Positions 1 to 64,000 of a stretch of 64,000 nt of DNA are shown piece after piece. The notes below the pieces were generated by a model. That model was given only the letters and a program-made list of their open reading frames with translations. It made no database searches and had not been told where the DNA came from. Where the stretch lies: the NCBI GenBank assembly GCA_965248535.1, contig CBDFJR010000005.1, positions 1,024,001 to 1,088,000 of the forward strand, read 5' to 3'. The stretch is from Phormidesmis sp. (lineage in GTDB: Bacteria > Cyanobacteriota > Cyanobacteriia > Leptolyngbyales > Leptolyngbyaceae). Both the position numbers and the translations under genes were made by a program. The number at the start of each line of letters is the position of its first letter. Position 1 is the first letter of the stretch.

Positions 1-54
1 CTACGAATTTTAAACTCGTGGTGATTATTTAAACACTCAACGCTCTGCAACACA

Positions 55-1592
55 GTGACTATGCAAAGTTTTCAGCTTGGTGAACACGCGCCTACGATTC
101 CGATCGCGTCCTATAATACGCAAGAATGGCAGAAGGGATATCGCTCTCTCGATCATGAATATGATTACTGGATTGATGACGTTGAGGGGCAGATTCCGCC
201 TGAGTTAAATGGCACCTTGTTTCGCAACGGGCCAGGACGGCTAGACGTAAATGGACAGCGGGTTCAACATCCGTTTGATGGGGATGGAATGATCTGCGCG
301 ATCGCGTTTCAAAACGGACGCGCACACTTTCGCAATCGCTTTGTTCACACTGAAGGATATGTTGCCGAACAGCAAGCAGGACGCATTCTCTATCGCGGCG
401 TGTTTGGAACTCAAAAGCCAGGAGGCTGGTTAGCCAACGCCTTTGATACCAAAATTAAAAATATTGCGAATACCCAGATCCTTTACTGGGGAGGAAAACT
501 GCTGGCTCTCTGGGAAGCCGCAGAGCCTCATCGCCTCGATCCGCGCACGTTGGAAACCTTGGGTCAAGAATATTTTGATGGAGCCTTGCAGCCCGGCGCA
601 CCGTTTGCGGCCCATCCCTGGATTGATCCGGCTTCTCAGTTTGACGGCGGCGCACCGTGCTTAGTTAATTTTTCTATCAAAGCAGGGCTGTCATTTACGA
701 TCAATCTTTACGAATTAGATCTGGCTGGAACGATCGTTCGTCAGCACAGTCATCCGGTGCCGGGATTTGCCTTCATTCATGATTTTGCCATCACGCCCAA
801 CTACTGCATCTTTTTTCAAAATCCGGTGGCGTTTAATCCAGTGCCATTTTTAATGGGCACCCGATCGCCCGGTGAATGTATTAAATTTCAGCCTGACAAA
901 CCGACGCGGGTGATCATTATTCCTCGCGATGTCGCATCACGCCCCAAGCCGATAATTCTTGAAACTCAATCGGGGTTTGTGTTTCATCATGCCAACGCCT
1001 ATGAGCAAGCGGGCGAAATTGTGATTGACTCCATCTGCTATGAAAATTTGCCTGCGGTCGAGGCTGGGGCTGACTATCGCGAAACCGACTTTACGGCCCT
1101 TGCGCCGGGTCAGTTGTGGCGCTTTCGCATGAATTTAGAAACCAAAGCGGTCGATCGTCAGTTGATTGAGCCTCGCTGCTGTGAGTTTCCGTTTATTCAC
1201 CCGGCTAAAGCAGGACGCGAACATCGCTATGTCTATATGGGAGCCGCGCTATACCGCCAGCAGGCAACGCCCCACTGCAAGCCATTCTCAAAGTCGATGT
1301 CAAATCGGAGCAGCGTCAACTCTGGAGCGCTGCCCCCGATGGCTATGTCGGCGAGCCTGTGTTTGTGCCGCGTGGGTTGCCCGGAGCAGCAGGACTCTAT
1401 ACCCAAGTCGAGGGCGATGAAGATGACGGCTGGCTGTTGACGATGGTTTATGACAGCCAGCACGATCGTACCGATGTGGTGATTCTTGATGCCAAAGATT
1501 TAGAAAAAGGCGCGATCGCTCGCCTTCATCTCAAGCATCATGTTCCCTACGGGCTACACGGGAGCTTTACGCCACACTACTTTGAGTCTTAG
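55..1592 (+). CDS. Carotenoid/apocarotenoid cleavage oxygenase (RPE65 family), frameshifted near 1245-1257
   Basis: [20 protein letters not shown] and FHHANAYE motifs. After YMGAA the expected continuation ([14 protein letters not shown]...GEPVFVPR...[10 protein letters not shown]) lies in another frame ending at 1592. Confidence 0.9.
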
Positions 1593-2628
1593 AGGCAGTT
1601 GAGAGCAAAGACCCTGACTGTCTTAAGGCGGTCAGGGTGGCATTGCCCGTGCAGAAAAGCACCGTGGTGATTTCTGATATCAACACATCGGCTAACCCGT
1701 GTAGGGCCGCTTCAGACTCACTAGCCGCTTGCAAAAAAGGAAACGCCAACCCTGCGAGATCAGCGCCTAGAGCGATCGTCTTAGCGATCTCTAAGCCGTT
1801 TCGCAGCCCCCCAGACGCAATAAGGGGAATCTCTGGTGAAATAGCTCGCACCGCCGTAACGCACTCAGCCGTCGGAATGCCCCAATCCGCAAAGGTTGCC
1901 CCCAGTCGGCGCTGTTTATCGTCTTGCGCTCGGTTGCTCTCGACTTTTGCCCAAGAGGTGCCCCCTGCCCCCGCCACGTCGATCGCGGCCACCCCGGCCG
2001 CAATCAGTTTTTGAGCGATCGGTCCTGAAATGCCGTTCCCCACTTCTTTGACGACGACTGGAACGGGAAGCCGATCGCAAAGCACTGCAATTTTTTCTAG
2101 CAGCCCACGAAAATTAGTGTCGCCTCTCGTCTGCACACATTCTTGCAGGGGATTGAGATGCAAAATCAGGGCATCGGCTTCGAGCAACTCAACGACGCGC
2201 TGACATTCGTCAAGACCATAGCGATAGTTAAGCTGAACGGCACCCAAATTGGCAAACAAGACGGCATTCGGCGCGATCGCCCGAATCTTAAATGTGTCTG
2301 CCACTTGAGGATTTTCGACCGCTACTCGCTGAGACCCCACGCCCATCGCCAGTTTATAGTGTTGGGCAATCTCTGCCAGACGATAATTAATCAGCTTTGC
2401 AAACTCTGTGCCCCCCGTCATAGACGAGATCAAAATCGGTGCGCCTAGGGGTTTGCCTAAAAATGTGGTGCTGAGATTGATATCGCTGAGATTGAGATCT
2501 GGCAAACAGTTGTGAACAAATCGATAGCGATCTAATCCATTCGTCACGTCTCGACACTGCACATCTTCATCTAGACAAATGCGAAGATGATCGGCCTTGC
2601 GAGTTTGGGTTTCTGCAAAAGAATCCAT
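1567..2628 (-). CDS. fni: Type 2 isopentenyl-diphosphate delta-isomerase
   Basis: [26 protein letters not shown] and GAGGTSW motifs. Confidence 0.95.
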
Positions 2629-2646
2629 GGGGCTTAACCTACCTGA

Positions 2647-3183
2647 TCAATCTTTAATTAATTCCACACCATCTCGGCCATCAATGTCTTGAAGATAGAC
2701 TTTGACCCGTTCTTCTTTAGCAGTCGGCAGCTTTTTGCCCGTAAAGTCGGGATGGATCGGCACCTCACGATGGCCACGATCGACCAGCACCGCTAGTCGA
2801 ATCACTTCGGGTCTGCCGTGGTCAATCACGGCATCTAGCGCGGCTCGAATCGTTCGCCCCTTATAGATCACATCGTCAACCAGCACCACAGTTTTGCCGG
2901 AGAGATCAAACGGGATATTAGTTTTGGCAGGGGTGCGAATTCCGATCGTGTCGAAATCATCTCGATAAAAGGTGATGTCAAGTGCCCCGATCGCCACCTT
3001 TACCCCTTCTAACCCTTCAATTTGCTCTGCTAATTTCTCCGCCAGCGGCACCCCTCTAGTATAAATTCCTAACAGCACGAGTTTGGACAGATCTCCTGAT
3101 TTTTCAACGATTTGCGACGCTAAACGGGTCAGCGTGCGCCGAATTTCACTAGCTGAGAGAATTTCAATATGTTCTAGCGGCAT
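2647..3183 (-). CDS. pyrR: Pyrimidine operon regulator / uracil phosphoribosyltransferase
   Basis: [24 protein letters not shown] and DRGHREVPI motifs. Confidence 0.95.
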
Positions 3184-3389
3184 GGGTCAGAAAAGTCAGC
3201 GAATAAAGTTCGTTCTTGCTACCTTAAGCGGTGTTGCTTTATTTCGTCTATATCTGCTGGGTCGCATCAGAGCGATCGTGAAGGGATGTAAAAATTTTTG
3301 CAGTTAGATGTCAAAAATGAGGAAACCCTCAAGGTCAGCTTTATCTTGGAGGTTTACAGAGCTTTTTGCCTAAACTCTGGTTTGCAAAG

Positions 3390-3420
3390 AGTCCCAAAAA
3401 AAGTCCCAAAAAAAGTCCCA
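3390..3420. repeat. 12-bp tandem repeat (AGTCCCAAAAAA, about 2.5 copies)
   Basis: AGTCCCA starts at 3390, 3402 and 3414. Confidence 0.85.
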
Positions 3421-3449
3421 GATTTAGATCGCCACTGCGAGGCAACCCT

Positions 3450-3761
3450 ATGAATAATCTGCAAAAATATCGAGTTGTGTGCACCCTCTCGTTTGGGGAT
3501 GTTTACGGTCAGATCATCGTTTGGCTGATTGTAATTTTTATCAGTTTAGCGGCAGCCATGGCCATGATGGGCGCGAGTCGTCCGGTCTATGCCCTGACAA
3601 CGGTTGGGCTGGTGCTCGTGCTATCGTTACCCTTCTTACTCTTCTCATTTGTGACAACACTGCTCAATCATATCGAGTTGTCACAGATAGACCCAGCCGA
3701 AAAGCCACAAGCTGCTATGGCTGGGGCATCGACTCAGCAGTCGGCTCAAGCAGTGAGTTAG
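3450..3761 (+). CDS. Small membrane protein with two hydrophobic segments
   Basis: Likely start MNNLQKY at 3450. YRVVCTLSFGDVYGQII resembles a conserved cyanobacterial hypothetical family. Confidence 0.7.
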   Translation: MNNLQKYRVVCTLSFGDVYGQIIVWLIVIFISLAAAMAMMGASRPVYALTTVGLVLVLSLPFLLFSFVTTLLNHIELSQIDPAEKPQAAMAGASTQQSAQAVS

Positions 3762-3885
3762 CCAAGGCTCGATCGTGACACTCCCAACGGGTCGTAGAGA
3801 AATGTGTATCTATTGCCCGTTTTTTATCGTCGATCGTCAGCCTGACAGACTATATTAAATACGCTGTAGCATTCGAGGCAAGATT

Positions 3886-4812
3886 GTGACTGAAAAGCGG
3901 AAGAATCGCTGGCTGCTAAACGTGGTGTTGATCATCGCAACGATCGGTCTGTTAGGGGTGTCCATCATTCCTCTCATCAGTGCGACGTTTACCCCGCAAA
4001 AAAATGTGGCGGCGACTCCTAGCCCAACGCAGTCAGTCGAGGCCAAAAAAGCCGATGTTGAAGCTCAAGCGAGAGGCTATGAAGAAGTGCTCAAGCGAGA
4101 GCCAGACAACCAAACTGCCCTGCGCGGGCTGCTAGAAGCGCGGCTGAGAATGACTGATATTAAGGGCGCGATCGCGCCCCTCGAAAAGCTGGCCAAGCTC
4201 AACCCTAATCAAAGCGAATATGCCGTGTTGCTGGCCCAAGCCAGACAGCAAACCGGAGATAAAGAGGGAGCCGCTCAAGCCTATCGAACTATTCTCAACA
4301 CGAGACCGGGCGATCTCAATGCTCTGCAAGGGCTAGCCGGGCTATTGATTGAGCAGCAGCGCCCCGAAGCGGCGATCGGAATGCTGCAAGACACACTCAA
4401 AACTGCCCCTAAAGCCAACGAAAACCAAGCGGGTAGTGTCGATGTGACGGCAGTTCAAGTTTTGCTAGGTCGGGTGTTTGCGTCTCAAAAACGCTATAGC
4501 GAAGCGGTTGGAGTCTTTGACGAAGCGATGAAGGGCAATAAGCAAGACTTTCAGCCTGTGTTTGGCAAGGCGCTGGTGCTCAAAGCCCAGGGCAAGCCAG
4601 AGGAGGCAAAACCCCTGTTTGACTCGGCGATTTCTCTAGCTCCGGCTCAATATAAAGACCAGATTCAAAAAGCGGCCAGTGCGGCCCCACCGGGTGCGGC
4701 GAATAGCCCTAGTGCAGACAGTCCGGCTCCGGCTTCAAAGTCAGAGGCGAGTCCGGCTCCGATCGCGGCCCCTAAGAGCAAAAGCGACATGGAGAAAAGC
4801 GAGAAAAACTAG
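3886..4812 (+). CDS. Membrane-anchored tetratricopeptide-repeat protein
   Basis: N-terminal hydrophobic segment, TPR-like helical repeats and a Pro/Ala/Ser-rich tail. Confidence 0.85.
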   Translation: MTEKRKNRWLLNVVLIIATIGLLGVSIIPLISATFTPQKNVAATPSPTQSVEAKKADVEAQARGYEEVLKREPDNQTALRGLLEARLRMTDIKGAIAPLEKLAKLNPNQSEYAVLLAQARQQTGDKEGAAQAYRTILNTRPGDLNALQGLAGLLIEQQRPEAAIGMLQDTLKTAPKANENQAGSVDVTAVQVLLGRVFASQKRYSEAVGVFDEAMKGNKQDFQPVFGKALVLKAQGKPEEAKPLFDSAISLAPAQYKDQIQKAASAAPPGAANSPSADSPAPASKSEASPAPIAAPKSKSDMEKSEKN

Positions 4813-4946
4813 CGTTAGCTGATTCGCACTGTTCTGATCTGATCTGCGGCTCGACTGGATCGAGGGACGTTTCACAGTCTGTCCCTGATCCATGTCCAGT
4901 TGCGATCGGGCACTATTAAGCTAGAGATCCGCGTTCTCTTTAACGA

Positions 4947-5564
4947 ATGAATTCATCAGAGCCACTCAATCCCCTAGTGCTGGTGCACGGGCTGACCGAC
5001 ACCAACACTGTCTTTAAACCCATGACCGCTTATTTACGTCAACAAGGCTGGGAGGTGCATAGCGTTAATCTCATTCCTTCAAACGGAGATTGTGAACTCG
5101 ATCGCCTCGCCCATCAGCTTGACACCTATATTGAGTCAATCTTGCCCCATCACCAGCCCTTTGATCTGGTTGGTTTTAGCATGGGCGGCATCGTCAGCCG
5201 CTATTATGTGCAGCGACTAGGCGGACTCGATCGCGTGCAGCGCTTTGTGACGATCGCATCGCCTCACAACGGCACCTTGACCGCCTATCTATCTCAGCGT
5301 CCGGGTTGTCTGCAAATGCGCCCTAACAGCCCTTTTATCAATAGTCTCAACCGAGATATGCCGATGCTAGAAAAGCTGAACTTCACCTCCATTTGGACTC
5401 CGATGGATCTGATGATCGTGCCAGCCACCAGTTCTCAAACTCCGGTAGGGCGAAACATTCAGGTTAACGTGCCGCTTCACGCTTGGATGGTGCAAGACCC
5501 CAAAGGGTTAGAAGCTGTCGCCGTCGCGCTGCGAGAAAAAGTCAGGCATCACAAAAGATATTAG
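4947..5564 (+). CDS. Alpha/beta-hydrolase lipase/esterase
   Basis: LVHG, GFSMGG nucleophile elbow and ASPHNGT. Confidence 0.9.
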   Translation: MNSSEPLNPLVLVHGLTDTNTVFKPMTAYLRQQGWEVHSVNLIPSNGDCELDRLAHQLDTYIESILPHHQPFDLVGFSMGGIVSRYYVQRLGGLDRVQRFVTIASPHNGTLTAYLSQRPGCLQMRPNSPFINSLNRDMPMLEKLNFTSIWTPMDLMIVPATSSQTPVGRNIQVNVPLHAWMVQDPKGLEAVAVALREKVRHHKRY

Positions 5565-5575
5565 GCTAGCAGGCC

Positions 5576-6025
5576 TCAGTTGGCTGGATGCAGCGCTGCA
5601 AGATCGCCAATTTGGGCAGTGTCACGGCCGCCAAAAATTGCCTCAGCGTGAGCGTAAACCTTAAACTCCATTAAGTTTTTAAACGGGTCGGATAAGAAGA
5701 ACGTTTCGTGGTCGAGCAGCGTTCCGGCAAATCGGTGTTTGGGCGACTGGTAGAGAGCGATTTGCTGCTGCCGAATTCGCGTTAGCAGAGCTTCCCAATC
5801 TGCCCGATCGCTAAACACCAGACCAAAATGTCGGGGATATACGCCCGTCTGAGGCACGAGCGGCTCATCGACGCGATGCCCCACTAGCTGATGCCCATAT
5901 AGGTCGAGAATGACCGCCTGAGAGGTTTCTCGACCCAACCCACAGCCCAAACCATCCACATAAAACGCTTTGGTTTGAGCGATATCAGTCACCGGAAAAG
6001 CCAGGTGGAAAAGTACAGAAGACAT
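5576..6025 (-). CDS. VOC/glyoxalase family protein
   Basis: FHLAFPV, RHFG and DPFKNLMEFK motifs. Confidence 0.9.
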   Translation of the reverse strand: MSSVLFHLAFPVTDIAQTKAFYVDGLGCGLGRETSQAVILDLYGHQLVGHRVDEPLVPQTGVYPRHFGLVFSDRADWEALLTRIRQQQIALYQSPKHRFAGTLLDHETFFLSDPFKNLMEFKVYAHAEAIFGGRDTAQIGDLAALHPAN

Positions 6026-6074
6026 AGGATCAGCCAGGTTAGGTGTCAGAATAAATTATGGCGAATTTCTGGGT

Positions 6075-6842
6075 TTGCTGATGGTTTCATTCCTCTTCAG
6101 TAATTGGTTAGTTGCGATCGCTGTCAACACCGTTTTGCTGGCGATCGTCGGGCTGGCTCCTAAAAAGCTGCTAACTCCCGCAGGCATTTTTCACGCTTGG
6201 TTTTTGGGGGTGATTGTCTGGGGAGTTTTGGGGTGGCCGGGCTATCTCGTGGTCGGCTTCTACTTTTTAGTTGGGTCAGGCATCACCTTTGTTGGCAAAG
6301 CCCAAAAAGAAGCTCTAGGCATTGCTGAGAAGCGATCGGGCGCACGCGGACCAGAAAACGTGTGGGGATCGGCGCTGACCGCCATTCTGTGTGCGTTAGG
6401 CTTGCTGTTCATCTCGAGCACAGGCTGGGGCAATCAATTCTATGGCGTGCTGATGTTGGGCTATGTAGCTAGTTTTTGCACCAAGCTCTCAGACACCTGC
6501 GCCAGTGAGATTGGCAAAGCTTATGGCAACCGGACTTTTTTGATCACAACCCTAAAACCAGTGCCTAGAGGCACCGAAGGAGCGGTGAGCTTAGAAGGCA
6601 CCCTAGCAGGCATTGTGGCCTCGATCGTTCTCGCGATCGTCGCCTGGTCAGTCGGCATGATTAGCCCGATCGGGGGTGTGCTGTGCGTCGTGGCCGCCTT
6701 TATAGCTACCAATCTCGAAAGCGTGATTGGCGCAACGCTGCAATCAAAGTTTGATTGGATGACGAATGAAGTGGTGAACATTTTTAACACCACGATCGGT
6801 GCGATCGTGGCAATGGGTCTAGCATGGGCGATCGGAGTTTAG
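6075..6842 (+). CDS. DUF92/TIGR00297 membrane protein (related to phytyl-phosphate kinase VTE6)
   Basis: RGPENVWGS, SDTCASEIG, GTEGAVSLEGT and ESVIGATLQ motifs. Confidence 0.85.
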   Translation: MLMVSFLFSNWLVAIAVNTVLLAIVGLAPKKLLTPAGIFHAWFLGVIVWGVLGWPGYLVVGFYFLVGSGITFVGKAQKEALGIAEKRSGARGPENVWGSALTAILCALGLLFISSTGWGNQFYGVLMLGYVASFCTKLSDTCASEIGKAYGNRTFLITTLKPVPRGTEGAVSLEGTLAGIVASIVLAIVAWSVGMISPIGGVLCVVAAFIATNLESVIGATLQSKFDWMTNEVVNIFNTTIGAIVAMGLAWAIGV

Positions 6843-6844
6843 AC

Positions 6845-7714
6845 TTAAACACTCAAATATCGTCTCAAAAAGCTTTCTAGCGTCTCTAGCTTCAGATTAA
6901 AGAGAGATTCGAGGCGCTCAGTTTCAGCAGGGGTGCAGAAAAACTCGTTGGCGAGGAGTGCTCTTAGAGTCCCCAATGATTCTTGACTGTTGGGGTTGAG
7001 CAAGCCGACCAAACTGCGAGTCGCGTCAAAGGCAAAGAGCGGCGGATTGATGATAGTGGGTTCTCGATTAAAAATTCGCCCAAAGATGCGAGGAATCTCT
7101 TGACGCTGCAAAATCTCAGCCCCGCCTATGGGTAGAACTTGATGATGCGCCGCTTCTAGAGAGACGGACGCGATCGCAATTTTCGCCAAGTCATCGGTGC
7201 TAACGATCGAGGTGCGGCTCTGCGGATCGCCAATTAATAGATAGAGCCCAGTCCGGCGAAACTGCTCTGCTAACGGCAACAAGTTAGAAGCGAATCCTGA
7301 AGGGCGCAGAATGGTGTAATTCAACCCGCTGGTCTGGAGATATTTTTCGACTTCGCGTTTTGCTTTAAAGACCGGAGCATCTTCATAGCCGCGATCGACT
7401 CCCAGCACAGAGATAAACACAAAGTGTTGAACGCCCTCAGCTTTGGCGTGATCGATCAGGTCAATATTAGCCTGATAGTTAATCGCTTCAGCCTCACCGC
7501 CGTGAGCACTGATCACAAACTGCACCCCTTGCACCGCTTTCTGAATGTCGCGATCGCGAGACAAATCTCCAATCAAAATCTCAGAGCCACGATGCTCAAG
7601 TTCGGCATAATTTGACATTAATCGCACTAGCGATCGCACCGATAACTCTTGCTCTCGCAGCAGCCTGACGATGCGACGACCTAACCCACCTGTTGCCCCA
7701 GTCACTAAATACAT
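6845..7714 (-). CDS. NAD(P)-binding SDR/NmrA-like oxidoreductase
   Basis: VTGATGGLG Rossmann motif and YTILRPS. Confidence 0.85.
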   Translation of the reverse strand: MYLVTGATGGLGRRIVRLLREQELSVRSLVRLMSNYAELEHRGSEILIGDLSRDRDIQKAVQGVQFVISAHGGEAEAINYQANIDLIDHAKAEGVQHFVFISVLGVDRGYEDAPVFKAKREVEKYLQTSGLNYTILRPSGFASNLLPLAEQFRRTGLYLLIGDPQSRTSIVSTDDLAKIAIASVSLEAAHHQVLPIGGAEILQRQEIPRIFGRIFNREPTIINPPLFAFDATRSLVGLLNPNSQESLGTLRALLANEFFCTPAETERLESLFNLKLETLESFLRRYLSV

Positions 7715-7740
7715 AAAGTTGAACCTGCGCTACTTTCTTA

Positions 7741-8538
7741 TTAACTTAGCGAAAGTTCGACGATCACTGGTGTGTGATCACTTGGCTGGGTCAGCTTGCG
7801 AGGGGCCGTGTCGATCGTGCAGGAGATCGCCCGGTCATATAAGTCAGGAGTGAGATAATGATGATCAATTCGCCAGCCTGCGTTGCGACGAAACGCCCCG
7901 GTGCGATAATCCCACCAGCTAAACTGTCCGCCTTCTTGATTAAATTTGCGAAACGCATCTGACAGACCCAAATCAAGAACGTGACGCAAAGCAGCCCGCT
8001 CAACGTCGGTCGCCATCACCTGCGTTTCGCGCCCTTTAGGATCGTGAATATCCAAATCTTCTAAAGCGATGTTGAAGTCGCCACACACCAACAAATTTGC
8101 TGACTGTTGCCGCAAGACTTGCAGATATTCTCGCAACACCTTGAGCCAGTGCAGTTTATAGATGTATTTGTCACTTCCGATCGCTGACCCGTTGGGGACA
8201 TAGAGGTTGACCACTCGAACCCCATCTAAAACTCCAGTGATCACCCGTTTCTGTTCATCTAAATCACCCACTAGAGTGTCTGGCAACACTGCCCCAAATC
8301 CCATGCTGACTTCTAAAAGCGGCGATCGGCTCACCAACGCTACGCCGTTATAGCTTTTTTGCCCAAAAGTATAGATCTGATAATTGAGATCTGTGAATGC
8401 CGATCGTGGAAAAGTTTCATCCACCACTTTGGTTTCTTGGAGACACAGCACGTCGATCGTCGGATTGTCCTGCAACCATCCCACAACCTGTTCCAGCCGA
8501 GTTCTCACCGAGTTAACATTCCACGTCGCAATTTTCAT
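7741..8538 (-). CDS. xth: Exodeoxyribonuclease III
   Basis: TWNVNS, LQETK, YNGVA, GDFN, WRIDH and SDHTP motifs. Confidence 0.95.
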   Translation of the reverse strand: MKIATWNVNSVRTRLEQVVGWLQDNPTIDVLCLQETKVVDETFPRSAFTDLNYQIYTFGQKSYNGVALVSRSPLLEVSMGFGAVLPDTLVGDLDEQKRVITGVLDGVRVVNLYVPNGSAIGSDKYIYKLHWLKVLREYLQVLRQQSANLLVCGDFNIALEDLDIHDPKGRETQVMATDVERAALRHVLDLGLSDAFRKFNQEGGQFSWWDYRTGAFRRNAGWRIDHHYLTPDLYDRAISCTIDTAPRKLTQPSDHTPVIVELSLS

Positions 8539-8689
8539 AGCGCTCCTAAGTCCAGTAAGAGCTAGCGTACTGGAAAAAGCCCTGAGTCTCTATCTTTCAT
8601 AGCGGTCGGGCTTCACTTAAGATGCGATCGCGGATGAAATAGTCAGGATGTTAAGCTTTTCTGGCTATGGGGACGCGTCAGTCTTTGTC

Positions 8690-8899
8690 ATGCCCAAAAA
8701 GATTCGAGAACTGAAACAAATGCTGCAACAAGCTGGCTCTAGTGAACTTCCGGGCAAGGGGAGCCATACAAACTGGACGCACTTTTTGTATGCTGGGAAA
8801 ATCACGGTTTCTGGCAGGGATGGAGCAGACGCAAAACGCTATCAGGAGAAGGAAGTGCGCGAGGCGATTAAGATTGTCAAGGAGCAACAGCATGACTAA
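8690..8899 (+). CDS. hicA: HicA-family toxin
   Basis: MPKKIRELK...GKGSH; overlaps the hicB start. Confidence 0.85.
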   Translation: MPKKIRELKQMLQQAGSSELPGKGSHTNWTHFLYAGKITVSGRDGADAKRYQEKEVREAIKIVKEQQHD

Positions 8900-9110
8900 G
8901 CTCAAATACCAGATGGTAATTCAGTGGTCAGATGAAGATGATTGCTTTCTAGTTGGCTTTCCTGATTTTCCTGGACAGCAGTGGCGGACACATGGAGACA
9001 CCTACGAGTCAGCAGTCACCAATGGCATCGAAGCGTTAGAGTCTTTGATGATTGCTTATGAAGCGATCGGCGATCGATTACCTGAGCCTACTGTTTGCCG
9101 TACCGCCTAG
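8892..9110 (+). CDS. hicB: HicB-family antitoxin
   Basis: YQMVIQWSDED...FPDFPG...THGDTYESA. Confidence 0.85.
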   Translation: MTKLKYQMVIQWSDEDDCFLVGFPDFPGQQWRTHGDTYESAVTNGIEALESLMIAYEAIGDRLPEPTVCRTA

Positions 9111-9152
9111 ATCATACGATCGCTCGACTGCTTCCAAATTATCTTAATTTCT

Positions 9153-9185
9153 GCGATCGCTCCTGCATGATTGGCGAGTGCGATC
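9153..9185. repeat. HIP1-anchored dispersed repeat, copy 1 (other copies at 9987-10047 and 12289-12347)
   Basis: Shared GATCGCTCCTGCA..ATTGG...GCGATC core in all three copies. Confidence 0.75.
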
Positions 9186-9246
9186 TCATTTTGTGAGAAT
9201 CCCTGCTGGCTGGAAGGTGCGTTAGGCGTTCAAGCAGACAATGGCT

Positions 9247-9660
9247 TCAACTCCTCAGCAACGCTCGAAAGCCTGCCTGATTGAAATGGTCATCTGTAGT
9301 CAGCGCATCAAAAATTCCTCGCTCGTGCATCACAACGAATGATACACAGTCAATGAGTCCCCACTCTTTATCGAGACGATTCCTAAATAAGTTGAAAGCA
9401 GCGCTGTAGAGGTCGTCTGACAATGGAACGATTTCGACGTTGGGGTCAGATACCAGTGATTCAAGAAGCTGAGTTGCTGCGACCCTGTATCTTTGTTTAG
9501 AGAGTGCATTGCCAATTTCTAACAGTATTGCTTGCGTTGTCACCAAACGAGTGCCCCTCTTTTCAAGTTGGTTAGCAAGATCAACTGCTCGTGCATGGCT
9601 TTGGTCAGTGACGGCAGGCAGCGCAATGGCAAAAGATGTATCCAAGAAAACTTCAGTCAT
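9247..9660 (-). CDS. vapC: PIN-domain VapC toxin
   Basis: VFLDTS, ILLEIGN, LIDCVSF and TDDHFNQAGF motifs. Confidence 0.9.
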   Translation of the reverse strand: MTEVFLDTSFAIALPAVTDQSHARAVDLANQLEKRGTRLVTTQAILLEIGNALSKQRYRVAATQLLESLVSDPNVEIVPLSDDLYSAAFNLFRNRLDKEWGLIDCVSFVVMHERGIFDALTTDDHFNQAGFRALLRS

Positions 9661-9886
9661 TCTCCTGAGCCGCATCACTGTATAAATATTGGTCTAACTT
9701 TGCTGACCAATCTGGGGCACCTTGTAAGTGAAGAGACTTCGCAGTTTGAAAAAACGACTTTGGTTTTGCGGGTGTCTCTGGTAGTACGCTTTCAACAGTG
9801 ATTCGTACTCGTGTACCAACTTTCAGGTCTAGAGGCACGGTTGGGTGAAGGGTTGTGCCATCGAATACAGCTTCTATTTGGATCAT
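9653..9886 (-). CDS. Antitoxin (AF2212/DUF104-like) paired with VapC
   Basis: IEAVFDG..L.P..PL.L..G..V.I pattern, DWSAKLDQYLY tail, and overlap with the vapC start. Confidence 0.8.
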   Translation of the reverse strand: MIQIEAVFDGTTLHPTVPLDLKVGTRVRITVESVLPETPAKPKSFFQTAKSLHLQGAPDWSAKLDQYLYSDAAQEND

Positions 9887-10049
9887 GGTTGCTCCTGCAA
9901 CTGCAATGCTTTTAGTATATCCGCTCGATTCAAATGCCGATAAATGGCAATGCTACTAGCGATCGCAGTCAGCAAGACCTGAAACAGCGATCGCCTCTTC
10001 TCTGCCAACGACGATCGCTCCTGCATTATTGGCTGAATGGCGATCGCCG

Positions 10050-10637
10050 TTAAAGCTCTCGCCGAAAAGCTCTAATGGCCTCTCCAGTGTCAGTTTCAGC
10101 CATCAAAATACAGCATTTCAGTAAGTAAAGGTTGATGTCATTGACTCCAGGTAGCTGACTGCGCTCAATCCGCTCATAAATGCCATTTTGGAGATGGTAG
10201 AGCTTTAGCATCCCGTCTTCCCAAAACCAAACTTCAGGAACACCCAGAGCCTTGTAGCGCTCTAACTTACTGACACCACCGCTAGTGAAGATAACCTCAA
10301 TAGACAAATCTGGGATTGGCTTGGCGCTCTCAATGCAGTAAGACTCGTCTGCTTGAGCCGAGACCACCCCTTCTTTCTCCTGAGTCATTGAGCGCGTTGG
10401 TTGAAAGAAAATTCCTTGTTCAGTCAGAAATGTTGTCACTAAATAGCCGATGATACTTGCGAAAATTTCGTGTTCGCGTCCAGGCATAAGCACCTCGATC
10501 GTGCCTTTATAGTAAGACAGTCGCACACCAGGAGACCCATCAAAGCCTTTTTGAATAAATTTGAACTGTTCCCAGGTTCCATGATGGACGATGCGTTGAT
10601 CGGTTGTTTTGTCGAGTAGTGAGGGCATCGCATTCAC
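10050..10637 (-). CDS. Uma2-family PD-(D/E)XK endonuclease-like protein
   Basis: HE motif, QADESY, PDLSIEV and LGVPEVWFW. Confidence 0.9.
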   Translation of the reverse strand: MNAMPSLLDKTTDQRIVHHGTWEQFKFIQKGFDGSPGVRLSYYKGTIEVLMPGREHEIFASIIGYLVTTFLTEQGIFFQPTRSMTQEKEGVVSAQADESYCIESAKPIPDLSIEVIFTSGGVSKLERYKALGVPEVWFWEDGMLKLYHLQNGIYERIERSQLPGVNDINLYLLKCCILMAETDTGEAIRAFRREL

Positions 10638-11280
10638 CGCTGGCTATTCCTGTATAAATTGTGGAATACTGCTTGTCAACCTGACGATCGCATTCTTGTA
10701 ACAGCAGTACGATCGCGCCTATATAGTTGTGCCAATCTGTTTAAAGAAGCGTTGTACAAGACATTCAAACCCTGGCAGAATCGGTGAGGTGATGGTGTCT
10801 TGAGCGGTGTAAGTAGCGGCTCGCTTGAGGACTGCATTCTCGCGGCAGCACACTTCGATCTGTTGTAGTTCTCGGCTGACGATCCAATATTCCTCAATCC
10901 TCCCTGGGATGATCGGCATCGCTGAAGATGATGCCGGGAGTTGGGAAAGCTGTGTTTCGTTTGACCAATCTCGGAGTTCTGCACAAATGTTAAGAATAAC
11001 GGATTGGTGCCTGAGATGGGGTGCCCTATTGATATACTCACCGCTCTTTAGGAGGGGTGATTCTTGACGCTTCACCGACCCTACCGAAGGTCTTACTCTG
11101 ACCGTCCGTTTTAAGTCTCCCAATACCCTATAGAGTTTAAGTTTGGCTTCGCGGTCTCGTCGTTCATTCGTAATGCTGAAACCCGGAGACAGCACTTCGA
11201 CGATGAGTTCGGGTGCGCCGATAAAATGCCCCGCCATCTGATTTGCAGTTTGGCAATCTGTAAACAGGTTTTGTGTCTGC

Positions 11281-11925
11281 AAGTCTGCGAACTTTACGAT
11301 CTAACGCAGCGTAGTTAGGACTAAAAGCCTTTTCCCCATTGCTCATCACTGCAAACGTTTTAATCCCCAAGTCAATTCCGATGCTTTGGGTTTTGGCATC
11401 GATTACGACGGGTTCAACGTCTACCACAAAGCTAAGGAAATACCGATTAGCACAGTCTTTAACGACCGTGACTGAACTAGGCTCCGATGGTAATTCTCTA
11501 GACCAGATTGGATGCAAGTCCCCAATTTTAGCCAGATAGACAGCCCCGCCTTGAATGGAGAATCCGCCACGAGTGAGTCGTGCGGATTGCCTTCCTGTCT
11601 TCTTTTTGAATCTAGGGCTGCCTAACTTTTTCCCTTTTCGGTTGCCTTGAAGCGAGTCGAAAAAGTTTTTGTAGGCAACTCCTAAATCAGCAACCGACTG
11701 CTGCAATGGAATGTTTGAAACTTCAGACAGCCATTCTCGCTCAATCGTTTTCTTCGCTTGAGTAATGACCAACTTTTGCAAGTCGCCATTCTTAGGCAGC
11801 TTCTCAGCTTGTTTGCAAAGCGCTAGAGCATCGTTCCACACGACCCGAACGCAACCAAACAACTGAGCTAAACGCTGTCGCTGTGGGTCGGTCGGATAGA
11901 AACGGTACGAGTATCTTGCTTTCAT
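11281..11925 (-). pseudogene. tnpB: Truncated TnpB
   Basis: MKARYSYRFYP, FGCVRVVWN, PRFKKK and GIDLGIK are present. The sequence breaks after DRKVRRL; RuvC-II, zinc finger and RuvC-III are missing. Confidence 0.85.
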
Positions 11926-11959
11926 GCTACCATTGTATATCATAACGATAGACAATGCA

Positions 11960-12124
11960 ATGAATAAGAGTGTATTTTTTAGACTCAGCCAAGATGAGTT
12001 GGATCTGCTAGAGGTTTACTGCAAAGCTACGAAGCGAACAAAATCCGACGTACTAAGGGAACTCATTAGAAGTCTTAAAATTAAGAAAAGCCGTCCTAGA
12101 GGAGCGGGGCTTGAATCCCATTAA
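11960..12124 (+). CDS. Ribbon-helix-helix (CopG-like) protein inside the IS, divergent from tnpB
   Basis: VFFRLSQDELDLLEVYCKATKRTKSDVLRELIRSL pattern. Confidence 0.75.
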   Translation: MNKSVFFRLSQDELDLLEVYCKATKRTKSDVLRELIRSLKIKKSRPRGAGLESH

Positions 12125-12404
12125 TTTGGTCACAAAGAGTTCTCCATCAATAATTTCGTAGCGCTTCCATTCGTCGGCTGCGAGGAGTTCGAGATCGGCA
12201 GTCGTCCAGCGAACTTTTTCAGACGAGGTTTGACTCATGGCGTGTCTCCGCTACCTTCTTTGGTTCTATTCTCGCTTGTTTTACCGCAGCGATCGTTCCT
12301 TCTCTGCCAATGGTGATCGCTCCTGCAAGATTGGTGAGTGCGATCGCTCTACATCTCCCAACAAATTGCTCTCAGGTTATTTTCAGGGTTCTACGTCTCT
12401 TGAT

Positions 12405-13751
12405 TTAAACGATTTGCCGTAGCGCTTCTGCAACTTCTTGTGCTGAAGTGTAGCGATCGCCAACCTCAGGGTGCGTCAGCTTGCGAATCACCTGCACAAT
12501 TTCGGGAGTCAGCCCCGGCACATATTCAGCATAAAAGCGATAGCCCTGCTCTCGATAGCGATAAAACTCGCCCGGATCTTGACCCGACAGCAAAAATGCC
12601 AGCGTTGTCCCTAAAGAATATAAATCTGAAGCCGGACTGGTTTTGCCCTCATGCTGCTCTGGGGCGCTGTAGCCGATCGTGCTCGTCCGGTTTTTGGCTT
12701 CTAACCCTACCCCTCTGACGGCCCCAAAATCAATTAGAGAAATTTCGCGAAACGCCGTCGGAGTCGATCGTCGAATCAAATTATGGGGTCTCAGATCTTG
12801 ATGCAAAACTTGGGGCAGCGACTCATGTAAATACTCTAAGACTTCACACAGTTCCAGCATCCACCCGATCGCTTGTTTTTGGGAAATGGCTCCCCATTTA
12901 GTCACTTGCTGAAAGAGCGATCGACCAGAGATCAACTCCACCACAAGATAAGGCTGCGGCCCGATCGTAAAAAAATCTAGCACTTGAGGCAAACTCGGAT
13001 GACTCAGTTGACTGAGAGCCTTAGCCTCACGCTCAAATAGATCAACGGCTTTGGGGTGCTTGACCCACTCAGCATTTAAAGTTTTGAGCACCCGATGCTT
13101 GCCCTGTCGCCAAACCAGATAGGTGCAACCCATTTCGCCTTCACCTAAAAGCTTCACCACTTGATAATTGCCGATCGTCTGCTGCACACTCAAAGGCGCA
13201 CCGCAATCAATGCAAAACCGAAAATCGGGCGTTTTGCGAAGATGCTCACAGGTGACACCGCTCACTAAACTGAGCTTTTCGCTGGGTAACTCCATCGCCG
13301 TTGACCGCTCAGGAATCTGAATCTCAAACCCTTCTATCGCAGACAGAGGTTGTGTCGTGTCTGTGTCAGGAGTTGCCGGAGTTGCATCAGGCTGAACTCG
13401 CTGCGACAGCGTGCGCTCACCCGCTAACTTGTCGGCCTCATGGCTAGCCGAATCTCCAATGTGAATTTGAATATTAGGGCCCGATCGGGCTAATCGAATG
13501 ATCATGCCATTTCTAACGGGCACCTGCGTCATGCGCTTGCCGTCTAGATAGGTGCCATTCGCGCCCAAGCTTTCGACCTCCCAGACAGAATTGATCCGCC
13601 GCAGTTCGACGTGATATCGCGAGACGACAGCACTATAGAGAACGACCTGATTATCGGTCGATCGCCCAATGCGAATCACCGATTCATCATCAAACGTCCA
13701 ACATTGAACGGGCTTTAACTGGACAGGGTGCAAAAGGGTCAGAGTAATCAC
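12405..13751 (-). CDS. FHA-domain Ser/Thr protein kinase
   Basis: IGRS/VSRYH/NGT FHA motifs, a Cys/His knuckle, and kinase motifs LGEGEMG, VLK, HQDLRPHN, DFG and YSAPE. Confidence 0.9.
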   Translation of the reverse strand: MITLTLLHPVQLKPVQCWTFDDESVIRIGRSTDNQVVLYSAVVSRYHVELRRINSVWEVESLGANGTYLDGKRMTQVPVRNGMIIRLARSGPNIQIHIGDSASHEADKLAGERTLSQRVQPDATPATPDTDTTQPLSAIEGFEIQIPERSTAMELPSEKLSLVSGVTCEHLRKTPDFRFCIDCGAPLSVQQTIGNYQVVKLLGEGEMGCTYLVWRQGKHRVLKTLNAEWVKHPKAVDLFEREAKALSQLSHPSLPQVLDFFTIGPQPYLVVELISGRSLFQQVTKWGAISQKQAIGWMLELCEVLEYLHESLPQVLHQDLRPHNLIRRSTPTAFREISLIDFGAVRGVGLEAKNRTSTIGYSAPEQHEGKTSPASDLYSLGTTLAFLLSGQDPGEFYRYREQGYRFYAEYVPGLTPEIVQVIRKLTHPEVGDRYTSAQEVAEALRQIV

Positions 13752-13926
13752 ATTAGCGCCGCAGAGTCTGGATACGCAGACAGAATGACAAGACTGCTCA
13801 TGTCTAGATGGGTTGAAGTCTAAATTCTGCTTTAAGAAAAGCGGTCAAAATGCGGAATGTCACCACTTTAACTCAGACTAGATTCTTCTGAACAGCTTTT
13901 TTAAAGTCAAAAAAGATACTCGTTAC

Positions 13927-15439
13927 CTAATTTGCCGGGAATGCGCCCGCCATAGCTGTACTCAGCTTGGCAGTGGGATGAAAGGCAAGGCAGTGACGAA
14001 TTGCTGCCTTGAACCAGTTGAAGCGTAGCTGAAACGCGAGGAACGCCTTCGGCTAGAGCTACGCAATGGCAGCGATGAGAAACTGCCCATCTCTTAGATA
14101 TCATGACGCAGAATTGCGATACACTTGCATTGGTTACGCTAGGAAGTAGAGCGTAAATATGTTGGTACTGGAGGCAAAACTTAAGGGCGAAAAACAGCAG
14201 TTCGAGTTGCTTAATGAAGCAATCCGCACCGCTCGATTTGTCCAGAATTCCTGCCTCCGATACTGGATGGACAACCGGGGAGTCAACAAATACGATTTGT
14301 ACAAACTCTGCAAAGAGCTTGCTGCAAACATTGAGTTTCCCTGGTGCAAGCAGCTCAACTCGCAAGCCCGTCAAGCCCATGCCGAACGAGCCTGGTCTGC
14401 CATTTCTCGGTTCTTCGAGAACTGCAAAAAGCAGATTCCTGGCAAGAAAGGCTATCCCCAATTCAAACGCCACCAAACCCGCGCTTCTGTGGAGTACAAG
14501 ACCACGGGCTGGAAGTTGTCTCCGTGCCGACAATTCATCACCTTCACCGATGGATTTAAGGCGGGGCAGTTCAAGATGTGGGGCACTCGCGATTTGCACT
14601 TCTACCAGGTTGAGCAAATCAATCGAGTTAGAGTGGTGCGGCGCAGTGACGGCTACTATGTCCAGTTCTGCATGGATGTCGAGCGCAGTGAGGAACGAGA
14701 GCCAACCCGTCACACGGTCGGGCTGGATGTGGGATTGGCTCACTTCTTGACCGACAGCGATGGCGTTCAGGTTGAGAATCCGCGTCATCTTCGCAAGGCG
14801 GAACGTCGATTGAAGAAAGTTCAGCGTCGTGTCAGTCGCAAGCAGAAAGGGTCTGTCAATCGGAGAAAAGCGGTCAATCGTTTGGGTAGGGCGCATCTGA
14901 AAGTTCAACGTCAACGTAAAGACTTTGCCTGTAAGTTGGCAAGGTGCGTAGTGAAGTCTAACGACCTCGTGGCGTATGAAGACTTGAAGATCCGCAATTT
15001 GGTCAAAAACCACCATTTGGCGAAGTCGATTAGTGATGCGGCTTGGGGCGAGTTTCGCCGTTGGATTGAGTATTTTGGCAAAGTGTTTGGAGTTGTCACC
15101 ATTGCGGTTGCGCCCCAATACACGAGCCAAGATTGCTCGAACTGCGGTCAGCGAGTCAAAAAGGCGTTGAGTCAACGAACCCACGTTTGTCCGCATTGCG
15201 GATACGTGGCAGACCGCGACCACAACGCCGCGATTAACATCTTGAATAAGGCAATCAGTACGGTGGGGCACATCGTAACTGCTGCACCCGATGCAGAAAA
15301 CGCCTGTGGAGAGTCCGACCTCTGTGCTCTGCGGGAAACCGTTGAACATAAGTTGTCTCGTTGAAGCAGGAATTTCAGAGAGCGATCTTTGGAATCCCCC
15401 ACTATATCGGTACTCCGATTAGCGGCGGGAGGATGTCAA
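13927..15439 (+). mobile_element. tnpB-only IS200/IS605-family element
   Basis: Preceded by TTAC (13923-13926) and ends GGGAGGATGTCAA. No tnpA and no target duplication. The empty site reconstructs the host gene end. Confidence 0.85.
14159..15364 (+). CDS. tnpB: RNA-guided endonuclease TnpB, apparently intact
   Basis: RuvC D-E-D triad (GLDVG, AYEDL, DRDHNAA) and zinc finger CSNC...CPHC. Confidence 0.95.
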   Translation: MLVLEAKLKGEKQQFELLNEAIRTARFVQNSCLRYWMDNRGVNKYDLYKLCKELAANIEFPWCKQLNSQARQAHAERAWSAISRFFENCKKQIPGKKGYPQFKRHQTRASVEYKTTGWKLSPCRQFITFTDGFKAGQFKMWGTRDLHFYQVEQINRVRVVRRSDGYYVQFCMDVERSEEREPTRHTVGLDVGLAHFLTDSDGVQVENPRHLRKAERRLKKVQRRVSRKQKGSVNRRKAVNRLGRAHLKVQRQRKDFACKLARCVVKSNDLVAYEDLKIRNLVKNHHLAKSISDAAWGEFRRWIEYFGKVFGVVTIAVAPQYTSQDCSNCGQRVKKALSQRTHVCPHCGYVADRDHNAAINILNKAISTVGHIVTAAPDAENACGESDLCALRETVEHKLSR

Positions 15440-16149
15440 GACATTTGAAATAGGAACGAAACTTTGTCACCTTTGCCTAGGGCAATGCGATCGCCCGGAC
15501 GCAGCCGATGACGATTGCCCAACAGCAGCGGCACGTTATTAATGTAAGTGCCATTTGAGCTTCCGACATCTTCGATATAGTAGGCATCGCTCTCAGCCCG
15601 AATATCGGCATGAATGCGAGAGACGATTTCTGAGTTAGGGAAGCCAGACACATCTACATCAGGCGGGATGCGATCGTTGGGTTTGCCGATGTGCACCACA
15701 GGCAGCCCCTGCGGTAGCTCGATCACCACATTGGTTTGCAAATGCAGCAGTCTGCCCGACTGATGCTGCAACTGGGTTGTTGAGACGATCGGTGCAGACT
15801 CAGCGATCGGCACGGGCACGGGCGACCCAGGTTCAGGGATCGGGTCGTCGGGCGAGATGGGTGCTGGCGAGACCACTAGGGGATCGGGCGACACGAGCGG
15901 GTCGATCGCTAGCAGATCTGGAAAGCCCGCGCCAGACTCAACCACGGGCGATGAAACCGCCGTTGCGATCTGGCTTTCAGCCTCTGAGGTCTTGAGGTTA
16001 AAGCCACACTGACCGCAAAAACTGGCATCTGCTTGCACGGTCGTCCCACAAGTGGGGCATTGAGTCGTCGCTGGAAGAGGCGTATAGCAAGCCTCACACT
16101 GCACCGCGCCATCAGGGTTTTGATGGTTGCAATTGGGACAGACAATCAT
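15436..16149 (-). CDS. Double zinc-ribbon plus FHA domain protein
   Basis: Four CxxC pairs, a Pro-rich linker, and FHA motifs IGK, VSRIHA and SSNGT. Confidence 0.9.
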   Translation of the reverse strand: MIVCPNCNHQNPDGAVQCEACYTPLPATTQCPTCGTTVQADASFCGQCGFNLKTSEAESQIATAVSSPVVESGAGFPDLLAIDPLVSPDPLVVSPAPISPDDPIPEPGSPVPVPIAESAPIVSTTQLQHQSGRLLHLQTNVVIELPQGLPVVHIGKPNDRIPPDVDVSGFPNSEIVSRIHADIRAESDAYYIEDVGSSNGTYINNVPLLLGNRHRLRPGDRIALGKGDKVSFLFQMS

Positions 16150-16227
16150 GAAAATTTCCCCATTCACCAAACCTATGATAAGGGAAGAGTTTTAAGTTTG
16201 AGGGTTAAGTTCTGGCTGACCCCGAAC

Positions 16228-16956
16228 TTAGGCTTTGTTTTGAAGATTTTGCCCAGCGGGTTGATCGAGCAACCACCACAAATCACCCTGGGGGGCAATC
16301 AGCCGAGAGGGATAGGTCAGATCATCGGCGATCGGGGCAAAGATTTGGGCCAGCGCACTTTGTTTATTAGCACCTGCCACCATAAAGATCACCGTCTGAG
16401 CGTGGTTGATCAGAGGCACGGTGAAGGTGAGCCGGGGCTGCCCGTCTTTGCTGCCAACAGTGACTAGCCGATCGTGCACCTGCAATGCGGCAGTGTGGGG
16501 AAATAGTGAAGCTGTGTGAGCATCATCCCCAATGCCCAACAAAATCACGTCAAAGGCAGGAAACTCACCGGGCTGGGTCTGAAAGAAGGCTTGCAGGTCG
16601 GCTTGGTGGGCTTGAGCAGCGATCGCGGGATCAGCATCCTTTGTGACCATCGGGTGAATATTGCTCGCAGGCATAGCCACGCGATCGAGCCAGGCAAGCC
16701 GTGCCATTCGCTGGTTGCTGTCAGGGTGATCAGATGGAACATAGCGCTCATCGCCCCAAAAAACATGAATTTTGTCCCACGGTAAGGATTGGGCCGCAAG
16801 TTTTTCATAAAGTGGCTTGGGCGTACTGCCTCCGGCTAGAGCGATCGTGGCGATGCCGCGCTGGGTGATGGCGGCGTTGAGGGTGTCTAGCACGATCGCA
16901 AGGGCGCGATCAATCAGCGCCTCTAAGTCTGGCAAAACTTCTACAATCCTGATCAT
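16228..16956 (-). CDS. pgl: 6-phosphogluconolactonase
   Basis: LAGGSTP, WGDERYV, HTASLFP and RLTFT motifs. Confidence 0.95.
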   Translation of the reverse strand: MIRIVEVLPDLEALIDRALAIVLDTLNAAITQRGIATIALAGGSTPKPLYEKLAAQSLPWDKIHVFWGDERYVPSDHPDSNQRMARLAWLDRVAMPASNIHPMVTKDADPAIAAQAHQADLQAFFQTQPGEFPAFDVILLGIGDDAHTASLFPHTAALQVHDRLVTVGSKDGQPRLTFTVPLINHAQTVIFMVAGANKQSALAQIFAPIADDLTYPSRLIAPQGDLWWLLDQPAGQNLQNKA

Positions 16957-17337
16957 AGGTTCCTGGTTAACACTGCCACTTGACAGAGTAAAGGGATTTT
17001 AAAAATCTTGCCAGGCTCTACGGAATAGCTTCAGATCGCGGGGACGACTGGTTTTTGATCAAAACGCCACGAACCTAGTCGCACTCAGCCTTATCAGTCC
17101 ATCATCGCAGGATTGGAGGACGCACTGCTGCTGCAAAATCAGTCTCAAACAGCCCGACTCTCTTCGTCAAAGAATGGCTGACCGTCTAAGATTTGGACTC
17201 CAAAGAGTTCCTTGTCTCAAATTTGAGAAAGTGCGGTAACATAAGAAGCTAGAAACGGCGCTTCTTGACAAAGCAGTTATCCACGTCTTGCTGAGTCCTT
17301 GCCTGAAGCCAAAAAAAGAAATTAACGCAATTTAATC

Positions 17338-17580
17338 ATGATCAAGGAAGGTATGACTCCACAAGTTGCTCACCCGATGGTGAAGCTACAGCGCCAGGTG
17401 CGATCGCTGATCGACTCAAAGCTGCTCAAACCCAGCGACAGTCTTTGGAAGATTGCCCTGCTCTATGGAGACGACTGGGCTTATTGGAAACAAGAGCTTT
17501 TGTCGTTTGAATTCACCATGCAAGACCCCGTTAGTGAACTGCTGTCAGTAGACGCATGGGACGAAGAAATCGCTGAATAA
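17338..17580 (+). CDS. DUF4327-family protein
   Basis: HPMVKLQRQVRSL...W..WKQEL..FEF...DP..EL....WDE. Confidence 0.8.
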   Translation: MIKEGMTPQVAHPMVKLQRQVRSLIDSKLLKPSDSLWKIALLYGDDWAYWKQELLSFEFTMQDPVSELLSVDAWDEEIAE

Positions 17581-17624
17581 CGACCCAAACGAGAGGGTTT
17601 TACCCCTCACCCGTCCATCTTTTT

Positions 17625-19232
17625 TTACCAAAGCTGCTCTAAGTTAGGTCTGACCTTGGCACGAATCGCGATCGCCGTAATGTTATCGTGACCGTTGTAT
17701 TGATTAGCCAACTCAATCAGTTGATTCACGCCTTGCTCAAGGTTAGTCAATGAGCTAACTAGCGGGTCGATGTGGGTGGTGCAATGGGTTTCTAACAAAT
17801 CGTTGTCAGTTAAGCCATCAGACGCAAGAATTAGCACCATGTCTTCATTGAGTTCAAAAAACTGAATATCGGGGCTGATAAAGTTCTCATCGCGAGGCCC
17901 TAGCGCCTGCGTCAACTGATAGGCATCAGGGCGACTGTAGGCGATCGGGGCCTCAATGCCACGCTGAATTTCTCGTTGACCGACTTCGTGATCGATCGTC
18001 ACCTGCTTTAAGCCTCCTTTGCGGCTATAGCGATAGAGGCGGCTGTCTCCAACATGAGCAACGGCGGCTTCAGTGTCTTGAATCAGCAGCAGCACCATGG
18101 TGGTGCCCATGCGGCCGCTGCCCGATCGAGAATTTTGCTGATTGACATCATAAATGGCCTGATTGGCTAACTGCACCGCTTCGCGAATCACCGTCAAAGG
18201 CGGCAGCCCAGACGAGTTAGATCCATCGGCAGTTTGCCAATAGTCTCGAAAATAGCGTCGCAGGGTGTCTACGGCCAACTGACTGGCTACTTCCCCACTG
18301 GCGTGACCGCCCATGCCATCGCAGAGAATATATAAGCCCCGTGCTCGAACCGTTCTGCCGGACGGGATCTGAATTTTGGTGATCTGAGTGTCAACGCCAA
18401 AACAGTCTTCGTTGTGGTCGCGAGTCCGTCCAATATCAGTCCTACCAGCGTCTTCGATGCTAAACAACTGCATCGGGAGGACAATGGTTGGCATGTCGTC
18501 TCCCTCGTCTTCGGGTTGCAGGGTGATGGATTCTGATGTTTCCTCCTCAAGGGTCTCTGGGGAGACGCTCGTTGGGTCGGGGGCGGGGAGATCTTGAGGG
18601 TTGGGCATCATATCAGTTTCAGTTAAACTTGCTTGGATCTCGTGAGCGATCGCTTCAAGGCGCGATCGTAGCTCATCGGCTGCTATCAGTTTACCCATTT
18701 GCAGATCAGCAATCAGCAAATGCAGCGTTGCGATCTGGGTCTGGGAGAGTTGATCGAGCAAAAATTTCCAGGTGTCGCCGAGGTGTTGCAGCGATGGCGC
18801 AGGGGAAGGGTCTGGCATCAATGCCTGAAGGCACAGCACTTGATCTTCGTCAATTCGCAGGTTTTGAGGGTCTAACAAGCTTTGGCAACACTGCCACGGA
18901 CTCAGCGCTTCCCAAATTGAAACCATTTCATGAAACCAGTGCAAAATTTGCAGCATCGACAGGGCGCGATCGTGCCGCAAGCAATCTACCAGCAAAGGAA
19001 GCTGCGATCGGTCTTCTAACAAAAGCGTCTCTTGATCGCCCGATCTCCAGGCATCGCAAACTTGAGGAATCACTTGGTGAAGCTGCGATCGCAGGGTGAT
19101 ATAAATTCGCACGTCGATCTGGCCCAGGCGATCGCAGGGAGGAGAGGCTGGTTGGGTCAACGAGGTGCCACACTCCTGACAAAATTTGTTTGCATTGGGG
19201 TTCTCGAACTGACACTGAGGACAGACAAGCAT
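17625..19232 (-). CDS. Zinc-ribbon plus PP2C Ser/Thr phosphatase
   Basis: CPQC...CQEC at the N-terminus; RDHNED, CDGMGGH, HVGDSR, SDGLTD and GHDNIT motifs. Confidence 0.9.
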   Translation of the reverse strand: MLVCPQCQFENPNANKFCQECGTSLTQPASPPCDRLGQIDVRIYITLRSQLHQVIPQVCDAWRSGDQETLLLEDRSQLPLLVDCLRHDRALSMLQILHWFHEMVSIWEALSPWQCCQSLLDPQNLRIDEDQVLCLQALMPDPSPAPSLQHLGDTWKFLLDQLSQTQIATLHLLIADLQMGKLIAADELRSRLEAIAHEIQASLTETDMMPNPQDLPAPDPTSVSPETLEEETSESITLQPEDEGDDMPTIVLPMQLFSIEDAGRTDIGRTRDHNEDCFGVDTQITKIQIPSGRTVRARGLYILCDGMGGHASGEVASQLAVDTLRRYFRDYWQTADGSNSSGLPPLTVIREAVQLANQAIYDVNQQNSRSGSGRMGTTMVLLLIQDTEAAVAHVGDSRLYRYSRKGGLKQVTIDHEVGQREIQRGIEAPIAYSRPDAYQLTQALGPRDENFISPDIQFFELNEDMVLILASDGLTDNDLLETHCTTHIDPLVSSLTNLEQGVNQLIELANQYNGHDNITAIAIRAKVRPNLEQLW

Positions 19233-19438
19233 TCGGGTCTTCCTATTTCCGCTTGGGAAGTCTTATCGATGAAGTCTTATCAATCTTACGCAGAATTTCT
19301 GAGAGTCATAGCGTCTGTAAAGATTCACTGAAGGTTTGAGTTAGGAGGCAGGAATTAGAAGCACAGGATTTTGCGAGAGGGAGCTTGCGGTTGCCGTTAA
19401 AATAGAGTGGTTACCTAGATACATTATTTTGAGACTTT

Positions 19439-20923
19439 ATGACGACTGCTGCACCAGCAAAAACTCAGTATGAAGCGATTATCGGGCTAGAAACTCACTG
19501 TCAGTTAAGCACCGAAACTAAAATCTTTTCTGACAGTTCTGCCAAGTTTACGATCGAGCCAAACACTCACATCGACCCGATCTGTATGGGAATGCCGGGA
19601 GTGTTGCCTGTGCTCAACCAAAAAGTTTTGGAGTATGCGGTCAAAGCAGGACTGGCGCTCAACTGTCAGATTGCGCCCTACAGCAAGTTCGATCGCAAGC
19701 AATATTTCTATCCCGATCTGCCTAAAAACTATCAGATTTCGCAATTTGATTTGCCGATCGCTGAACATGGCTGGGTCGAAATCGAGTTTCTCGATCCAGA
19801 CGGCAACCCGGTGCACAAACGCATCGGCGTGACTCGCCTGCACATGGAAGAAGATGCTGGAAAGCTCGTGCATGGGGGCAGTGAGCGCCTTTCAGGTTCG
19901 ACTTATTCCCTCGTGGACTATAACCGGGCAGGCGTGCCGCTGGTTGAGATCGTCTCAGAGCCAGACCTACGATCGGGGCAAGAGGCCGCCGAATATGCTC
20001 AAGAAGTGCGGCGTATAATGCGCTATCTGGGGGTCAGTGATGGCAACATGCAAGAGGGTTCGCTGCGCTGTGATGTGAATATTTCGGTGCGTCCGATCGG
20101 GCAAAAAGAGTTCGGCACCAAAGTCGAAATCAAGAATATGAACTCCTTCAACGCCATTCAACGGGCGATCGAGCACGAGATCGAGCGACAAATCGCCGCG
20201 ATCGAGTCCGGGGAGCGCATTCTGCAAGAGACGCGCCTATGGGAAGAAGGATCACAACGCACGATTAGTATGCGAATTAAAGAAGGCTCTAGCGATTATC
20301 GCTATTTTCCTGAGCCAGATTTGGGCCCGATCGAGGTGCCCTCTGAGCAGCTAGACCACTGGCGCAGCGAGTTGCCCGAACTGCCCTATCAAAAGCGTCC
20401 TCGCTACGAAGCCAATTTTGGACTGTCGCCCTATGATGCGCGGGTGTTGACCGACGATCGTGATATGGCCGAATATTTTGAGGCTGCCGTGGCTGCCAAA
20501 GCCAACCCCAAACAAGCCGCGAATTGGATTATGGGCGACATCAGCGCCTATCTCAACAACGAGCGCAAGACGATAAAAGAGATTCCATTCACCCCGATCG
20601 CCCTAGCTGAATTGACAGCATTGATCGATGCCAACACAATTAGCAATAAAATTGGCAAAGATATCTTGCCCGAATTGTTGACCCAAGGGGGATCACCAAA
20701 CACGATCGTCGAGCGTGAAGGCTTGGTTCAAATTTCCGACAGTGGCGCGATCGAGGCGGCGATCGACTCTGTGATTGCAGCCAACCCCAAAGAGCTTGAG
20801 CAATATCGCGGCGGCAAAACGAAACTTTTGGGCTTCTTTGTCGGTCAAGTCATGAAGCAAACAGGCGGACGGGCTGATCCCAAGCTGACGAACCAGTTGT
20901 TAGCCAAGAAGCTAAATGCCTAG
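19439..20923 (+). CDS. gatB: Asp/Glu-tRNA amidotransferase subunit B
   Basis: [24 protein letters not shown] and [10 protein letters not shown] motifs. Confidence 0.98.
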
Positions 20924-21096
20924 AACTCAGGAGAAAGCCGCGCTTAAAATCTGCCAACTCCACCGCAGAACGACTGAACCGCAGAACTACTGGATTTTTT
21001 GCTGCTTTTGTAAACTCCCGATAAACCTTTATGTGTTTTCAGCAAAAAGCTTTTTAGGGGCTTCACCCCTCACCCCAAAAGTGGCATACTGTGCTT

Positions 21097-21150
21097 AGTA
21101 GATGCACCCTGATGACAGGGGGAGTCGCAGCGCGGCCCTCCCTTTTTTCT
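21097..21150 (+). ncRNA. Candidate sRNA of about 55 nt (NsiR1-like 5' end)
   Basis: -10-like CATACT at 21085-21090, then AGTAGATGCACCCTGAT, a GC-rich hairpin and a T-run. The family resemblance is from memory only. Confidence 0.45.
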
Positions 21151-21238
21151 TGTCTTTAATGCCTTAGGCGACAATGTGATCCGTTGAGCTTGATATAATC
21201 GCCTCTCAGAGATCGATAACAGCAAGCGAGGCAAAATC

Positions 21239-22585
21239 ATGGCATGGCAGCAGATTCCAGGTGGGGTGACGGCACCAAAAGGCTTTCGATCGACCGGAGT
21301 CATCGCCGGGTTGAAGCCCTCAGGGTTGCCAGACCTAGCGCTGATTGTTTCAGATGTAGACGCGATCGCGGCTGGTGTGTTCACCACCAGTCAAACTAAA
21401 GCCCCTGTCGTCGATTATTGCCTAGAGCGCTTGCAGTCAAAGCCCAGCACCCGCGCCCTTCTCTGCAATGCGGGGCAAGCCAATGCCGCCACGGGCGCTC
21501 AGGGAATGCTCGATGCTCTAGAATGTGCTCAACTGATCGCCCAAGCCTTGGGGGTCTCCTCAGATCTGGTGTTGCTCGCTTCGACCGGGGTGATTGGGCA
21601 GCGCCTCAAGATAGAGGCGATTCGGGCTGCGGTGCCTCACCTGGTGGCTTCCCTAGATGAAAACGGCTCGGATGCCACCGCTAAGGCAATTTGCACCACT
21701 GATTTAGTGACGAAAACGATCGCGCTTGAGACCACGATCGGCGATCGTCCCGTGAGAATCGGCGGCATTGCCAAAGGGTCGGGCATGATTCACCCCAACA
21801 TGGCCACGATGCTGTCGTTTGTGACCTGTGACGCAGCCGTTTCGCCTCAACTCTGGCAGCAAATGCTGAGTCGGGCTGCCGATCGTAGCTTTAATCAAAT
21901 CACCGTCGATGGCGACACCAGCACCAATGACACGCTGATTGCCCTAGCCAATGGTCAATCTCGCACGCCTGCCATCACTGAGATGGGCCCAGAGGCAGAA
22001 AAGCTAGAAGCCATGCTGACTGAGGTTTGCACCTATTTGGCAAAGTCGATCGCTCGTGATGGCGAAGGGGCAACGTGCCTGATCGAGGTGCAGGTGTCTG
22101 GCGCGAGCGACGAGGCTGCGGCGCGGCGAGTCGCCAAAACGATCGCGGGTTCTTCGCTGGTCAAAGCGGCAATTTTTGGACGTGATCCCAACTGGGGCCG
22201 CATCTCGGCGGCAGCGGGCCGGGCAGAGGTGCCGTTTGAGCAAGAACACTTGCAGATCAAATTGGGCGATTTCTTAATGATGCAAAACGGTCAGCCCCAA
22301 CCCTTCGATCGAGCGGCTGCCAGCAGCTATCTCAAACAACAAGCCGCCGCGAGTAGTGTGCCTTGCCCGGTTGAGTCACTGGTGAACGCTGAAATCAACC
22401 CTGAGTTGCGGGTGATGGAAGGAAACCATCCTGTGACGTTCGATCGCGGCACCCCCCACACGCAACTCGTTGGTCATCCTGTGATGATTGAAGTCAGCAT
22501 TGGCAACGGGTCTGGCACAGGTCGGGCTTGGGGCTGTGATCTGAGCTACGACTACGTAAAAATCAACGCTGAATATACCACTTGA
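21239..22585 (+). CDS. argJ: Bifunctional ornithine acetyltransferase / N-acetylglutamate synthase
   Basis: KGSGMIHPNMATML, DGDTSTND, ARDGEGAT and YVKINAEYTT motifs. Confidence 0.97.
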   Translation: MAWQQIPGGVTAPKGFRSTGVIAGLKPSGLPDLALIVSDVDAIAAGVFTTSQTKAPVVDYCLERLQSKPSTRALLCNAGQANAATGAQGMLDALECAQLIAQALGVSSDLVLLASTGVIGQRLKIEAIRAAVPHLVASLDENGSDATAKAICTTDLVTKTIALETTIGDRPVRIGGIAKGSGMIHPNMATMLSFVTCDAAVSPQLWQQMLSRAADRSFNQITVDGDTSTNDTLIALANGQSRTPAITEMGPEAEKLEAMLTEVCTYLAKSIARDGEGATCLIEVQVSGASDEAAARRVAKTIAGSSLVKAAIFGRDPNWGRISAAAGRAEVPFEQEHLQIKLGDFLMMQNGQPQPFDRAAASSYLKQQAAASSVPCPVESLVNAEINPELRVMEGNHPVTFDRGTPHTQLVGHPVMIEVSIGNGSGTGRAWGCDLSYDYVKINAEYTT

Positions 22586-22588
22586 GGC

Positions 22589-23185
22589 ATGGCTAAGTCT
22601 TGCAAGATCGCGATCGTCGGCACCAGCGGCTCCGGCAAAACGACGTTGGCGCGTCAAGCGGCCCAACGGTTGGCGATTCCTCATATAGAACTAGATGCTC
22701 TGCACTGGGAGCCAAATTGGACTGAAGCCCCGATCGAGGTTTTTCAGGCACGAGTTGCAGAAGCTTTGCAGGGTGAATCTTGGGTGGTGGATGGCAACTA
22801 CAGCAAGATTCGCCCGCTAGTTTGGAGCCGCGCTGACACGATCGTCTGGCTCGATTATTCGTTTTTAATCGTGATCAGTCAAATCATCAACCGCACTATC
22901 CGGCGGGTTGTGATGCAAGAAGCCTGCTGCAACGGCAACTACGAAACGATTCAGAAATCGTTTTTGAGCCGTGATTCAGTAATCGTTTGGGCAGTGCAAA
23001 CTTATCAAAAAAATCGCAGACAGTATCAATCTCTGTTTCAACAACCAGAGTTCTCGCATCTCAAAAAAGTGAGATTGACTTCTCCCCAAATGGCGCAATG
23101 TTGGCTAGAAGAGATTTCTCAGTCAGGGACTATCATCAACACTGAGCGCACTGATGAACGGTTAAATAAGCCAGAATCTGTGTAA
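22589..23185 (+). CDS. Adenylate-kinase-like P-loop protein (topology modulation/FlaR-like)
   Basis: GTSGSGKTT, LDALHW.PNW and WVVDGNY motifs. Confidence 0.8.
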   Translation: MAKSCKIAIVGTSGSGKTTLARQAAQRLAIPHIELDALHWEPNWTEAPIEVFQARVAEALQGESWVVDGNYSKIRPLVWSRADTIVWLDYSFLIVISQIINRTIRRVVMQEACCNGNYETIQKSFLSRDSVIVWAVQTYQKNRRQYQSLFQQPEFSHLKKVRLTSPQMAQCWLEEISQSGTIINTERTDERLNKPESV

Positions 23186-23206
23186 GGGCATGGCACTGCC
23201 GTGCCC
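23186..23206. repeat. Short palindromic intergenic repeat (REP-like); related copy at 30058-30078
   Basis: GGGCATGGCA-C-TGCCGTGCCC versus GGACACGGCA-A-TGCCATGTCC, both just downstream of stop codons. Confidence 0.7.
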
Positions 23207-23622
23207 ATTGCCCCTGCCAGTAACGGATATGATTTGATCCACGTTTATGAGGAACAGAAATTAAACAACATTTGCCTGTTTAGAGATGTGCCAAACTTTA
23301 AGAGCATCTGTTACTGTCAGTCTAAAACCCCATCAGTCAAAAACCTTATAATAAAATCTGTCTGAAGAGTGAGGAAATTGCCTCTCTCAAGATAGAGCGA
23401 TCGCGCCTGCTAAACAAGATAAATTAATCCTGTGAAGAAAACAAATTATGTTCAATCTTCTGCATCTCTGAGCCGCCTTTCTTCACACCCCACGTAAGTT
23501 ATTTACTGGGCTATACAAAACCCTTTATTAGAAGAGTTTCGGCTTTTCTGCTAACACTATATATATCAAACAACATGGCAGAGGGTCGCTTCTGTCATGT
23601 TGTTTTTTAAAGGCGAACGTGA

Positions 23623-24255
23623 TTATAAAACTGGCTTTTGAGCTTGGATCACCTGAAGACTGCCGCCTGCATAAAGGGTACGATCGCTGACCTGAAATCC
23701 AATTTCTGTGAGCAGAGTCACCAAATCAGTTTTGATTAACTGCCACGCCGTTTCTGTCTCAAACAACCAAAAGAAAACCGCCAGTCCGGGGACAAAAATC
23801 GGATTACTGGGGGCATGAAAGTCCACCATTGCGAAATACCCACCAGGCTTCAAAACTCGATAGACTTCGTGCAAAATCTGATGTAATTGGTCGGCATGCA
23901 TTTCGTGCATCGCAGCACTGGTGTGGACTAAATCAAACTCATTGGCTGCAAGCGGAATTTTCTCAGCAAATGCTTCGATGTAATTTGCTTGGGGCACGTT
24001 TTTTTTCGCCCGTTTGATCGAGAGCGGCGAGGCATCAAGTCCAATAACGCGAGAAGATTTCTTGACTAAAAATTGAGTCGTTTGTCCACTTCCGCAGCAC
24101 AAGTCTAGGATTTTAGAGTCTGGCGCGATCGGCAACCCCTCCAATGCCAACTGCCGAAACCGCACTTCTCCACCCACCGCCAGCGCCGCTAGACGCGAGA
24201 TGCCATCATAAAGCCACTGATATTGATAGCTAAGATCTCGAAGAATGGTTGCCAT
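23623..24255 (-). CDS. Class I SAM-dependent methyltransferase
   Basis: LDLCCGSG and RVLKPGG motifs. Confidence 0.9.
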   Translation of the reverse strand: MATILRDLSYQYQWLYDGISRLAALAVGGEVRFRQLALEGLPIAPDSKILDLCCGSGQTTQFLVKKSSRVIGLDASPLSIKRAKKNVPQANYIEAFAEKIPLAANEFDLVHTSAAMHEMHADQLHQILHEVYRVLKPGGYFAMVDFHAPSNPIFVPGLAVFFWLFETETAWQLIKTDLVTLLTEIGFQVSDRTLYAGGSLQVIQAQKPVL

Positions 24256-24265
24256 TGTCTTAAAT

Positions 24266-25444
24266 CTATCCTTTATTTCTTCGACTCAGAGCCGCTTCTA
24301 CGGCCTGCTGCTGGTCGCGACGACTCAGCCACTGATGATAGGTGCGCGTGTGGACTGCCACCGAGTGTCCCATCATTCTCGCCGCAACTGTGTCTGATAG
24401 CCCAAAGTGAATAGTTCTCACGGCCCACGCATGACGCAGATCATAGGGCGAAAACGGTACCTCATAGCGACGAAACTGAGCCGTCACCCGCTGCCCCACG
24501 GTTTGCAGGGTGGTTTTGGTGAGATCAGTCTCGATCGTCGGCAAACAGACTTTTTTTAACTCAAATTCTTCGATCCACTCTGGGTAAAACGCCCACACCT
24601 CATGGCTTCCGGTCTTGGTCGTCGGCAACACCTGAATCATTGTTTCTTCTCGACTCAACCCCGAATAGTCGCAAAAAAAGACTTCATGATTTCTCAACCC
24701 ATAGGTTGCCATTATTCCGTAGACAAACCGCCAAGTCGGATTGGGAATCGTCTGCCAGACCGCGATAATTTCTTCGTCAGTGGGGAGTTGCCGAGCTTTG
24801 GTTTGACTAGTGCCATAACCACCCCAAAATATCTTTAAGTCAGTGGGAAGGTTGAGATTGAGAAATTTCGCCAACGCACTCAATGCGGTGCAGCAGACCT
24901 GACGACTGCGAGAATTTATTTCTGTCGAGTGAACGGTTTGGTAAATCGCCTCCACGATCGTCAAATTGGGACAAGAATCGGCGATCGCCGCTAACTTTTT
25001 CATATAAGGAGCATAGGCCGAGTTCCAAGTGGTCTTGGCTGACGCAGGCTTGCCTTGACGATCGGGCTGGGCCAAAAAATCTTGCTCAAAGGCCTGAATC
25101 TGCTCTAAAAGATTCATCTGACTCAGACGCTTGCCGCCAAACGTGAGATAGTTTTGCCAATCAAAGCTGTTTTGAATCAAGTGAGCCGCAAGGATTTTTG
25201 CCTCTTGTTCAGCCTGCTTAAGCCCGGCGTTGGTCGCAGGCAACCCCAAACTGAGCCGCTGTTGATAGGGGCGCAGCCGCACACTATCGGGGCGAGGCGG
25301 CAACGTTGCGCGCAAATTTAACTTGATGCCCCGTCGCTCAATTTGCACACCCATTTGAGCAATCTTTAGGCGCTGATTGAGTTGAGAAATGCGCCCGTCG
25401 ATCGCGTCGCAGGCTTTTGCAGAAATGATGTCTATCTCCGCCAT
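24266..25444 (-). CDS. Tyrosine recombinase (XisA/XisC-like site-specific integrase)
   Basis: YGLRNHE, TKTG, YDLRH, MMGHS...H...Y catalytic pattern and an LRATLPP N-terminal arm. Confidence 0.9.
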   Translation of the reverse strand: MAEIDIISAKACDAIDGRISQLNQRLKIAQMGVQIERRGIKLNLRATLPPRPDSVRLRPYQQRLSLGLPATNAGLKQAEQEAKILAAHLIQNSFDWQNYLTFGGKRLSQMNLLEQIQAFEQDFLAQPDRQGKPASAKTTWNSAYAPYMKKLAAIADSCPNLTIVEAIYQTVHSTEINSRSRQVCCTALSALAKFLNLNLPTDLKIFWGGYGTSQTKARQLPTDEEIIAVWQTIPNPTWRFVYGIMATYGLRNHEVFFCDYSGLSREETMIQVLPTTKTGSHEVWAFYPEWIEEFELKKVCLPTIETDLTKTTLQTVGQRVTAQFRRYEVPFSPYDLRHAWAVRTIHFGLSDTVAARMMGHSVAVHTRTYHQWLSRRDQQQAVEAALSRRNKG

Positions 25445-25651
25445 GATCTACTAATCTAAATACAAGACCTACTTTAGAGGCTGACGGCTCATCTGATCGA
25501 GTCAAATGTCAACAGTGCTAAACTTTTGTGTCGAACCTTTCAAGAATCACTGGGTTTGCAGCGCAGATTCAGAGACTTTCTTCAGACTCCTGAAGATTTT
25601 ATTGTTAATATCAGTAACAAAGCTGAGAACTCTAAGGAACTTTTAGTAGTC

Positions 25652-26815
25652 ATGGGTCGAGTAGGCGTTTTATTACTTAACTTGGGCGGGCCCGATCGAT
25701 TAGAAGATGTCCGCCCCTTTCTCTATAATTTATTTTCTGACCCAGAAATTATCCGCCTCCCGTTTCCTTGGCTGCAAAGTCCTTTGGCATGGCTGATTTC
25801 GACCTCACGGGCCAAAAAGTCCCAGGCCAACTATCAGCAAATTGGCGGAGGTTCTCCGCTGCGACGCATCACCGAAGAACAGGCCCAAGCCCTGCAACAA
25901 GACCTGCGCCAACATGGGCAAGACACCAATGTCTATATTGGGATGCGCTACTGGCACCCTTTCACCGAGGAAGCGGTTGCCCAGATCAAACGCGATGGAG
26001 TCGATCGCTTAGTCGTCTTGCCGCTCTATCCTCACTTCTCGATTAGCACCAGTGGTTCCAGCTTCCGCTTGCTCGAAGACCTGTGGGCAAAAGATCCGGC
26101 GTTGCAGCAGATCAGCTACACCGTGATTCCGTCTTGGTATGACAGTCCGGGCTATTTAGAGGCGATGGCTGATTTGATTGCCCAACAGATCGACCAGTTG
26201 CCCAACCCCGATCAGGCTCACGTTTTCTTTAGCGCCCACGGCGTTCCGGTGAGCTATGTAGAAGAAGTGGGTGACCCCTACCAGCGAGAGATTGAAGAAT
26301 GTGCGCGGCTGATCATGCAGCGACTCAACCGACCCAACGCCTACACCCTGGCCTATCAGAGTCGCGTCGGGCCGGTCGAGTGGCTCAAGCCCTACACCGA
26401 AGATGCCATCAAAGAATTGGCGGCGAAAGGGGTCGAGGATCTAGTCGTCGTGCCTTTGAGCTTTGTTTCAGAACACATTGAGACGCTGCAAGAGATTGAT
26501 ATGGAATATCGGGAAGTCGCTGAAGAAGCTGGAATTGAGCGATTTAGCCGAGTTCCTGCTCTCAATATTCATCCGGTGTTTATTCACGATTTGGCGACTC
26601 TGGTGGTGAATGCGCTCAATGCTCCAGAAGTCAAATTTGCAGACGTGGTGCATCCCGGCAAAAACGTCAAGATGTATCCGCAAGAAAGCTGGCAGTGGGG
26701 TCTCACTACGTCTGCCGAGGTGTGGAATGGTCGAGTGGCCATGATTGGCTTGATTGCTCTGATTATTGAGATGTTAATGGGTCGCGGCCCTTTACACGCC
26801 TTTGGCATTTTATAA
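25652..26815 (+). CDS. hemH: Ferrochelatase with C-terminal CAB/HLIP domain
   Basis: LLNLGGP, MRYWHP, SAHGVP and FVSEHIETL motifs; [12 protein letters not shown] tail. Start MGRVG at 25652. Confidence 0.97.
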
Positions 26816-26875
26816 AGATCGCTCAATTTAATCAATTTCCTGATGGGGATTCTGGATGCAGAGTCCCCATTTGTT

Positions 26876-27493
26876 TTAGTCACGATCGGGCATCTGACGA
26901 GATTTTGCACTCAGCCAATGGCGCTGGACTGGCTTGTCCGATCGCCGGGTCTGCTTTTGCCAGCGCTGCCACGCCTGCGAACTGCGAATCGCTAACCACA
27001 ACAGCAGCAATGCAATGATTCCGCCTTCTCTAGGCGCATCAAACGCAAAGACCACCAGACAGACACACAGCGCATCTTGAGCAAAAATCAGCCACAGGGG
27101 TAAGCCCTGCAAGCGATAAAACCAGCCCACCTGCACGAGTTTGAGCACCAGCGCCAGCAGCCCACCCACGCCTCCTAACAGCCCGACTTGCCAGACGGGG
27201 GCATGGGTTGCCTGAGCGATCGCGATGCCCATCAAGGCTCCCACTAGGGGACTCAGCAACAGTTGCACCACTTGCAGCACTCGCTGCCCCAGACGGTTTT
27301 TTGAGGCAAACACTTCGATCAGTGACCAACTCACCAAAACGCCCATCACGATCGGAGACGACACCTGATTCAACAGGGGAACGTGAGTCCACGCAGTCGT
27401 CCCAGAGAGCAGCCCAATCACTAATAGAGGAAGCGCAATTCTCATGCCTGCGGCTGCCGAAGCCGAAAGCACGGCTAGAAGAAGTTCTAACAT
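26876..27493 (-). CDS. DUF4126-like membrane protein
   Basis: AAAGMRIALPLL N-terminus and several hydrophobic segments. Confidence 0.7.
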   Translation of the reverse strand: MLELLLAVLSASAAAGMRIALPLLVIGLLSGTTAWTHVPLLNQVSSPIVMGVLVSWSLIEVFASKNRLGQRVLQVVQLLLSPLVGALMGIAIAQATHAPVWQVGLLGGVGGLLALVLKLVQVGWFYRLQGLPLWLIFAQDALCVCLVVFAFDAPREGGIIALLLLWLAIRSSQAWQRWQKQTRRSDKPVQRHWLSAKSRQMPDRD

Positions 27494-27662
27494 GGCGACT
27501 CAAGGGGGCGGCTGTTGAGCAAGAGGGGATCGTAAACTTCTAAAACGACATCCAAAATAAGGGCACCTTGAGGAGGAAGATGAGGAAATTGGGGCAAGGC
27601 GAATCTGCTGGAAGGAGGCTCGTCATTATTTGCACAAGCTTTTCAAGACAAGGGCAAAACAC

Positions 27663-28955
27663 ATGACTATGGTTGATTCTCTCTTATCTGATGCGGCTCA
27701 ACCGCTAGAAAAAGCACTAAAGCACACCTCAATCTCAGAAGATGCGATCGAGTCGCTCAAGTTTCCTAAGGCAAGTTTGACGGTTTCGATTCCAGTGCGG
27801 ATGGATGATGGCTCGCTGAGGGTGTTTCAAGGCTATCGAGTCCGTTATGACGACACTCGCGGGCCGGGGAAGGGGGGCGTGCGCTATCATCCCAACGTTT
27901 CGCTAGACGAAGTGCAATCGCTAGCGTTTTGGATGACGTTTAAGTGTGCGGCGCTGAGTTTGCCCTTTGGGGGTGCAAAAGGCGGCATCACGGTCAACCC
28001 AAAAACGCTGTCTCGCTTGGAGCTAGAGCGGCTGAGTCGCGGCTATATCGACGCGATCGCTGACTTTATCGGCCCTGATGTTGATATTTTAGCGCCTGAT
28101 GTCTACACCAACTCGATGATCATGGGCTGGATGATGGATCAATACAGCACGATCAAGCGCCAGATTAGCCCCGGTGTGGTGACGGGGAAGCCGATTTCGA
28201 TGGGCGGCAGTTTGGGGCGAGATGCGGCAACGGCAATGGGCGCGTTTTTTGCGATCGGGGCGATTTTGCCAAAGTTCGATCGCGATCCTCAATCCACGAC
28301 TGTTGCGGTGCAGGGGTTTGGAAATGCTGGGGCAACCCTAGCGGAATTGTTGTCTCGATCGGGCTATAAAGTCGTCGCGGTGAGTGACTCCCAGGGCGGA
28401 ATCTATTCTAAAAATGGGCTAGATATTCCCAGCATTCGGCAGGTCAAAGATGCGACGCGAAGCATCAAAGCAGTTTATTGCGATAGCAGCGTGTGCAGCA
28501 TTGCCGACCATGACGTGATCACGAATGCAGAATTATTAACGCTAGATGTCGATCTGCTAATTCCGGCGGCGATGGAAAAGCAGATCACTGAAGCGAATGC
28601 TAAAGACATCAACGCAAAGCTAATTTTTGAAGTGGCGAATGGGCCGATTACGTCAACGGCTGATCAGATTTTAGAGCAACGCGGAATTTATGTCTTTCCA
28701 GACATTTTGATCAATGCTGGCGGAGTCACGGTGAGTTATTTTGAATGGGTGCAAAACCGCAGCGGACTGTATTGGTCACTCAGCGAAGTCAACCAACGTC
28801 TTCAGCACAAAATGATTGAAGAAACTGAGCAAGTGTGGGCGATCGCGCAAAATCTTGCGGTTTCTATGCGAACGGCGGCTTATATCCATGCGCTCAATCG
28901 ATTGGGAGACGCGATCGATGCCAAAGGCACCCGCGCCTACTACAATCACGTCTAA
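27663..28955 (+). CDS. gdhA: Glutamate dehydrogenase (Glu/Leu/Phe/Val family)
   Basis: GPGKGGVRYHP, GGAKGG, QGFGNAG, EVANGP and VSYFEWVQN motifs. Confidence 0.92.
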   Translation: MTMVDSLLSDAAQPLEKALKHTSISEDAIESLKFPKASLTVSIPVRMDDGSLRVFQGYRVRYDDTRGPGKGGVRYHPNVSLDEVQSLAFWMTFKCAALSLPFGGAKGGITVNPKTLSRLELERLSRGYIDAIADFIGPDVDILAPDVYTNSMIMGWMMDQYSTIKRQISPGVVTGKPISMGGSLGRDAATAMGAFFAIGAILPKFDRDPQSTTVAVQGFGNAGATLAELLSRSGYKVVAVSDSQGGIYSKNGLDIPSIRQVKDATRSIKAVYCDSSVCSIADHDVITNAELLTLDVDLLIPAAMEKQITEANAKDINAKLIFEVANGPITSTADQILEQRGIYVFPDILINAGGVTVSYFEWVQNRSGLYWSLSEVNQRLQHKMIEETEQVWAIAQNLAVSMRTAAYIHALNRLGDAIDAKGTRAYYNHV

Positions 28956-29208
28956 ATTTTGCGAAAAGCGATCGCATCTCCGACAATGCGATTTGCATTG
29001 ATGCCAAAGGCACCCGCGCCCACTACAATCGCATCTAAATTTTGCGAAATGCGATTTGCATCCCCGACAATGCGATTTGCATTCCCGACAATGCGATTCG
29101 CACCCCTGACAAGACGATTTGCATTGATGACAAAGGCACCCGCGCTTACCACAATCGCGTCTAAATTTTGCGAAAGGCGATCGCATCCCCGACAATGAGA
29201 TTTGCTCT
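28917..29208 (+). repeat. Three tandem copies of the gdhA 3' end with nested 21-bp repeats
   Basis: The 39-bp GATG.CAAAGGCACCCGCGC...TCTAA unit starts at 28917, 29000 and 29126; units are separated by CCGACAATGCGATTTGCA-type 21-mers. Confidence 0.9.
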
Positions 29209-29243
29209 CTGATCCATCTACATTACTGAGAACCCAAAATTCT

Positions 29244-30017
29244 ATGGACGTGATTCCTGCGATCGACCTGCTCAACGGCAAATGTGTGCGCCTCTATCAG
29301 GGCGATTATGATCAAGCCGAAGTCTTTAACGAAGATCCTGTGGCGATGGCTCAACAGTGGGCAGATCAGGGCGCAACTCGGCTGCATCTCGTCGATTTAG
29401 ATGGAGCCAAAGCCGGATATCCCGTCAATTTGGCGGCAATCTCGGCGATCGTGCAGGCTCTTAAAATCCCAATTCAGGTGGGGGGCGGTTTGCGCGATCG
29501 TCAAAGTGTGGCTGATTTGCTATCAACGGGCGTTCACAGCGCCATCTTAGGAACTGTTGCGGTCGAAAATCCTGAGTTAGTCGCAGAACTTTGCGCCGAG
29601 TTTCCCAGACAAATCATCGTCGGCATCGATGCTCGAAAGGGGCGGGTCGCCACCAAAGGCTGGCTCGAAACCTCAGACGTGCTCGCGACTGAATTAGCCG
29701 ATCGCATGGCTCAATTAGGAGCAGCCGCCATTATTTACACCGATATTCATCGAGATGGCACGATGCAAGGCCCTAATCTAGAGGCGTTGCGAGAGTTAGC
29801 CGCCGTTGTCTCGATTCCGGTGATCGCATCGGGGGGCGTGAGTTCGGTCACAGATTTATTGAGCCTGTTGGCGCTTGAACCGCAGGGAGTAACGGGCGCG
29901 ATCGTCGGTCGTGCTCTCTATACCGGAGATGTGTCGCTGAGAGAAGCCGTTCTTGCCGTGGGTCAAGGTCGCTGGCAAGATGTTCCGCCTGATTTAGGTT
30001 CCTCTGCGTTTGCTTAA
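29244..30017 (+). CDS. hisA: ProFAR isomerase
   Basis: [30 protein letters not shown] and IASGGV motifs. Confidence 0.97.
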
Positions 30018-30234
30018 GAGCGGGAGTTGAATGATCTTGGCTGTTGGCAGAGACAAGGGACACGGCAATGCCATGTCCGTACATCCATTCTGGCGAATGG
30101 GGATTTAGATCGAGATTGCGCTCTAATTTTGACTCCTTCTCTCGTATTTTTTCAGTAGTTTCTGACCGATTTCTAAAAACCAACGGAAAATAGAAAAGTA
30201 GCAACTCTCATTTTTTGTCATTAATAGAAACCTC

Positions 30235-30963
30235 ATGAGTAACACTAGTAACTTCCGGCAAGCAATTCGGGATGCAAAAAGTCAGTCGATTGTTGGCTCT
30301 AATGTCATTGCCAACGCGCTGCCCCTGCTAGGTGGCGGGCTTGTGCTGACCGCCGTCGGCACCTTTGGCGGCTTGCAGGTGATTGCAAACAATCCCCAAA
30401 TCTTTATGCCCACCTTTATTGGGGCGGTGATTTTAGAACTGATTCTTTTCTTCGTCGCCTCTAATGTCGCTCAAAAAGGCAACAACGGCATTGCGCTGCC
30501 TCTGCTGGCAACCTATAGCCTACTGTCGGGCTACACCCTGAGCGGCATTGTGTATTTGGCGCTGCAAACTCAAGGCGTTGGCATCAATGGCGTGGGGTTT
30601 GCAGCCCTCGGCTGTGGCGTGACGTTTATCGCAGCCCGATCGATTGGCTCTAATCTCTCTGAGCAAAACGGCATGGCGTTAACCAAAACCGTGCAGCTTG
30701 GAATGATTGCGCTGTTTGTGGTGTTGATCGGTCAGCTATTGCTGCGAGTGTTTGGACTCTATACGCCCAGCTTTTTAGAAGTGGCCATTTCTGGCATTGG
30801 TGTATTGCTATTTGTGGGGGCTGCTGTCGTTGACTTCTTTGTGCTGCCTCGCACTTATCGCGATGATCAATACATTCCCGCCGCCTTGTCGATGTATTTG
30901 ACCTACATCAATCTGTTTGTGTTCATCTTGAGATTTCTAATCGCGATTAACAGCCGTGACTAG
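30235..30963 (+). CDS. Bax inhibitor-1 family membrane protein
   Basis: About seven hydrophobic segments; ALSMYLTYINLFVFILR C-terminus. Confidence 0.85.
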   Translation: MSNTSNFRQAIRDAKSQSIVGSNVIANALPLLGGGLVLTAVGTFGGLQVIANNPQIFMPTFIGAVILELILFFVASNVAQKGNNGIALPLLATYSLLSGYTLSGIVYLALQTQGVGINGVGFAALGCGVTFIAARSIGSNLSEQNGMALTKTVQLGMIALFVVLIGQLLLRVFGLYTPSFLEVAISGIGVLLFVGAAVVDFFVLPRTYRDDQYIPAALSMYLTYINLFVFILRFLIAINSRD

Positions 30964-30995
30964 TACCGATTCTCAAATGATTAAATCTTGATTCA

Positions 30996-31025
30996 GGGAG
31001 ACGTAAATCATGCGTCTCCTTTTTT
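30996..31025 (+). terminator. Probable intrinsic terminator
   Basis: GGAGACGTA...TGCGTCTCC stem followed by a T-run. Confidence 0.7.
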
Positions 31026-31111
31026 ATTGAGGAAAAACTCTAGATAATCGTTGATCAAATTGTAGCGGGCCGTCCCTTAGAATAGTCCTTTAGTTCGGTT
31101 TTGCTAAGGGT

Positions 31112-32179
31112 ATGCAGATTCAGATTCAGACCTTCACGGTGCACAAACGGTTTGCCCTCACGATCAGTCGCGGCACCACCGCCCAAACGACCAACATCTG
31201 GGTCAGAATCGAGCACAATGGCATCGAAGGCTGGGGCGAAGCTGCGCCGTTTTCAATCGGAGAACAGTCCCAGACGACGGAGATGATCGCCCGCTCTCTG
31301 CAAGCGATCGCGCCTCTGCTCAAAGCCCTCAACCCCCTCGAACGGCAGCGCATCGATCGCTTAATGGCAGAGACTCGCCTGCCGTCAGCCGCCCGCGCCG
31401 CCTTAGATCTAGCCCTGCACGACTGGGTAGGCAAACACGCCAATCTACCGCTCTGGCAACTGTGGGGGTTAGAGCGCGATCGTATTGTTCCGACTTCGGT
31501 GACGATCGGCATCAGTTCGCCCGAAGCGGCCCAGCAGCGCGTGTTGGATTGGTTAGGTAAGGGCACGATCGCGGCCCCGCTCCAAGATATTCAGGCGCTA
31601 AAGGTCAAACTCGGCAACCCTGACGGCATCGCAGCCGACAAAGCCATGCTGTTAGCCGTCAAAGCCGCCGCGCCTCAAATCTCGCAGATCAGCATCGATG
31701 CCAACGGCGGATGGAGCATCGACACAGCCCTAAAAATGTCGTTTTGGCTAGCCGATCAGGGCATCACCTATATCGAGCAACCGTTACCCAAAGGTCAAGA
31801 AGCCGACCTCGCAAAGCTTTACTACCAGTCTCCTTTGCCCATTTTTGTTGACGAAAGCTGTTGGACGAGTCGAGATATTCCCTTGTTGGTCGATCGGGTG
31901 CACGGCATCAATATCAAATTGCTCAAATCCGGCGGCTTATCAGAAGCGCTGAGAATGATTCACACGGCCAGAGCCTTTGGACTCCAGGTGATGTTTGGCT
32001 GCTATTCAGACAGTTCGCTGTTAAACACGGCGCTGGCGCATCTCTCCCCGCTAGCCGATCATTTGGATTTGGATAGTCATTTAAACTTGTTGGATGATCC
32101 CTTTGTGGGGGCAGGGTTTCAAAATGGGCGAGTGGTGCCTAATAACCAGCCGGGGCTGGGCGTGCGATTTAGAAATTAG
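31112..32179 (+). CDS. L-Ala-D/L-Glu dipeptide epimerase (enolase superfamily)
   Basis: GWGEA, KVKLG, DANGGW, IEQP, DES, INIKL and DLD motifs. Confidence 0.9.
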   Translation: MQIQIQTFTVHKRFALTISRGTTAQTTNIWVRIEHNGIEGWGEAAPFSIGEQSQTTEMIARSLQAIAPLLKALNPLERQRIDRLMAETRLPSAARAALDLALHDWVGKHANLPLWQLWGLERDRIVPTSVTIGISSPEAAQQRVLDWLGKGTIAAPLQDIQALKVKLGNPDGIAADKAMLLAVKAAAPQISQISIDANGGWSIDTALKMSFWLADQGITYIEQPLPKGQEADLAKLYYQSPLPIFVDESCWTSRDIPLLVDRVHGINIKLLKSGGLSEALRMIHTARAFGLQVMFGCYSDSSLLNTALAHLSPLADHLDLDSHLNLLDDPFVGAGFQNGRVVPNNQPGLGVRFRN

Positions 32180-32412
32180 TTTCGGTCGGTTTATTCAAAG
32201 CATTCTTTCGCCCGTGCGCTTTTGGTAGGGATGCCCCACAGGGTACGATCGCTCTACTGGAGCAAGAAACTATACTAAAGATAACGTTGCTCAACGCCCA
32301 CAAGATTATCAAGCTGGACACGATCCTGGATTAGCTTCAGCCGCGTTGAAAAGAAAGTTATTGGGTCGGAACGTTGGCTAATTGGGGGTATGTTCTACTG
32401 GGTGGTGTGAGA

Positions 32413-32748
32413 TTAAGCGATCGCATAACCCGTATGGGGTCGCACATTGGCAGGATGAAAGCCTAACACAATCTGATCTTTTGGAATTCCTGCATTGACG
32501 AGTTCGTGGGTCACACCGTCTTCGGTTTCATCCCGTTGCACCCAAATTTTGCCGTCAATGATGTCTAAGTGAATCAAGCACCCGTGAACGCGAGTTTTGC
32601 GATCCCAGCCTAGGGTGATGAGGATATAGCTATCGTGGGTTTCGTCAAAGACGGGTTTGCAGATCAGTTCTCCGTGGGAGTAGGGAATTTGGGTGTAGGG
32701 AATCAGAATATCTTTGATGAGTTGGCGGTAGTGGGCTAGTTTTTCCAT
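32413..32748 (-). CDS. xisI: XisI protein
   Basis: HLDIIDGKIWVQRDETEDG...GIPKDQIVLGFH. Confidence 0.92.
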   Translation of the reverse strand: MEKLAHYRQLIKDILIPYTQIPYSHGELICKPVFDETHDSYILITLGWDRKTRVHGCLIHLDIIDGKIWVQRDETEDGVTHELVNAGIPKDQIVLGFHPANVRPHTGYAIA

Positions 32749-33152
32749 TGCAGAATGACCTCTTGTTCAGCGTCAAATACAATCAGCTTGAGATTTTCAT
32801 CTTCAATCATCAGTTGTCCGATCGGTTCCTCAAATAGAGAATTGAACACTATATCGTTCACAGCCATGTAGAGCTTATAGTCTGGGTAAGTTCGACGCAT
32901 GACAGCGCGATAGATGGCATACTGCCCAATGGCATCACGGAAGGCTTCCATCTCGGAAGCACTGATAAAACTTTTAACCTCAACGGCGATTTTCTCTTCT
33001 GCGCGTGTTGCCACGATCAAGCGTTTTGCACCCAGGTCAACATACATATCTTTCCGTCCCCAGCGTAGGTGAAGTGGGTCATGCGTAATGATCCAGCCAT
33101 CTGTGGTGAGTGCTTGTTTGACAGCATCATGGTAGAGGTCAAAGGCTGGCAT
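32736..33152 (-). CDS. xisH: XisH protein
   Basis: HDAVKQAL..DGW.ITHDP, DLGA, KIAVEVKSF and AIGQY motifs. Confidence 0.92.
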   Translation of the reverse strand: MPAFDLYHDAVKQALTTDGWIITHDPLHLRWGRKDMYVDLGAKRLIVATRAEEKIAVEVKSFISASEMEAFRDAIGQYAIYRAVMRRTYPDYKLYMAVNDIVFNSLFEEPIGQLMIEDENLKLIVFDAEQEVILQWKN

Positions 33153-33206
33153 ATTGTTTCATTTAGGATTTCGTCGGCTAGCCTATGGTTATCCATGAAT
33201 GTCTCT

Positions 33207-33428
33207 CTAGGCTTTCAGTCGTTGACGTTGAGCAGAGACCACTAGCTCTAGCGCTTTGACTGCAATGTCTCGTTTGCCTCGGTATTCGATGATTTCGGGC
33301 TGTGCTGTCTTGCTGCCCAAGCTAATTTTAACTTCACTATCGGCGCTAATGACATGAATATGTGACGATCGCTTACCGTCGAAGTAGATGACCGCCCTAA
33401 GACCATCTTTTCGTAACACGGTTGGCAT
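33207..33428 (-). CDS. DUF4160-like small protein, possibly degenerate
   Basis: MPTVLRKDG...HIHV. The usual DH.PPH motif is altered. Confidence 0.55.
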   Translation of the reverse strand: MPTVLRKDGLRAVIYFDGKRSSHIHVISADSEVKISLGSKTAQPEIIEYRGKRDIAVKALELVVSAQRQRLKA

Positions 33429-33769
33429 GTTTTCTCTAGTGCGATCGCGCCTGCCTAAATGGGCGATCGTAAGTCCCTATCATCCATCTGCGGAGGTACG
33501 ATCGCTGTCATAGCGGAGAGGTGGAATCGCTACTAGAGCAAGAAACTAGGTATCCCTATTTCTTAAAGAATGGAAAATAATCACCCATTTCTAGAGACCG
33601 TAGGGAGTCAGGTTTCTGAAATTGGACTTTTTCCTCTATCCTTTACTAAATATCACTACCTATTCTTGCCTTGAGTTCCAACTTTGCCCTGATACCTTCT
33701 GTAAAACTTCCATAGCAGACTAGAATGAGCTAACCACTTACAAAACTCAAACACTTATTTCTGCTGGAT

Positions 33770-34201
33770 ATGGAGGATTATCAAAATGCTTTCTCAGAGC
33801 GTCACACTGATACCGAAGCATTATGTAACTCTGGGAGGAAAATAGCTGCTATGCACTTCGGCGGTATTACAATCGAATGTTTACTCAAGGCAATGATCGT
33901 TGCCTCGTTATCAAAAAGCGTGTCTAAGGAATGGAAAACAGATTCTGTTGATCCCGGACACACTATCACTAACCCCGGACACAGTTATGGTGAAGCGCTT
34001 AAGCGACACAACCGATTGAATTCTAGGATTCAGAAGTTTCCAGAGGTAATGAAATGGCTCCAGGATATCGAATGTCCAAACCAGCATTTCATAGATATGC
34101 GCTATTCTTGCAACGAGCCTGATGATAAGAGCTATAAATGTTGGTTAGACTCATATCAGCGGCTCAAAGGATGGTTACAGAAACAAGCCAATCAACTTTA
34201 A
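33770..34201 (+). CDS. HEPN-like domain protein
   Basis: D.EAL..SGR..AAMHFGG..IECLLKA, GHS and MRY motifs typical of the HEPN fold. Confidence 0.7.
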   Translation: MEDYQNAFSERHTDTEALCNSGRKIAAMHFGGITIECLLKAMIVASLSKSVSKEWKTDSVDPGHTITNPGHSYGEALKRHNRLNSRIQKFPEVMKWLQDIECPNQHFIDMRYSCNEPDDKSYKCWLDSYQRLKGWLQKQANQL

Positions 34202-34210
34202 AGAGGGGAG

Positions 34211-36910
34211 ATGCAGGAAACTTGGCAAGAAAGACTGAAGCAGCAACTTACAACCCAGTACATAGGAAGATCCCAGGACTGGGTTGGTATAAACATTTCT
34301 ACATCTGGCTTACTGAATTTAACTATCGTGAGCGATAGTTTTTCTGATTTGTCCATACCTCAGCGTAGGGAAATCATATTAAATTTCTTACAACAGTCAC
34401 GAGTTTCTCTATCCCCAGGTTTTTTATCTCTCTATACGCCACAAGAGGCTGAATCTCTTAATCTGTCGCAACCACAAGCTGTTAATGGAGACTCAGTACA
34501 CACTTGGCAAGATTTAGCTTTACAAGCAGCTAACCCCCAAAATCAATCACAGCCTGCTCAACGTGAACCAAGTGTTCCTCGAACTGTAACATTTTATTCT
34601 TTCAAAGGGGGAGTAGGTCGAACTACAGCATTAACGCATGTTGCATGGATTCTTGCGTTACGTGGTCGCAAAATTGTAGCTGTTGATTTGGATTTGGAAG
34701 CGCCTGGATTAAGTACAGCGTTTAACTTGAATCCTCAACCAAAGTATGGAATTGTCGACTATTTTTATGAACGTTCCTATTTGCCAGAGGGGGTAGAACC
34801 TAATATCTCAGTAGCTCAAATATTCGGTGAAGTTAAAATACCTAACGCTACAGGAAGATTGTTTGTCGTTCCTGCTGGAACTCTTGACCTCGACTATATC
34901 TCTAAAGTTGATGATCTACGAGCAACTACCGTTACTGATACTGGCGACAACCTCTGGTCTATTTTTAGCCGCGAAATTCAAGAACAGTTAAAACCAGATA
35001 TTCTATTAATTGATTCACGAACTGGAATTAATCAATGGGGGGCTTTATCACTACTACAAGCAGCAGATGAAGTAATCGTATTTTTATTTCCAAATGAGCA
35101 AAATCGTCAGGGAATTAGTTTACTTCTACAATCACTTCAATCCTTTAGAGATCTATCTATAAATTTTGTATTTACTCCAGTTCCTGATACTACCGAAGTT
35201 GGGATGACTAAGGTAAAAAGGATTTGGAAGTTCTTATATGAAGCGGTTAAGAATAGAGCGAGTGAAGATGATGACACAATTGAAGATTCATCCAGAGAAA
35301 GTGAGTCCGATTTAGATGACTCATTTGCCGAAGTAGAGCCATTAGTGGTTCCTTACTTACCCCCAATTGCTTTAGCTGATAGTTATCCTGTACCAGCACT
35401 TCTAGATTACTATACTCGAATTGCTAACCTGATTGACGAAGAAACTGACGAGCTTCAACGGAAAACTATCTTAACTGGTTCAAATCGTCGATGGAGCATT
35501 ATTAAAAACCTTCAATTTCCTGAAGTTAATGCGGCTGACCCACAGCAAGATCTGAGTTTGCTATTTCAGCGAACCACTGATTTTGAAAAATTTCTAGACA
35601 ATACTAACTGTCTTATTAGAGGACGGAAGGGAACTGGTAAAACCGCTCTGTACTGGCTTTTACTAAAACATAACAAGGTTGCTCAACAATTGGCTCATGG
35701 TCGGTTAGATGACACCATTTGCTTTTCTGGTCATGGTAGGTTTCATGAGAGTCGTCCATCGCGTGACGAGTTCCAAGTGATTCACAGGGGTCTACAAGAA
35801 AATAATGGCTCATGGGAAGCATTCTGGAGAGCTTATTTACTGTTTAGGATCGTCAAAGAAAATGGCTTCAGCTTCCCCAAAGGTAGAAAAGGGGAGAAGT
35901 TTACTGAGATGAAAAGAATTATTAATGAGCTGCCTGGTGAAAGATGGCAGTATGAACACACTCAAGATCTGCTTCATCTATCCAGCGACTCTAATCTGCT
36001 TCTCATTGTCAAGGATGCTTTAGATACCTTTAACGAGCAGGTACAAAATCAATCCAAAACACTGTGGTTTCTGTATGATGATTTAGATGAAGATTTTCCT
36101 GAAAAAGATGAGGTAAGGCATCAAGCTCTGATTGGCTTATTTCAACTTATTCAAGCTTGTGACGCAAGAAAGATAATATCGATTCGGTTCAAGATTTTCT
36201 TAAGAGAAGATATTTGGAATCGTTTAAGTTTTGACAATAAAAGCCATTTCAATGGACGTGATCTTCTTTTACAGTGGAATCGGGTTGATTTTCTTAGACT
36301 TGCACTTCGCCAAGCAACCCAGTCTAAGGAATTCAAGAGCTTAGTAGATCGGTTTTCTCCTGTCGAAAGCATTGATCAAGCCAGTGAGGAAGCTGTTGAT
36401 CGAGCGTTAGAACTTCTCTGGGGAAGCCGTCGCAGATCAGGCACCAAAGCTAAGTATGTAACAAGATGGGTCTATGAGCGTCTTACAGATTCAAGTAGTA
36501 CTACCTTTCCTCGCAGTTTGAGCATTTTGTTGAGAGGGGCAAAAGAGCAGGAACTAACCTATGAAGGACAACCCTCAAAACAAACACCCACAGACCGTTT
36601 ATTACGAGGAACCTCTCTTGAGATTGGACTAAAGAAAGCCTCGGAAGAGCGTTGTCATGCAGTTAGAGAGGAATATCCTGATTTGAGAAAATTCTTTGAC
36701 TCTCTTAAAGCGATGCAAGCTCTATTATCAAAGGAAGAATTGCAAACTATATGGCAAGAATCTGCACAAAATGTCTCATCGGAATATGATGATTTTTCGG
36801 ATTTACTGAGCGAGATTGGTATCGCTGAATGGCGTGAGAAGGATCAGCGCTATAAATTTGCGGACATCTATGTATATGGGTTTGAGATGATTCGTAAAGG
36901 TGCAGTCTAG
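34211..36910 (+). CDS. Multidomain ATPase: BolA-like N-terminus, ParA/MinD-type (KGGVGR) domain, second P-loop ATPase (Sll1717-like)
   Basis: IVSDSFSDLS..QR; SFKGGVGRTT, DLDLEAPG, IDSRTG; acidic linker; GRKGTGKT, FLYDDLDE, KIFLREDIW. Confidence 0.8.
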   Translation: MQETWQERLKQQLTTQYIGRSQDWVGINISTSGLLNLTIVSDSFSDLSIPQRREIILNFLQQSRVSLSPGFLSLYTPQEAESLNLSQPQAVNGDSVHTWQDLALQAANPQNQSQPAQREPSVPRTVTFYSFKGGVGRTTALTHVAWILALRGRKIVAVDLDLEAPGLSTAFNLNPQPKYGIVDYFYERSYLPEGVEPNISVAQIFGEVKIPNATGRLFVVPAGTLDLDYISKVDDLRATTVTDTGDNLWSIFSREIQEQLKPDILLIDSRTGINQWGALSLLQAADEVIVFLFPNEQNRQGISLLLQSLQSFRDLSINFVFTPVPDTTEVGMTKVKRIWKFLYEAVKNRASEDDDTIEDSSRESESDLDDSFAEVEPLVVPYLPPIALADSYPVPALLDYYTRIANLIDEETDELQRKTILTGSNRRWSIIKNLQFPEVNAADPQQDLSLLFQRTTDFEKFLDNTNCLIRGRKGTGKTALYWLLLKHNKVAQQLAHGRLDDTICFSGHGRFHESRPSRDEFQVIHRGLQENNGSWEAFWRAYLLFRIVKENGFSFPKGRKGEKFTEMKRIINELPGERWQYEHTQDLLHLSSDSNLLLIVKDALDTFNEQVQNQSKTLWFLYDDLDEDFPEKDEVRHQALIGLFQLIQACDARKIISIRFKIFLREDIWNRLSFDNKSHFNGRDLLLQWNRVDFLRLALRQATQSKEFKSLVDRFSPVESIDQASEEAVDRALELLWGSRRRSGTKAKYVTRWVYERLTDSSSTTFPRSLSILLRGAKEQELTYEGQPSKQTPTDRLLRGTSLEIGLKKASEERCHAVREEYPDLRKFFDSLKAMQALLSKEELQTIWQESAQNVSSEYDDFSDLLSEIGIAEWREKDQRYKFADIYVYGFEMIRKGAV

Positions 36911-37131
36911 ATGGTGTCATGCACTTTTGAATCCAATACTCATGAACCATCTGACCATCAATATTACAAAGGGAGTCAGGTGAAATCTGATTAACGTGTC
37001 TGGGAACCGCTCGCAATCTCGCGCTAATCGTCGAAACCGCGACATCTAGTGCAAAACTGCGTTCTCTTACCCAGTCCCTTGAGAGGAGAAACTCTCCTCC
37101 ATTACTGTGCTCTCTACTACCCATCTTCTGC

Positions 37132-37443
37132 TGCGCCGATCGCATTTGGACGAGAGAACTCGACTTTATCAAAGTCAAAGACAAAAACCATCCGGTTGTA
37201 ATTTATGAACTAGTGGGGCTGCGATCGGAGACGGTTTCTGACCAAAAGCAGCAAGTGGTTGAGCACTATGAAAAAGGCCGACGGCACTATTTAGCTCGCA
37301 AATTTGCCTCCGCAGTGGCCGAGTTTGCCATGGTTTTAGAAACTGATAGCCGTGACAAAGCGGCGGCCCTGCACATGGAGCGCTGTCAACATTGGCTCAA
37401 AAATCCCCCAAATGATGAGTGGGATAGCAGTTGGAAATATTAA
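37132..37443 (+). pseudogene. C-terminal remnant of a class III adenylate/guanylate cyclase
   Basis: The frame reads DRIWTRELDFIKVKDKNHPVVIYELVG...Y..R.F..A...F...D.AA.....RC...PP.DEWD; no N-terminal part is present. Confidence 0.75.
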
Positions 37444-37521
37444 ACCCGTTGGAATCTGATTGAAAAAGTCTTAACCAATAGCTTAACCTGTGGAACATCG
37501 CGCTATAATGAGTAAAGTCAC

Positions 37522-37902
37522 GGGGCTGTAACGGTTTCGACAGGTTGGCGAACGTCACAACGTGATTCAGGTCGAGAGCGAGTCCACTCTCGTAAATATC
37601 GGCTCAAAACACAGTACATGCGAACAACATTGTACCCTTCGCTCGTAAAGCAGTCACTGCCTAAAAACCCCTAGCGGTTCGAGCGTCTACGATTTGACAC
37701 CGTTAAGGATCGTAGAACAACCCCAACGGTCGCTCTAGACGATCGCCTCAAGTCGGTTTTCTAGCTAAGACAATACTTGAGAATCCTCCCGTTCGGGATA
37801 ATGAACGGTTCCCGCTTTGAGGACTAGAGAAGCTAAACCTGTGAATGAGCGGTGTGCTAATACCCAATTTGGACACGGGTTCGACTCCCGTCAGCTCCAC
37901 TA
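37522..37902 (+). ncRNA. ssrA: tmRNA
   Basis: GGGGCTGTAACGGTTTCGAC 5' end, tag ANNIVPFARKAVTA* at 37620-37664, GGTTCGACTCCCGTCAGCTCCA 3' end, and TATAAT at 37504. Confidence 0.97.
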
Positions 37903-37909
37903 AAAACCA

Positions 37910-37942
37910 AAAAGGAGGCTCTTAATCAGAGCCTCCTTTTTT
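37910..37942. terminator. Bidirectional intrinsic terminator after ssrA
   Basis: AAAAGGAGGCTCT-TAATC-AGAGCCTCCTTTT. Confidence 0.85.
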
Positions 37943-37978
37943 ATTGAAAATGTGACTGCCATGTTGAAGCGATCGCGG

Positions 37979-38347
37979 CTATTTAGCAAACGATTGACCA
38001 ACGCCTTTTTCTGCAAAGTACTGACTTAAGAAGGTGTTAGTCAATGAAAGGACGATGGGTGCCAGCACGATCGCTAGCCAGCCATGCACCGCAAACCCAG
38101 GCACCAAAAGCGACGCTAGCCAAAAACAAACGCCATTAACGACGAGTGAAAACGATCCTAGGGTCACAAAGGTGATCGGCAGTGAGAGCATCGATAAGAC
38201 TGGTTTAACAAACGCATTCACCAATCCAATCGAGACTGCGGCTAACAATGCAGCTAAGAACGTGTTGATATCCACTCCGGGAATGGCAAGGTCAACCACT
38301 AATAAACTCAGCGCAGTCGTTAAAGTAGTCAGAAAAAATCCAAGCAT
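37979..38347 (-). CDS. YvlD-like ('phage holin family') membrane protein
   Basis: GLVNAFVKPVL..LSLPITFVTLG.F.LVVN. Confidence 0.85.
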   Translation of the reverse strand: MLGFFLTTLTTALSLLVVDLAIPGVDINTFLAALLAAVSIGLVNAFVKPVLSMLSLPITFVTLGSFSLVVNGVCFWLASLLVPGFAVHGWLAIVLAPIVLSLTNTFLSQYFAEKGVGQSFAK

Positions 38348-38371
38348 TGTGTATCTCCTCATCCAAGTAAG

Positions 38372-38563
38372 TTAAAGGGTGCCTGTCTGTTGGTTAACGG
38401 TCTCTTCGTGTTTTGAGATCGCCCAAACTGCGTGAATGACCCCCGGAACCCAACCCAGAAAAGTCAATGCAATGTTGATTAGTAGAGTAGTGCTCAGACC
38501 ATAGGTCATAAACACACCGACCGGAGGCAGAAAAACAGCAAGCAGAATGCGAATGAGTTGCAT
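38372..38563 (-). CDS. YqaE/Pmp3 family membrane protein
   Basis: LAVFLPPVGV...INIALTFLGWVPGVIHA. Confidence 0.9.
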   Translation of the reverse strand: MQLIRILLAVFLPPVGVFMTYGLSTTLLINIALTFLGWVPGVIHAVWAISKHEETVNQQTGTL

Positions 38564-38601
38564 AAAATAACCTCAAAGTAAATGATTAGAACAATGGGAA
38601 C

Positions 38602-39153
38602 TTAAATCTTAGCGGCAGCAGTTTGCAGAAAGTCTTTTAACTGTTGCTTGATTTGAGATTCTTTCCGGGCGGCGGCGGCTCCTGCTGCGCCAGCTTTGGT
38701 TTCAAACTCGGCTTGCTTTTGCTGAAGGGGATCAGAGTTTTGAGTTTCAGCATTGGCGATCGTGCTCCGATATCGTGCTGCCAGGGTTTCAATCTTTTGT
38801 TTGACAGTCTGGTAGCGATCGCCATAACGAGTCGTGAGCGTGGCATCTAGCGTGGTTAGCTGATTTTTCAATTCGACAACCAGCCGATTTTTAAGGGTCG
38901 TAAACAGACTCACGGGTTGAGATCGATCGGGATCTTCGGCAAATTCTTGCCCCGTCTCTTTCACATCGTCCGAGATCGTAGAGAAGGTGTCTTTAGCGAT
39001 CGTGCCGATTTCGTTAGAGCCAGCTTTCAACTCAGTCATAGCCTGAGAGGCAGCATCCCGAACGATTTCACCAATGCGAGTGGCGCGAACGCTCCCTTGA
39101 GTTTTGACTTTTTGAAAGTCGGTTGCAATGCGGTCTTTGATGGAATCTGACAT
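38602..39153 (-). CDS. Hypothetical helical/coiled-coil protein
   Basis: 183-aa ORF co-directional with its neighbours; Ala/Lys/Gln rich. Confidence 0.7.
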   Translation of the reverse strand: MSDSIKDRIATDFQKVKTQGSVRATRIGEIVRDAASQAMTELKAGSNEIGTIAKDTFSTISDDVKETGQEFAEDPDRSQPVSLFTTLKNRLVVELKNQLTTLDATLTTRYGDRYQTVKQKIETLAARYRSTIANAETQNSDPLQQKQAEFETKAGAAGAAAARKESQIKQQLKDFLQTAAAKI

Positions 39154-39224
39154 AGTTTACCTGCTGTGTGACATTACAAGGTTTGTGTTGAAATCACTTC
39201 TCAGAAACACACATCCACTCTGAT

Positions 39225-39488
39225 CTAGCTGACTGCAACAGTCTTTGAACTAGCACCGTTTGTTTTGCGCGTTTTCAACTGTTCTAAAAGAAGTTGAGAG
39301 ACTTCAGTTATCAGAACGGTGGCAATCACGCCATCGTCAATCCAGCCTAAAATCGGTAGCGCATCGGTCGCTAAATTGAAGGGACTCACGAGATAAAGCA
39401 AACTGCCTAACACGATCGCCCAGCGATATTTAGAATTCTGTAGAGTGGCGCGATACCAGGCATAGAGAGGCTGTGTGAGAAATTTCAT
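39225..39488 (-). CDS. YkvA/DUF1232 family protein
   Basis: LLYLVSP.NL..D.LPILGWIDD; start MKFLTQ at 39488. Confidence 0.85.
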   Translation of the reverse strand: MKFLTQPLYAWYRATLQNSKYRWAIVLGSLLYLVSPFNLATDALPILGWIDDGVIATVLITEVSQLLLEQLKTRKTNGASSKTVAVS

Positions 39489-39861
39489 CGGGTGCCTTTT
39501 GGTTGACAAGACTATCTTCGCAAACCTCTTGCTAGATTTCTGGTGTTGATAACCCACGATTTTGTCGTAGCATTCCCACCTCATAGAGTTATGCAATCGT
39601 CTTAGCGTTAAAAAACTGTAAAAACCGTTTCAGTTTTGCATTTTAGATAAATGTGCATCAGTCTGGGGGCTGATATTAGGTGGCTTGATAGTAGAGCGAA
39701 CTATAGGGTTTACGTTAGCCCTCCGCTTTTTTGCCTCGTTTGGCTGATTGCAGCAAAATAGACCCTAAGAGAGAATTATTTGGTAGTCTTTGTTACAGAA
39801 ATCTATTAGGATTGGGATATCTAAAACATTTTCTGACGTAGAATTCTGTCATTTGTGAATC

Positions 39862-40251
39862 ATGGCTACTGCACTTCAAGCTAACCCGTCTCAAATCTCT
39901 GCTCAACATCAAGCCACGATCGCCGCTTCCCTGGCTCGTCGGCTGGCGATTGCAAAGGCGGCTCAAAACGCTCAACTCATTACGCTGCTAGAGCAAGAGC
40001 AACAGCAGCTAGACCACAACCCTCACCCGTTAACTCTGTTAGCGCTTGCCGATCAGGTTAAGCAAATCTGGCAGTCTTGGTTAGATGCCCTCGATCGTCA
40101 CTCTCAGCTTTCGGTCAAGCAAGTCGTTGGCGAATCGGGGCTAGTTTTTTGGTATGCCTATGACCCTCAAACTGGAAAGTCTCTCTACGCAGAGTCTTCT
40201 TCAGAAGTCGTGAAATGGATTGAGGACAATCATTTAGGACAACAATCCTAA
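39862..40251 (+). CDS. Hypothetical protein
   Basis: 129-aa ORF; WYAYDPQTG...WIE resembles a cyanobacterial hypothetical family. Confidence 0.7.
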   Translation: MATALQANPSQISAQHQATIAASLARRLAIAKAAQNAQLITLLEQEQQQLDHNPHPLTLLALADQVKQIWQSWLDALDRHSQLSVKQVVGESGLVFWYAYDPQTGKSLYAESSSEVVKWIEDNHLGQQS

Positions 40252-40262
40252 TCCTAAAAACT

Positions 40263-41495
40263 CTACGGGGTTCCTCTAGGGGGGGTGAACCCCGATCGAT
40301 TTAGCCGTTCTTCGATCTGCCATAGCAAAGCAAAGTCTTCTTCAGGTAGAGTCGCGATCGCCGCTTCTTCTAAAAAGCTAAACGCTTGACGAAACTCTTG
40401 AGGAGTGGCAGAGATCGGGGCCTCTAAATGGCAGGGAACAATCCGTTCAAAGTCCCACGTTGCCACCTGATCTGCCCACGCTAACGTTTGTTTGGGCGAT
40501 CGGTTGAGAATGATTGTTTGCAGAATCGGAGCTACCAACAGTCGTCCGTTTCCTCGCAGAGCCTCAAACGATCGCTGCCAGTCTTCTCGCCATTTGAAGG
40601 GGAACAGTCCAAAATAGGCTTTTTTGGAGCGATCGCAGGCTGTTAGCGCATCGCGTAAGACTGAGCCAAGTCTGAGAGGCTCTAGCGCGCCGGGGCGAAA
40701 ATAAAACGCAAACAAAGCCATGCGCCACCAGCCTTTGCGACGATTAGCTGGCGTGTCTTTGACCTGATCAGACGCAGAATCTTTGGCATGAAACAGCAGT
40801 GGATAGGGGTCAAGCTGCACGATCGCGGATGGATCTTCAGGAACAGAAAGAACTGAATCGGTGACCAAAAGCGTGCCCGATCGTCGATGGAAAAATGCCA
40901 CCTCACCAAACGAACCTGCCCCTAAATCAATGGTGAGAATGGCATAGTCAAAGTCGTGATAGAAGGGCGTTTTGCTGCTATCTTCTGGTAGGGTTTGAGT
41001 GCGCTGACCCGGAAACCCAAGCCAGCTTAACGGCAGATCGATCGGAAAGCTCCACTGATGCGGCGCAACAAAAATCTGGGCATTAGGAAACTGTCTCGCA
41101 AACGGCCCGACAAAGACTTTGTGTTCTAACCCCGATGAAGTTGGCAGAACAATATATCGCACGTCACCGTGGTCTGCCACCAACTCCTTGACCAGTCGAA
41201 TACATTCCAGAGTCGGCGCAACGGGGGCATAGACCAACAATCCTCCTGCTTCGAGTTTGATCACCGTCATCCGAATCGGCACAACGACATAAAAAATGCC
41301 TTGGATCTGGTCAAACGTCCAAATCGTGTCTTTGAGAAGTTCTGTGCGAAGGGTTTGGCGCTGACCGTAGGGATAGAGCGGCACCAGTTGCCAAAACCGC
41401 CACGACCAATCATCAGAACGACTCTTTGAGTGATTGCCTAATTCTGTCTGGTTGGTGACACGCTTCATAACCCGCTCCGCTTTGCCTGATCTCAT
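40263..41495 (-). CDS. DUF4336 family protein (metallo-beta-lactamase-like)
   Basis: VPIRMTVIKL, GLEHK, TLLVTD and IVPCH motifs; start uncertain. Confidence 0.85.
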   Translation of the reverse strand: MRSGKAERVMKRVTNQTELGNHSKSRSDDWSWRFWQLVPLYPYGQRQTLRTELLKDTIWTFDQIQGIFYVVVPIRMTVIKLEAGGLLVYAPVAPTLECIRLVKELVADHGDVRYIVLPTSSGLEHKVFVGPFARQFPNAQIFVAPHQWSFPIDLPLSWLGFPGQRTQTLPEDSSKTPFYHDFDYAILTIDLGAGSFGEVAFFHRRSGTLLVTDSVLSVPEDPSAIVQLDPYPLLFHAKDSASDQVKDTPANRRKGWWRMALFAFYFRPGALEPLRLGSVLRDALTACDRSKKAYFGLFPFKWREDWQRSFEALRGNGRLLVAPILQTIILNRSPKQTLAWADQVATWDFERIVPCHLEAPISATPQEFRQAFSFLEEAAIATLPEEDFALLWQIEERLNRSGFTPPRGTP

Positions 41496-41790
41496 CCTAT
41501 CAATCTCTGTCTCAACCGAGGCTAGCGCCTGCCTGGAATGGAGCAGATCGATACCAGATTAGTACAGATGAACGAGTCGGGGTTTATGAACCGCACGATC
41601 GTTGAGTTTAGCCAAGATTTACGCGCCGTCTCACCGGGTGCAGTGATCTCCTATTCTCGCTATCACAAAGAGACGATGACGAGTCGCAGAGTCTTCCCAG
41701 CGACATCGTTTTTTCCATTGTTTGGTCAGAAATAGATTGTCTGGCACGAATTATGTTCTAACAGATCTGAGGCATCTCAATCTGCCTACA

Positions 41791-42090
41791 TCATGAGGCA
41801 CCAAAGTAGGCCGCGCCTTCTGCTTCAATGCTTGCCTTGCTCTTGCGACCGCCATCACCAGATCTTCGTGCAGCCCTGTTCGCTAGACTAATAGGTATAT
41901 CACACCAAATATCTTGCCCACTCTGACTACTCCAGGGTGAAGAACCGACATAAATGTTCTTGCCAATATCAGTTGCATAATACACTCCCTGGGGAACACG
42001 AGCTTGAGCAGGGAGAAGCTCTGAAAATAAAGTAATCGTAGTTACGATAGCTGTAATTGCAATACCCGACACTGAAATCTTTATTGTCAT
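41791..42090 (-). CDS. Hypothetical secreted protein
   Basis: Signal-peptide-like N-terminus ending PAQA. Confidence 0.55.
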   Translation of the reverse strand: MTIKISVSGIAITAIVTTITLFSELLPAQARVPQGVYYATDIGKNIYVGSSPWSSQSGQDIWCDIPISLANRAARRSGDGGRKSKASIEAEGAAYFGAS

Positions 42091-42222
42091 TAGATTTGTA
42101 CGTTTAGATAGATTGAGCTGAATTTGGCTTTTGCGTATTTGCTTTGTCAGTCGGAGAAAATCGGGGAACAGTTAGATATTCTCACTCCCTATTTTTCAGT
42201 CACGCCTCTAACAAGAATTTAA

Positions 42223-42289
42223 GAGGATGTCTGAGGAGTTAAAAATTATGCCAACCGTCTGACTATCTCATCATTTCTCAGACATCCTT
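42223..42289. mobile_element. 67-bp MITE or deleted IS with terminal inverted repeats
   Basis: GAGGATGTCTGAG...CTCAGACATCCTT, flanked by TAA on both sides. Confidence 0.65.
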
Positions 42290-42354
42290 TAAGGCTACTT
42301 ACGATCGCACCCCAATGATTCATTCTTAACTACACCCCCAGAGATAACTCAGCA

Positions 42355-42441
42355 GGCTAACGTTCGCAATCACCGGACATCGATAACTCCAGCTACCAAC
42401 TAAATAATATCCAAAGTTCCGGTGCATTGCGGTTGTTGCAC
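42355..42441 (-). other. attC-like integron cassette recombination site
   Basis: Minus strand GTGCAAC-aaccg-CAAT(G)CACCGG...CCGGTGATTG-cgaac-GTTAGCC; 87 bp with an extrahelical base. Confidence 0.75.
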
Positions 42442-42457
42442 TGCTGGCAACACACGC

Positions 42458-42751
42458 TTAGCCAGCTTGAGCCTGGACGACTTCACTCAACGCTTCATCG
42501 ATCACGGCATCACTGACACCACGACGCTTGAGGCTAGCAACCAACGCAGTGACCGTCTCGCTTTCAAACCGTTCCAAATCAACCCGCAAACCCTGACCAA
42601 TGTATGCCCGAATCAATGGCTGGTACCCAGAAAACCCTAACAACGGAGCAACCCGTTTCAGATCTTCCACGACATCTTCTGGAATCCGAATCGTCACACT
42701 GGTCATGGGTCGATTGCGATTAAGTCGTTGCTTCAGGGTCTCAACCTTCAT
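42458..42751 (-). CDS. BrnA/CopG-like antitoxin
   Basis: TSVTIRIPEDVVEDLKRVA...GYQPLIRAYI; overlaps the BrnT end. Confidence 0.8.
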   Translation of the reverse strand: MKVETLKQRLNRNRPMTSVTIRIPEDVVEDLKRVAPLLGFSGYQPLIRAYIGQGLRVDLERFESETVTALVASLKRRGVSDAVIDEALSEVVQAQAG

Positions 42752-43034
42752 AGTCTGCTCTCTCCTGGCTAGTTGCTTTGCGTGCTGAAATAATCCGAAT
42801 GCTCTCTGCATCCTGCTCAATGTGAACCACATAAAGCAAGTTCCAGCGAGCATCTAGCCCAATCACAGCGTCTCGCGCTTCATCGTTGCGACTGGCATCG
42901 ACAAGGAAGAATGGATCGAAAAAAGCCTCAGCCGCCTGCTGAAAAGTAACCCCATCATGATTGATCGGATTAATTCGCGCCTTCTCTTCATCCCACGAAA
43001 AAGTAATGCTATTGAGCACAAAATACACGTTCAT
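42741..43034 (-). CDS. brnT: BrnT-family toxin
   Basis: FSWDEEKA..N...H.GVTF..A...F.DP and IRIISARKAT..ER. Confidence 0.9.
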   Translation of the reverse strand: MNVYFVLNSITFSWDEEKARINPINHDGVTFQQAAEAFFDPFFLVDASRNDEARDAVIGLDARWNLLYVVHIEQDAESIRIISARKATSQERADYEG

Positions 43035-43041
43035 AGTGCTC

Positions 43042-43080
43042 ATCATAGAGAAGACGTATGTACAGTGTCAATACGTCTTC
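43042..43080 (-). promoter_or_regulatory. brnTA promoter with overlapping palindromic operator
   Basis: TTGACA-18 bp-TATGAT on the minus strand; inverted repeat GAAGACGTAT/ATACGTCTTC at 43050-43080. Confidence 0.7.
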
Positions 43081-43128
43081 CTGAAATCTAGGCAATGTCA
43101 ATTGATTGGCACGACCTGAAACGAAGCA

Positions 43129-43214
43129 GCACAACGTTCCCAATTAGCGGCGACAGAGATGACTCAACCGAAGCACGGAAACCCTCTTCGTCCGCTGCAT
43201 TGGGGTTGTTATGC
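43129..43214 (-). other. attC-like site
   Basis: Minus strand GCATAAC-aaccc-CAATGCAGCGG...CCGCTAATTG-ggaac-GTTGTGC; 86 bp. Confidence 0.75.
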
Positions 43215-43383
43215 GTTGCTTGACACAACCGATCGCTGCTTCCACTGCTGCAAGCCGTTCCTCTAAAGAAGTGTTAGTTGCCATTCGAGTTTTCCATAAT
43301 TAATCGTTTTTATCTGAAGGATAATGAGTCAGAGAGAGTTTGCCTATCCTTCAGACTTTGTAAAAGTCTGTACAAAAGAGTTG

Positions 43384-43900
43384 TTATGCTGCGCTTTTGC
43401 ATCTCTCAAGCTTTAGTGCGATGCGAGAGAAACAAATTCCCCCAAACCACAAACAGATTGGCAAATGTCCTTTTGGGGCTGAAGTAGCGTAAATCATATT
43501 ATCAAGATTGTAGTTAACTTGCTTCCATCCAACAGCAATCGCAAATTTAGCCCATTCTGTTTCACGTTTCTCTCCGTCAAGTTTTCCACCAACATCTAGG
43601 TAAATGTTTTTCTGAATGCTGAAACCAAAAAGACCATTGCTGTACTTCACCCACAGTTGGTCAATCGTAAGAAGATCTGTGCAGGGAATTTGGTCAATAT
43701 CTTGCCTGAATATATTCTCATCCCATTGACCGTCTGCCAACCGCCAAGCATCTGAAGGATCTCGTGACCACAGTTTTAAGAGCAGTTGTCTCATTGTCCT
43801 ATCCGCCTCTGACCAGTTTTGTGCCTTAAGTAAATCTCTCAGCCGCGTGTAATCAATTCCTCTGGCTGAACGTAGATTGCCGCGAGAAAGTTGGCTAACA
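43384..43900 (-). pseudogene. GUN4-domain fragment with no start codon
   Basis: In-frame upstream extension LRSARGIDYTRLRDLLKAQNWSEAD, then IPCTDLLTIDQLWVKYSNG.FGFSIQK and APKGHLP. Confidence 0.75.
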
Positions 43901-43984
43901 GTAGCTTTTAATCATCCGCTGCAAGGAGTTTATTATACGGCGGTAGGACATCCTAAGTCGTAAGTTCAAAATAACATTGAGAAC

Positions 43985-44767
43985 CTACTTTGCCAACTCT
44001 TGAGCAATTGTTGTGCGCCAGTAATTCAGCTTATTTGAATCGGTTGGGGAGTGTCCTATCAACTTTTTCCACGCACCACTAGCAGCGCCGCTCGGATGAA
44101 TAAAATTTAGGTGCTTGATACCTAACTGCAATTGGTCTACAGCACTACCAGCTACTTTTCCCCAAGTTACCACAGCAACTGGTTGCACCACAGCTAATTC
44201 TGGTTTGATAAGTTGTAGAAATTTCTGCCGATCGGCATCTGGCAGTTTAATTCCAACATAACGCTGTTCTGGATTACAAACCCATATCTTCAGTAAGTCT
44301 GTTAGGTAAACTCGATATCCTAATTCGAGAAGCACCTGAACCATTTCAAAATATAGTTTTGTACGCCTCAACTCTTCACGAGAGCCTTTGTGGTGTAAAC
44401 CATAAGGTATACCAACTACTAATTGTTCATGGTCGCTGTCATTTTTGGAGTCCTGACCAATAATAGCAATTGTCGGTTTGTCATTTCGTCCATCGTCCAA
44501 TTCCATGAGACTCGGCAAATCCACAGCAATGACAGGAGATTCTTGGTAGATGGATCGAAAAACATCATTTGTGGACTCAAAAAAGCCCCGGCGTGTAAAA
44601 TGCAAAGGCCAACCTGGTTGATCAAAAGTAGTACCAATATCTTGGTACAGCTTCTCTAACTCTTCTATAGTTGTATCAAACACTGAACATAATAATTCAC
44701 AAAGCTGTTCAAATTCTTGAGCTTTGAATTTAGAGAATAAAAGACGTGTTGAAGTTACCATACACAC
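43985..44767 (-). CDS. Uracil-DNA glycosylase superfamily-like protein
   Basis: IIGQD motif A, YLTD..K, VVTWGK.A and HPS motif B. Confidence 0.65.
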   Translation of the reverse strand: MCMVTSTRLLFSKFKAQEFEQLCELLCSVFDTTIEELEKLYQDIGTTFDQPGWPLHFTRRGFFESTNDVFRSIYQESPVIAVDLPSLMELDDGRNDKPTIAIIGQDSKNDSDHEQLVVGIPYGLHHKGSREELRRTKLYFEMVQVLLELGYRVYLTDLLKIWVCNPEQRYVGIKLPDADRQKFLQLIKPELAVVQPVAVVTWGKVAGSAVDQLQLGIKHLNFIHPSGAASGAWKKLIGHSPTDSNKLNYWRTTIAQELAK

Positions 44768-45505
44768 TAATTAAGCTCAAAATCATCCCTGTTGAGATTT
44801 TCACAGTCCTCAACTCAAGGTCAAAACGAATAGCGGCTGATCTCGTGCCTCACAGACAATTTTAGAACATTGCCTAAATAGAGGACATACAGCCGTGTAA
44901 CTACTATTTCTGCCGTTTGAACTCCTATCAAACAGGATAAATACTCCTCTCAAGGAAATTATGCCGTATGGAAACCGGATAACGCCCATTATTTTAGGAA
45001 TTATACTGAATCTCCACAGGATAACTCTCCACTTTTGGATACTTATACGGAATGGCGCTCAGACTTCTCGATTCTAAGGGAGCCGCGAGTAAATTGTCTC
45101 GTCCCGATGAATCAGTTATGGCGCTGAGTCGATCGCATCCCTGCCGTTGCTCGACTGGAACATAAATCAGGGAGAAGTTACGATCGCCCCCCTCTCTTTC
45201 CCCAAAACCCGATCGCCCCTCCTCCCCCAAAAAAATCACCATTCCAAAAAACAAAAAACTCTAGTACAATACACCGCAGTGATGGAGTTGTGCCCCGAAG
45301 CCTGATTTCTCAGATCAGACTCCGAGGTCTTCCATCCCTAGTTAACACGACTAACTCAGGAGGCGTTCATGATTGTACACCGTCGGCTTTGCTATGGGAT
45401 CTTGAAAGGCTGGAATCAAGATCCTGCATACAGGTTTTCCCCCAACCCAATGTCTGAGAGATCCGTGTTTTTGTCCTCTTTAACTTAACTAAGAGGACAA
45501 AAACT

Positions 45506-45877
45506 ATGGCAGTTAGGACGATCGTGCCTAGCTCGATTTCGTTCACCATTGAGTTGCGATGCTCAATCGAAAAGCGATATCGAGTCAGTGTGACGTTAGA
45601 TTTACAAGAGCGTTATCTCTTTGTACCGTCTGGCATTCTCGTGAATGTTAGCGACAGCATTGAAGAGTTTGTCTCAGAACTGAGTGAAATCGCGTCTAAT
45701 CAACTGGCATTTCTGAAATGGGATGGCACGAGTGATTTGACCACAGAGTATCAAGTTGTTCGAGTGTTGCCCGGTTATCAGGTTGAACGTTCTTTAGTGA
45801 AATTCAACATTGTTCTGGGTAGTGGTTCACTGATTCAAGTAGAGGAGTTGCACAACAAAACGACGATTCAACTATAA
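45506..45877 (+). CDS. Hypothetical protein
   Basis: 123-aa ORF with GAGG SD; no family recognised. Confidence 0.55.
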   Translation: MAVRTIVPSSISFTIELRCSIEKRYRVSVTLDLQERYLFVPSGILVNVSDSIEEFVSELSEIASNQLAFLKWDGTSDLTTEYQVVRVLPGYQVERSLVKFNIVLGSGSLIQVEELHNKTTIQL

Positions 45878-45926
45878 GAAGTTGGGCATTAGGGAACTGT
45901 GAAGCAATCCTTGAATAGTCTTCAAG

Positions 45927-47645
45927 TCAAACAGGCTGAGAGGGTTGTTTCGCAGGTTCAGTTGCTCTCCCAGTTCGAGCAATCCATTTAGTGGCGATCG
46001 GCATTCTCCACCCAGTACCAAACGCCCGATCGGTAATCTTCAATCCCGGTGGTGCCTGACGACGCTTGAATTCCGCGATCGTTACGAGTTTAACCACGCG
46101 ATCGACAACAACTTGTTCATGTCCGGCAGAAACAATAGTGGTGATTGACTGATGTTGATGAACCAAGCGATCGAGAATATCATCTAAGATCTCATAGTCT
46201 GGCAGTGAGTCTTGATCAACTTGTCCCGGCTTTAGCTCGGCGCTCGGTGCCTTGACAACAATGTTGGTAGGAATGATGTGAGAACCCAGCCACTTGCAGA
46301 TCGAGTAGACGCGGGTTTTAGGCACATCGGCGATCGCCGCAAGTCCGCCGTTCATGTCACCATAGAGCGTGCAGTATCCGACTGCCATCTCGGATTTGTT
46401 GCCTGTAGAGACCAACAAATAGCCAAATTTGTTAGAGATTGCCATCAGCAGAGTGCCTCGAATTCGAGACTGAAGATTCTCTTCGGCAACGCCAAACTCT
46501 GTTCCCGTGAACAATGGATCTAGAGCTTGATCGTAGCTTTGCATGAGAGGTGCGATCGCCAAGGTCTGAGTTTTAATCCCAATATTGTTGGCAAGTTCTA
46601 ACGCATCGTGAACGGAATGATCAGAACTGTAGGGCGACGGCATCAGAACACCTAAGACATTCTCAGCACCGAGGGCAGCAGCAGCGATCGCGGCCACCAA
46701 TGCCGAATCAACGCCACCACTCAAGCCCAACACCACTTTAGAAAAGCCACACTTGCGCGCATAGTCTCGCACACCCAACACTAGGGCTGACCAGATTTCA
46801 GCGTCGTCACAGTCAGGGGCAGGAGTCACAACACTGGGTAGAAAATCTTTGGTTTTGGGACTGTAGTCAATCGTCACCCAATCTTCTTCAAAAGCACGAG
46901 CGCGACAAACCAGAGTTCCGTAGCGATCGACGACAACACTGTTGCCATCAAAAATTAGATCGTCATTGCCGCCAACTTGATTGACATAGACGATCGGTTG
47001 ATTAAACCGCACGGCTCCATGGTGCAGCATTGCTTCTCGCAGTCGCTGTTTGCCGACGGTGTAAGGAGATGCCGACAGATTGATTGTGAAGTCAACGCCT
47101 TGTTGAGCGAGATCGGCGATCGGGTTCAGCGCATACGTCCGTTTGCCCCAAAATTCTTCGTCGTTCCAGAGGTCTTCGCAAATGGTGACCCCGATCCGAA
47201 CCGACTGACCTAAATGCTCTAGGATGAACTGGTTTGGCTCATTTCCAGGCTCAAAATAGCGGTCTTCGTCAAACACGTCATAGGTAGGCAACAGACGTTT
47301 GTGAAAAATCTGGCAAATCTGCCCTTGTTCTAAAAGAGCGACGCTGTTGAACAAAGGTTTGCCGCCATTTTGCAGCGATCGCGGATTTGGTTCTACGGTT
47401 CCCACTAAGACTGCGACTTCGGGCGGAATTTGTTGGGCCAATGCTAGTAGCGTCTGAGTCATCGCTTCGACAAAACTGGGATCAAGCAACAAATCTCGCG
47501 GCGGATAGCCACACAGCGACAACTCTGGAGTCAACAATAATCTCACGCCTTCTCTCGCGGCTCGTTGGGCAGCTTGCAAGATTCGTTGGGCATTTCCGGC
47601 TAGATCCCCGATCGTGGGGTTGAGTTGAGCGATCGCAATTTTCAT
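45927..47645 (-). CDS. nadE: Glutamine-dependent NAD+ synthetase
   Basis: Nitrilase domain (PEL, ICED) plus GLSGGVDS, TGNKSE, PSAEL and EFKRRQ. Confidence 0.97.
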   Translation of the reverse strand: MKIAIAQLNPTIGDLAGNAQRILQAAQRAAREGVRLLLTPELSLCGYPPRDLLLDPSFVEAMTQTLLALAQQIPPEVAVLVGTVEPNPRSLQNGGKPLFNSVALLEQGQICQIFHKRLLPTYDVFDEDRYFEPGNEPNQFILEHLGQSVRIGVTICEDLWNDEEFWGKRTYALNPIADLAQQGVDFTINLSASPYTVGKQRLREAMLHHGAVRFNQPIVYVNQVGGNDDLIFDGNSVVVDRYGTLVCRARAFEEDWVTIDYSPKTKDFLPSVVTPAPDCDDAEIWSALVLGVRDYARKCGFSKVVLGLSGGVDSALVAAIAAAALGAENVLGVLMPSPYSSDHSVHDALELANNIGIKTQTLAIAPLMQSYDQALDPLFTGTEFGVAEENLQSRIRGTLLMAISNKFGYLLVSTGNKSEMAVGYCTLYGDMNGGLAAIADVPKTRVYSICKWLGSHIIPTNIVVKAPSAELKPGQVDQDSLPDYEILDDILDRLVHQHQSITTIVSAGHEQVVVDRVVKLVTIAEFKRRQAPPGLKITDRAFGTGWRMPIATKWIARTGRATEPAKQPSQPV

Positions 47646-48385
47646 ATAAATACCAAAGGTTTATCTTTTAAGGGCGCAAAGGCTTCGGCATCAAATCGAT
47701 AGAGACTTGCCGGACGACCCGCCCCTCGTGAGGCTTTGATGCCCGTGTCTCTGAGAAAACCGAGTTTGAGCAGGCGCGATCGGAAGTTTGAATAATCTGA
47801 GAAATTTTCTCCCAGCACTGTTGTATAAAGTTGAAATAAATCACTGAGCGTGAAGACTTCAGGCAACACATCAAAGGCAACCGGACTATATTCCAGCTTG
47901 TTTTTGAGTCGGCAGTGTCCATACTCTAAAATCGTGTTGTGGTCAAACGCCAACTGCGGCAACTGATCGAGGGGATACCAGGCAATGCCGCTCACGCCAT
48001 CGGCAATCAGTTCGGCTTCGGCATAGCGCACCAGCGCAAAATAGCTGACCGACAGATAGCGCACCCCATAGCTATCATCGGCCTCACGCGGATCGCGATT
48101 TGGGCCACCAAAGGTATAAAGCTGCTCTAGATAAAGATTTCGCGCTCGAATCTTCTCAGACAAAATTCGGTAGGCGGCGTTTTCTAACGATTCGCCTTGC
48201 CTGACCAGGGTTCCCGGCAGACTCCACTGTCCCAAAAAGGGGTCTTCTTGGCGCATCACTAGCAGCACCAGCAGGCGATTGAGGGCCGTATCGACCGAGA
48301 AAATTGCGTTATCAACGCCCACTCTAAAATCTGCTAACGCCTCTCCTTCTAATAAGTGGGCAATTTTTCTCTGCGTGCGTGACAT
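47642..48385 (-). CDS. nrtR: NrtR Nudix-related transcriptional regulator
   Basis: Degenerate Nudix box, LEQLYTFG...RDPR, LAFDH, and winged-helix NFR...GRPA.LY. Confidence 0.9.
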   Translation of the reverse strand: MSRTQRKIAHLLEGEALADFRVGVDNAIFSVDTALNRLLVLLVMRQEDPFLGQWSLPGTLVRQGESLENAAYRILSEKIRARNLYLEQLYTFGGPNRDPREADDSYGVRYLSVSYFALVRYAEAELIADGVSGIAWYPLDQLPQLAFDHNTILEYGHCRLKNKLEYSPVAFDVLPEVFTLSDLFQLYTTVLGENFSDYSNFRSRLLKLGFLRDTGIKASRGAGRPASLYRFDAEAFAPLKDKPLVFI

Positions 48386-48945
48386 TTGTACAGTTGCTCC
48401 CGATCGATATAAGCCTGAATCGGAGAAGTCACTCCTTCGGTTTCTCCCTGTTCACGATAGGCGGTAGACGAGACATTTGGGGCATTGAGATCGGCGATCG
48501 TCACATCGACTTCCATCTGCCTCAGCGGGTCTAGCTCTCTGTCTGCAATCGAGTATCCGGGGCGAGGCACCACTAAGAGCTTGACGCGATCGAGCAAGTC
48601 TCTGGCCCGAAACCATTTGGGCAGTTGACCCACCAAGTCAGACCCAACCACCAGCGTTAATTCTGCACCCTGCCAGCGTTCTTGGGCCTGCTCTACGGTG
48701 ATCACGGTGCGAGAGTTGCTCAACTCTGGATAGACTTGAATGTTGGATCGAAGCAAGTTTAAGTCACCAATCAGCAGTCTCAACATGGCGGTGCGATGAT
48801 CTAGCGCCGTTTGGTGAGCCTTAAACGGGTTGTCAGAGGCCCAAACTGCGACTTCATCAAAGTGCTGAGAGAGCCAGCACAAGATGGCGAGATGTCCTCT
48901 GGTGGGTGGGTCGGCGCTGGTGCCAAACAATGCAACTTTTAACAT
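48349..48945 (-). CDS. nadD: Nicotinate-nucleotide adenylyltransferase
   Basis: FGTSADPPTRGH, NPFK, VGSD and SSTAYR motifs. Confidence 0.92.
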   Translation of the reverse strand: MLKVALFGTSADPPTRGHLAILCWLSQHFDEVAVWASDNPFKAHQTALDHRTAMLRLLIGDLNLLRSNIQVYPELSNSRTVITVEQAQERWQGAELTLVVGSDLVGQLPKWFRARDLLDRVKLLVVPRPGYSIADRELDPLRQMEVDVTIADLNAPNVSSTAYREQGETEGVTSPIQAYIDREQLYKCHARREKLPTY

Positions 48946-48986
48946 AGGTTCAAGGAGGTGGAGACTTTTTAATCCAGGACGTTCAC

Positions 48987-50342
48987 TCAAGACGGGGTTG
49001 GGTTGCGCTGAGTTTTTTTGACCAGAGCCGACAGATCAGCCGACAGATCAAGCGGGATAGATTGGGGCTGATGAATATCTCGGACGGAGGGCGGCAAGCT
49101 AGACACCGAAGCGGCAGTTCGTTGGGCGATCGTGCTCAAGCTGTCTGATTCTTGCACTCGCTGCCCCTGTTTGAAAACTAGCTGCATTAAAGGTTGTTCA
49201 TGGTCAGGCGTTTCGTGGATTAAGCCTAAGCGATCGTGCTGCACGATTCCGTTTTCGATGCGACGAAAAATCTGCTTTCGTCCAGGGTAAGTGATCTTGC
49301 CGGGAGACTCTTTCATCACTGGGATGCCGTCAATCTCGACCAGTTTATAGACTCCGTTCACGGGCGCACCCGTTACAAGCTGTGTGCCAATGCCATAGCC
49401 ATCAATGCAGGCTCCGGCCGCTCTGAATTCGGCAATTTTCCACTCGTCTAAGTCACCACTGGCGATGATTGAGACACCGGGCAACAGCTCGCGCACCTGT
49501 TGAGACAGAGCCACGAGATCGCCCGAATCGATTCTCACCCCTGATAGCTGGAGGGTTCCGGCTTTAATCTGCTCGGATAGGTGGCGGGCGGCGGCGATCG
49601 TGTCATAGGTGTCAATCAGCAAAGGCGCACCCGGAAAGTAGCGGTGAAACGCGGTGAATGCCTCTGCCTCAGTGCCTTCTGTAGCGCTCAATGCCATCAC
49701 GAGGGCATGGGCCATCGTCCCAGCAGGTTTGCGACCTAACTTAACCGCCGCTAAGACATTGGACGTGGCATCTAACCCGGCTGCCAGGGCTGCACGAGCC
49801 GCCCACAAAGCTCCTTGTGGGCTAAAGGCGCGACGGGTGCCAAACTCTAATAGGGTTGCGTCGGCTCCGGCTACGTCTCGCATTCGCGCCGATCGGGTGG
49901 CGACAAGAGTCTGATAATTTAGCGTGTTGAGTAAATAAGTCTCGACGAGTTGCGCTTGCCAGAGAGGAGCTTCTATCCGCAATAACGGCTCGTTGGCGAA
50001 AATGGCGGTTCCTTCGGGCACGGCCCAAACGTCGCCGCTAAACCGAGCTTCTCGCAGCAGAGTCCAAAATTGGGTAGGGGCGTGGTCAAAAATGCCCATC
50101 GACTGAAGCGCATCCACCTGAGCCGCACTGAATCGAAATTTTTCTAGATAATCTAGAGCTTGGGCAAGCCCGATCGCGATCAAATATCCAAATTTCTGAG
50201 GCAAACGCCGAACGGTCACCTCAAAACTGGCGCGACGCTGATCCAAATGTTCGCCCACATAGCAGGCGGCCATCGTTAACTGATAGAGATCAGTCAGAAG
50301 GCTATAATCGTCTGGCGTTAGGGTCAGTTCTACGTCTTCCAC
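48987..50342 (-). CDS. pncB: Nicotinate phosphoribosyltransferase
   Basis: LLTDLYQLTM, EFGTRRA, GTMAH, LIDTYD and VRIDSGD motifs. Confidence 0.95.
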   Translation of the reverse strand: MEDVELTLTPDDYSLLTDLYQLTMAACYVGEHLDQRRASFEVTVRRLPQKFGYLIAIGLAQALDYLEKFRFSAAQVDALQSMGIFDHAPTQFWTLLREARFSGDVWAVPEGTAIFANEPLLRIEAPLWQAQLVETYLLNTLNYQTLVATRSARMRDVAGADATLLEFGTRRAFSPQGALWAARAALAAGLDATSNVLAAVKLGRKPAGTMAHALVMALSATEGTEAEAFTAFHRYFPGAPLLIDTYDTIAAARHLSEQIKAGTLQLSGVRIDSGDLVALSQQVRELLPGVSIIASGDLDEWKIAEFRAAGACIDGYGIGTQLVTGAPVNGVYKLVEIDGIPVMKESPGKITYPGRKQIFRRIENGIVQHDRLGLIHETPDHEQPLMQLVFKQGQRVQESDSLSTIAQRTAASVSSLPPSVRDIHQPQSIPLDLSADLSALVKKTQRNPTPS

Positions 50343-50414
50343 CCGATTCTCCTTAAATTGATAAAGGGCAGACTGGCTAAACGAAGGTGCAGAAGGTTGG
50401 GCGCTATTCCAGAA

Positions 50415-50435
50415 TTATAGTCAAAAGAACCATAA
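50415..50435. promoter_or_regulatory. NrtR-binding palindrome
   Basis: TTATAGTCAAAAGAACCATAA, a 21-bp GT-N7-AC palindrome upstream of the operon that encodes NrtR. Confidence 0.75.
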
Positions 50436-50650
50436 ATAAGCAAGAAAGATCTTCAGGTTCTCTGTTTTTTGGACAAAGAGCCGCTAGATGCTTCCATCAC
50501 GGCTTATATCTAGAGAGAATTCAGATTTTGTTTTTAGTGATTCTCATCAAAAATGTCTGCCTTTGGCGAGAGGGCGATCGCCAAGAAAAGTAGCGAGAAG
50601 CCAGGTGTGCTCTCATCAAAATCTTGTTCTGAAAGCAAAATTCTCAGAAC

Positions 50651-52576
50651 TTACCGGGACGACAGTCCGCGTTGTTCTTGACGTTCACGAATGCGATCGA
50701 GCGTCCCGACTGGAATGGCCGCAATTAACTGACGGGTATAAGCCTGTTGAGGATGGCGATAAATCGCGTCAGCCGTGCCGACCTCTTCAATTTTGCCGCG
50801 ATTCATCACAATGATGCGATCGCTCATAAACTTCACCACGCTCAAATCGTGAGAGATAAAAATGTAGGTCAAGCCAAACTCAGATTGCAGTTCTTTGAGT
50901 AAGTTGAGCACTTGCGCCTGCACCGAGACATCCAAAGCCGAGACCGACTCATCGCAAATGATGAATTTGGGATTGAGCGCCAGCGATCGGGCAATGCAAA
51001 CCCGCTGCCGCTGCCCACCCGAAAACTCGTGGGGATAGCGCTTCATCAAATCAGGGTCTAACCCCACCCGTTGCAGCAGATAAGCTGCCCGCTCTCGATG
51101 TTGCTTGCCCTTGCCGCGCCCATAAATTTGCAGCGGCTCCATCACCGCTTCGCCAATGTTGAGACGCGGATCAAGCGAACTGTAGGGATTTTGAAAGATG
51201 ATCTGCGCTTCTCGGCGCAACTGGCGTACCTGATCGGACGGCAGCGACAGAATATCTTTGCCCTCAAACAGCACGTTTCCACTTTTGGCGACAATCAGCC
51301 GCAGCAGGGTTCTGGCCAGAGTCGTTTTGCCACAGCCAGATTCACCCACCAGTCCCAAGGTTTCGCCGGGGTAGACATCAAACGAGACATCGTTAACCGC
51401 CATCACATAGCGCTTGGTCTGTCCAAAAATGCCCCGGACTGGAAACGCGACTTGCAGGTTTTGCACGGAGACAAGGGGCGCTTTTTTCTGAAGATCCTGC
51501 GATCGGGCATTAAATTCAGCATCGCTAATCTCCTCAGCACTGCGTAGCGCGGCAGCCACATCCTGCTGTTTGGCTTCGATCCGCGTTTCCCCGGTCGGCA
51601 ATTTAGAGACGCTCATGAAATCTGAGACGGTGGGCAGATAGCGCAGGCGACGATCGGGCTGAGGGCGACAGGTCAATAATCCCTTGGTGTAAGGGTGTTG
51701 GGGATTAGAAAAGATCTCTAAAACCGAGCCATATTCGACGATTTTGCCCTCATACATCACGGCAACTTGATCGGCAATCTCCGCGATTAAACTCAAATCG
51801 TGGGTGATAAACATCATGCCCATGCCGCGCCGATTTCGCAGATCTCGCAGCAAATCTAAAATCGTGGCTTGCACGGTCACATCGAGCGCCGTCGTTGGCT
51901 CATCTGCGATCAGCAACGTGGGATTGCAGGAGATCGCCATCGCAATCATCACGCGCTGAATCTGCCCGCCTGATAGCTCATGAGGATAGCGATCGAGCAT
52001 CGCTAATTTTTGACGATTGATCTGACGATCGATTTCGGTCTGACTCGGCTGCGGTTCATCTGAGGAAAATTCATCTGAGGAGAATTCTTCTAAAAATCGG
52101 CGTTTTAGCTCGTCGTCCGACGGCAACAACTGCACTTCTTGCAAGAGTGAAACCGCTCGACGTTGAGCTTGATGGTCAGAAATCTTTTCGTGGAGACGAA
52201 TTGCCTCCGTTATCTGAAACCCACAAGTGTAAACCGGATTGAGCGAACTCATCGGTTCCTGAAAAATCATCGACAGACGATCGCCGCGATAATTTTGCAA
52301 CTGCTTGACCGGAACCCGCAGCAGATCCACAGGTTCGCCGATCGTTTCGGCATCATTAAACCAGATCTCTCCCCCCGTCACCCGACCCGGTGGATTGGGC
52401 ACCAACCCCATCACCGCTAGCGACGTGACCGATTTCCCCGAACCCGATTCCCCCACAATTCCCAGCGTCTGCCCCCGTTTGACCTGAAAGGAGATGCCAT
52501 CCACCGCTTTCACCGTTCTGGTGTCGGTTTTGAACTGTACTTGCAGGTCACGAACGTCGAGAATAGTGTCACTCAT
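50651..52576 (-). CDS. Peptide ABC transporter ATP-binding protein with two fused ATPase domains
   Basis: Two GESG.GK Walker A motifs and two YPHE.SGGQ.QR signatures. Confidence 0.95.
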   Translation of the reverse strand: MSDTILDVRDLQVQFKTDTRTVKAVDGISFQVKRGQTLGIVGESGSGKSVTSLAVMGLVPNPPGRVTGGEIWFNDAETIGEPVDLLRVPVKQLQNYRGDRLSMIFQEPMSSLNPVYTCGFQITEAIRLHEKISDHQAQRRAVSLLQEVQLLPSDDELKRRFLEEFSSDEFSSDEPQPSQTEIDRQINRQKLAMLDRYPHELSGGQIQRVMIAMAISCNPTLLIADEPTTALDVTVQATILDLLRDLRNRRGMGMMFITHDLSLIAEIADQVAVMYEGKIVEYGSVLEIFSNPQHPYTKGLLTCRPQPDRRLRYLPTVSDFMSVSKLPTGETRIEAKQQDVAAALRSAEEISDAEFNARSQDLQKKAPLVSVQNLQVAFPVRGIFGQTKRYVMAVNDVSFDVYPGETLGLVGESGCGKTTLARTLLRLIVAKSGNVLFEGKDILSLPSDQVRQLRREAQIIFQNPYSSLDPRLNIGEAVMEPLQIYGRGKGKQHRERAAYLLQRVGLDPDLMKRYPHEFSGGQRQRVCIARSLALNPKFIICDESVSALDVSVQAQVLNLLKELQSEFGLTYIFISHDLSVVKFMSDRIIVMNRGKIEEVGTADAIYRHPQQAYTRQLIAAIPVGTLDRIRERQEQRGLSSR

Positions 52577-52716
52577 AGTCGGAAGAGCACAGCTAGCAGA
52601 ATTGTGATCTAAATTACGTGGATCTTAACAAGGGTTTGAGGATCGCGATCGTGCTCAAAGAGTCAGTCGTGAGGAATTTATCAAGCGTCGCTGACGGACG
52701 ATAATTAGAGCACCCG

Positions 52717-53673
52717 CTAAAGCATTGACAATTCACCCACCACATCTAGACGCTTATAGCGCCCGATCGTCAGATAGCTTTCTGAGAGCGTTTCGGCCAC
52801 TGAGGGCGTGATCCAGCCCATTTGTTTAAGAACGTGAATGGCGATCGCATATTTCGCCCGTTTGGCCCCGTCCATAACTTTGATCGCTAACCCTAACCCT
52901 TCACCGACTCGCCCGACACACTGCACGCCTTCGGCACCCGATTTGCTGACAATTTCTCCTTCGGTCAGCCGCATCAGTTCGGTGTCAAATTCTCCATCGC
53001 CTGACACCATAATTGGGTGGTGCGTCATCGCTCGTGAGATCCGCTCCATATCCAGATTATTGCCCGATGCAAGTTGGGCATAGAGCCACGCCAGTTGCCG
53101 CAGTTGCATAAAATAAGTGGGGGCACCGCAGTCGTCTTTGGCCACAATAAACTCTGCGCCAGGAATCTTTAATAGCTCGGCAATCTTCGCCAAGATTAGC
53201 TGCTGAACGGGGTGATTTCCCTGAAGATAGGTGTTGAGGGGCAGCCCGCGCTGCTGACAAACGGCCAGCATTCCGGCGTGCTTGCCAGAGCAGTTATCTT
53301 GAAGCGGACTCTGTTTTTGAGGCGGAATCGGACACTGCACCGCACCGGGATCGATGTCGGCTCTCCAGAGAATATTAAAGACTTGCCTAACCTGATGAAT
53401 CGACCCTTTGTGAGAGCTACAGATAATAGCTAAGTCACGATCGGTCAACCCATAGCGCTCTAGCGTCCCGGTGGCGGTGACGGCCAATGCCTGAAAGGGT
53501 TTTAGCGCCGATCGAGCAAATGTCGCCGTTTCAGCGTTGCCCGCCATGAGTAAAATGCGACCGCGATCGTCACAAATTGCCGCCTGAGCGTGATGCACAG
53601 ATTCGATAATGCCTTCGCGCAGAAGTCTGACTTCCAGTTCTGCTGATGCGTGAGTTCTTCTTCCCCTTGTCAT
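52717..53673 (-). CDS. L-asparaginase II family protein
   Basis: RSALKPFQA, NCSGKHAGML, DDCGAP and SKSGAEG motifs. Confidence 0.9.
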   Translation of the reverse strand: MTRGRRTHASAELEVRLLREGIIESVHHAQAAICDDRGRILLMAGNAETATFARSALKPFQALAVTATGTLERYGLTDRDLAIICSSHKGSIHQVRQVFNILWRADIDPGAVQCPIPPQKQSPLQDNCSGKHAGMLAVCQQRGLPLNTYLQGNHPVQQLILAKIAELLKIPGAEFIVAKDDCGAPTYFMQLRQLAWLYAQLASGNNLDMERISRAMTHHPIMVSGDGEFDTELMRLTEGEIVSKSGAEGVQCVGRVGEGLGLAIKVMDGAKRAKYAIAIHVLKQMGWITPSVAETLSESYLTIGRYKRLDVVGELSML

Positions 53674-53715
53674 GTGTAGAACTCTAGCATTAGAGGGAAC
53701 CCCGATAGAAAAAAT

Positions 53716-54216
53716 TTATGCCGCCCACCAGACCACACTCCCAACACAAAACAGCAGCGCCACAATCTGAAACGTGCGGCTGAGACGCTGCAAAATTGGC
53801 TCGACCTGGTAAGTGACAACGAGGCGATCTTGAGTCAACACCTCTACAGGCTTTTCCCAGGTTTGACCGTCATACCAGCCCGATTCTTCATAAAAAACGG
53901 TGGTGTTGAGCAGCCGAGTTTTGACATAGCGCCAACCCAAATAGAGCCGCAGCAGCGCCAACGCCGGAAAGATGCTGGCTCCGGCTGCTGCCAATAGCCC
54001 AAACTGGGTCGGGTGTTTGGCGGGCGCAAAGCTCACCGCCGCTACTGGGCCCGACACCAACCAACTCAGACCCCAAAGCACGATCGTGGGCTTGACATAG
54101 GCAAATAAGTCAAGAGTTGCCCAGCGGAAAAACCAAGATTCTTTGAGGTCTTGATATTCGTTAATTGGTCTCTGCTCTAGCGGGACTGGGCAAACGACAG
54201 ATGAGTTCATAACCAA
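53716..54216 (-). CDS. CGLD27/Ycf36 (DUF1230) protein
   Basis: CPVPLEQRPINEY and YEESGWYDGQTWEKP. Confidence 0.9.
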   Translation of the reverse strand: MVMNSSVVCPVPLEQRPINEYQDLKESWFFRWATLDLFAYVKPTIVLWGLSWLVSGPVAAVSFAPAKHPTQFGLLAAAGASIFPALALLRLYLGWRYVKTRLLNTTVFYEESGWYDGQTWEKPVEVLTQDRLVVTYQVEPILQRLSRTFQIVALLFCVGSVVWWAA

Positions 54217-54320
54217 GTCAGGGAAGTAAACAGAAACAATCTACCCGTCAGTATAAAAGAGTTTTGAGCGTTGAGGTTTAAGTTATGAGTTGGCTGAAAC
54301 CCTCAACGCTGCGATCGTCT

Positions 54321-54740
54321 CTAGCTGGCGATGTCGGCATAGGCCATGCGGGGCGCGTGTCCCCAAAAGGCTTCTAGGTCATAGCGTTCTCGCTCTGGCG
54401 GCATCAAAACATGAACAATCACATCGCCATAGTCTTCGAGCACCCATGAGCCTTCTGACAACCCTTCAGAACGCAGAGGTCTGCGATTCATCTTTTCAAG
54501 GATTTTGTCTTCGATCGCGCCCGCGATCGCCCGCACCTGCACTTTAGAAAAGCCCGTAATCACCACAAAATAATCGGCTAAAACGGTGACTTCTCCAACT
54601 TTCATCAGCGTGATCTCTTCGCCTTTGCGATCGTCAGCAGCTTCGGCAGCCAGAAGTGCCAGATCATAGCTACGATCGGGAGCGGTTTGAGTTGTGCCAG
54701 AGACGGTAGAAAGAATTTGCTCTTGGGTGAAATCTGTCAT
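54321..54740 (-). CDS. rsfS: Ribosome silencing factor
   Basis: DDRKG, ADYFV, WVLEDYGDVIVH and YDLEAFW motifs. Confidence 0.95.
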   Translation of the reverse strand: MTDFTQEQILSTVSGTTQTAPDRSYDLALLAAEAADDRKGEEITLMKVGEVTVLADYFVVITGFSKVQVRAIAGAIEDKILEKMNRRPLRSEGLSEGSWVLEDYGDVIVHVLMPPERERYDLEAFWGHAPRMAYADIAS

Positions 54741-54825
54741 TAATGGTTAAGTTCCTATTAGTTAAGAGTCGATGAGAGGAGGCAATGAATCATTTCCTGG
54801 GGCGGCATTGACCTAAATTCCCAAG

Positions 54826-55458
54826 CTAATGTTTTCTGGGGCTGCGTTTGAAAACTTTTTGTAGAAACCAGTTGCGAGTCAAAACAGTGCGCGGATGAAT
54901 CGGATGACGAGCGTCTAATAGATGGGTCAAGGAACAATCAGCTAATCGCCAGATGGCTTGATCGAGATCTCGCCGACTGAGGTGCCGCAACTCTTCTAGC
55001 TCAGGCGTGCTGCCCCGTCCGGGTTCTAGCCCATCTGCCAAGTAGACCACACAGCTTAAGGGACTCATGCCCGGACTGCCCAAGGTGTGATCGCGGATCG
55101 CCTGCAAGACTTCTGGGTCACGAACGCCAAATTCATCTCTGGCTACGATCGCCCCCACCTCAGCATGGAGCAAGTGCGGGTTAGTCAGATCCACTGCGTC
55201 AAGAATCAACCCTTCTTCTTGAGCCATCTGCAACAGACGCATGGACTTAAAAAACTTTGCCAAGTCGTGCATCAAGCCAGCTTGAGCAGCTTTTTTTGCG
55301 TCTAGACCATGGCAGTTTGCCAAATCGATCGCCATCTCTTCTACGCGCAAGATGTGTCGAATCCTCGTGTCAGGAACGTTGTCCTTTAGCCAGGATAAAA
55401 CTGCCTTCCGTTGATCAGGATGGGTTGGCGGCGATAGTGGTTTAAGAGATTGGGACAC
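54826..55458 (-). CDS. yqeK: HD-domain Ap4A hydrolase
   Basis: RIRH, LMHDLAK, LLHAEVG, HTLG and ADGLEPGR motifs. Confidence 0.9.
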   Translation of the reverse strand: MSQSLKPLSPPTHPDQRKAVLSWLKDNVPDTRIRHILRVEEMAIDLANCHGLDAKKAAQAGLMHDLAKFFKSMRLLQMAQEEGLILDAVDLTNPHLLHAEVGAIVARDEFGVRDPEVLQAIRDHTLGSPGMSPLSCVVYLADGLEPGRGSTPELEELRHLSRRDLDQAIWRLADCSLTHLLDARHPIHPRTVLTRNWFLQKVFKRSPRKH

Positions 55459-55646
55459 AATAGAAGTCAGAAAACTCCTGGATTCGCTAATTTCATTTTA
55501 GCGCAACTGATTTGATCGCTTCATTAAGCCTTATATCCGTCTACTATTATCGATTACTTGTATCGATTACTTAGATGAAGCTGGGCGATCGGGTTCACTT
55601 CAGAGAGATTAGCAGCAACGATCGCCTTTCAACGAGTTCATCTCAA

Positions 55647-56810
<1,164 letters not shown>

Positions 56811-56873
56811 TCAGCGATCGCCAAGATTGGAAAACATTCATTTCGGACTTGAATCCAAAATCACCTAGCTGCC

Positions 56874-57110
56874 CTATTTCTTGTCGTCGGGAGTTGCCGT
56901 CTCGTCCACCATGCCATATTTCCGCATGAAGCGTTCCACACGACCTTCGGTGTCAATGATCTTCTGGGTGCCCGTGAAGAATGGGTGATTTCCAGACCAC
57001 ACATCGACGGTGAGTTGGGGCTTGGTAGACCCGATCGTCATCACAACTTCGCCGTTGCAATAGACTTTGGCTTCGGGATACCACTTGGGATGAATGTCAG
57101 GTTTAGGCAT
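56874..57110 (-). CDS. rpmE: 50S ribosomal protein L31
   Basis: IHPKWY...HPFFTG...GRVERF. Confidence 0.97.
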   Translation of the reverse strand: MPKPDIHPKWYPEAKVYCNGEVVMTIGSTKPQLTVDVWSGNHPFFTGTQKIIDTEGRVERFMRKYGMVDETATPDDKK

Positions 57111-57187
57111 TGAGAGTCTCCATAGCTAATTCAACTTTAACAGGTTGGTCAGGGTGATGGTCGATCGACCGATAGCCGAAGACAACC

Positions 57188-57595
57188 TTAGCGCTTCGAG
57201 AACTGAGGCGCTTTCCGAGCTTTTCGCAGACCATATTTCTTCCGCTCTTTGGCGCGAGGGTCACGAGTCAGATAGCCTTCGGTTTTGAGGGGCTTACGAT
57301 TGTCGGGGTCGAGTTGGCAGAGCGCACGAGCCACGCCGAGACGAATGGCATCGGCTTGTCCCGTTAATCCACCGCCGTGGGCGTTGACGAGAATGTCATA
57401 CTCGCCTTCTAATCCCAAGGTTTCGAGGGGAGCTTTGGCAGCCGCCAAATATTCGGGGTTGAACTGGAGATAGAGATCTCCCGGCTTGCCGTTGACTGTG
57501 ATTTGACCTTCACCGGGAACGAGACGAACCCTGGCCACCGCAGATTTACGGCGACCTGTGCCTAGATAGACGACGCGACCTTCAGTGGCTTGCAT
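57188..57595 (-). CDS. rpsI: 30S ribosomal protein S9
   Basis: GTGRRK...KAPQFSKR. Confidence 0.98.
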
Positions 57596-58050
57596 TAGTT
57601 AGCTCCTTTCGGGATGGTGTTGATTTCGAGAACCTGAGGCTTTTGAGCCGCATGGGGATGATTGGGGCCCGCGTAAACGTTCATTTTGGTGAACAGTTGC
57701 CGACCCAGGGAGTTTTTGGGCAACATACCTTTGACAGCGTGTTCAATAATTCGCTCAGGGATGCGCGCTTGCAGTTTTTCAAAGGTCTCGGTTTTCATAC
57801 CACCGGGGCGACCAGAGTTACGACGATAGAGTTTTTGACTGCGCTTTTTGCCCGTCACCTCAATCTTTTCAGCGTTGATGATGATCACAAAGTCGCCTGT
57901 GTCCATTGAAGGGGTGTAGGTCGGCTTGTTTTTGCCGCGCAGGATCATCGCCACTTCAGTCGCAAGCCGTCCGAGTCGCTGGTCGGCGGCATCTATAACG
58001 TACCAATTACGTTCTAGGGTCGCCTGGGGTGGGAGATAGGTTTTTTCCAT
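57595..58050 (-). CDS. rplM: 50S ribosomal protein L13
   Basis: LGRLA, DTGDFV and HPHAAQKP motifs. Confidence 0.98.
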
Positions 58051-58119
58051 GACAGTGTTTCAGTTAAAGGGGTTAGACGGTTCTCAAAGAACCTGGCTGG
58101 GCGATCGCTGAACTAAGAA

Positions 58120-58995
58120 CTAACTCAAGCAATATTCAGGAGCTGTCCCAGAGGACTTTTTCTCAGTCATCGCAGTTGGCAAGACAAACCTGGGTTGAGT
58201 GTCATACCAAAGGTCGGGCAGAAAGGGCGATTCAGGATAGCCCACTCGCAGCAGACACAAGCCCTGAGGCGGTGCTGCATATTTCACTTCGTCTCGTCGC
58301 TGGTTTGTCCAGAGTTGGGTGAAGTCGTCGGGCGATCGCTCCCCTCGCCCCACCTGCACCAGCAAGCCGACCAAGAGTCGCATCATTCCATAGAGAAATC
58401 CGCTAGACTGCACCTCGATCGTCACGAGTGACCCTTGACGCTGACACTCCACCGCCTGGATGTCTACCCAGGAGTGCGGACGCGTCGAGCCTGTGCGATG
58501 AAACGCCGCCATGTGATGTCGCCCGATCATCGGGTCAAGCGCCGCCTGAATCAGCGCTTCATCCAACGGTGCGTGATAATAGTGCCACGCAAAAGGGCTG
58601 ACAAACAGGTTAGGGCGCGCTTCCGTAAACAAGGTGTAACGATAGCGTCGCCAGGCGGCAGAGAATCGAGCGTGCCAGGTAGAACTGACCGAAGCCGAAG
58701 CCCGAATTAAGATATCCTGCGGCAGGCGTGGGTTCAAAACGTCTGCCCAGCGCTGGGCCGGAATCAAAGTTTCGGCATCAAAATGGGCCACTTGAGCGGC
58801 TGCGTGAACTCCAGTATCGGTTCTTCCTGCCGCGTGAATCACCACAGGGCGGTTAAGCACCGATCGCAGCACCGTCTCAATCTCTTCTTGCACCGTGCGC
58901 TGATTAGGCTGTCGCTGCCACCCATGAAAATGAGTGCCCAGGTATTGAACAACCAGGGCAACCCGTTGAGTGGATTGTGATTCAGCAGCCAGCAT
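58120..58995 (-). CDS. truA: tRNA pseudouridine(38-40) synthase
   Basis: GWQRQ, GRTDTGVHA, HARF and APPQGL motifs. Confidence 0.96.
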   Translation of the reverse strand: MLAAESQSTQRVALVVQYLGTHFHGWQRQPNQRTVQEEIETVLRSVLNRPVVIHAAGRTDTGVHAAAQVAHFDAETLIPAQRWADVLNPRLPQDILIRASASVSSTWHARFSAAWRRYRYTLFTEARPNLFVSPFAWHYYHAPLDEALIQAALDPMIGRHHMAAFHRTGSTRPHSWVDIQAVECQRQGSLVTIEVQSSGFLYGMMRLLVGLLVQVGRGERSPDDFTQLWTNQRRDEVKYAAPPQGLCLLRVGYPESPFLPDLWYDTQPRFVLPTAMTEKKSSGTAPEYCLS

Positions 58996-59006
58996 GGTGT
59001 GTGAGA

Positions 59007-59357
59007 TCAGGTTAGCTCGATGATGGCCATCGCAGCGTTGTCGCCGCGACGGGGAACGGTGCGAAGAATGCGCGTATACCCACCTTGGCGATCGGCGTAG
59101 CGCTGAGGCGCTTGCTCAAACAACGCATGGACGAGTTGCTTGTCAAAAATATATCCCATCGCTTGACGACGAGCAGACAGAGAACCATCTTTGGCCAGGG
59201 TGATCATTTTCTCGGCTTCCGATCGGAGAGCCTGAGCGCGAACCTTGGTCGTTTTGATCCGACCGTTGCGAATCAGTTCAGTAGTCAAGGCTCTCAAGAG
59301 CGCTCGACGCTGATCCGCAGGTTTGCCAAGCATTGGAACTTTACAACGGTGCCGCAT
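59007..59357 (-). CDS. rplQ: 50S ribosomal protein L17
   Basis: MRHR...GGYTRI...RRGDNA. Confidence 0.98.
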
Positions 59358-59464
59358 AGCTTTCGGGGATAGGGTCAGTTACAAAAATCGGGACATGAGC
59401 GTCCGCCCAGAAGTCGCTGTTTGTGAGAACGTTCAGCCCGAACGCCCTCACAAATGAGCGATGA

Positions 59465-60409
59465 CTAGCTGGGCTTAGAGGATTTTTCCATCGGTAGGGT
59501 AATCCCCAAGCGTTGTTGAAGAGCTTCGACCACTTCTTCGGCAGATTTCTGACCGAAATTCTTTATTTCGAGCAGGTCTTCCTGAGTGTAGTCCAGCAAA
59601 TCAGCAACGGAATTAATCTGCGCCCGCTTGAGACAGTTGTAGGCGCGAACTGAGAGTTGGAGTTCCTCGATCGGAATCTGGCTCTCAGGGCCTTCATCCC
59701 CCGTAAAGTCATCGGGCAACGGCTCAGAAGGGATGTCTTTGAGCGGGTTAAACAGATCGACGAGAATATTAGCAGCCTGGCTCAACGCCTCTTGAGGAGT
59801 CAAACTGCCATTCGTCGCGATCTCCATGATCAAGCGATCTTTCTCTAGATAACCGCCCGCTCTAGATTCAACACTGTAGTTCACCTTACGAACAGGCATA
59901 AAAACAGAGTCGATTTGGAGAAAATCGAGCGCCGCCGCATCTTCACGGGCTTTATCAACCGTTCGATAGCCTTTGCCCTTCTCAATCCTGAACTCCATTT
60001 CTAACGTCGAGTTAGAAGACAGCGTTGCAATGTACTGATCGGGATCGACTAGCTCTACATCGGCAGGTAAATCAAACTGCTCTGCGGTCACAGTCGCCGG
60101 GCCTTGCACCAGCAAGCGCCCGATCTGAGGCTGAGAAGAATGGCTCCTAAAAACCAGTTTCTTCATGTTCAGCATGATGTCGAGCACGTCTTCTCTCACC
60201 CCCGGAATCGTGGCAAACTCATGGCTGACACCCGCAATCCGCACGGCTGTCACGGCTGCTCCCTCTAAATTGGATAACAGCACCCGCCGCAAAGCGTTTC
60301 CAACGGTTGTTCCCTGACCACGCGCTAGGGGTTCTAGAATGAACTTACTATATTGGCTCTGGTCTTTGTCCGTAGTGGACTCTACACATTCAACCTGAAA
60401 CTGTGCCAC
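59465..60409 (-). CDS. rpoA: RNA polymerase alpha subunit
   Basis: GTG start at 60409; GNALRRVLLS, LSVRAYNCLKR and NFGQKS motifs. Confidence 0.97.
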   Translation of the reverse strand: MAQFQVECVESTTDKDQSQYSKFILEPLARGQGTTVGNALRRVLLSNLEGAAVTAVRIAGVSHEFATIPGVREDVLDIMLNMKKLVFRSHSSQPQIGRLLVQGPATVTAEQFDLPADVELVDPDQYIATLSSNSTLEMEFRIEKGKGYRTVDKAREDAAALDFLQIDSVFMPVRKVNYSVESRAGGYLEKDRLIMEIATNGSLTPQEALSQAANILVDLFNPLKDIPSEPLPDDFTGDEGPESQIPIEELQLSVRAYNCLKRAQINSVADLLDYTQEDLLEIKNFGQKSAEEVVEALQQRLGITLPMEKSSKPS

Positions 60410-60534
60410 GGAGTGACCTCCTTCTCCTTCTCGCTGAGGGTGACTACCCTCATTTGACTCTGAAATCACATCTCGCTGCTCGCTGTCAAAAGACAAATTG
60501 CAGCGTTCATCACTTGCTATGGAACTTGGCAACC

Positions 60535-60930
60535 CTAGACCCGACGGCGCTTGGGCGGGCGACAACCGTTGTGAGGAATGGGGGTCACGTCACGAATTAG
60601 GGTGATCTCCAGCCCGGCACCTTGCAGTGCTCGAATGGCGGTTTCACGACCTGCTCCAGGCCCGCTCACCATGACTTCACATTGGCGCATCCCTTGATCC
60701 ATTGCGCGACGGGCTGCGCTCTCTGCTGCCGTTTGAGCCGCAAAGGGAGTCCCCTTTTTTGCGCCCTTAAAGCCACTGGAGCCAGCCGATGCCCAAGACA
60801 CGACTTCGCCGCCTGTGTCAGAGATAGTGACGATCGTGTTGTTAAACGTAGATGAAATATAGGCCACCCCACTTGGCACATTTTTCTTTTGCTTGCGGGG
60901 TCCGGTTTTTCTGGTTGGTTGTCTCGCCAT
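60535..60930 (-). CDS. rpsK: 30S ribosomal protein S11
   Basis: STFNNT and [12 protein letters not shown]. Confidence 0.98.
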
Positions 60931-61034
60931 GTCTGAACTCTAGATCTAAAGTGCTAAATCAATGGGTGATTAAGTTGGCAACTGGCCTGAGCACCCATTG
61001 GCTCAAGCGCAACTACACAGGTGCCAAACGTTAA

Positions 61035-61418
61035 TTACTTCTTACCGGGTGCCTTCTTCTTACCTGCAACAGTACGACGACCTCCTCGACGGGTGCGGGC
61101 GTTGGTGCGAGTTCGTTGTCCGCGCACAGGCAGCCCTAAACGGTGCCGACGGCCCCGATAGGTGCCAATGTCCATCAATCGCTTGATGTTCATGTTCTCA
61201 ACCCGTCTCAGGTCGCCTTCAACCTGATAGCCGCTCTCCACCGCTTCTCTGAGAGTCGATACATCGGCATCGCTCAGATCCTTGACGCGGGTGTCAGGGT
61301 TTACACCTGTTTTGGCGATCACCTCTTTGGCCCGTGTCAATCCAATTCCGTAAATGTAAGTCAGACCGATCTCAACGCGCTTATCGCGAGGAAGGTCTAC
61401 TCCGGCAATCCGTGCCAC
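61035..61418 (-). CDS. rpsM: 30S ribosomal protein S13
   Basis: ARIAGVD and [11 protein letters not shown]. Confidence 0.98.
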
Positions 61419-61512
61419 GCTTCTCTCTCCCTAACTTGAATTGCTTGAGGATAGTTATAAATCGCACCAAATTCCTGTCACTGAAGCCCTCTTCTTCGAT
61501 GACCGGAATGCT

Positions 61513-61626
61513 CTAACCCTGACGCTGTTTGTGCTTCGGGTTTTCACAAATCACCATGACGCGACCCCGACGACGGATGACGCGGCACTTTTCACAAATC
61601 TTCTTAACGGATGCTCGAACTTTCAT
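61513..61626 (-). CDS. rpmJ: 50S ribosomal protein L36 (absent from the ORF track)
   Basis: Manual translation: [37 protein letters not shown]. Confidence 0.97.
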
Positions 61627-61730
61627 GCCTTAACCTGGCAACACTGCAACAAACACAATATCCTAACAATTTTTTATAGGAGTTGTCAAAGAGATCGTTC
61701 TATGACTGCTTTAAAGGACTTTTGTGAACC

Positions 61731-61958
61731 CTATTTTTTGTTTCGTAGACGGTAGGTAATTCTACCCTTGGTCAAGTCATAAGGCGTGAGTTCGACTTTG
61801 ACGCGATCGCCGGGCAAAATTTTGATGTAGTTCCGGCGAATCTTCCCCGAAATGTGGGCTAACACGTTGAAGCCGTTATCGAGATCAACGCGAAACATCG
61901 CATTCGGCAAGGAATCGATCACGGTTCCTTCCATTTCGATGAGATCTTGTTTAGACAA
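61731..61958 (-). CDS. infA: Translation initiation factor IF-1
   Basis: LPNAMFRV...ISGKIR...[12 protein letters not shown]. Confidence 0.98.
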
Positions 61959-62181
61959 ACTTAAATGCCTCCATTACTGCGGATGATTTCAGGAGTCAAC
62001 AGAATTCCTGCGGATTTCTGCTAGCTTCTTTGAGTTTAGATCATTAAATTTGTTTTTAACTTCTCAGACACAGTTTGTTAATCTCAATCTGTGGTAAGGG
62101 CAGGTCATAACAAATTTCTATCGAGTGCCGTTGCCAGCGGGATCGTCCTTTACGAGAGAGACGGATCGGGCGGGGTGATCG

Positions 62182-62730
62182 CTAAATGACCTGGCTCAGT
62201 TGCGCTGTCACCGCTTCCATTGACTGACTGCCGTCGATCGTGGTCAGTTTCTCACGGGTCTGATAGTAGTCAATCAAGGGGGCGGTTTGCTCTCGGTAGA
62301 CCTCTAAGCGACGACGAATCACCGCTTCGCTGTCGTCTTTGCGGCCTCGACTCAGCAGTCGCTCAATCAAGGCTTCGTCAGGGACATCGAGGTTGACCGC
62401 CCGATCGCAGGTTTGGGTTAACTCAGCCAGCAGTTCATCCAATGAGTCAGCCTGCACGACGGTGCGCGGATATCCATCTAGAATCCAGCCCAGTTGAGCG
62501 TCAGGCTGCCCCAACCGTTCTCGAATCAGATCGATCACAAGTTGGTCAGGAACCAGTTCACCTCGATCCATAAAGCCTTTGGCTTTGATGCCTAGGTCTG
62601 ATTGCTCAGAAACGGCTGCCCGCAGGATGTCTCCCGTCGAAATGTGAGGGATCTTGTGCGAGTCAGCTAGGAGTTGGGCTTGAGTTCCTTTGCCTGCCCC
62701 TGGTGGCCCTAGAAAGATTAATCGCGTCAC
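62182..62730 (-). CDS. adk: Adenylate kinase
   Basis: [17 protein letters not shown] and LDGYPR motifs. Confidence 0.97.
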
Positions 62731-64000
62731 TATTGTTTCACCATTCCTTCATACCGTTGAGAGATGACGTAAGTTTGAATCTGCTTTGCGGTGTCAATCG
62801 CCACGCCCACCAAAATCAGCAAAGAGGTGGCACCAAAGCCTTGAAAGGTGGGAACCCGTGTCGCCGTCTCTACAAACGTGGGAACGATCGCCACAATGCC
62901 TAAGAAAAATCGCTCCTAAGAATGTCAGGCGATTCAAAACCCGCTCAATATACTCAGTCGTGGCCTTACCGGGGCGGATTCCTGGAATACTTGCGCCCAT
63001 CTTTTTCAAGTTCTTTGACATCTCATCGGGCTGAACCACCAGAGACGCATAGAAATAGCTGAAAAACAGAATCAGAACAAGATAAAAAACGCTGTGTTGC
63101 CAGGAGTTGGGGCCCAGATAATTGCTGATGAACTGACTGATCGAAGCGTTTTGAAAAGCTTGAGCGACCAATGCCGGGAGCGTCAAAACCGTGGAGGCGA
63201 AAATAATTGGCATCACGCCGCCTTGATTGAGACGCAGGGGCAGATAGCTGCTTTTTTCTAGATAAGTCCGGCGACCGACTTGACGACGAGCCGAGATGAT
63301 CGGAATTCTGCGCGTTCCTTCTTGGACGAAGACGATGCCGACGACCATAGCCAGAAAGACTAGGAGCAAAATCACGACTCCGCCGACGACGTTGCGATCG
63401 CCGCTCTGGGCCAACTCAAGGGTTTTGCCCAGCGATCGCGGCAGCGTTGAGACGATGTTCAGAAAGATCAGCAGCGATGCGCCGTTGCCGATGCCGCGCT
63501 CAGTGATCAACTCGCCCACCCACATCACAAACATCGAGCCTGCGGTCAAAGCCAGCACCGTTTCGGTGATGAATAACGGCCCCCAATCTGAAGCGAACGG
63601 ACGGAGTAACCCGATCGTCAGCATCAAACTTTGAATGACTGCCCATCCTCCCGCCACATACCTCGTGATTTGGGAGATTTTGCGCCGTCCAGCTTCACCT
63701 TCGTTTTTCTGCAAGTCTTCTAACGCCGGAATCGCAGCAGTCAGCAGTTGCAAAATAATCGAGGCATTGATGAAGGGAAGAATGCCTAAGGCAAAAATCC
63801 CCAACGTTCTCAGACCGCCCCCCGCAAATAAGTCAACAAAGCTGAGAGCCGTGTTGCCTTGAATATTGGCGGCAAACGCAGCCCGATCGATGCCAGGAAG
63901 CGGAATATAAATACCCAGACGCACCAGCACCAGCAAGCCAATGGTCAACAGCAAACGCCCCCTCAGTCCGGCAGCTTGAGCCATCTGAACAAAAGTTTCC
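62730..64000 (-). CDS. secY: Preprotein translocase SecY (5' end outside the window; +1 frameshift in the A5 run at 62905-62909)
   Basis: [11 protein letters not shown] and IPGIRPG motifs. The true C-terminus [15 protein letters not shown]...YEGMVKQ* is in the shifted frame. Confidence 0.95.

Follow-up and report, generated by a model that had tools for sequence, protein, structure and literature searches.

A tnpB-only IS200/IS605 element that exchanges the TAA stop codon of a cyanobacterial FHA gene for TGA

Background

The window analysed here is a stretch of 64,000 nucleotides from Phormidesmis sp. (assembly GCA_965248535.1, contig CBDFJR010000005.1, positions 1,024,001 to 1,088,000 of the forward strand). 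It contains a tnpB element that has landed on the stop codon of a convergent host gene, and this gene still ends in a stop codon. The locus raises the question of whether such an insertion is a by-product of the motifs at which these elements begin and end, or whether stop codons are sites that they favour.

Boundaries of the insertion and the stop codon exchange

The insertion can be read directly in the window between TTAC at positions 13923-13926 and TCAA at 15436-15439. The TTAC (plus strand) is the left cleavage site and the predicted TAM of TnpB; it belongs to the host flank, the same motif is found 5' of homologous left ends, and its minus strand holds the original TAA stop of an FHA gene. 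The element itself occupies 13927-15439 on the plus strand (1513 bp), carries only tnpB (IS1341-type) and is flanked by no duplication. The host gene, at 15436-16149 on the minus strand, codes for a protein with a double zinc ribbon and an FHA domain (its longest ORF starts with the TTG at 16170, the ATG at 16149 being the likelier start), and the C-terminus, FQMS followed by the stop, is the same as in the two closest congeners. The TGA at 15438-15436 and base 15439 of the last Ser codon are all supplied by the element, and this codon changed from TCG to TCT upon insertion, both coding for Ser. As the preliminary description had proposed, both alleles read M-S-stop, with TAA without the element and TGA with it, and the FHA protein is unchanged at the site. 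Read on the opposite strand, TTAC contains TAA and TCAA contains TGA, so that the exchange of stops is a consequence of the end motifs.

The left end at 13927, originally deduced from a reconstruction of the empty site, was borne out by homologous elements, as the same sequence is found directly 3' of TTAC at two unrelated sites (L002 and L021) and directly 3' of TTAT in a decayed orphan end (L029). At the right end, the homologs L032 and L022 terminate in the identical GATGTCAA and then continue into unrelated DNA. The region 13927-15439 is thus confirmed as a tnpB-only IS200/IS605 element with IS608-type ends, inserted 3' of TTAC, ending in TCAA and lacking a duplication.

Downstream of the FHA gene there is a gene with an FHA domain and a Ser/Thr kinase domain (12405-13751, minus strand) that adjoins the FHA gene in the congeners and is now 1.5 kb further from it owing to the element. 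In a wider sense the insertion is not silent: it has moved the FHA gene away from the kinase gene, and the predicted RNA guide of the element is antisense to the end of the FHA mRNA. A promoter-like match for the kinase gene was found on the minus strand at 13910-13882, 13 bases left of the insertion and untouched by it; this is a consensus match only, with the first hexamer nearly conserved among the congeners. In the scan for promoters and terminators, the latter were at chance level (3 versus 3.4).

TnpB and the predicted RNA

The tnpB gene (14159-15364, plus strand) is intact and codes for 401 amino acids with the Pfam domains PF01385 and PF07282. The protein passes the NF040570 family model (300 bits, cut-off 100), falls below the cut-off of the narrower NF038281 (237 bits, cut-off 425) and matches the ISDra2 TnpB (8EXA) with an E value of 1e-45. 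It contains the catalytic RuvC motifs GLDVG (188), AYEDL (272) and DRDHN (352) and a zinc ribbon with C326 and C344; in ISDra2, D191 is catalytic.

Subterminal hairpins were found at both ends, with a z value of about -1.6, which is weak and not significant when taken alone. At the left, a hairpin at about 13946-13977 is preceded by the putative DNA guide AATG (13940-13943, plus strand), placed according to the IS608 layout; relatives have AATG, AAAG or AAGG when they are 3' of TTAC and AAAA when they are 3' of TTAT. The right end (15392-15439, plus strand) comprises the guide GAAT at 15392-15395, a hairpin and the cleavage site TCAA at 15436-15439, the minus strand of which gives the TGA and, at the wobble position, the third base of the terminal Ser codon. 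Among the matches listed, GAAT goes with TCAA in 246 surveyed loci and GAAC with TCAG in 11, in a count that required the match, although the GAAC/TCAG class had been visible in the raw sequence beforehand. The long left region between the first hairpin and tnpB (13978-14158) is also structured (z -2.3 for 13927-14161) and partly common to a few relatives, with no match in Rfam.

A putative omega-RNA scaffold was predicted at 15290-15439 (plus strand), overlapping the 3' end of tnpB. The structure of the last 150 bases is conserved, with compensatory changes at 22 of 30 consensus pairs (27 related sequences, counted without a shuffle control), and the z value for 15240-15439 is -2.6. The predicted guide would be the host flank at 15440-15459 (plus strand), which is antisense to the final codons of the FHA gene. 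Both this guide, starting at 15440, and the TAM TTAC are predicted as is standard for the TnpB of the IS200/IS605 family, the guide following Karvelis 2021; the identity of TAM and target motif and the origin of the guide in the right flank are described in PMC8612924 and 10.1101/2023.03.14.532601. In the genome, the first 12 bases of the predicted guide have a single occurrence, and no TTAC is followed by its first 8 bases.

Family membership and relatives in the genome

The element belongs to IS200/IS605 as a tnpB-only, IS1341-type member: it has a TnpB, insertion without duplication and hairpins with guides, and it has no tnpA. No TnpA ORF was found in 13927-14158. The source genome (G000) has 11 matches to Y1 TnpA; a pattern search of the assembly found no TnpA locus of the element's hairpin type. 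In the survey described below, a TnpA match was present in four of the 348 loci having 900 bp upstream, among the matches listed. There are no other whole copies of the element in G000; its relatives there are an orphan 92-bp left end and paralogs at 63-67% DNA identity. L029 (G000:C2:1721867-1721957) is such an orphan and decayed left end of this element type, located after TTAT and without tnpB. IS891 may be a closer named relative.

Two other classes were considered and rejected. An IStron is not supported, as no intron family was found in 13500-15800 by an Rfam scan with E values up to 1, and an IS607 or RAGATH-18 TnpB is contradicted by the model NF038280 (139 bits versus 350) and by the ends, TTAC/TCAA rather than a GG core. 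The only RNA-family match found was a sub-threshold one to RAGATH-18 (29.2 bits, gathering threshold 44.9). Elsewhere in the window, at 11164-12124, there is a second, truncated tnpB (minus strand, 263 aa, HTH_OrfB_IS605), with a small ribbon-helix-helix gene (11924-12124) divergent to it.

Empty and filled alleles

In two (X1 and X2) of the four sequencing runs examined, from eight listed, a contig of the empty allele joins 13926 to 15440 and coexists with the filled allele. Both runs are from one study, and X1 is possibly the source of the window. The joint is exact in both (1513 bases skipped; side 30, both 0), in agreement with insertion 3' of a short motif without target duplication, and the listed flank contigs differ from the window by 0 letters. 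In X1 the depth was 11.9 for the empty branch, 11.9-12.6 for the filled contigs and 23-24 for the flanks, so that the empty allele makes up about 50%; in X2 the values were 20.1, 9.3 and 26-31, i.e. about 68% empty, these shares being contig depths and no count of cells. The filled-branch contig in X1 begins at 13897, exactly 30 bases before 13927, which, assuming 31-mers, places the branch after TTAC, with all bases through TTAC common to both alleles. X2 contains a second joint, from 13921 to 15435 (depth 11.1), that is probably the TCAC allele of a congener. No such joint was found in X3 and X5, where coverage of this stretch was thin.

The orthologous site was empty in all six congeners examined (L004-L008 and L030), with TCAC or TCAT, i.e. 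a TGA stop, at this position. The preliminary reconstruction, which restored the empty TTAC site by removing 13927-15439 and was open to challenge from any differing empty allele, is matched by the allele of the same strain; the six congeners do differ from it, yet they are other species, with ~77-90% identity over the flanks. As all six are empty and end in TGA, the TAA looks derived in this lineage, a change that would have made the site a target.

Over ~0.5 kb to either side, filled and empty alleles have identical flanks, and the joint bears no scar. The same would be seen if the empty allele arose by ongoing TnpA excision (donor joints) in carriers whose TnpB is weak or silent, and did not stem from lineages in which the element had never been present. 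We regard this as very improbable: a share of 50-68% far exceeds the 0.7% excision reported for a heterologous assay in the available text of 10.1101/2023.03.14.532601, and the element is devoid of tnpA, with no TnpA of matching hairpin type in the assembly. The insertion is real, precisely bounded and very recent or polymorphic, and the element is itself ordinary. In two samples the empty allele makes up at least half of the depth, so that any drive there has not gone to completion. Coexisting natural alleles with identical flanks provide a precise native guide, target and predicted TAM with which a drive by TnpB could be tested, and the TGA stop of the congeners is a natural candidate for the resistance allele.

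Related insertions

We have compared the insertion with those of related elements, collected in two sets, for which regions were taken from the top of the listed matches (the best 100 of one listing for set 1 and the best 80 of another for set 2). In set 1, 299 loci with a TnpB match were reduced to 280 with a right end, 249 unique ones with at least 330 bases of right flank, and 248 without the window. Set 2, collected after the test had been defined, went from 184 loci to 171 with a right end and, minus 27 duplicates and 9 short flanks, to 135. Only four loci were viral, too few for a comparison with phages. When near-identical copies were followed outwards with no left motif assumed, 24 of 33 groups started at TTAC or TTAT and one at TGAC, the other eight stopping early inside the element. 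The TGAC group (L321) consists of two copies, and this target variant yields no stop. At the right end TCAA was found in 373, TCAG in 9 and TCAC in 2 of 384 among the matches listed, with the invariance of TCA partly built in because the right-end finder required it.

By open frame alone, a convergent ORF of at least 100 codons in frame with the TGA of the end was found in 18 of 248 loci (set 1) and 17 of 135 (set 2); for set 1 plus the window, the three frames had 19, 3 and 6 convergent ORFs. Pfam supported 15 of the 18 in-frame cases in set 1 and 11 of those 17 in set 2, several domains reaching the last few residues, and the out-of-frame cases with Pfam support are mostly near gene 3' ends (L160, L196, L207, L229). 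With a simple gene caller, 32 of 383 other unique insertions (8.4%), among the matches listed, are on a stop codon; 24 of the 32 have readable left ends and an original TAA was assumed for the remaining 8. The tabulation of flanks that the preliminary description had suggested, with stop-codon bias in mind, shows stop sites to be used more than nearby intergenic ones. Its view of the insertion as protein-silent holds at the FHA gene and fails as a family property, since the last residue was kept in 10 of the 32, ambiguous in one and changed, or the C-terminus extended, in 21. Chance alone would keep it in 45% (305/673 in G000), so selection for protein silence was rejected and the full silence at the FHA gene is luck.

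Some individual cases are worth recording. In L132 and L346 a TAG-TAA double stop was hit, the TAG becoming TAT with one Tyr gained before the new TGA. The stops of msrB (SelR) genes were hit twice independently, by a TTAC-type and a TTAT-type element (L473 and L519). In L313 the element lies directly after an apparent tRNA gene upstream of tnpB (read by eye), with its other end on the stop of a TetR gene.

Use of stop codons compared with other sites

Per 1000 TTAC/TTAT sites available in the flanks of the same loci, there are 219 insertions at stops and 1.8 inside genes; the first 50 nt downstream of stops have 71-92, and the intergenic bins 48-186. The rate at stop sites is ~120 times the one inside genes and 1.6-2.7 times the one just downstream of stops, depending on the null. 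The gap between stop sites and coding sites probably reflects purifying selection. As gene calls relied on ORF length and not on annotation, and promoters and terminators make up many of the intergenic sites, stop sites that were merely among the most neutral ones should already show a modest excess. Genes co-oriented with tnpB also often have an insertion 16-100 nt upstream of them (121-186 per 1000 sites), perhaps owing to read-through from the element.

The excess at stops could instead mean that these sites are actively favoured or retained, the TTA- and TCA- cores being kept partly for this reason. Deletions clipping the right end would be selected against, as this end is the stop of the gene, and a guide within conserved coding sequence would allow homing across more alleles. 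Stops are indeed the highest of all bins, and against sites 4-50 nt downstream of stops the pooled odds ratio (OR) is 2.69 (p 0.0004). The excess over nearby intergenic sites appears in both sets (OR 3.3, p 0.002 in set 1; OR 2.1, p 0.067 in set 2) and, against all intergenic sites, in TTAC (OR 2.8) and TTAT (OR 2.6) elements separately. Furthermore, the end variants mostly alter the wobble-position base (TTAC/TTAT; TCAA/TCAG/TCAC), and the two independent hits on msrB stops fit as well. However, with a whole-genome null from G000 the OR drops to about 1.6 (32:31 versus 206:323), and at a cut-off of 150 codons the pooled value is 2.25 and set 2 alone is not significant (OR 1.68, p 0.26). Rates of 146-186 per 1000 occur in some intergenic bins, one pair of copies has a TGAC target without a stop, the TCA core owes part of its constancy to the finder, and 92% of the insertions are elsewhere than at stops. 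We regard an active preference for, or retention at, stop sites as unlikely. A bias in flanking context as the cause of the excess was rejected (mean weight 0.97 at stops versus 1.02). We conclude that the exchange of stops is a side effect of known end motifs. It recurs at ~8% of sites, and the excess left unexplained is modest.

A model for the insertion

The explanation that we consider probable is that the element inserts at any TTAC and that purifying selection then leaves stop codons among the safe sites. A Y1 transposase acting in trans would paste the non-autonomous IS608-type element 3' of a TTAC containing the TAA of a convergent gene, and the right end, closing in TCAA, would make the gene stop on TGA instead. 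No special stop-codon machinery would be needed in the element; copies within genes would be purged, and those at stop codons, where the end motifs invariably restore a stop, would for this reason survive about as well as copies in the most neutral intergenic DNA. TnpB together with the right-end RNA would be expected to cut empty copies bearing TTAC, favouring retention; as the empty allele still makes up at least half of the depth, any such cutting has not led to a sweep of the site.

This explanation is supported by the exact empty joint found beside a filled allele with identical flanks in X1 and X2, by the IS608 ends TTAC/TCAA with shared sequence from TTAC/TTAT in 24 of 33 copy groups, and by the insertion rates at stops, in genes and in intergenic DNA. 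The out-of-frame cases near gene 3' ends, the lack of a synonymous excess and of a context effect, and the 11 Y1 TnpA matches in the genome argue for it too. It is weakened by the stop sites being the highest bin, which plain neutrality does not obviously predict, and by the lack in the assembly of a TnpA locus of the element's hairpin type.

A more far-reaching proposal is that stop codons serve IS608-type TnpB elements as a safe harbour shaped by selection. TTA- and TCA- would then be held for the TAA to TGA swap, copies at stops would be kept longer (the right end being part of the gene and the guide lying in conserved coding DNA), and hosts would escape by a silent switch from TAA to TGA, as in all six congeners, whereby the target of the transposase is lost along with the TAM. 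We think this unlikely; if true, it would parallel the IStron strategy without any splicing, and the naturally polymorphic site at the FHA gene would be a ready test of TnpB drive. Under the preferred explanation, insertion at any TTAC followed by purifying selection, stop codons can be tolerated as landing sites owing to the IS608-type end motifs; they account for ~8% of surviving insertions in this cyanobacterial clade, and such insertions often alter the last residue and separate the gene from its 3' region.

Comparison with known systems

A literature search, with subscription reviews outside it, found no description of TAA-to-TGA swapping by IS200/IS605 ends, which is a weak absence. That repeats may supply host stops is already known from the pneumococcal BOX repeats, with 36 cases according to the available text of PMC3049150. 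As in our case, a mobile or repeat element provides the stop of the host gene there; BOX repeats are an unrelated class, without a nuclease and without a defined stop-for-stop motif swap.

The closest resemblance is to IS608 (ISHp608) of Helicobacter pylori, which, in the accessible parts of the descriptions, has the cleavage sites TTAC/TCAA (PMC3201880; PMC13565253), with TTAC in the left flank, TCAA at the right end, no duplication, and subterminal hairpins with 4-nt DNA guides (PMC3201880). The element described here differs from it in having no tnpA, a left guide AATG instead of AAAG, a structured left region of ~230 bp and a cyanobacterial host. With IS1341-type tnpB-only elements and the TnpB-omega RNA systems of ISDra2 and ISGst, as far as the available text describes them (PMC8612924; 10.1101/2023.03.14.532601), it has in common an intact RuvC TnpB, a structured right-end RNA overlapping tnpB, a predicted guide in the flank and a predicted TAM identical to the target motif; this TAM is TTAC and not TTGAT, and the predicted guide lies opposite the final codons of the host gene, in antisense orientation. 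Finally, IStrons (group I intron plus IS605/IS607) also leave the host protein nearly intact, in the available account of 10.1101/2023.11.20.567912, but here the harmlessness comes from a stop swap at the DNA level, in the opposite orientation and with no splicing.

Follow-up and report, generated by a model that had tools for sequence, protein, structure and literature searches.

Two adjacent genes on the forward strand of a 64-kb window (the whole stretch of Phormidesmis sp. DNA that was analysed) encode a small HEPN-fold protein and a much larger protein of three modules (Table 1). The stop codon of gene 1 and the start codon of gene 2 are joined as TAA-AGAGGGGAG-ATG, and the SD-like GAGG inside this gap suggests translational coupling and a single operon. 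Promoter and terminator scans of the locus gave fewer sites than shuffled sequence. A sequence-only reading of this DNA had picked out the tightly linked gene pair, the AT-richer block without HIP1 sites around it, HEPN-fold hallmarks in gene 1 together with the lack of an obvious RxxxxH motif and, in gene 2, a BolA-like segment, a ParA/MinD domain with Arg in Walker A, an acidic linker and a second P-loop ATPase. All of these features were recovered in our analysis.

Table 1. Features of the two-gene operon and its surroundings, in window coordinates.
Feature	Position	Strand	Description or basis
Low-GC, HIP1-free block containing the operon	33450..37000	n/a	GC and HIP1 scans
Gene 1	33770..34201	+	143-aa ORF, HEPN-fold protein; PDC-M28A-like; PA-HEPN1 position of the HINPO preprint
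Intergenic gap AGAGGGGAG	34202..34210	+	9 bp, SD-like core
Gene 2	34211..36910	+	899-aa ORF, three modules; PDC-M28B and PDC-M28C fused
N-terminal BolA-like domain, aa 1-105	34211..34525	+	AF2 model and fold/profile comparison; predicted docking surface for gene 1
ParA/MinD-like NTPase, KGGVGR (ConB2) type	34577..35347	+	NF047398; Pfam AAA_31 and CbiA
ParA Walker A KGGVGRT, aa 132-138	34604-34624	+	motif reading
ParA DLDLEAPG, aa 159-166	34685-34708	+	motif reading
ParA LLIDSR	35003-35020	+	motif reading
Acidic linker SEDDD...DSFAE, aa 351-374	35261..35332	+	variable among homologs
C-terminal Sll1717-family P-loop ATPase (STAND/ORC-CDC6-like) and large C-terminal region	35525..36907	+	NF047389; PDC-M28C
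C-module Walker A GRKGTGKT, aa 471-478	35621-35644	+	motif reading
C-module Walker B-like DDLDE, aa 623-627	36077-36091	+	motif reading

The operon occupies the deepest GC dip of the window (0.405 versus 0.499 for the whole window). Against 1092 non-overlapping segments of 3141 bp, the lowest of which has a GC content of 0.434, its z-score is -4.3. GC3 is 0.30 for gene 2 and 0.47-0.65 for neighbour genes. HIP1 (GCGATCGC) occurs at 53 sites in the window versus 1.9 expected, and our scan of the window found none from 33448 to 37969. By itself, the absence of HIP1 over the operon is weak evidence, since the probability of zero sites in 3141 bp is ~0.07. A longer HIP1-free stretch lies elsewhere in the window, at 40629-46330. 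The upstream neighbours, at 32413-33428, are XisH/XisI/DUF4160 genes; other neighbours in the window are a holin-family gene and, downstream, a tmRNA gene, the sole RNA gene near the operon, where no tRNA gene was found. The genes around the operon in the window include no known defence gene, and no direct repeats were found bracketing the low-GC block.

The C-terminal module of gene 2 belongs to the Sll1717 family (NF047389, 142.6 bits; cut-off 75) and is matched by the PADLOC model PDC-M28C over aa 458-899 (4.3e-31). Both Walker motifs are intact, and their G/K/T and D/D/E columns are invariant in the alignment. Its assignment to the STAND/ORC type is drawn only from sub-threshold Pfam matches among 15 members of the module: AAA_16 in 14, NACHT in 13 (best E-value 2.6e-4), nSTAND3 in 11 and ORC-CDC6-like in four (best 6.2e-4). 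A search of PDB sequences with the profile of this module gave nothing significant, the P-loop of Cdc6 being the only match (E-value 0.14). We consider the C-module the likely sensor of the system.

The middle module exceeds the cut-off of NF047398 (AAA_KGGVGR; 171.9 bits, cut-off 90) and is matched by PDC-M28B over aa 114-379 (2.3e-40). It was rejected as a canonical ParA/MinD protein: the canonical Walker A, KGGxGK[ST], requires a second Lys, and gene 2 has KGGVGRT. The Arg at this position is invariant in all 22 fused homologs and all nine homologs in which the ATPases are split. The main text of a recent preprint that describes systems named HINPO (Li, Burroughs and Aravind, bioRxiv, Oct 2026) gives this substitution and a PG motif after sensor-1 as the hallmarks of ConB2-type ParA. 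Both hallmarks are present in gene 2. Arg in place of the Walker A Lys points to a slow switch that dimerises depending on nucleotide, as opposed to a fast hydrolase.

Gene 1 is a HEPN-fold protein by structure prediction. Its AF2 model (pLDDT 92.9) was compared with 243 re-aligned chains, the best ten of which are all HEPN proteins (Z 8.5-11.3, the highest being 1ufb). The first chain without HEPN in its title is a nucleotidyltransferase-like protein (Z 8.0); a chain that is clearly unrelated first appears at Z 6.2. At the level of sequence, the similarity is far fainter. Pfam HEPN is matched by two of 46 relatives of gene 1 (best 6.2e-5), and the gene 1 profile aligns weakly with classical HEPN (P = 0.011 for the subfamily A alignment). 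There was no signal against a mixed alignment of 16 HEPN sequences (P 0.61), and a search of PDB sequences gave nothing meaningful, its best match being a designed protein (E-value 0.094).

Is gene 1 a nuclease? The catalytic HEPN motif, Rx4-6H, is absent from the start of the last helix, where R111 is followed by YSCNEPDD, and no His is conserved 4-6 residues past R111 among the 46 relatives. Hence, gene 1 may not be a nuclease. Residues R11, H29, E36, K40, H71, R111, Y112 and W125 are conserved among these relatives, H71 and Y112 invariantly, and the latter two might substitute for the missing site. We consider gene 1 the likely RNase-type effector, with a non-canonical site in which R111-Y112 and H71 are conserved.

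The first 105 residues of gene 2 are the part for which our results depart from the published description. An AF2 model of this N-domain, built on a shallow alignment of 19 rows (pLDDT 78.7), has the secondary-structure order alpha-beta-beta-alpha-beta-alpha, which is that of the BolA family (PF01722; 3o2e, 2dhm and 4pug). BolA structures came first in two independent searches with this model: Foldseek returned them at a probability of 1.0, with TM scores up to 0.71, and the second search gave 3o2e at Z 9.9 (rmsd 2.2 over 77 aa), followed by 2dhm (7.8), 5nfk (7.8) and 2ncl (7.7). Profile comparison with hhalign agreed, in register over beta2-alpha2-beta3, with P = 1.1e-5 to 1.3e-4 for BolA versus 0.51-0.77 for reversed BolA controls. 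Two of 120 listed homologs of gene 2 carry the JGI label “stress-induced morphogen”, which we take to be the COG name for BolA. No Pfam BolA match was found in the whole gene 2 protein at an E-value of 1 or below, and no His occupies the N-domain columns aligned to BolA IHAL and QQHQ, so that the conserved His positions of BolA are lost. With fold and profile similarity present but the Pfam match and His positions absent, we call the domain BolA-like, and not BolA. It differs further from members of the BolA family in being fused to ATPases in a conflict-type operon.

In the main text of the HINPO preprint, the N-terminal domain of ParA is described as an inactive Pol-beta-type nucleotidyltransferase, identified by structure searches with the preprint's own representatives. 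Applied to gene 2, this would make the N-domain a module that senses nucleotides, neither BolA-like nor involved in docking. A putative minimal nucleotidyltransferase, 1ylq, is indeed among our structural matches, at rank 17 (Z 6.1, rmsd 3.7 over 75 aa), and the shallow alignment behind our model also leaves room for such an assignment. The structure searches nonetheless placed BolA first, and the profiles discriminate in the same direction: P was 1.1e-5 and 1.5e-5 for BolA, 0.15 and 0.49 (the limits of the range for 20 MNT ORFs) for MNT, and 0.76 and 0.51 for reversed BolA. No hG[GS]...DxD nucleotidyltransferase motif is visible in the N-domain alignment, and the two morphogen labels also favour BolA. 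We therefore regard a nucleotidyltransferase as a rather unlikely identity for this domain; in our models, it looks BolA-like.

The BolA-like domain is also the predicted docking site of the HEPN protein. Modelled with the N-domain and ParA part of gene 2, gene 1 gave an ipSAE of 0.78 (0.79, 0.76 and 0.78 in separate runs), whereas the best of three controls reached 0.01. This value expresses the confidence of the model on our own alignments rather than a measurement; in calibration, 116 of 157 solved complexes attained it, as did 2 of 215 mismatched pairs. At least 97% of contacts are common to the runs, and the pLDDT of the partner is at least 87. The predicted interface comprises N-domain residues 28-85 plus the adjacent ParA loop (190-193), and includes the near-invariant N-domain residues S30, T31, N36, T38, G70, F71 and E79. 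We tentatively propose, as a possibility that could well prove wrong, a cyanobacterial subtype in which a BolA-derived module, and not an inactive nucleotidyltransferase, precedes ParA and holds the HEPN effector on the ParA-STAND ATPase. If so, this would be the first BolA fold recruited into an immune-type system, and ParA would be a switch controlling a HEPN protein that is tethered to it directly. Split-type systems would then have a different or unrecognisably diverged N-domain, implying domain swapping at that position. With the split-type row excluded from the fused alignment, the two types of N-domain have no detectable profile similarity (P 0.24-0.41); ESM Atlas look-ups for both gave no usable match.

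A small HEPN protein predicted to bind an adjacently encoded small alpha/beta domain recalls the HEPN-MNT toxin-antitoxin pairs (PDB 8xeh and 7ae6), and HEPN toxins of such pairs (8xeh, 8yuf and 8xdj) are among the structural neighbours of gene 1, at Z 8.5-8.8. The operon differs from these pairs in the missing Rx4-6H motif of gene 1 and in a partner that has two ATPase modules as well. The operon could then be an addiction or stress module, in which the N-terminal part of gene 2 checks a HEPN toxin and the pair stabilises its carrier DNA or answers stress, with no sensing of invaders. The tight coupling of two genes with the small HEPN gene first, the occurrence of relatives on plasmids and the small accessory genes nearby (XisH/XisI and DUF4160) would all fit. 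However, a partner of ~900 aa whose two ATPase modules include a putative STAND/ORC type goes far beyond the needs of an antitoxin, and the N-domain shows no profile similarity to MNT antitoxins (hhalign P 0.15-0.49). Moreover, in the available text of Payne et al. (bioRxiv 10.1101/2024.01.29.577857), the family to which the operon belongs was detected through its occurrence within BREX, DISARM or type I R-M loci. An addiction module is unlikely, and we favour a member of that family with a role in genetic conflict.

The family, PDC-M28, was already in PADLOC by 2023; its two ATPases are in NCBIfam, and the name HINPO followed in October 2026, contrary to the novelty implied by the sequence-only reading. 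All three PDC-M28 models match the operon at the profile level. The archetype is a three-gene operon, as on a Burkholderia glumae plasmid (A 1.9e-40, B 1.7e-131, C 3.6e-166). In contrast, B and C are one polypeptide here, and PDC-M28A matches gene 1 partially (2.4e-8, residues 2-65). The PDC-M28B profile matches from its position 119 onward and hence does not cover the N-domain. Similarly, NF047398 (KGGVGR-motif variant AAA ATPase) and NF047389 (P-loop ATPase, Sll1717 family) are domain or subfamily names that assign no function and are silent on the HEPN partner and the BolA-like domain. In the available text of Payne et al., the PDC systems of PADLOC-DB v2.0.0 are described as untested phage defence candidates.

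The architecture also matches HINPO. In the main text of the preprint, these systems combine a HEPN gene upstream, a ParA that carries an N-terminal domain, and an ATPase of the ORC-CDC6/STAND kind that is “in several cases directly fused”. Here, too, the HEPN gene is directly upstream (a presumed PA-HEPN1, by that description) and the ParA is of ConB2 type with an extra N-terminal domain. A second P-loop ATPase is fused to it, and the sub-threshold matches make it a putative member of the STAND/ORC clade. In both, the neighbourhood of the components is conserved and there is enrichment in filamentous or multicellular bacteria, for systems that are known by prediction. The HINPO section, as available, is purely computational, and the immune role is predicted there. 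The operon differs in its N-domain, best matched by BolA and not by Pol-beta nucleotidyltransferase, and in the lack of profile similarity between this domain and its split-type counterpart. BolA and PADLOC have no mentions in the available text of the preprint, with the fused examples of which our comparison was made by main-text description. In the literature searched, no paper used the names PDC-M28 or sll1717, none relevant was found for KGGVGR, and HINPO as the name of a system occurred in this preprint only.

The linkage of the two genes is conserved. Gene 1 directly precedes the N-domain and ParA part of gene 2 in 19 of the 20 other genomes that have gene 1, and with an HMM of gene 1 a small ORF is detected upstream at 29 of 30 loci, among them all 16 that are either divergent fused (seven) or split (nine). 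The operon is nonetheless an accessory one, present in 21 of 401 cyanobacterial genomes, 12 of 156 genera and none of the three genomes from its own family. Together with the upstream XisH/XisI/DUF4160 genes, it was not found in five genomes of the same genus. In three genomes, PD-T4-2, a known defence system, takes the place of the C-module. On a Nostoc plasmid, a fused copy has hsdR of a type I system and a recombinase gene as neighbours, and the Burkholderia plasmid that carries the archetypal three-gene form is conjugative. Gene 2 had no match in a phage collection. The PD-T4-2 swap, the hsdR neighbour and the absence from same-genus genomes amount to a circumstantial defence context.

ParA/MinD and BolA are folds familiar above all from the cell cycle and from Fe-S biology. 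The operon might serve ParA-type positioning, or a BolA-type function in morphogenesis or with Fe-S, with no part in genetic conflict. Source annotations of gene 2 homologs as “ParA family”, “BcsQ” or “MinD-like” echo this background, and throughout one family of cyanobacteria the system keeps the same position next to groESL, where it looks more vertical than mobile. Such housekeeping is highly improbable for a system with so patchy a distribution and atypical GC, for which module-swapped copies and decayed copies are known (gene 2 broken in L025, gene 1 with an in-frame stop in L026 and truncated in L043). Furthermore, a separate, genuine BolA gene is present elsewhere in the genome, the conserved His positions of BolA are missing from the N-domain, and Walker A has Arg in place of its Lys.

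The sequence-only reading had proposed a sensor-effector anti-phage or abortive system. As a reading of genetic conflict, this is supported by the PDC-M28 match, the prediction of the preprint, the conserved linkage, the patchy distribution and the replacement by PD-T4-2; defence itself is what we infer. We think it probable, with some reserve, that the operon is a fused two-gene member of the PDC-M28/HINPO family and a candidate anti-phage or anti-mobile-element system. How would such a system work? As long as a cell is uninfected, the BolA-like domain and the adjacent ParA loop would keep hold of the HEPN protein. The STAND/ORC-like module would detect a cue from the invader, DNA or protein, and assemble in an ATP-driven manner. 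The ParA switch would then change state, and HEPN protomers could be re-arranged or released into an active dimer. RNA cleavage would follow, leading to growth arrest or aborted infection.

That ParA-type ATPases recur in prokaryotic immunity is only beginning to be appreciated. Since the family is already catalogued, this locus is of value as a test case, rather than for revealing a new kind of system. It presents the compact two-gene version of HINPO/PDC-M28, a concrete architecture with parts that can be tested: the predicted HEPN docking site, the Arg-substituted ParA switch and the intact STAND/ORC-like ATPase. The choice between BolA-like and inactive nucleotidyltransferase is a specific disagreement with the sole published description of the family. 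Fusion has gone further in one relative (P0146), in which gene 1, ParA and the Sll1717 module form a natural triple fusion.

The operon belongs to a computationally defined, experimentally untested candidate family. Its two genes match the three PADLOC models of PDC-M28, and the family was known before this work from PADLOC, NCBIfam and a recent preprint which includes fused forms. Given these prior entries, we regard the operon as a further member of a known family, and the novelty implied when the sequence-only reading proposed an uncharacterised system falls away. The main text of the PDC paper (bioRxiv 10.1101/2024.01.29.577857) does not mention "M28", and literature searches on KGGVGR, PDC-M28, sll1717 and HINPO returned no relevant paper besides the preprint (Li, Burroughs & Aravind, 22 October 2026, 10.64898/2026.10.19.760177). 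This computational work defines HINPO by a PA-HEPN1 gene upstream, a ParA of the ConB2 assemblage with an inactive Pol-beta-type nucleotidyltransferase domain at its N-terminus, and an ORC-CDC6/STAND ATPase downstream, "in several cases directly fused". ConB2 members have two marks: an Arg where Walker A normally has its Lys, and a PG motif that follows sensor-1. Both marks are also found in gene 2. The words "BolA" and "PADLOC" do not occur in the preprint.

The genes are separated by 9 bp, TAA-AGAGGGGAG-ATG, with an SD-like core, in agreement with the tight linkage first read from the sequence; the four gene 2 motifs quoted then are all present (see table). Nowhere in the window does GC fall lower than at the operon (GC 0.405 vs 0.499; z = -4.3 relative to 1092 non-overlapping stretches of 3141 bp, minimum 0.434), and GC3 is 0.30 in gene 2 vs 0.47–0.65 in neighbouring genes, bearing out an AT-richer block. 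HIP1 (GCGATCGC) has 53 sites in the window vs 1.9 expected. The block was also said to be HIP1-free, and a scan of the window indeed found no site between 33448 and 37969, but one gap in the window is larger (40629–46330, 5.7 kb) and P is ~0.07 for 3.1 kb, so that HIP1 absence over the operon is, by itself, slight evidence.

Features of the operon, its surroundings and related sequences in the same genome
Feature	Position	Strand	Basis or remark
Gene 1	33770..34201	same as gene 2	ORF, 143 aa
Gene 2	34211..36910	same as gene 1	ORF, 899 aa
N-domain, BolA-like	gene 2 aa 1-105		AF2 model
ParA/MinD-like module	gene 2 aa 123-379		NCBIfam, Pfam
KGGVGRT	gene 2 aa 132-138		motif located in sequence
Acidic linker	gene 2 aa 351-374		located in sequence
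Second ATPase (C-module)	gene 2 aa 439-899		NCBIfam, PADLOC
GRKGTGKT	gene 2 aa 471-478		motif located in sequence
DDLDE	gene 2 aa 623-627		motif located in sequence
XisI/XisH gene pair	within 32413-33428	-	Pfam 1e-40 and 7e-52
DUF4160 ORF	within 32413-33428	-	weak match
tmRNA gene	37522-37900	+	one-piece, tag ANNIVPFARKAVTA; ~600 bp downstream of gene 2
Inverted repeat (hairpin)	37909-37941		perfect, 14 bp; after tmRNA gene
Holin-family gene			downstream of gene 2
ParA-part paralog (L002)	G000:C5:2299080-2299610		28-29% identity
ParA-part paralog (L003)	G000:C2:2460579-2461163		28-29% identity

What identifies the gene 1 product as a HEPN protein? Pfam and NCBIfam gave no match to gene 1; PDC-M28A matched residues 2–65 (E = 2.4e-8). 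The family is small (321 clusters at 90% identity, 98 representatives at 50%) and nearly all unnamed; among the 120 matches listed, those with an organism name are all cyanobacterial except one labelled "bacterium". Foldseek returned nothing at E <= 0.001 for an AlphaFold2 model built from a 46-row alignment (pLDDT 92.9, pTM 0.88), and HEPN proteins filled ranks 1–7 and 9–11. Structural re-alignment, which took in 243 of Foldseek's 244 top chains, placed HEPN domains at positions 1–10: 1ufb (Z 11.3, rmsd 2.6 over 116 aa), sacsin HEPN (Z 10.4), 2hsb (10.2), 1o3u (10.1), 2q00 and 1wol (both 10.0), 4nqf (9.0) and the HEPN toxins 8xeh, 8yuf and 8xdj (8.5–8.8). Rank 11 was 3c18, a nucleotidyltransferase-like protein (Z 8.0), and the first clearly unrelated chain had Z 6.2. 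Helical bundles can attain such Z from arrangement alone, a caveat of the structure tool, and it is the clean separation and family consistency of the matches that argue against chance likeness.

Two of the 46 relatives match Pfam HEPN directly (best 6.2e-5). Against seven HEPN ORFs of PF05168 type, taken from related genomes, the gene 1 profile gives a weak match (P = 0.011, vs 0.61 for the reversed control) that pairs H71 with the "tHxL" His and R111-Y112 with "RYP"; no signal was obtained against a mixed alignment of 16 HEPN sequences (P = 0.61). Across the relatives, H71 and Y112 are invariant and R11, H29, E36, K40, R111 and W125 are kept in at least 90% of rows. As anticipated, the canonical Rx4-6H is absent, there being no His 4–6 residues past R111. 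Even so, the strong conservation of the polar set argues for a putative functional site.

The gene 2 N-domain was modelled from 19 homologs (pLDDT 78.7, core 85–94) with the order alpha-beta-beta-alpha-beta-alpha. Its top named folds in Foldseek are BolA proteins (4pug, 3tr3, 4pui, 3o2e, 5lci, 2dhm; prob 1.0, target TM 0.56–0.71, E 4e-3 to 1.5e-2); a relative of BolA, the KH domain of ribosomal protein S3, is also among the best. In an independent all-against-all search of 48,161 chains, the top chain was BolA-like 3o2e (Z 9.9; rmsd 2.2 for 77 aligned aa), followed by E. coli BolA (7.8), YrbA (7.8) and BOLA3 (7.7). One main rival is the preprint's reading of the N-domain as a nucleotide-sensing iNTase. 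The putative minimal nucleotidyltransferase (MNT) 1ylq reached Z 6.1, at rank 17. In hhalign comparisons with alignments of 17 BolA and of 20 MNT ORFs, collected from the window's own genome and 20 related ones (rows retained by a motif filter), P for BolA, reversed BolA and MNT was, respectively, 1.3e-4, 0.77 and 0.47 with 18 fused-type rows (ParA part and C-module in one ORF), 1.1e-5, 0.76 and 0.15 with 22, and 1.5e-5, 0.51 and 0.49 with only the seven divergent fused-type rows. The BolA-like assignment is an addition of the present analysis, at odds with the preprint. The JGI label "BcsQ/stress-induced morphogen", the latter being the COG label for BolA, is carried by 2 of the 120 homologs listed. 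Since Pfam BolA did not match gene 2 and BolA's conserved His columns are lost in the hhalign alignments, we call the domain BolA-like, not a BolA. Proteins sharing it form 269 clusters among 429 candidates; those listed are about 815–909 aa, with a few shorter, and the named ones are all cyanobacterial. The fused type shows no detectable profile similarity in this domain to the split type, in which ParA part and C-module are separate genes (P 0.24–0.41), which may reflect deep divergence or else a swap of the domain.

The other two modules are as first read, a ParA with Arg in its Walker A and a second P-loop ATPase, making the earlier domain reading accurate for all four parts. The ParA part matches NCBIfam "KGGVGR-motif variant AAA ATPase" (171.9 bits vs cut-off 90) and Pfam AAA_31 and CbiA. 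The C-module matches NCBIfam "P-loop ATPase, Sll1717 family" (142.6 bits vs 75) and PDC-M28C (4.3e-31), with nothing significant among PDB sequences; all 15 homologs aligned keep the same residues in Walker A and B. Its possible placement in the STAND/ORC clade is drawn from Pfam matches that are all sub-threshold (AAA_16 in 14/15 homologs, NACHT 13/15, nSTAND3 11/15, ORC-CDC6-like 4/15). Elsewhere in the genome are two weak paralogs of the ParA part, with open frames of 272 and 523 aa; L002 matches PDC-M28B at 2.8e-11, from profile position 131.

Structure prediction supports binding of the HEPN protein to gene 2. For gene 2 residues 1–430 (22-row alignment) with gene 1 (46 rows), ipSAE was 0.78 (runs 0.79, 0.76, 0.78) vs 0.01 for the best of three controls, a mark attained by 116/157 solved complexes and 2/215 mismatched pairs, counts that hold only roughly here because our own alignments were supplied. 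The runs share at least 97% of contacts, with partner pLDDT at least 87. The predicted interface joins gene 2 residues 28–85 (BolA-like sheet and helices) and ParA residues 186–195, 231 and 235 to helix 1 (3–16), the end of helix 2 (41–49), 82–93 and the C-terminal helix (130–143) of gene 1, and includes the near-invariant N-domain residues S30, T31, N36, T38, G70, F71 and E79. HEPN-MNT complexes exist; we know of no solved BolA-HEPN complex, so the score seems unlikely to come from the model's memory. This specific docking model for the HEPN protein, open to test, is also an addition of the present analysis.

Gene 1 is present in 21/401 sampled cyanobacterial genomes (12/156 genera) and in 0/3 other genomes of its own family. 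In 19/20 other genomes, the N-domain and ParA part directly follow gene 1; the C-module is present in 16/20, and both genes are intact in 13/20, the remainder being decayed or remodelled. Gene 2 is interrupted by a ~1.06-kb insert (L025), or gene 1 has an in-frame TAG (L026), is truncated (L043), or persists as a fragment (aa 33–79) beside groEL, followed by several more ORFs (L044). At 1e-10, PDC-M28B matches 51/401 genomes, including 29 with the fused type (frames 873–930 aa) and nine with the split type (457–474 aa, matching the full profile). A gene 1 HMM recognises a small ORF immediately before the ParA gene in 29/30 loci, the exception being cut by a contig end; among them are 7/7 fused loci whose HEPN had diverged beyond reach of the first search (E 1e-14 to 1e-20) and 9/9 split loci (E 1e-5 to 1e-7). 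Linkage of the two genes is thus conserved. PDC-M28A is covered nearly full length by the small proteins of the three loci tested (L045, L062, L153). One database protein, P0146 (842 aa), carries a gene-1-like domain (aa 1–111), KGGVGR (312–522) and part of Sll1717 (653–779) in one chain; this could be a triple fusion that exists in nature or the product of read-through in gene calling.

In three genomes of one genus (L030, L033, L034), gene 2 breaks off precisely at the linker between ParA part and C-module (403 aa), and the next two genes match PD-T4-2 A (7e-159) and B (9.6e-96). In L032, a sister genome, gene 2 is complete (888 aa) at the same site, and a 952-aa gene precedes gene 1 in all four. 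Here a known defence system has cleanly taken the place of the C-module. Matches occur in 156 plasmid records; phage records gave none for gene 2. A fused copy with 31% identity at 97% coverage is carried by a Nostoc plasmid, its start overlapped by 4 bp by a 147-aa gene, with type I hsdR and recombinase genes nearby. Split pairs are on plasmids of Calothrix, Agrobacterium, Ralstonia, Burkholderia, Paraburkholderia and Streptomyces, and the Burkholderia glumae trio is the archetype of PDC-M28 at full length (A 1.9e-40, B 1.7e-131, C 3.6e-166). A housekeeping role, another of the main rivals, fits the distribution poorly. In one cyanobacterial family (L028, L036, L038–L044), the operon lies directly 3' of groES-groEL, as assigned by eye from ORF sequences. 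One contig (G056:C152; L031/L045) has fused and split systems ~2–5 kb apart.

How might the system work? The analysis shows the domain identities, the conserved operon, an accessory and occasionally plasmid-borne distribution, the PD-T4-2 replacement and a confident predicted interface; the scheme that follows is a proposal. The STAND/ORC-like ATPase would sense an invader cue, the Arg-substituted ParA would act as a slow nucleotide-dependent dimerisation switch, and the BolA-like domain would tether the HEPN protein; activation would free or re-arrange HEPN protomers, leading to RNA cutting and cell arrest. A TA-like addiction module is, like the iNTase reading of the N-domain, a plausible rival. 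In the preprint (10.64898/2026.10.19.760177), the ORC-like part is proposed to sense DNA and ParA to multimerise, with HEPN as back-up effector.

The operon, together with its XisI/XisH/DUF4160 neighbours, is DNA specific to this strain and sits at a point of rearrangement, since in five same-genus genomes 32180–36900 was not found except as short fragments, and the flanks (73–95% identity) lie on different contigs. No bracketing direct repeats, integrase or tRNA gene were seen around the block. It lies on the 5' side of the tmRNA gene; islands usually insert elsewhere. A multi-copy element of ~160–225 bp (36906–37130) abuts the gene 2 stop codon; with three further partial copies in the genome (84% identity) and many in the same-genus G403, it may be a MITE-like repeat.

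Follow-up and report, generated by a model that had tools for sequence, protein, structure and literature searches.

A small integron cassette array with an attI-like head and no local integrase gene in Phormidesmis

Integrons and the closest described systems

Canonical attC sites of class 1 integrons (the aadA-type 59-base elements) have a central spacer of about 5+6 nt and two extrahelical bases, with a G on the bottom strand, and the superintegron of the Vibrio type is one large array. CALINs, as described by Cury et al. (2016, PMC4889954), consist of at least two close attC sites with non-resistance cassettes and no nearby intI; about half of them lie in genomes that also have complete integrons. 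The same survey already includes cyanobacterial integrons, reports that for most integrons a search for attI was not possible, and raises the question of whether CALINs are relics or working parts of a cassette pool (Cury et al. 2016, PMC4889954).

The array described here lies on contig C5 of the genome of Phormidesmis, a filamentous cyanobacterium, in a window of 64,000 nt (the whole stretch of DNA that was analysed). We regard it as very probably belonging to a sedentary chromosomal integron, as a cassette array whose intI was lost in this lineage while its attI-type site was kept, which makes it a CALIN by definition. As an element it is of a known and ordinary kind, with a head that is unusually well preserved. 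It shares with the described CALINs at least two close attC sites, non-resistance cassettes, the lack of a nearby intI and a genome that also has complete integrons. It differs from them in retaining what appears to be a recognisable attI-type junction and a platform-specific repeat, and in that the loss of intI can be dated through a sister species that keeps the gene at the same locus.

As in sedentary chromosomal integrons of the Vibrio type, the chromosomal site is conserved across species while cassette content differs, the attC sites are homogeneous within the genome, and a toxin-antitoxin cassette has its own promoter. The arrays here, however, are very small (2-5 attC sites) and spread over many platforms, most of which have no integrase. 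The attC sites share with those of class 1 integrons the imperfect palindrome R''-L''-variable loop-L'-R' with RYYYAAC/GTTRRRY boxes, an extrahelical base on the '' arm, a position 3' of the gene and a stop codon that can fall in R''; they differ in a 3+3 nt spacer and in having just one extrahelical base, a C on the bottom strand. One cassette resembles BrnT/BrnA modules (PF04365/PF14384) in its full-profile, above-cut-off BrnT, its toxin-first order, its overlapping small ribbon-helix-helix-type gene and a palindrome overlapping the promoter, although its antitoxin scores below the BrnA and CopG cut-offs.

attC sites, remnants and cassettes

The array has its far end between 42361 and 42360 and contains the following features.

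44900-42361, minus strand: the whole array (UDG-like, GUN4-like, orphan piece with attC site 2, brnT-brnA with attC site 1)
44900-43899, minus strand: UDG-like cassette, 1002 bp, from the junction at the head to the G of R'
43985-44767, minus strand: gene for a distant uracil-DNA-glycosylase-superfamily protein, 260 aa (PF03167, weak in the protein itself)
43893-43941, minus strand: putative internally deleted attC of the UDG-like cassette, with a degenerate R'', L'' and R' left and the loop and L' gone
43384-43908, minus strand: GUN4-like gene, its domain encoded from about 43870 on
43380-43394, minus strand: putative left-end attC remnant of the GUN4-like cassette (R'' GCATAAC followed by AAC), holding the gene's stop codon
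43215-43379, minus strand: orphan piece of 165 bp with two local hairpins, upstream of attC site 2
43129-43214, minus strand: attC site 2, 86 bp, G of R' at 43135
43134-42361, minus strand: brnTA cassette, 774 bp, bounded by the G positions of R'
43071-43042, minus strand: brnTA promoter-like site TTGACA-18-TATGAT (11/12 matches, consensus scan only)
42741-43046, minus strand: brnT toxin gene, 101 aa (PF04365 BrnT_toxin)
42458-42760, minus strand: brnA-like antitoxin gene of ribbon-helix-helix type, 100 aa (weak profile matches and position)
42355-42441, minus strand: attC site 1, 87 bp, the array's final site, G of R' at 42361

The first-pass annotation had placed the two attC-like palindromes exactly, and both are attC sites by covariance model. 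On the minus strand, site 1 reads R'' GTGCAAC-AAC-L''...L'-AAC-R' GTTAGCC and site 2 reads R'' GCATAAC-AAC-L''...L'-AAC-R' GTTGTGC; the R''/R' boxes fit RYYYAAC/GTTRRRY, with each box off the consensus at one position. The unpaired central spacer is 3+3 nt (AAC/AAC), and the single extrahelical base lies on the '' arm, which is the 5' arm in the strand that encodes the genes; there it is a G, and on the presumed recombining bottom strand a C. The minus-strand orientation that had been read from this base is upheld both by its place on the 5' arm and by covariance model R2, which scored the minus strand above the plus strand at site 1 (72.9 vs 32.3 bits) and at site 2 (89.2 vs 24.5 bits). As single-stranded minus-strand DNA, both sites fold better than their shuffles: -19.2 kcal/mol for site 1 (z -3.67; 1 of 200 shuffles equal) and -21.2 kcal/mol for site 2 (z -2.77; 3 of 200 equal).

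A second covariance model was trained only on the six attC sites beside the genome's integrase genes intI-1 and intI-2 (contig C2). Site 1 scored 57.6 bits (E 3.3e-15) and site 2 scored 74.8 bits (E 1.8e-20), both on the minus strand, so these two sites are significant with a model built from integrase-linked sites. No third significant match was found in the whole 64 kb, the next best scoring 13.8 bits. Site 2 is 83-84% identical to the attC sites by intI-1 and intI-2. In an alignment of 34 sites, 91.3% of cells were paired, against 24-41% in slid controls, and there were 86 double-sided changes vs 28.4 in shuffles (0 of 500 shuffles as high). Within the L box, 8 of 12 pairs were altered on both sides with 93.8% of cells paired, in an alignment that was fitted to the model and favours pairing. 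The covariance models were needed to reveal the family, as a strict sequence pattern recovered only three copies. An inverted-repeat finder (9-nt seed, ungapped extension) missed both sites because bulges interrupt their arms, and a search of Rfam (E<=10) gave no family for site 1, site 2 or part B, the platform repeat described below.

Half-sites had also been proposed after the GUN4-like and UDG-like genes. Both are present and resemble attC ends, and we read them as decayed attC remnants on the basis of this similarity. At the GUN4 end (GCATAAC at 43383-43389), 14 of 15 positions of 43380-43394 match the left end of the intI-1 attC, a score reached by 0 of 200 shuffles. The right half of that attC is unsupported, with 179 of 200 shuffles equal. 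A long 150-nt attC at this end was therefore set aside, given only 13.5 bits and the unsupported right half, and the left end alone was treated as real. The 10-mer GCATAACAAC occurs 9 times in the genome vs about 9.6 expected, no more often than by chance, with 6 of the 9 inside attC matches. At the UDG end, 43915-43941 is an R''-L'' half that agrees with another attC in 16 of 18 positions, a score equalled by 1 of 200 shuffles, and it is followed by R' GTTAGCC at 43899-43893, with the G at 43899. Neither remnant shows an attC-like fold, and neither is significant by covariance model across the window (13.5 bits, E 0.32 at the GUN4 end; 7.9 bits, E 8.8 at the UDG end). The decay by deletion that had been suggested is nevertheless borne out by a UDG-cassette attC without loop and L', a GUN4-cassette attC reduced to its left end and a GUN4-like gene whose start is probably missing.

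The brnTA cassette spans 43134-42361 because the G of R' in attC site 2 lies at 43135. Its near-complementary ends, previously taken as a cassette signature, are present and amount to no more than R' and R'' of the attC sites on either side. BrnT matches PF04365 over the full profile (1-77 of 77; E 2.7e-20, 72.9 bits, cut-off 34.5). The brnA-like gene overlaps the end of brnT by 20 nt, and its product falls below cut-offs throughout: CopG_antitoxin E 0.002 and BrnA_antitoxin E 0.0085 (16.9 bits vs cut-off 26.1) in Pfam, and BrnA E 0.0069 (16.5 bits vs cut-off 60) in NCBIfam. A 15-bp inverted repeat (43050-43064/43066-43080, 87% complementary) overlaps the promoter-like site (combined 43042-43080) and from this position is a likely operator. 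The orphan 165-bp piece is probably the tail of a cassette cut short by deletion. A 46-aa frame (43284-43144) enters attC site 2; its matches elsewhere are confined to the part that the attC encodes.

The GUN4-like protein matches its profile at 42-125 in a 136-aa form (E 2.8e-24) and at 2-125 of 141 in the extended frame (E 5.3e-33). Since this frame has no ATG, GTG or TTG between the upstream stop and the Met at 43794, the gene is probably start-less or N-truncated. The UDG-like protein itself falls below the PF03167 cut-off (E 0.0054, 17.3 bits vs 24.3), and its best solved relative is a UDG at an E of only 0.027. It has 231 representative homologues at E<=0.001, and 17 of 20 aligned homologues match PF03167 (E<=0.01; best E 5.6e-09).

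Integrases, attI-like head and platform repeat

The earlier statement that there is no integrase holds at the array and fails for the genome. Two intact intI genes, the genome's only intI matches, lie on contig C2 (TIGR02249, 467.9 and 466 bits vs cut-off 265; none above the cut-off in 14 control genomes). Beside them are attC sites of the same family, five at intI-2 and one at intI-1, all divergent. The genome has about 30 sites of this family, mostly in small arrays. Between the array and nadE we found neither intI nor a detectable remnant of it, which sets the locus apart from a complete integron. Its two attC sites are 688 bp apart, which places it among CALINs, defined by a cluster of two or more attC sites (within 4 kb) that has no intI nearby.

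The CALIN reading of the first-pass annotation thus holds, on attC identity and the lack of a local integrase, with a further amendment: the array begins at a conserved attI-like head (part A), which is followed by a platform repeat (part B).

44895-45220, no strand given: part A, the attI-like head, ending on the minus strand in ...AAATAGTAG/TTACAC (slash, crossover)
44931-44903, facing the cassettes: promoter-like site TTGATA-17-AATAGT in part A (scan, 9/12 matches, weak)
45220-45895, plus strand: part B, platform repeat of about 670 bp, abutting the nadE 3' end (45927)

The crossover in part A falls between 44901 and 44900 (G/TT). Part A has nine copies in the genome, all nine of which diverge right after G/TT, before different cassettes, and in four sister species 13 of 13 copies end within 44890-44898. 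It carries repeated GTTATCC motifs. The stretch GTTACACGGC at 44901-44892, which had been taken as the start of the UDG-like unit, corresponds to the attI/cassette junction. No intact intI adjoins part A in the present genome or in the five sister genomes examined, and in the window's copy neither blastx nor local alignment with IntI-1 and IntI-2 as references revealed a remnant above shuffles (best DNA score 28 vs shuffle maximum 31). For these reasons, the role of part A as an attI-type insertion site is one that we infer from its anatomy. A "first cassette" shared after G/TT by intI-2 and two part A heads was rejected as a candidate. At intI-2 and at position 1675289 of contig C2, this sequence is a backwards ORF-less group II intron and is therefore not evidence of IntI-mediated exchange.

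Part B contains a promoter-like TACAAT, a conserved leader of about 230 nt with hairpins, a 123-aa ORF (45506-45877) and a terminal hairpin, and has 17 copies with 87-94% identity. The 123-aa protein has 413 homologues, all unnamed; it has no match in Pfam, NCBIfam or PADLOC and no usable match in the ESM Atlas, and its AlphaFold2 model has a mean pLDDT of 39.7. Twelve of the 17 copies of part B face an attC array. Searching the genome for intI and further copies also showed that the palindromes are not scattered without relation to gene ends: 26 of 35 attC matches lie in oriented arrays behind the platform repeat, all of them on the expected strand. A same-strand open frame of 60 aa or more precedes 16 of 28 sites, compared with 7 when the sites are flipped and with 512 of 2000 positions chosen at random.

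With nine copies of part A and 17 of part B, and with part B standing alone at five places without attC sites, part A (with B) might, instead of being attI, form the terminus of some separate mobile element whose homing targets are the GTT sites of integron arrays. Group II introns that home to attC sites are a model for such elements. ORF-less introns of this kind are present in the genome (Rfam RF02001 and RF01998), and the lack of an intact intI beside part A would fit as well. We nevertheless consider this very unlikely. No attC half lies past the far end of part B (best match 45845-45892, 10.4 bits, E 2.1), and part B directly follows the intI stop in G000 and three sister genomes. In the sister genome G002 (contig C37), the first 165 bp of part A lead into an intI 3' remnant and then part B; this remnant, of about 50 codons with an internal stop, is 70-73% identical to IntI-1 and IntI-2 and has the normal divergent orientation. 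By-eye comparison also shows that part A has GGCAGAAA...ATAG/TT in common with the junction regions upstream of intI in G000 and G006.

Origin of the array

Because the array keeps its attI-like head, we favor a platform that lost intI over just a loose attC cluster. At the orthologous nadE-side locus, the sister genome G006 has three attC sites, an intact intI (465 bits), part B and nadE, and G002 and G005 have attC sites and part B there; none of these three loci has cassette content in common with the window. The region to the left of the array, on the DUF4336 side, is not syntenic with the nadE side in G006, as would be expected if the array were a fragment torn from a complete integron by chromosomal rearrangement, one of the CALIN origins listed by Cury et al. 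(2016, PMC4889954). This account is nonetheless highly improbable, since the array starts at a conserved attI-like junction and not mid-array, the head is followed by part B, which follows intI elsewhere, and G006 has intI where part A sits here. A reading of the palindromes as a MITE, as transcription terminators or as some generic dispersed repeat of cyanobacteria, unrelated to integrons, is almost certainly wrong: they do lie 3' of genes, and short palindromic repeats abound in cyanobacterial genomes, GCGATCGC from the window's inverted-repeat scan being one example, but the conserved R''/R' boxes with a variable, covarying L box, the strong strand asymmetry of covariance scores, the family members beside both intI genes and the lack of a T run after either site, where the terminator scan lists none, all count against it.

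If the locus is an integron platform that lost its intI, cassettes would have been inserted singly at the attI site by the established integron mechanism, in which IntI recombines attI with the folded bottom strand of the attC of a circular cassette. Later deletions would have crippled two of the four attC sites, and the UDG-like and GUN4-like cassettes would therefore now be fixed in place, the GUN4-like gene having lost its start. The brnTA cassette, between two intact attC sites, may in principle still be excisable in trans by the genome's two integrases. By analogy with toxin-antitoxin cassettes in large chromosomal integrons, brnTA probably protects the array from loss as an addiction module.

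A more speculative extension, which we hold to be doubtful, is that the genus has a "distributed integron", spread over a dozen platforms in every genome. Each platform would have an attI-type site and part B, but only one or two would keep an integrase, and this would serve all the orphan attI sites in trans. Part B would then belong to the integron platform itself, as a hitherto unrecognised component, and would not be a passenger repeat. Continued use of the orphan attI in trans would bear on whether CALINs are dead relics or a working genome-wide cassette pool.

The locus is a clean case in which comparison within the genome and with a sister species locates to the base both the attI junction and the borders of the cassettes, and also the loss of intI. 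One cassette has also been seen in a different context in an independent sample. The UDG-like cassette recurs, about 98% identical, in contigs of an unrelated metagenome run (X4). The homology ends at 43899, the predicted G of R'. Its other end, at 44906, overshoots the predicted junction by six bases, and there an attC-like sequence takes the place of the attI head. These contigs are short assembly pieces, and their junctions may partly reflect graph breaks at repeats. A contig joint from 42376 to 43189/43190, with 39 other letters between, was rejected as a deletion, as it comes from other attC sites of the family. A contig joint from 42431 to 44898 was also seen.

attC sites in the window and across the genome

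Two attC-like palindromes had been annotated in the array of this window, which spans C5:1024001–1088000, and both lie exactly where they were claimed to lie. Read on the minus strand, each follows the order R''-AAC-L''...L'-AAC-R', with one unpaired G on the 5' arm.

42355–42441, minus strand: attC 1, with R'' GTGCAAC and R' GTTAGCC
43129–43214, minus strand: attC 2, with R'' GCATAAC and R' GTTGTGC

Folded as single-stranded DNA, the sites reach −19 to −21 kcal/mol (z −2.6 to −3.9), which was equaled by 0–3 of 200 shuffles. They depart from the textbook attC in their unpaired central spacer of 3+3 nt and in their single extrahelical base, which would be a C on the recombining strand.

A strict sequence pattern found one further copy in this genome, 2.2 kb from a gene matching the integron-integrase model. 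Two genes exceed that family's cut-off of 265 bits, which was exceeded in none of 14 control genomes, and tblastn found no further intI copies or fragments in the genome.

C2:161487–162425, plus strand: intI-1, integron-integrase model, 467.9 bits
C2:1131581–1132513, minus strand: intI-2, integron-integrase model, 466 bits

A first covariance model, built from three attC copies, gave 33 genome-wide matches at E ≤ 10, of which 28 had E below 1e-3. Five matches adjoin intI-2 and one adjoins intI-1, all divergent as expected for cassettes; the remainder are mostly clusters of 2–4 sites. We examined covariation in an alignment of 34 matches, including one reverse-strand duplicate and one partial match. 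In this alignment 91.3% of cells were paired (24–41% in slid controls), and double-sided changes occupied 86 cells versus 28.4 in shuffles, with 0 of 500 shuffles as high. Because circularity had to be avoided, a third model was trained solely on the six sites adjoining the two integrase genes, and the window was scanned with filters off. It scored 74.8 bits (E 1.8e-20) at 43124–43219 and 57.6 bits (E 3.3e-15) at 42350–42446, both on the minus strand. The plus-strand versions scored 15.3 and 20.3 bits, respectively, and the next-best match in the whole window 13.8 bits. Both sites belong to the attC family and are oriented on the minus strand.

Of 28 attC sites in the genome, 16 lie behind a same-strand open frame encoding 60 aa or more, versus 7 of 28 when the sites were flipped and 512 of 2000 random positions. 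Given these counts and the model scores, the palindromes neither lack attC model matches nor scatter without relation to gene ends. A second BrnT-like gene (C5:932326–932595, minus strand, 40% identical) lies directly upstream of an attC site at C5:932025–932119, so TA cassettes recur in arrays of this genome.

The array head and loss of the local integrase

The stretch 44895–45895 is a repeat in this genome and across its genus. Its first ~325 bp, an attI-like head (part A), occur in nine copies, each abutting an attC cluster. When these were aligned, all nine lost homology directly after ...AAATAGTAG|TT, and the next bases fit TTRRRY. All 13 copies in four sister species end within 44890–44898. 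Such an end at G|TT before differing DNA is characteristic of an attI/cassette junction. The sequence GTTACACGGC, annotated as the start of the UDG-like unit, is indeed present but is actually this junction, with its G at 44901. Ahead of intI-1, of intI-2 and of the intI of sister genome G006, the junction regions are sequence types other than part A; by eye, GGCAGAAA...ATAG|TT is common to part A and all three of these upstream regions.

The second portion, part B (~670 bp, 45220–45895), has 17 copies in this genome including that of the window, at 87–94% identity. For twelve of the 17, attC sites lie no more than 8 kb away on the expected array side, all on the expected strand, and part B-linked arrays hold 26 of the genome's 35 attC matches. 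One copy starts at the stop codon of intI-2, and in sister genomes part B lies directly 3' of intI at G006:C13, G003:C123, G002:C58 and the frameshifted G001:C150. It comprises a promoter-like TACAAT, a ~230-nt leader with three hairpins whose stems are kept and whose loops vary among copies, a 123-aa ORF (45506–45877) and a terminal hairpin. The ORF is conserved, with 413 homologues, all unnamed, and those with a named source are from Phormidesmis; searches of its protein gave no family, no Atlas match and no confident predicted fold. Five solo copies have no attC within 8 kb (C5:1167559, C5:1266469, C5:1399285, C5:2345002 and C2:1727267), and the left flank of C5:1266469 resembles, by eye, a tRNA gene 3' end.

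In G006, the orthologous nadE-side locus holds three attC sites, followed by an intact intI (465 bits), part B and nadE. attC sites and part B also occur there in G002 and G005, and no cassette sequence is common to the window and these sister loci. At G002:C37, the first 165 bp of part A run into the final ~50 codons of an intI (70–73% identical, containing a stop), followed by part B. No intI remnant was detectable in the window copy of part A. Together, the G006 locus, the adjacency of intI and part B, and the G002:C37 remnant indicate from sequence comparison that the window platform was formerly attI-intI-B and that its integrase was deleted. The array has lost its local integrase, in line with the annotation, and the two intact intI genes lie elsewhere, on C2.

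The nine A-B heads have one deletion junction in common and differ in their cassettes. This fits a head that spread first and then received cassettes at its orphan attI sites; it also fits spread of an integrase-less allele among older platforms by gene conversion. At part B copies C5:797958 and C2:1670292, the sequence immediately preceding part B matches, by eye, that preceding the intI-2 start codon. This resembles near-precise removal of the intI reading frame, which would be a second independent route of intI loss. Between the integrase genes and their first junctions (C2:160965–161244 and C2:1132765–1132944), a 180-bp stretch is 100% identical, whereas the two proteins are only 68% identical; it could be an ORF-less first cassette common to both or a recent conversion.

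Cury et al. 2016 (PMC4889954), who define the CALIN (an attC cluster without integrase), note integrons in Cyanobacteria and state that most CALINs lack a recognisable intI pseudogene in their vicinity. The array is a CALIN by that definition, as had been proposed. Its retained attI-like head and part B exceed the usual CALIN description. In a limited literature collection, we found no report of such an array in Phormidesmis, and cyanobacterial integrons only in surveys.

Cassettes of the array

44900–43899 (1002 bp), minus strand: cassette 1, a distant UDG-superfamily gene
43898 to about 43380, minus strand: cassette 2, a GUN4-like gene
43379–43135, minus strand: cassette 3, a 165-bp orphan piece plus intact attC 2
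43134–42361 (774 bp), minus strand: cassette 4, brnT and a small antitoxin-like gene, ending in intact attC 1

Two attC sites of the array have decayed. That of cassette 1 keeps R'', L'' and R', has lost its loop and L', and no longer forms the attC fold; of the attC that closes cassette 2, only the left 15 nt remain. The GUN4-like domain starts about 14 codons past the upstream stop, with no ATG, GTG or TTG ahead of the Met at 43794. In cassette 4, brnT matches PF04365 (E 2.7e-20), its neighbor has weak BrnA/CopG matches, and a strong promoter-like site overlaps a palindrome. No cassette DNA outside the attC sites is repeated elsewhere in the genome.

Under the established integron mechanism, the cassettes would have entered by IntI-catalysed attI × attC recombination. 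Being flanked by two intact sites, brnTA would be the only cassette still excisable, and IntI-1 or IntI-2 might excise it in trans. By analogy with other TA cassettes, it may stabilise the array.

The UDG-like cassette also occurs on contigs of X4, a metagenome run belonging to a different study, with 16 differences over 833 nt (about 98% identity). Homology to the window ends on one side at the G predicted for R' (43899) and on the other at 44906, six bases past the predicted junction, where the contig passes not into part A but into sequence like an attC inner arm. R'' reads ...TAAC in X4 and ...TAAT in the window (43932), consistent with additional decay in the window. These contigs offer good support for the predicted cassette borders, short of conclusive since they are short assembly pieces.

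Just past the last attC lies a 99-aa ORF (41791–42090, minus strand) with a hydrophobic N-terminus. Searches found neither a family match nor a genomic paralogue for it, and it may be native DNA or an old cassette lacking an attC.

An Rfam search found no group II intron within the window. Group II intron D1–D4 matches occur, in reverse orientation, within integron 2 and two further cassette arrays.

L004 5435–5807 and 8378–8750, minus strand: group II intron matches
L006 5148–5520, plus strand: group II intron match
L009 8131–8483, plus strand: group II intron match

Scores reach 127.8 bits for RF02001 and 63.7 bits for RF01998, and three of the matches have identical scores. The intron-side sequence starts 8 nt past G|TT both at intI-2 and at the part A head at C2:1675289.
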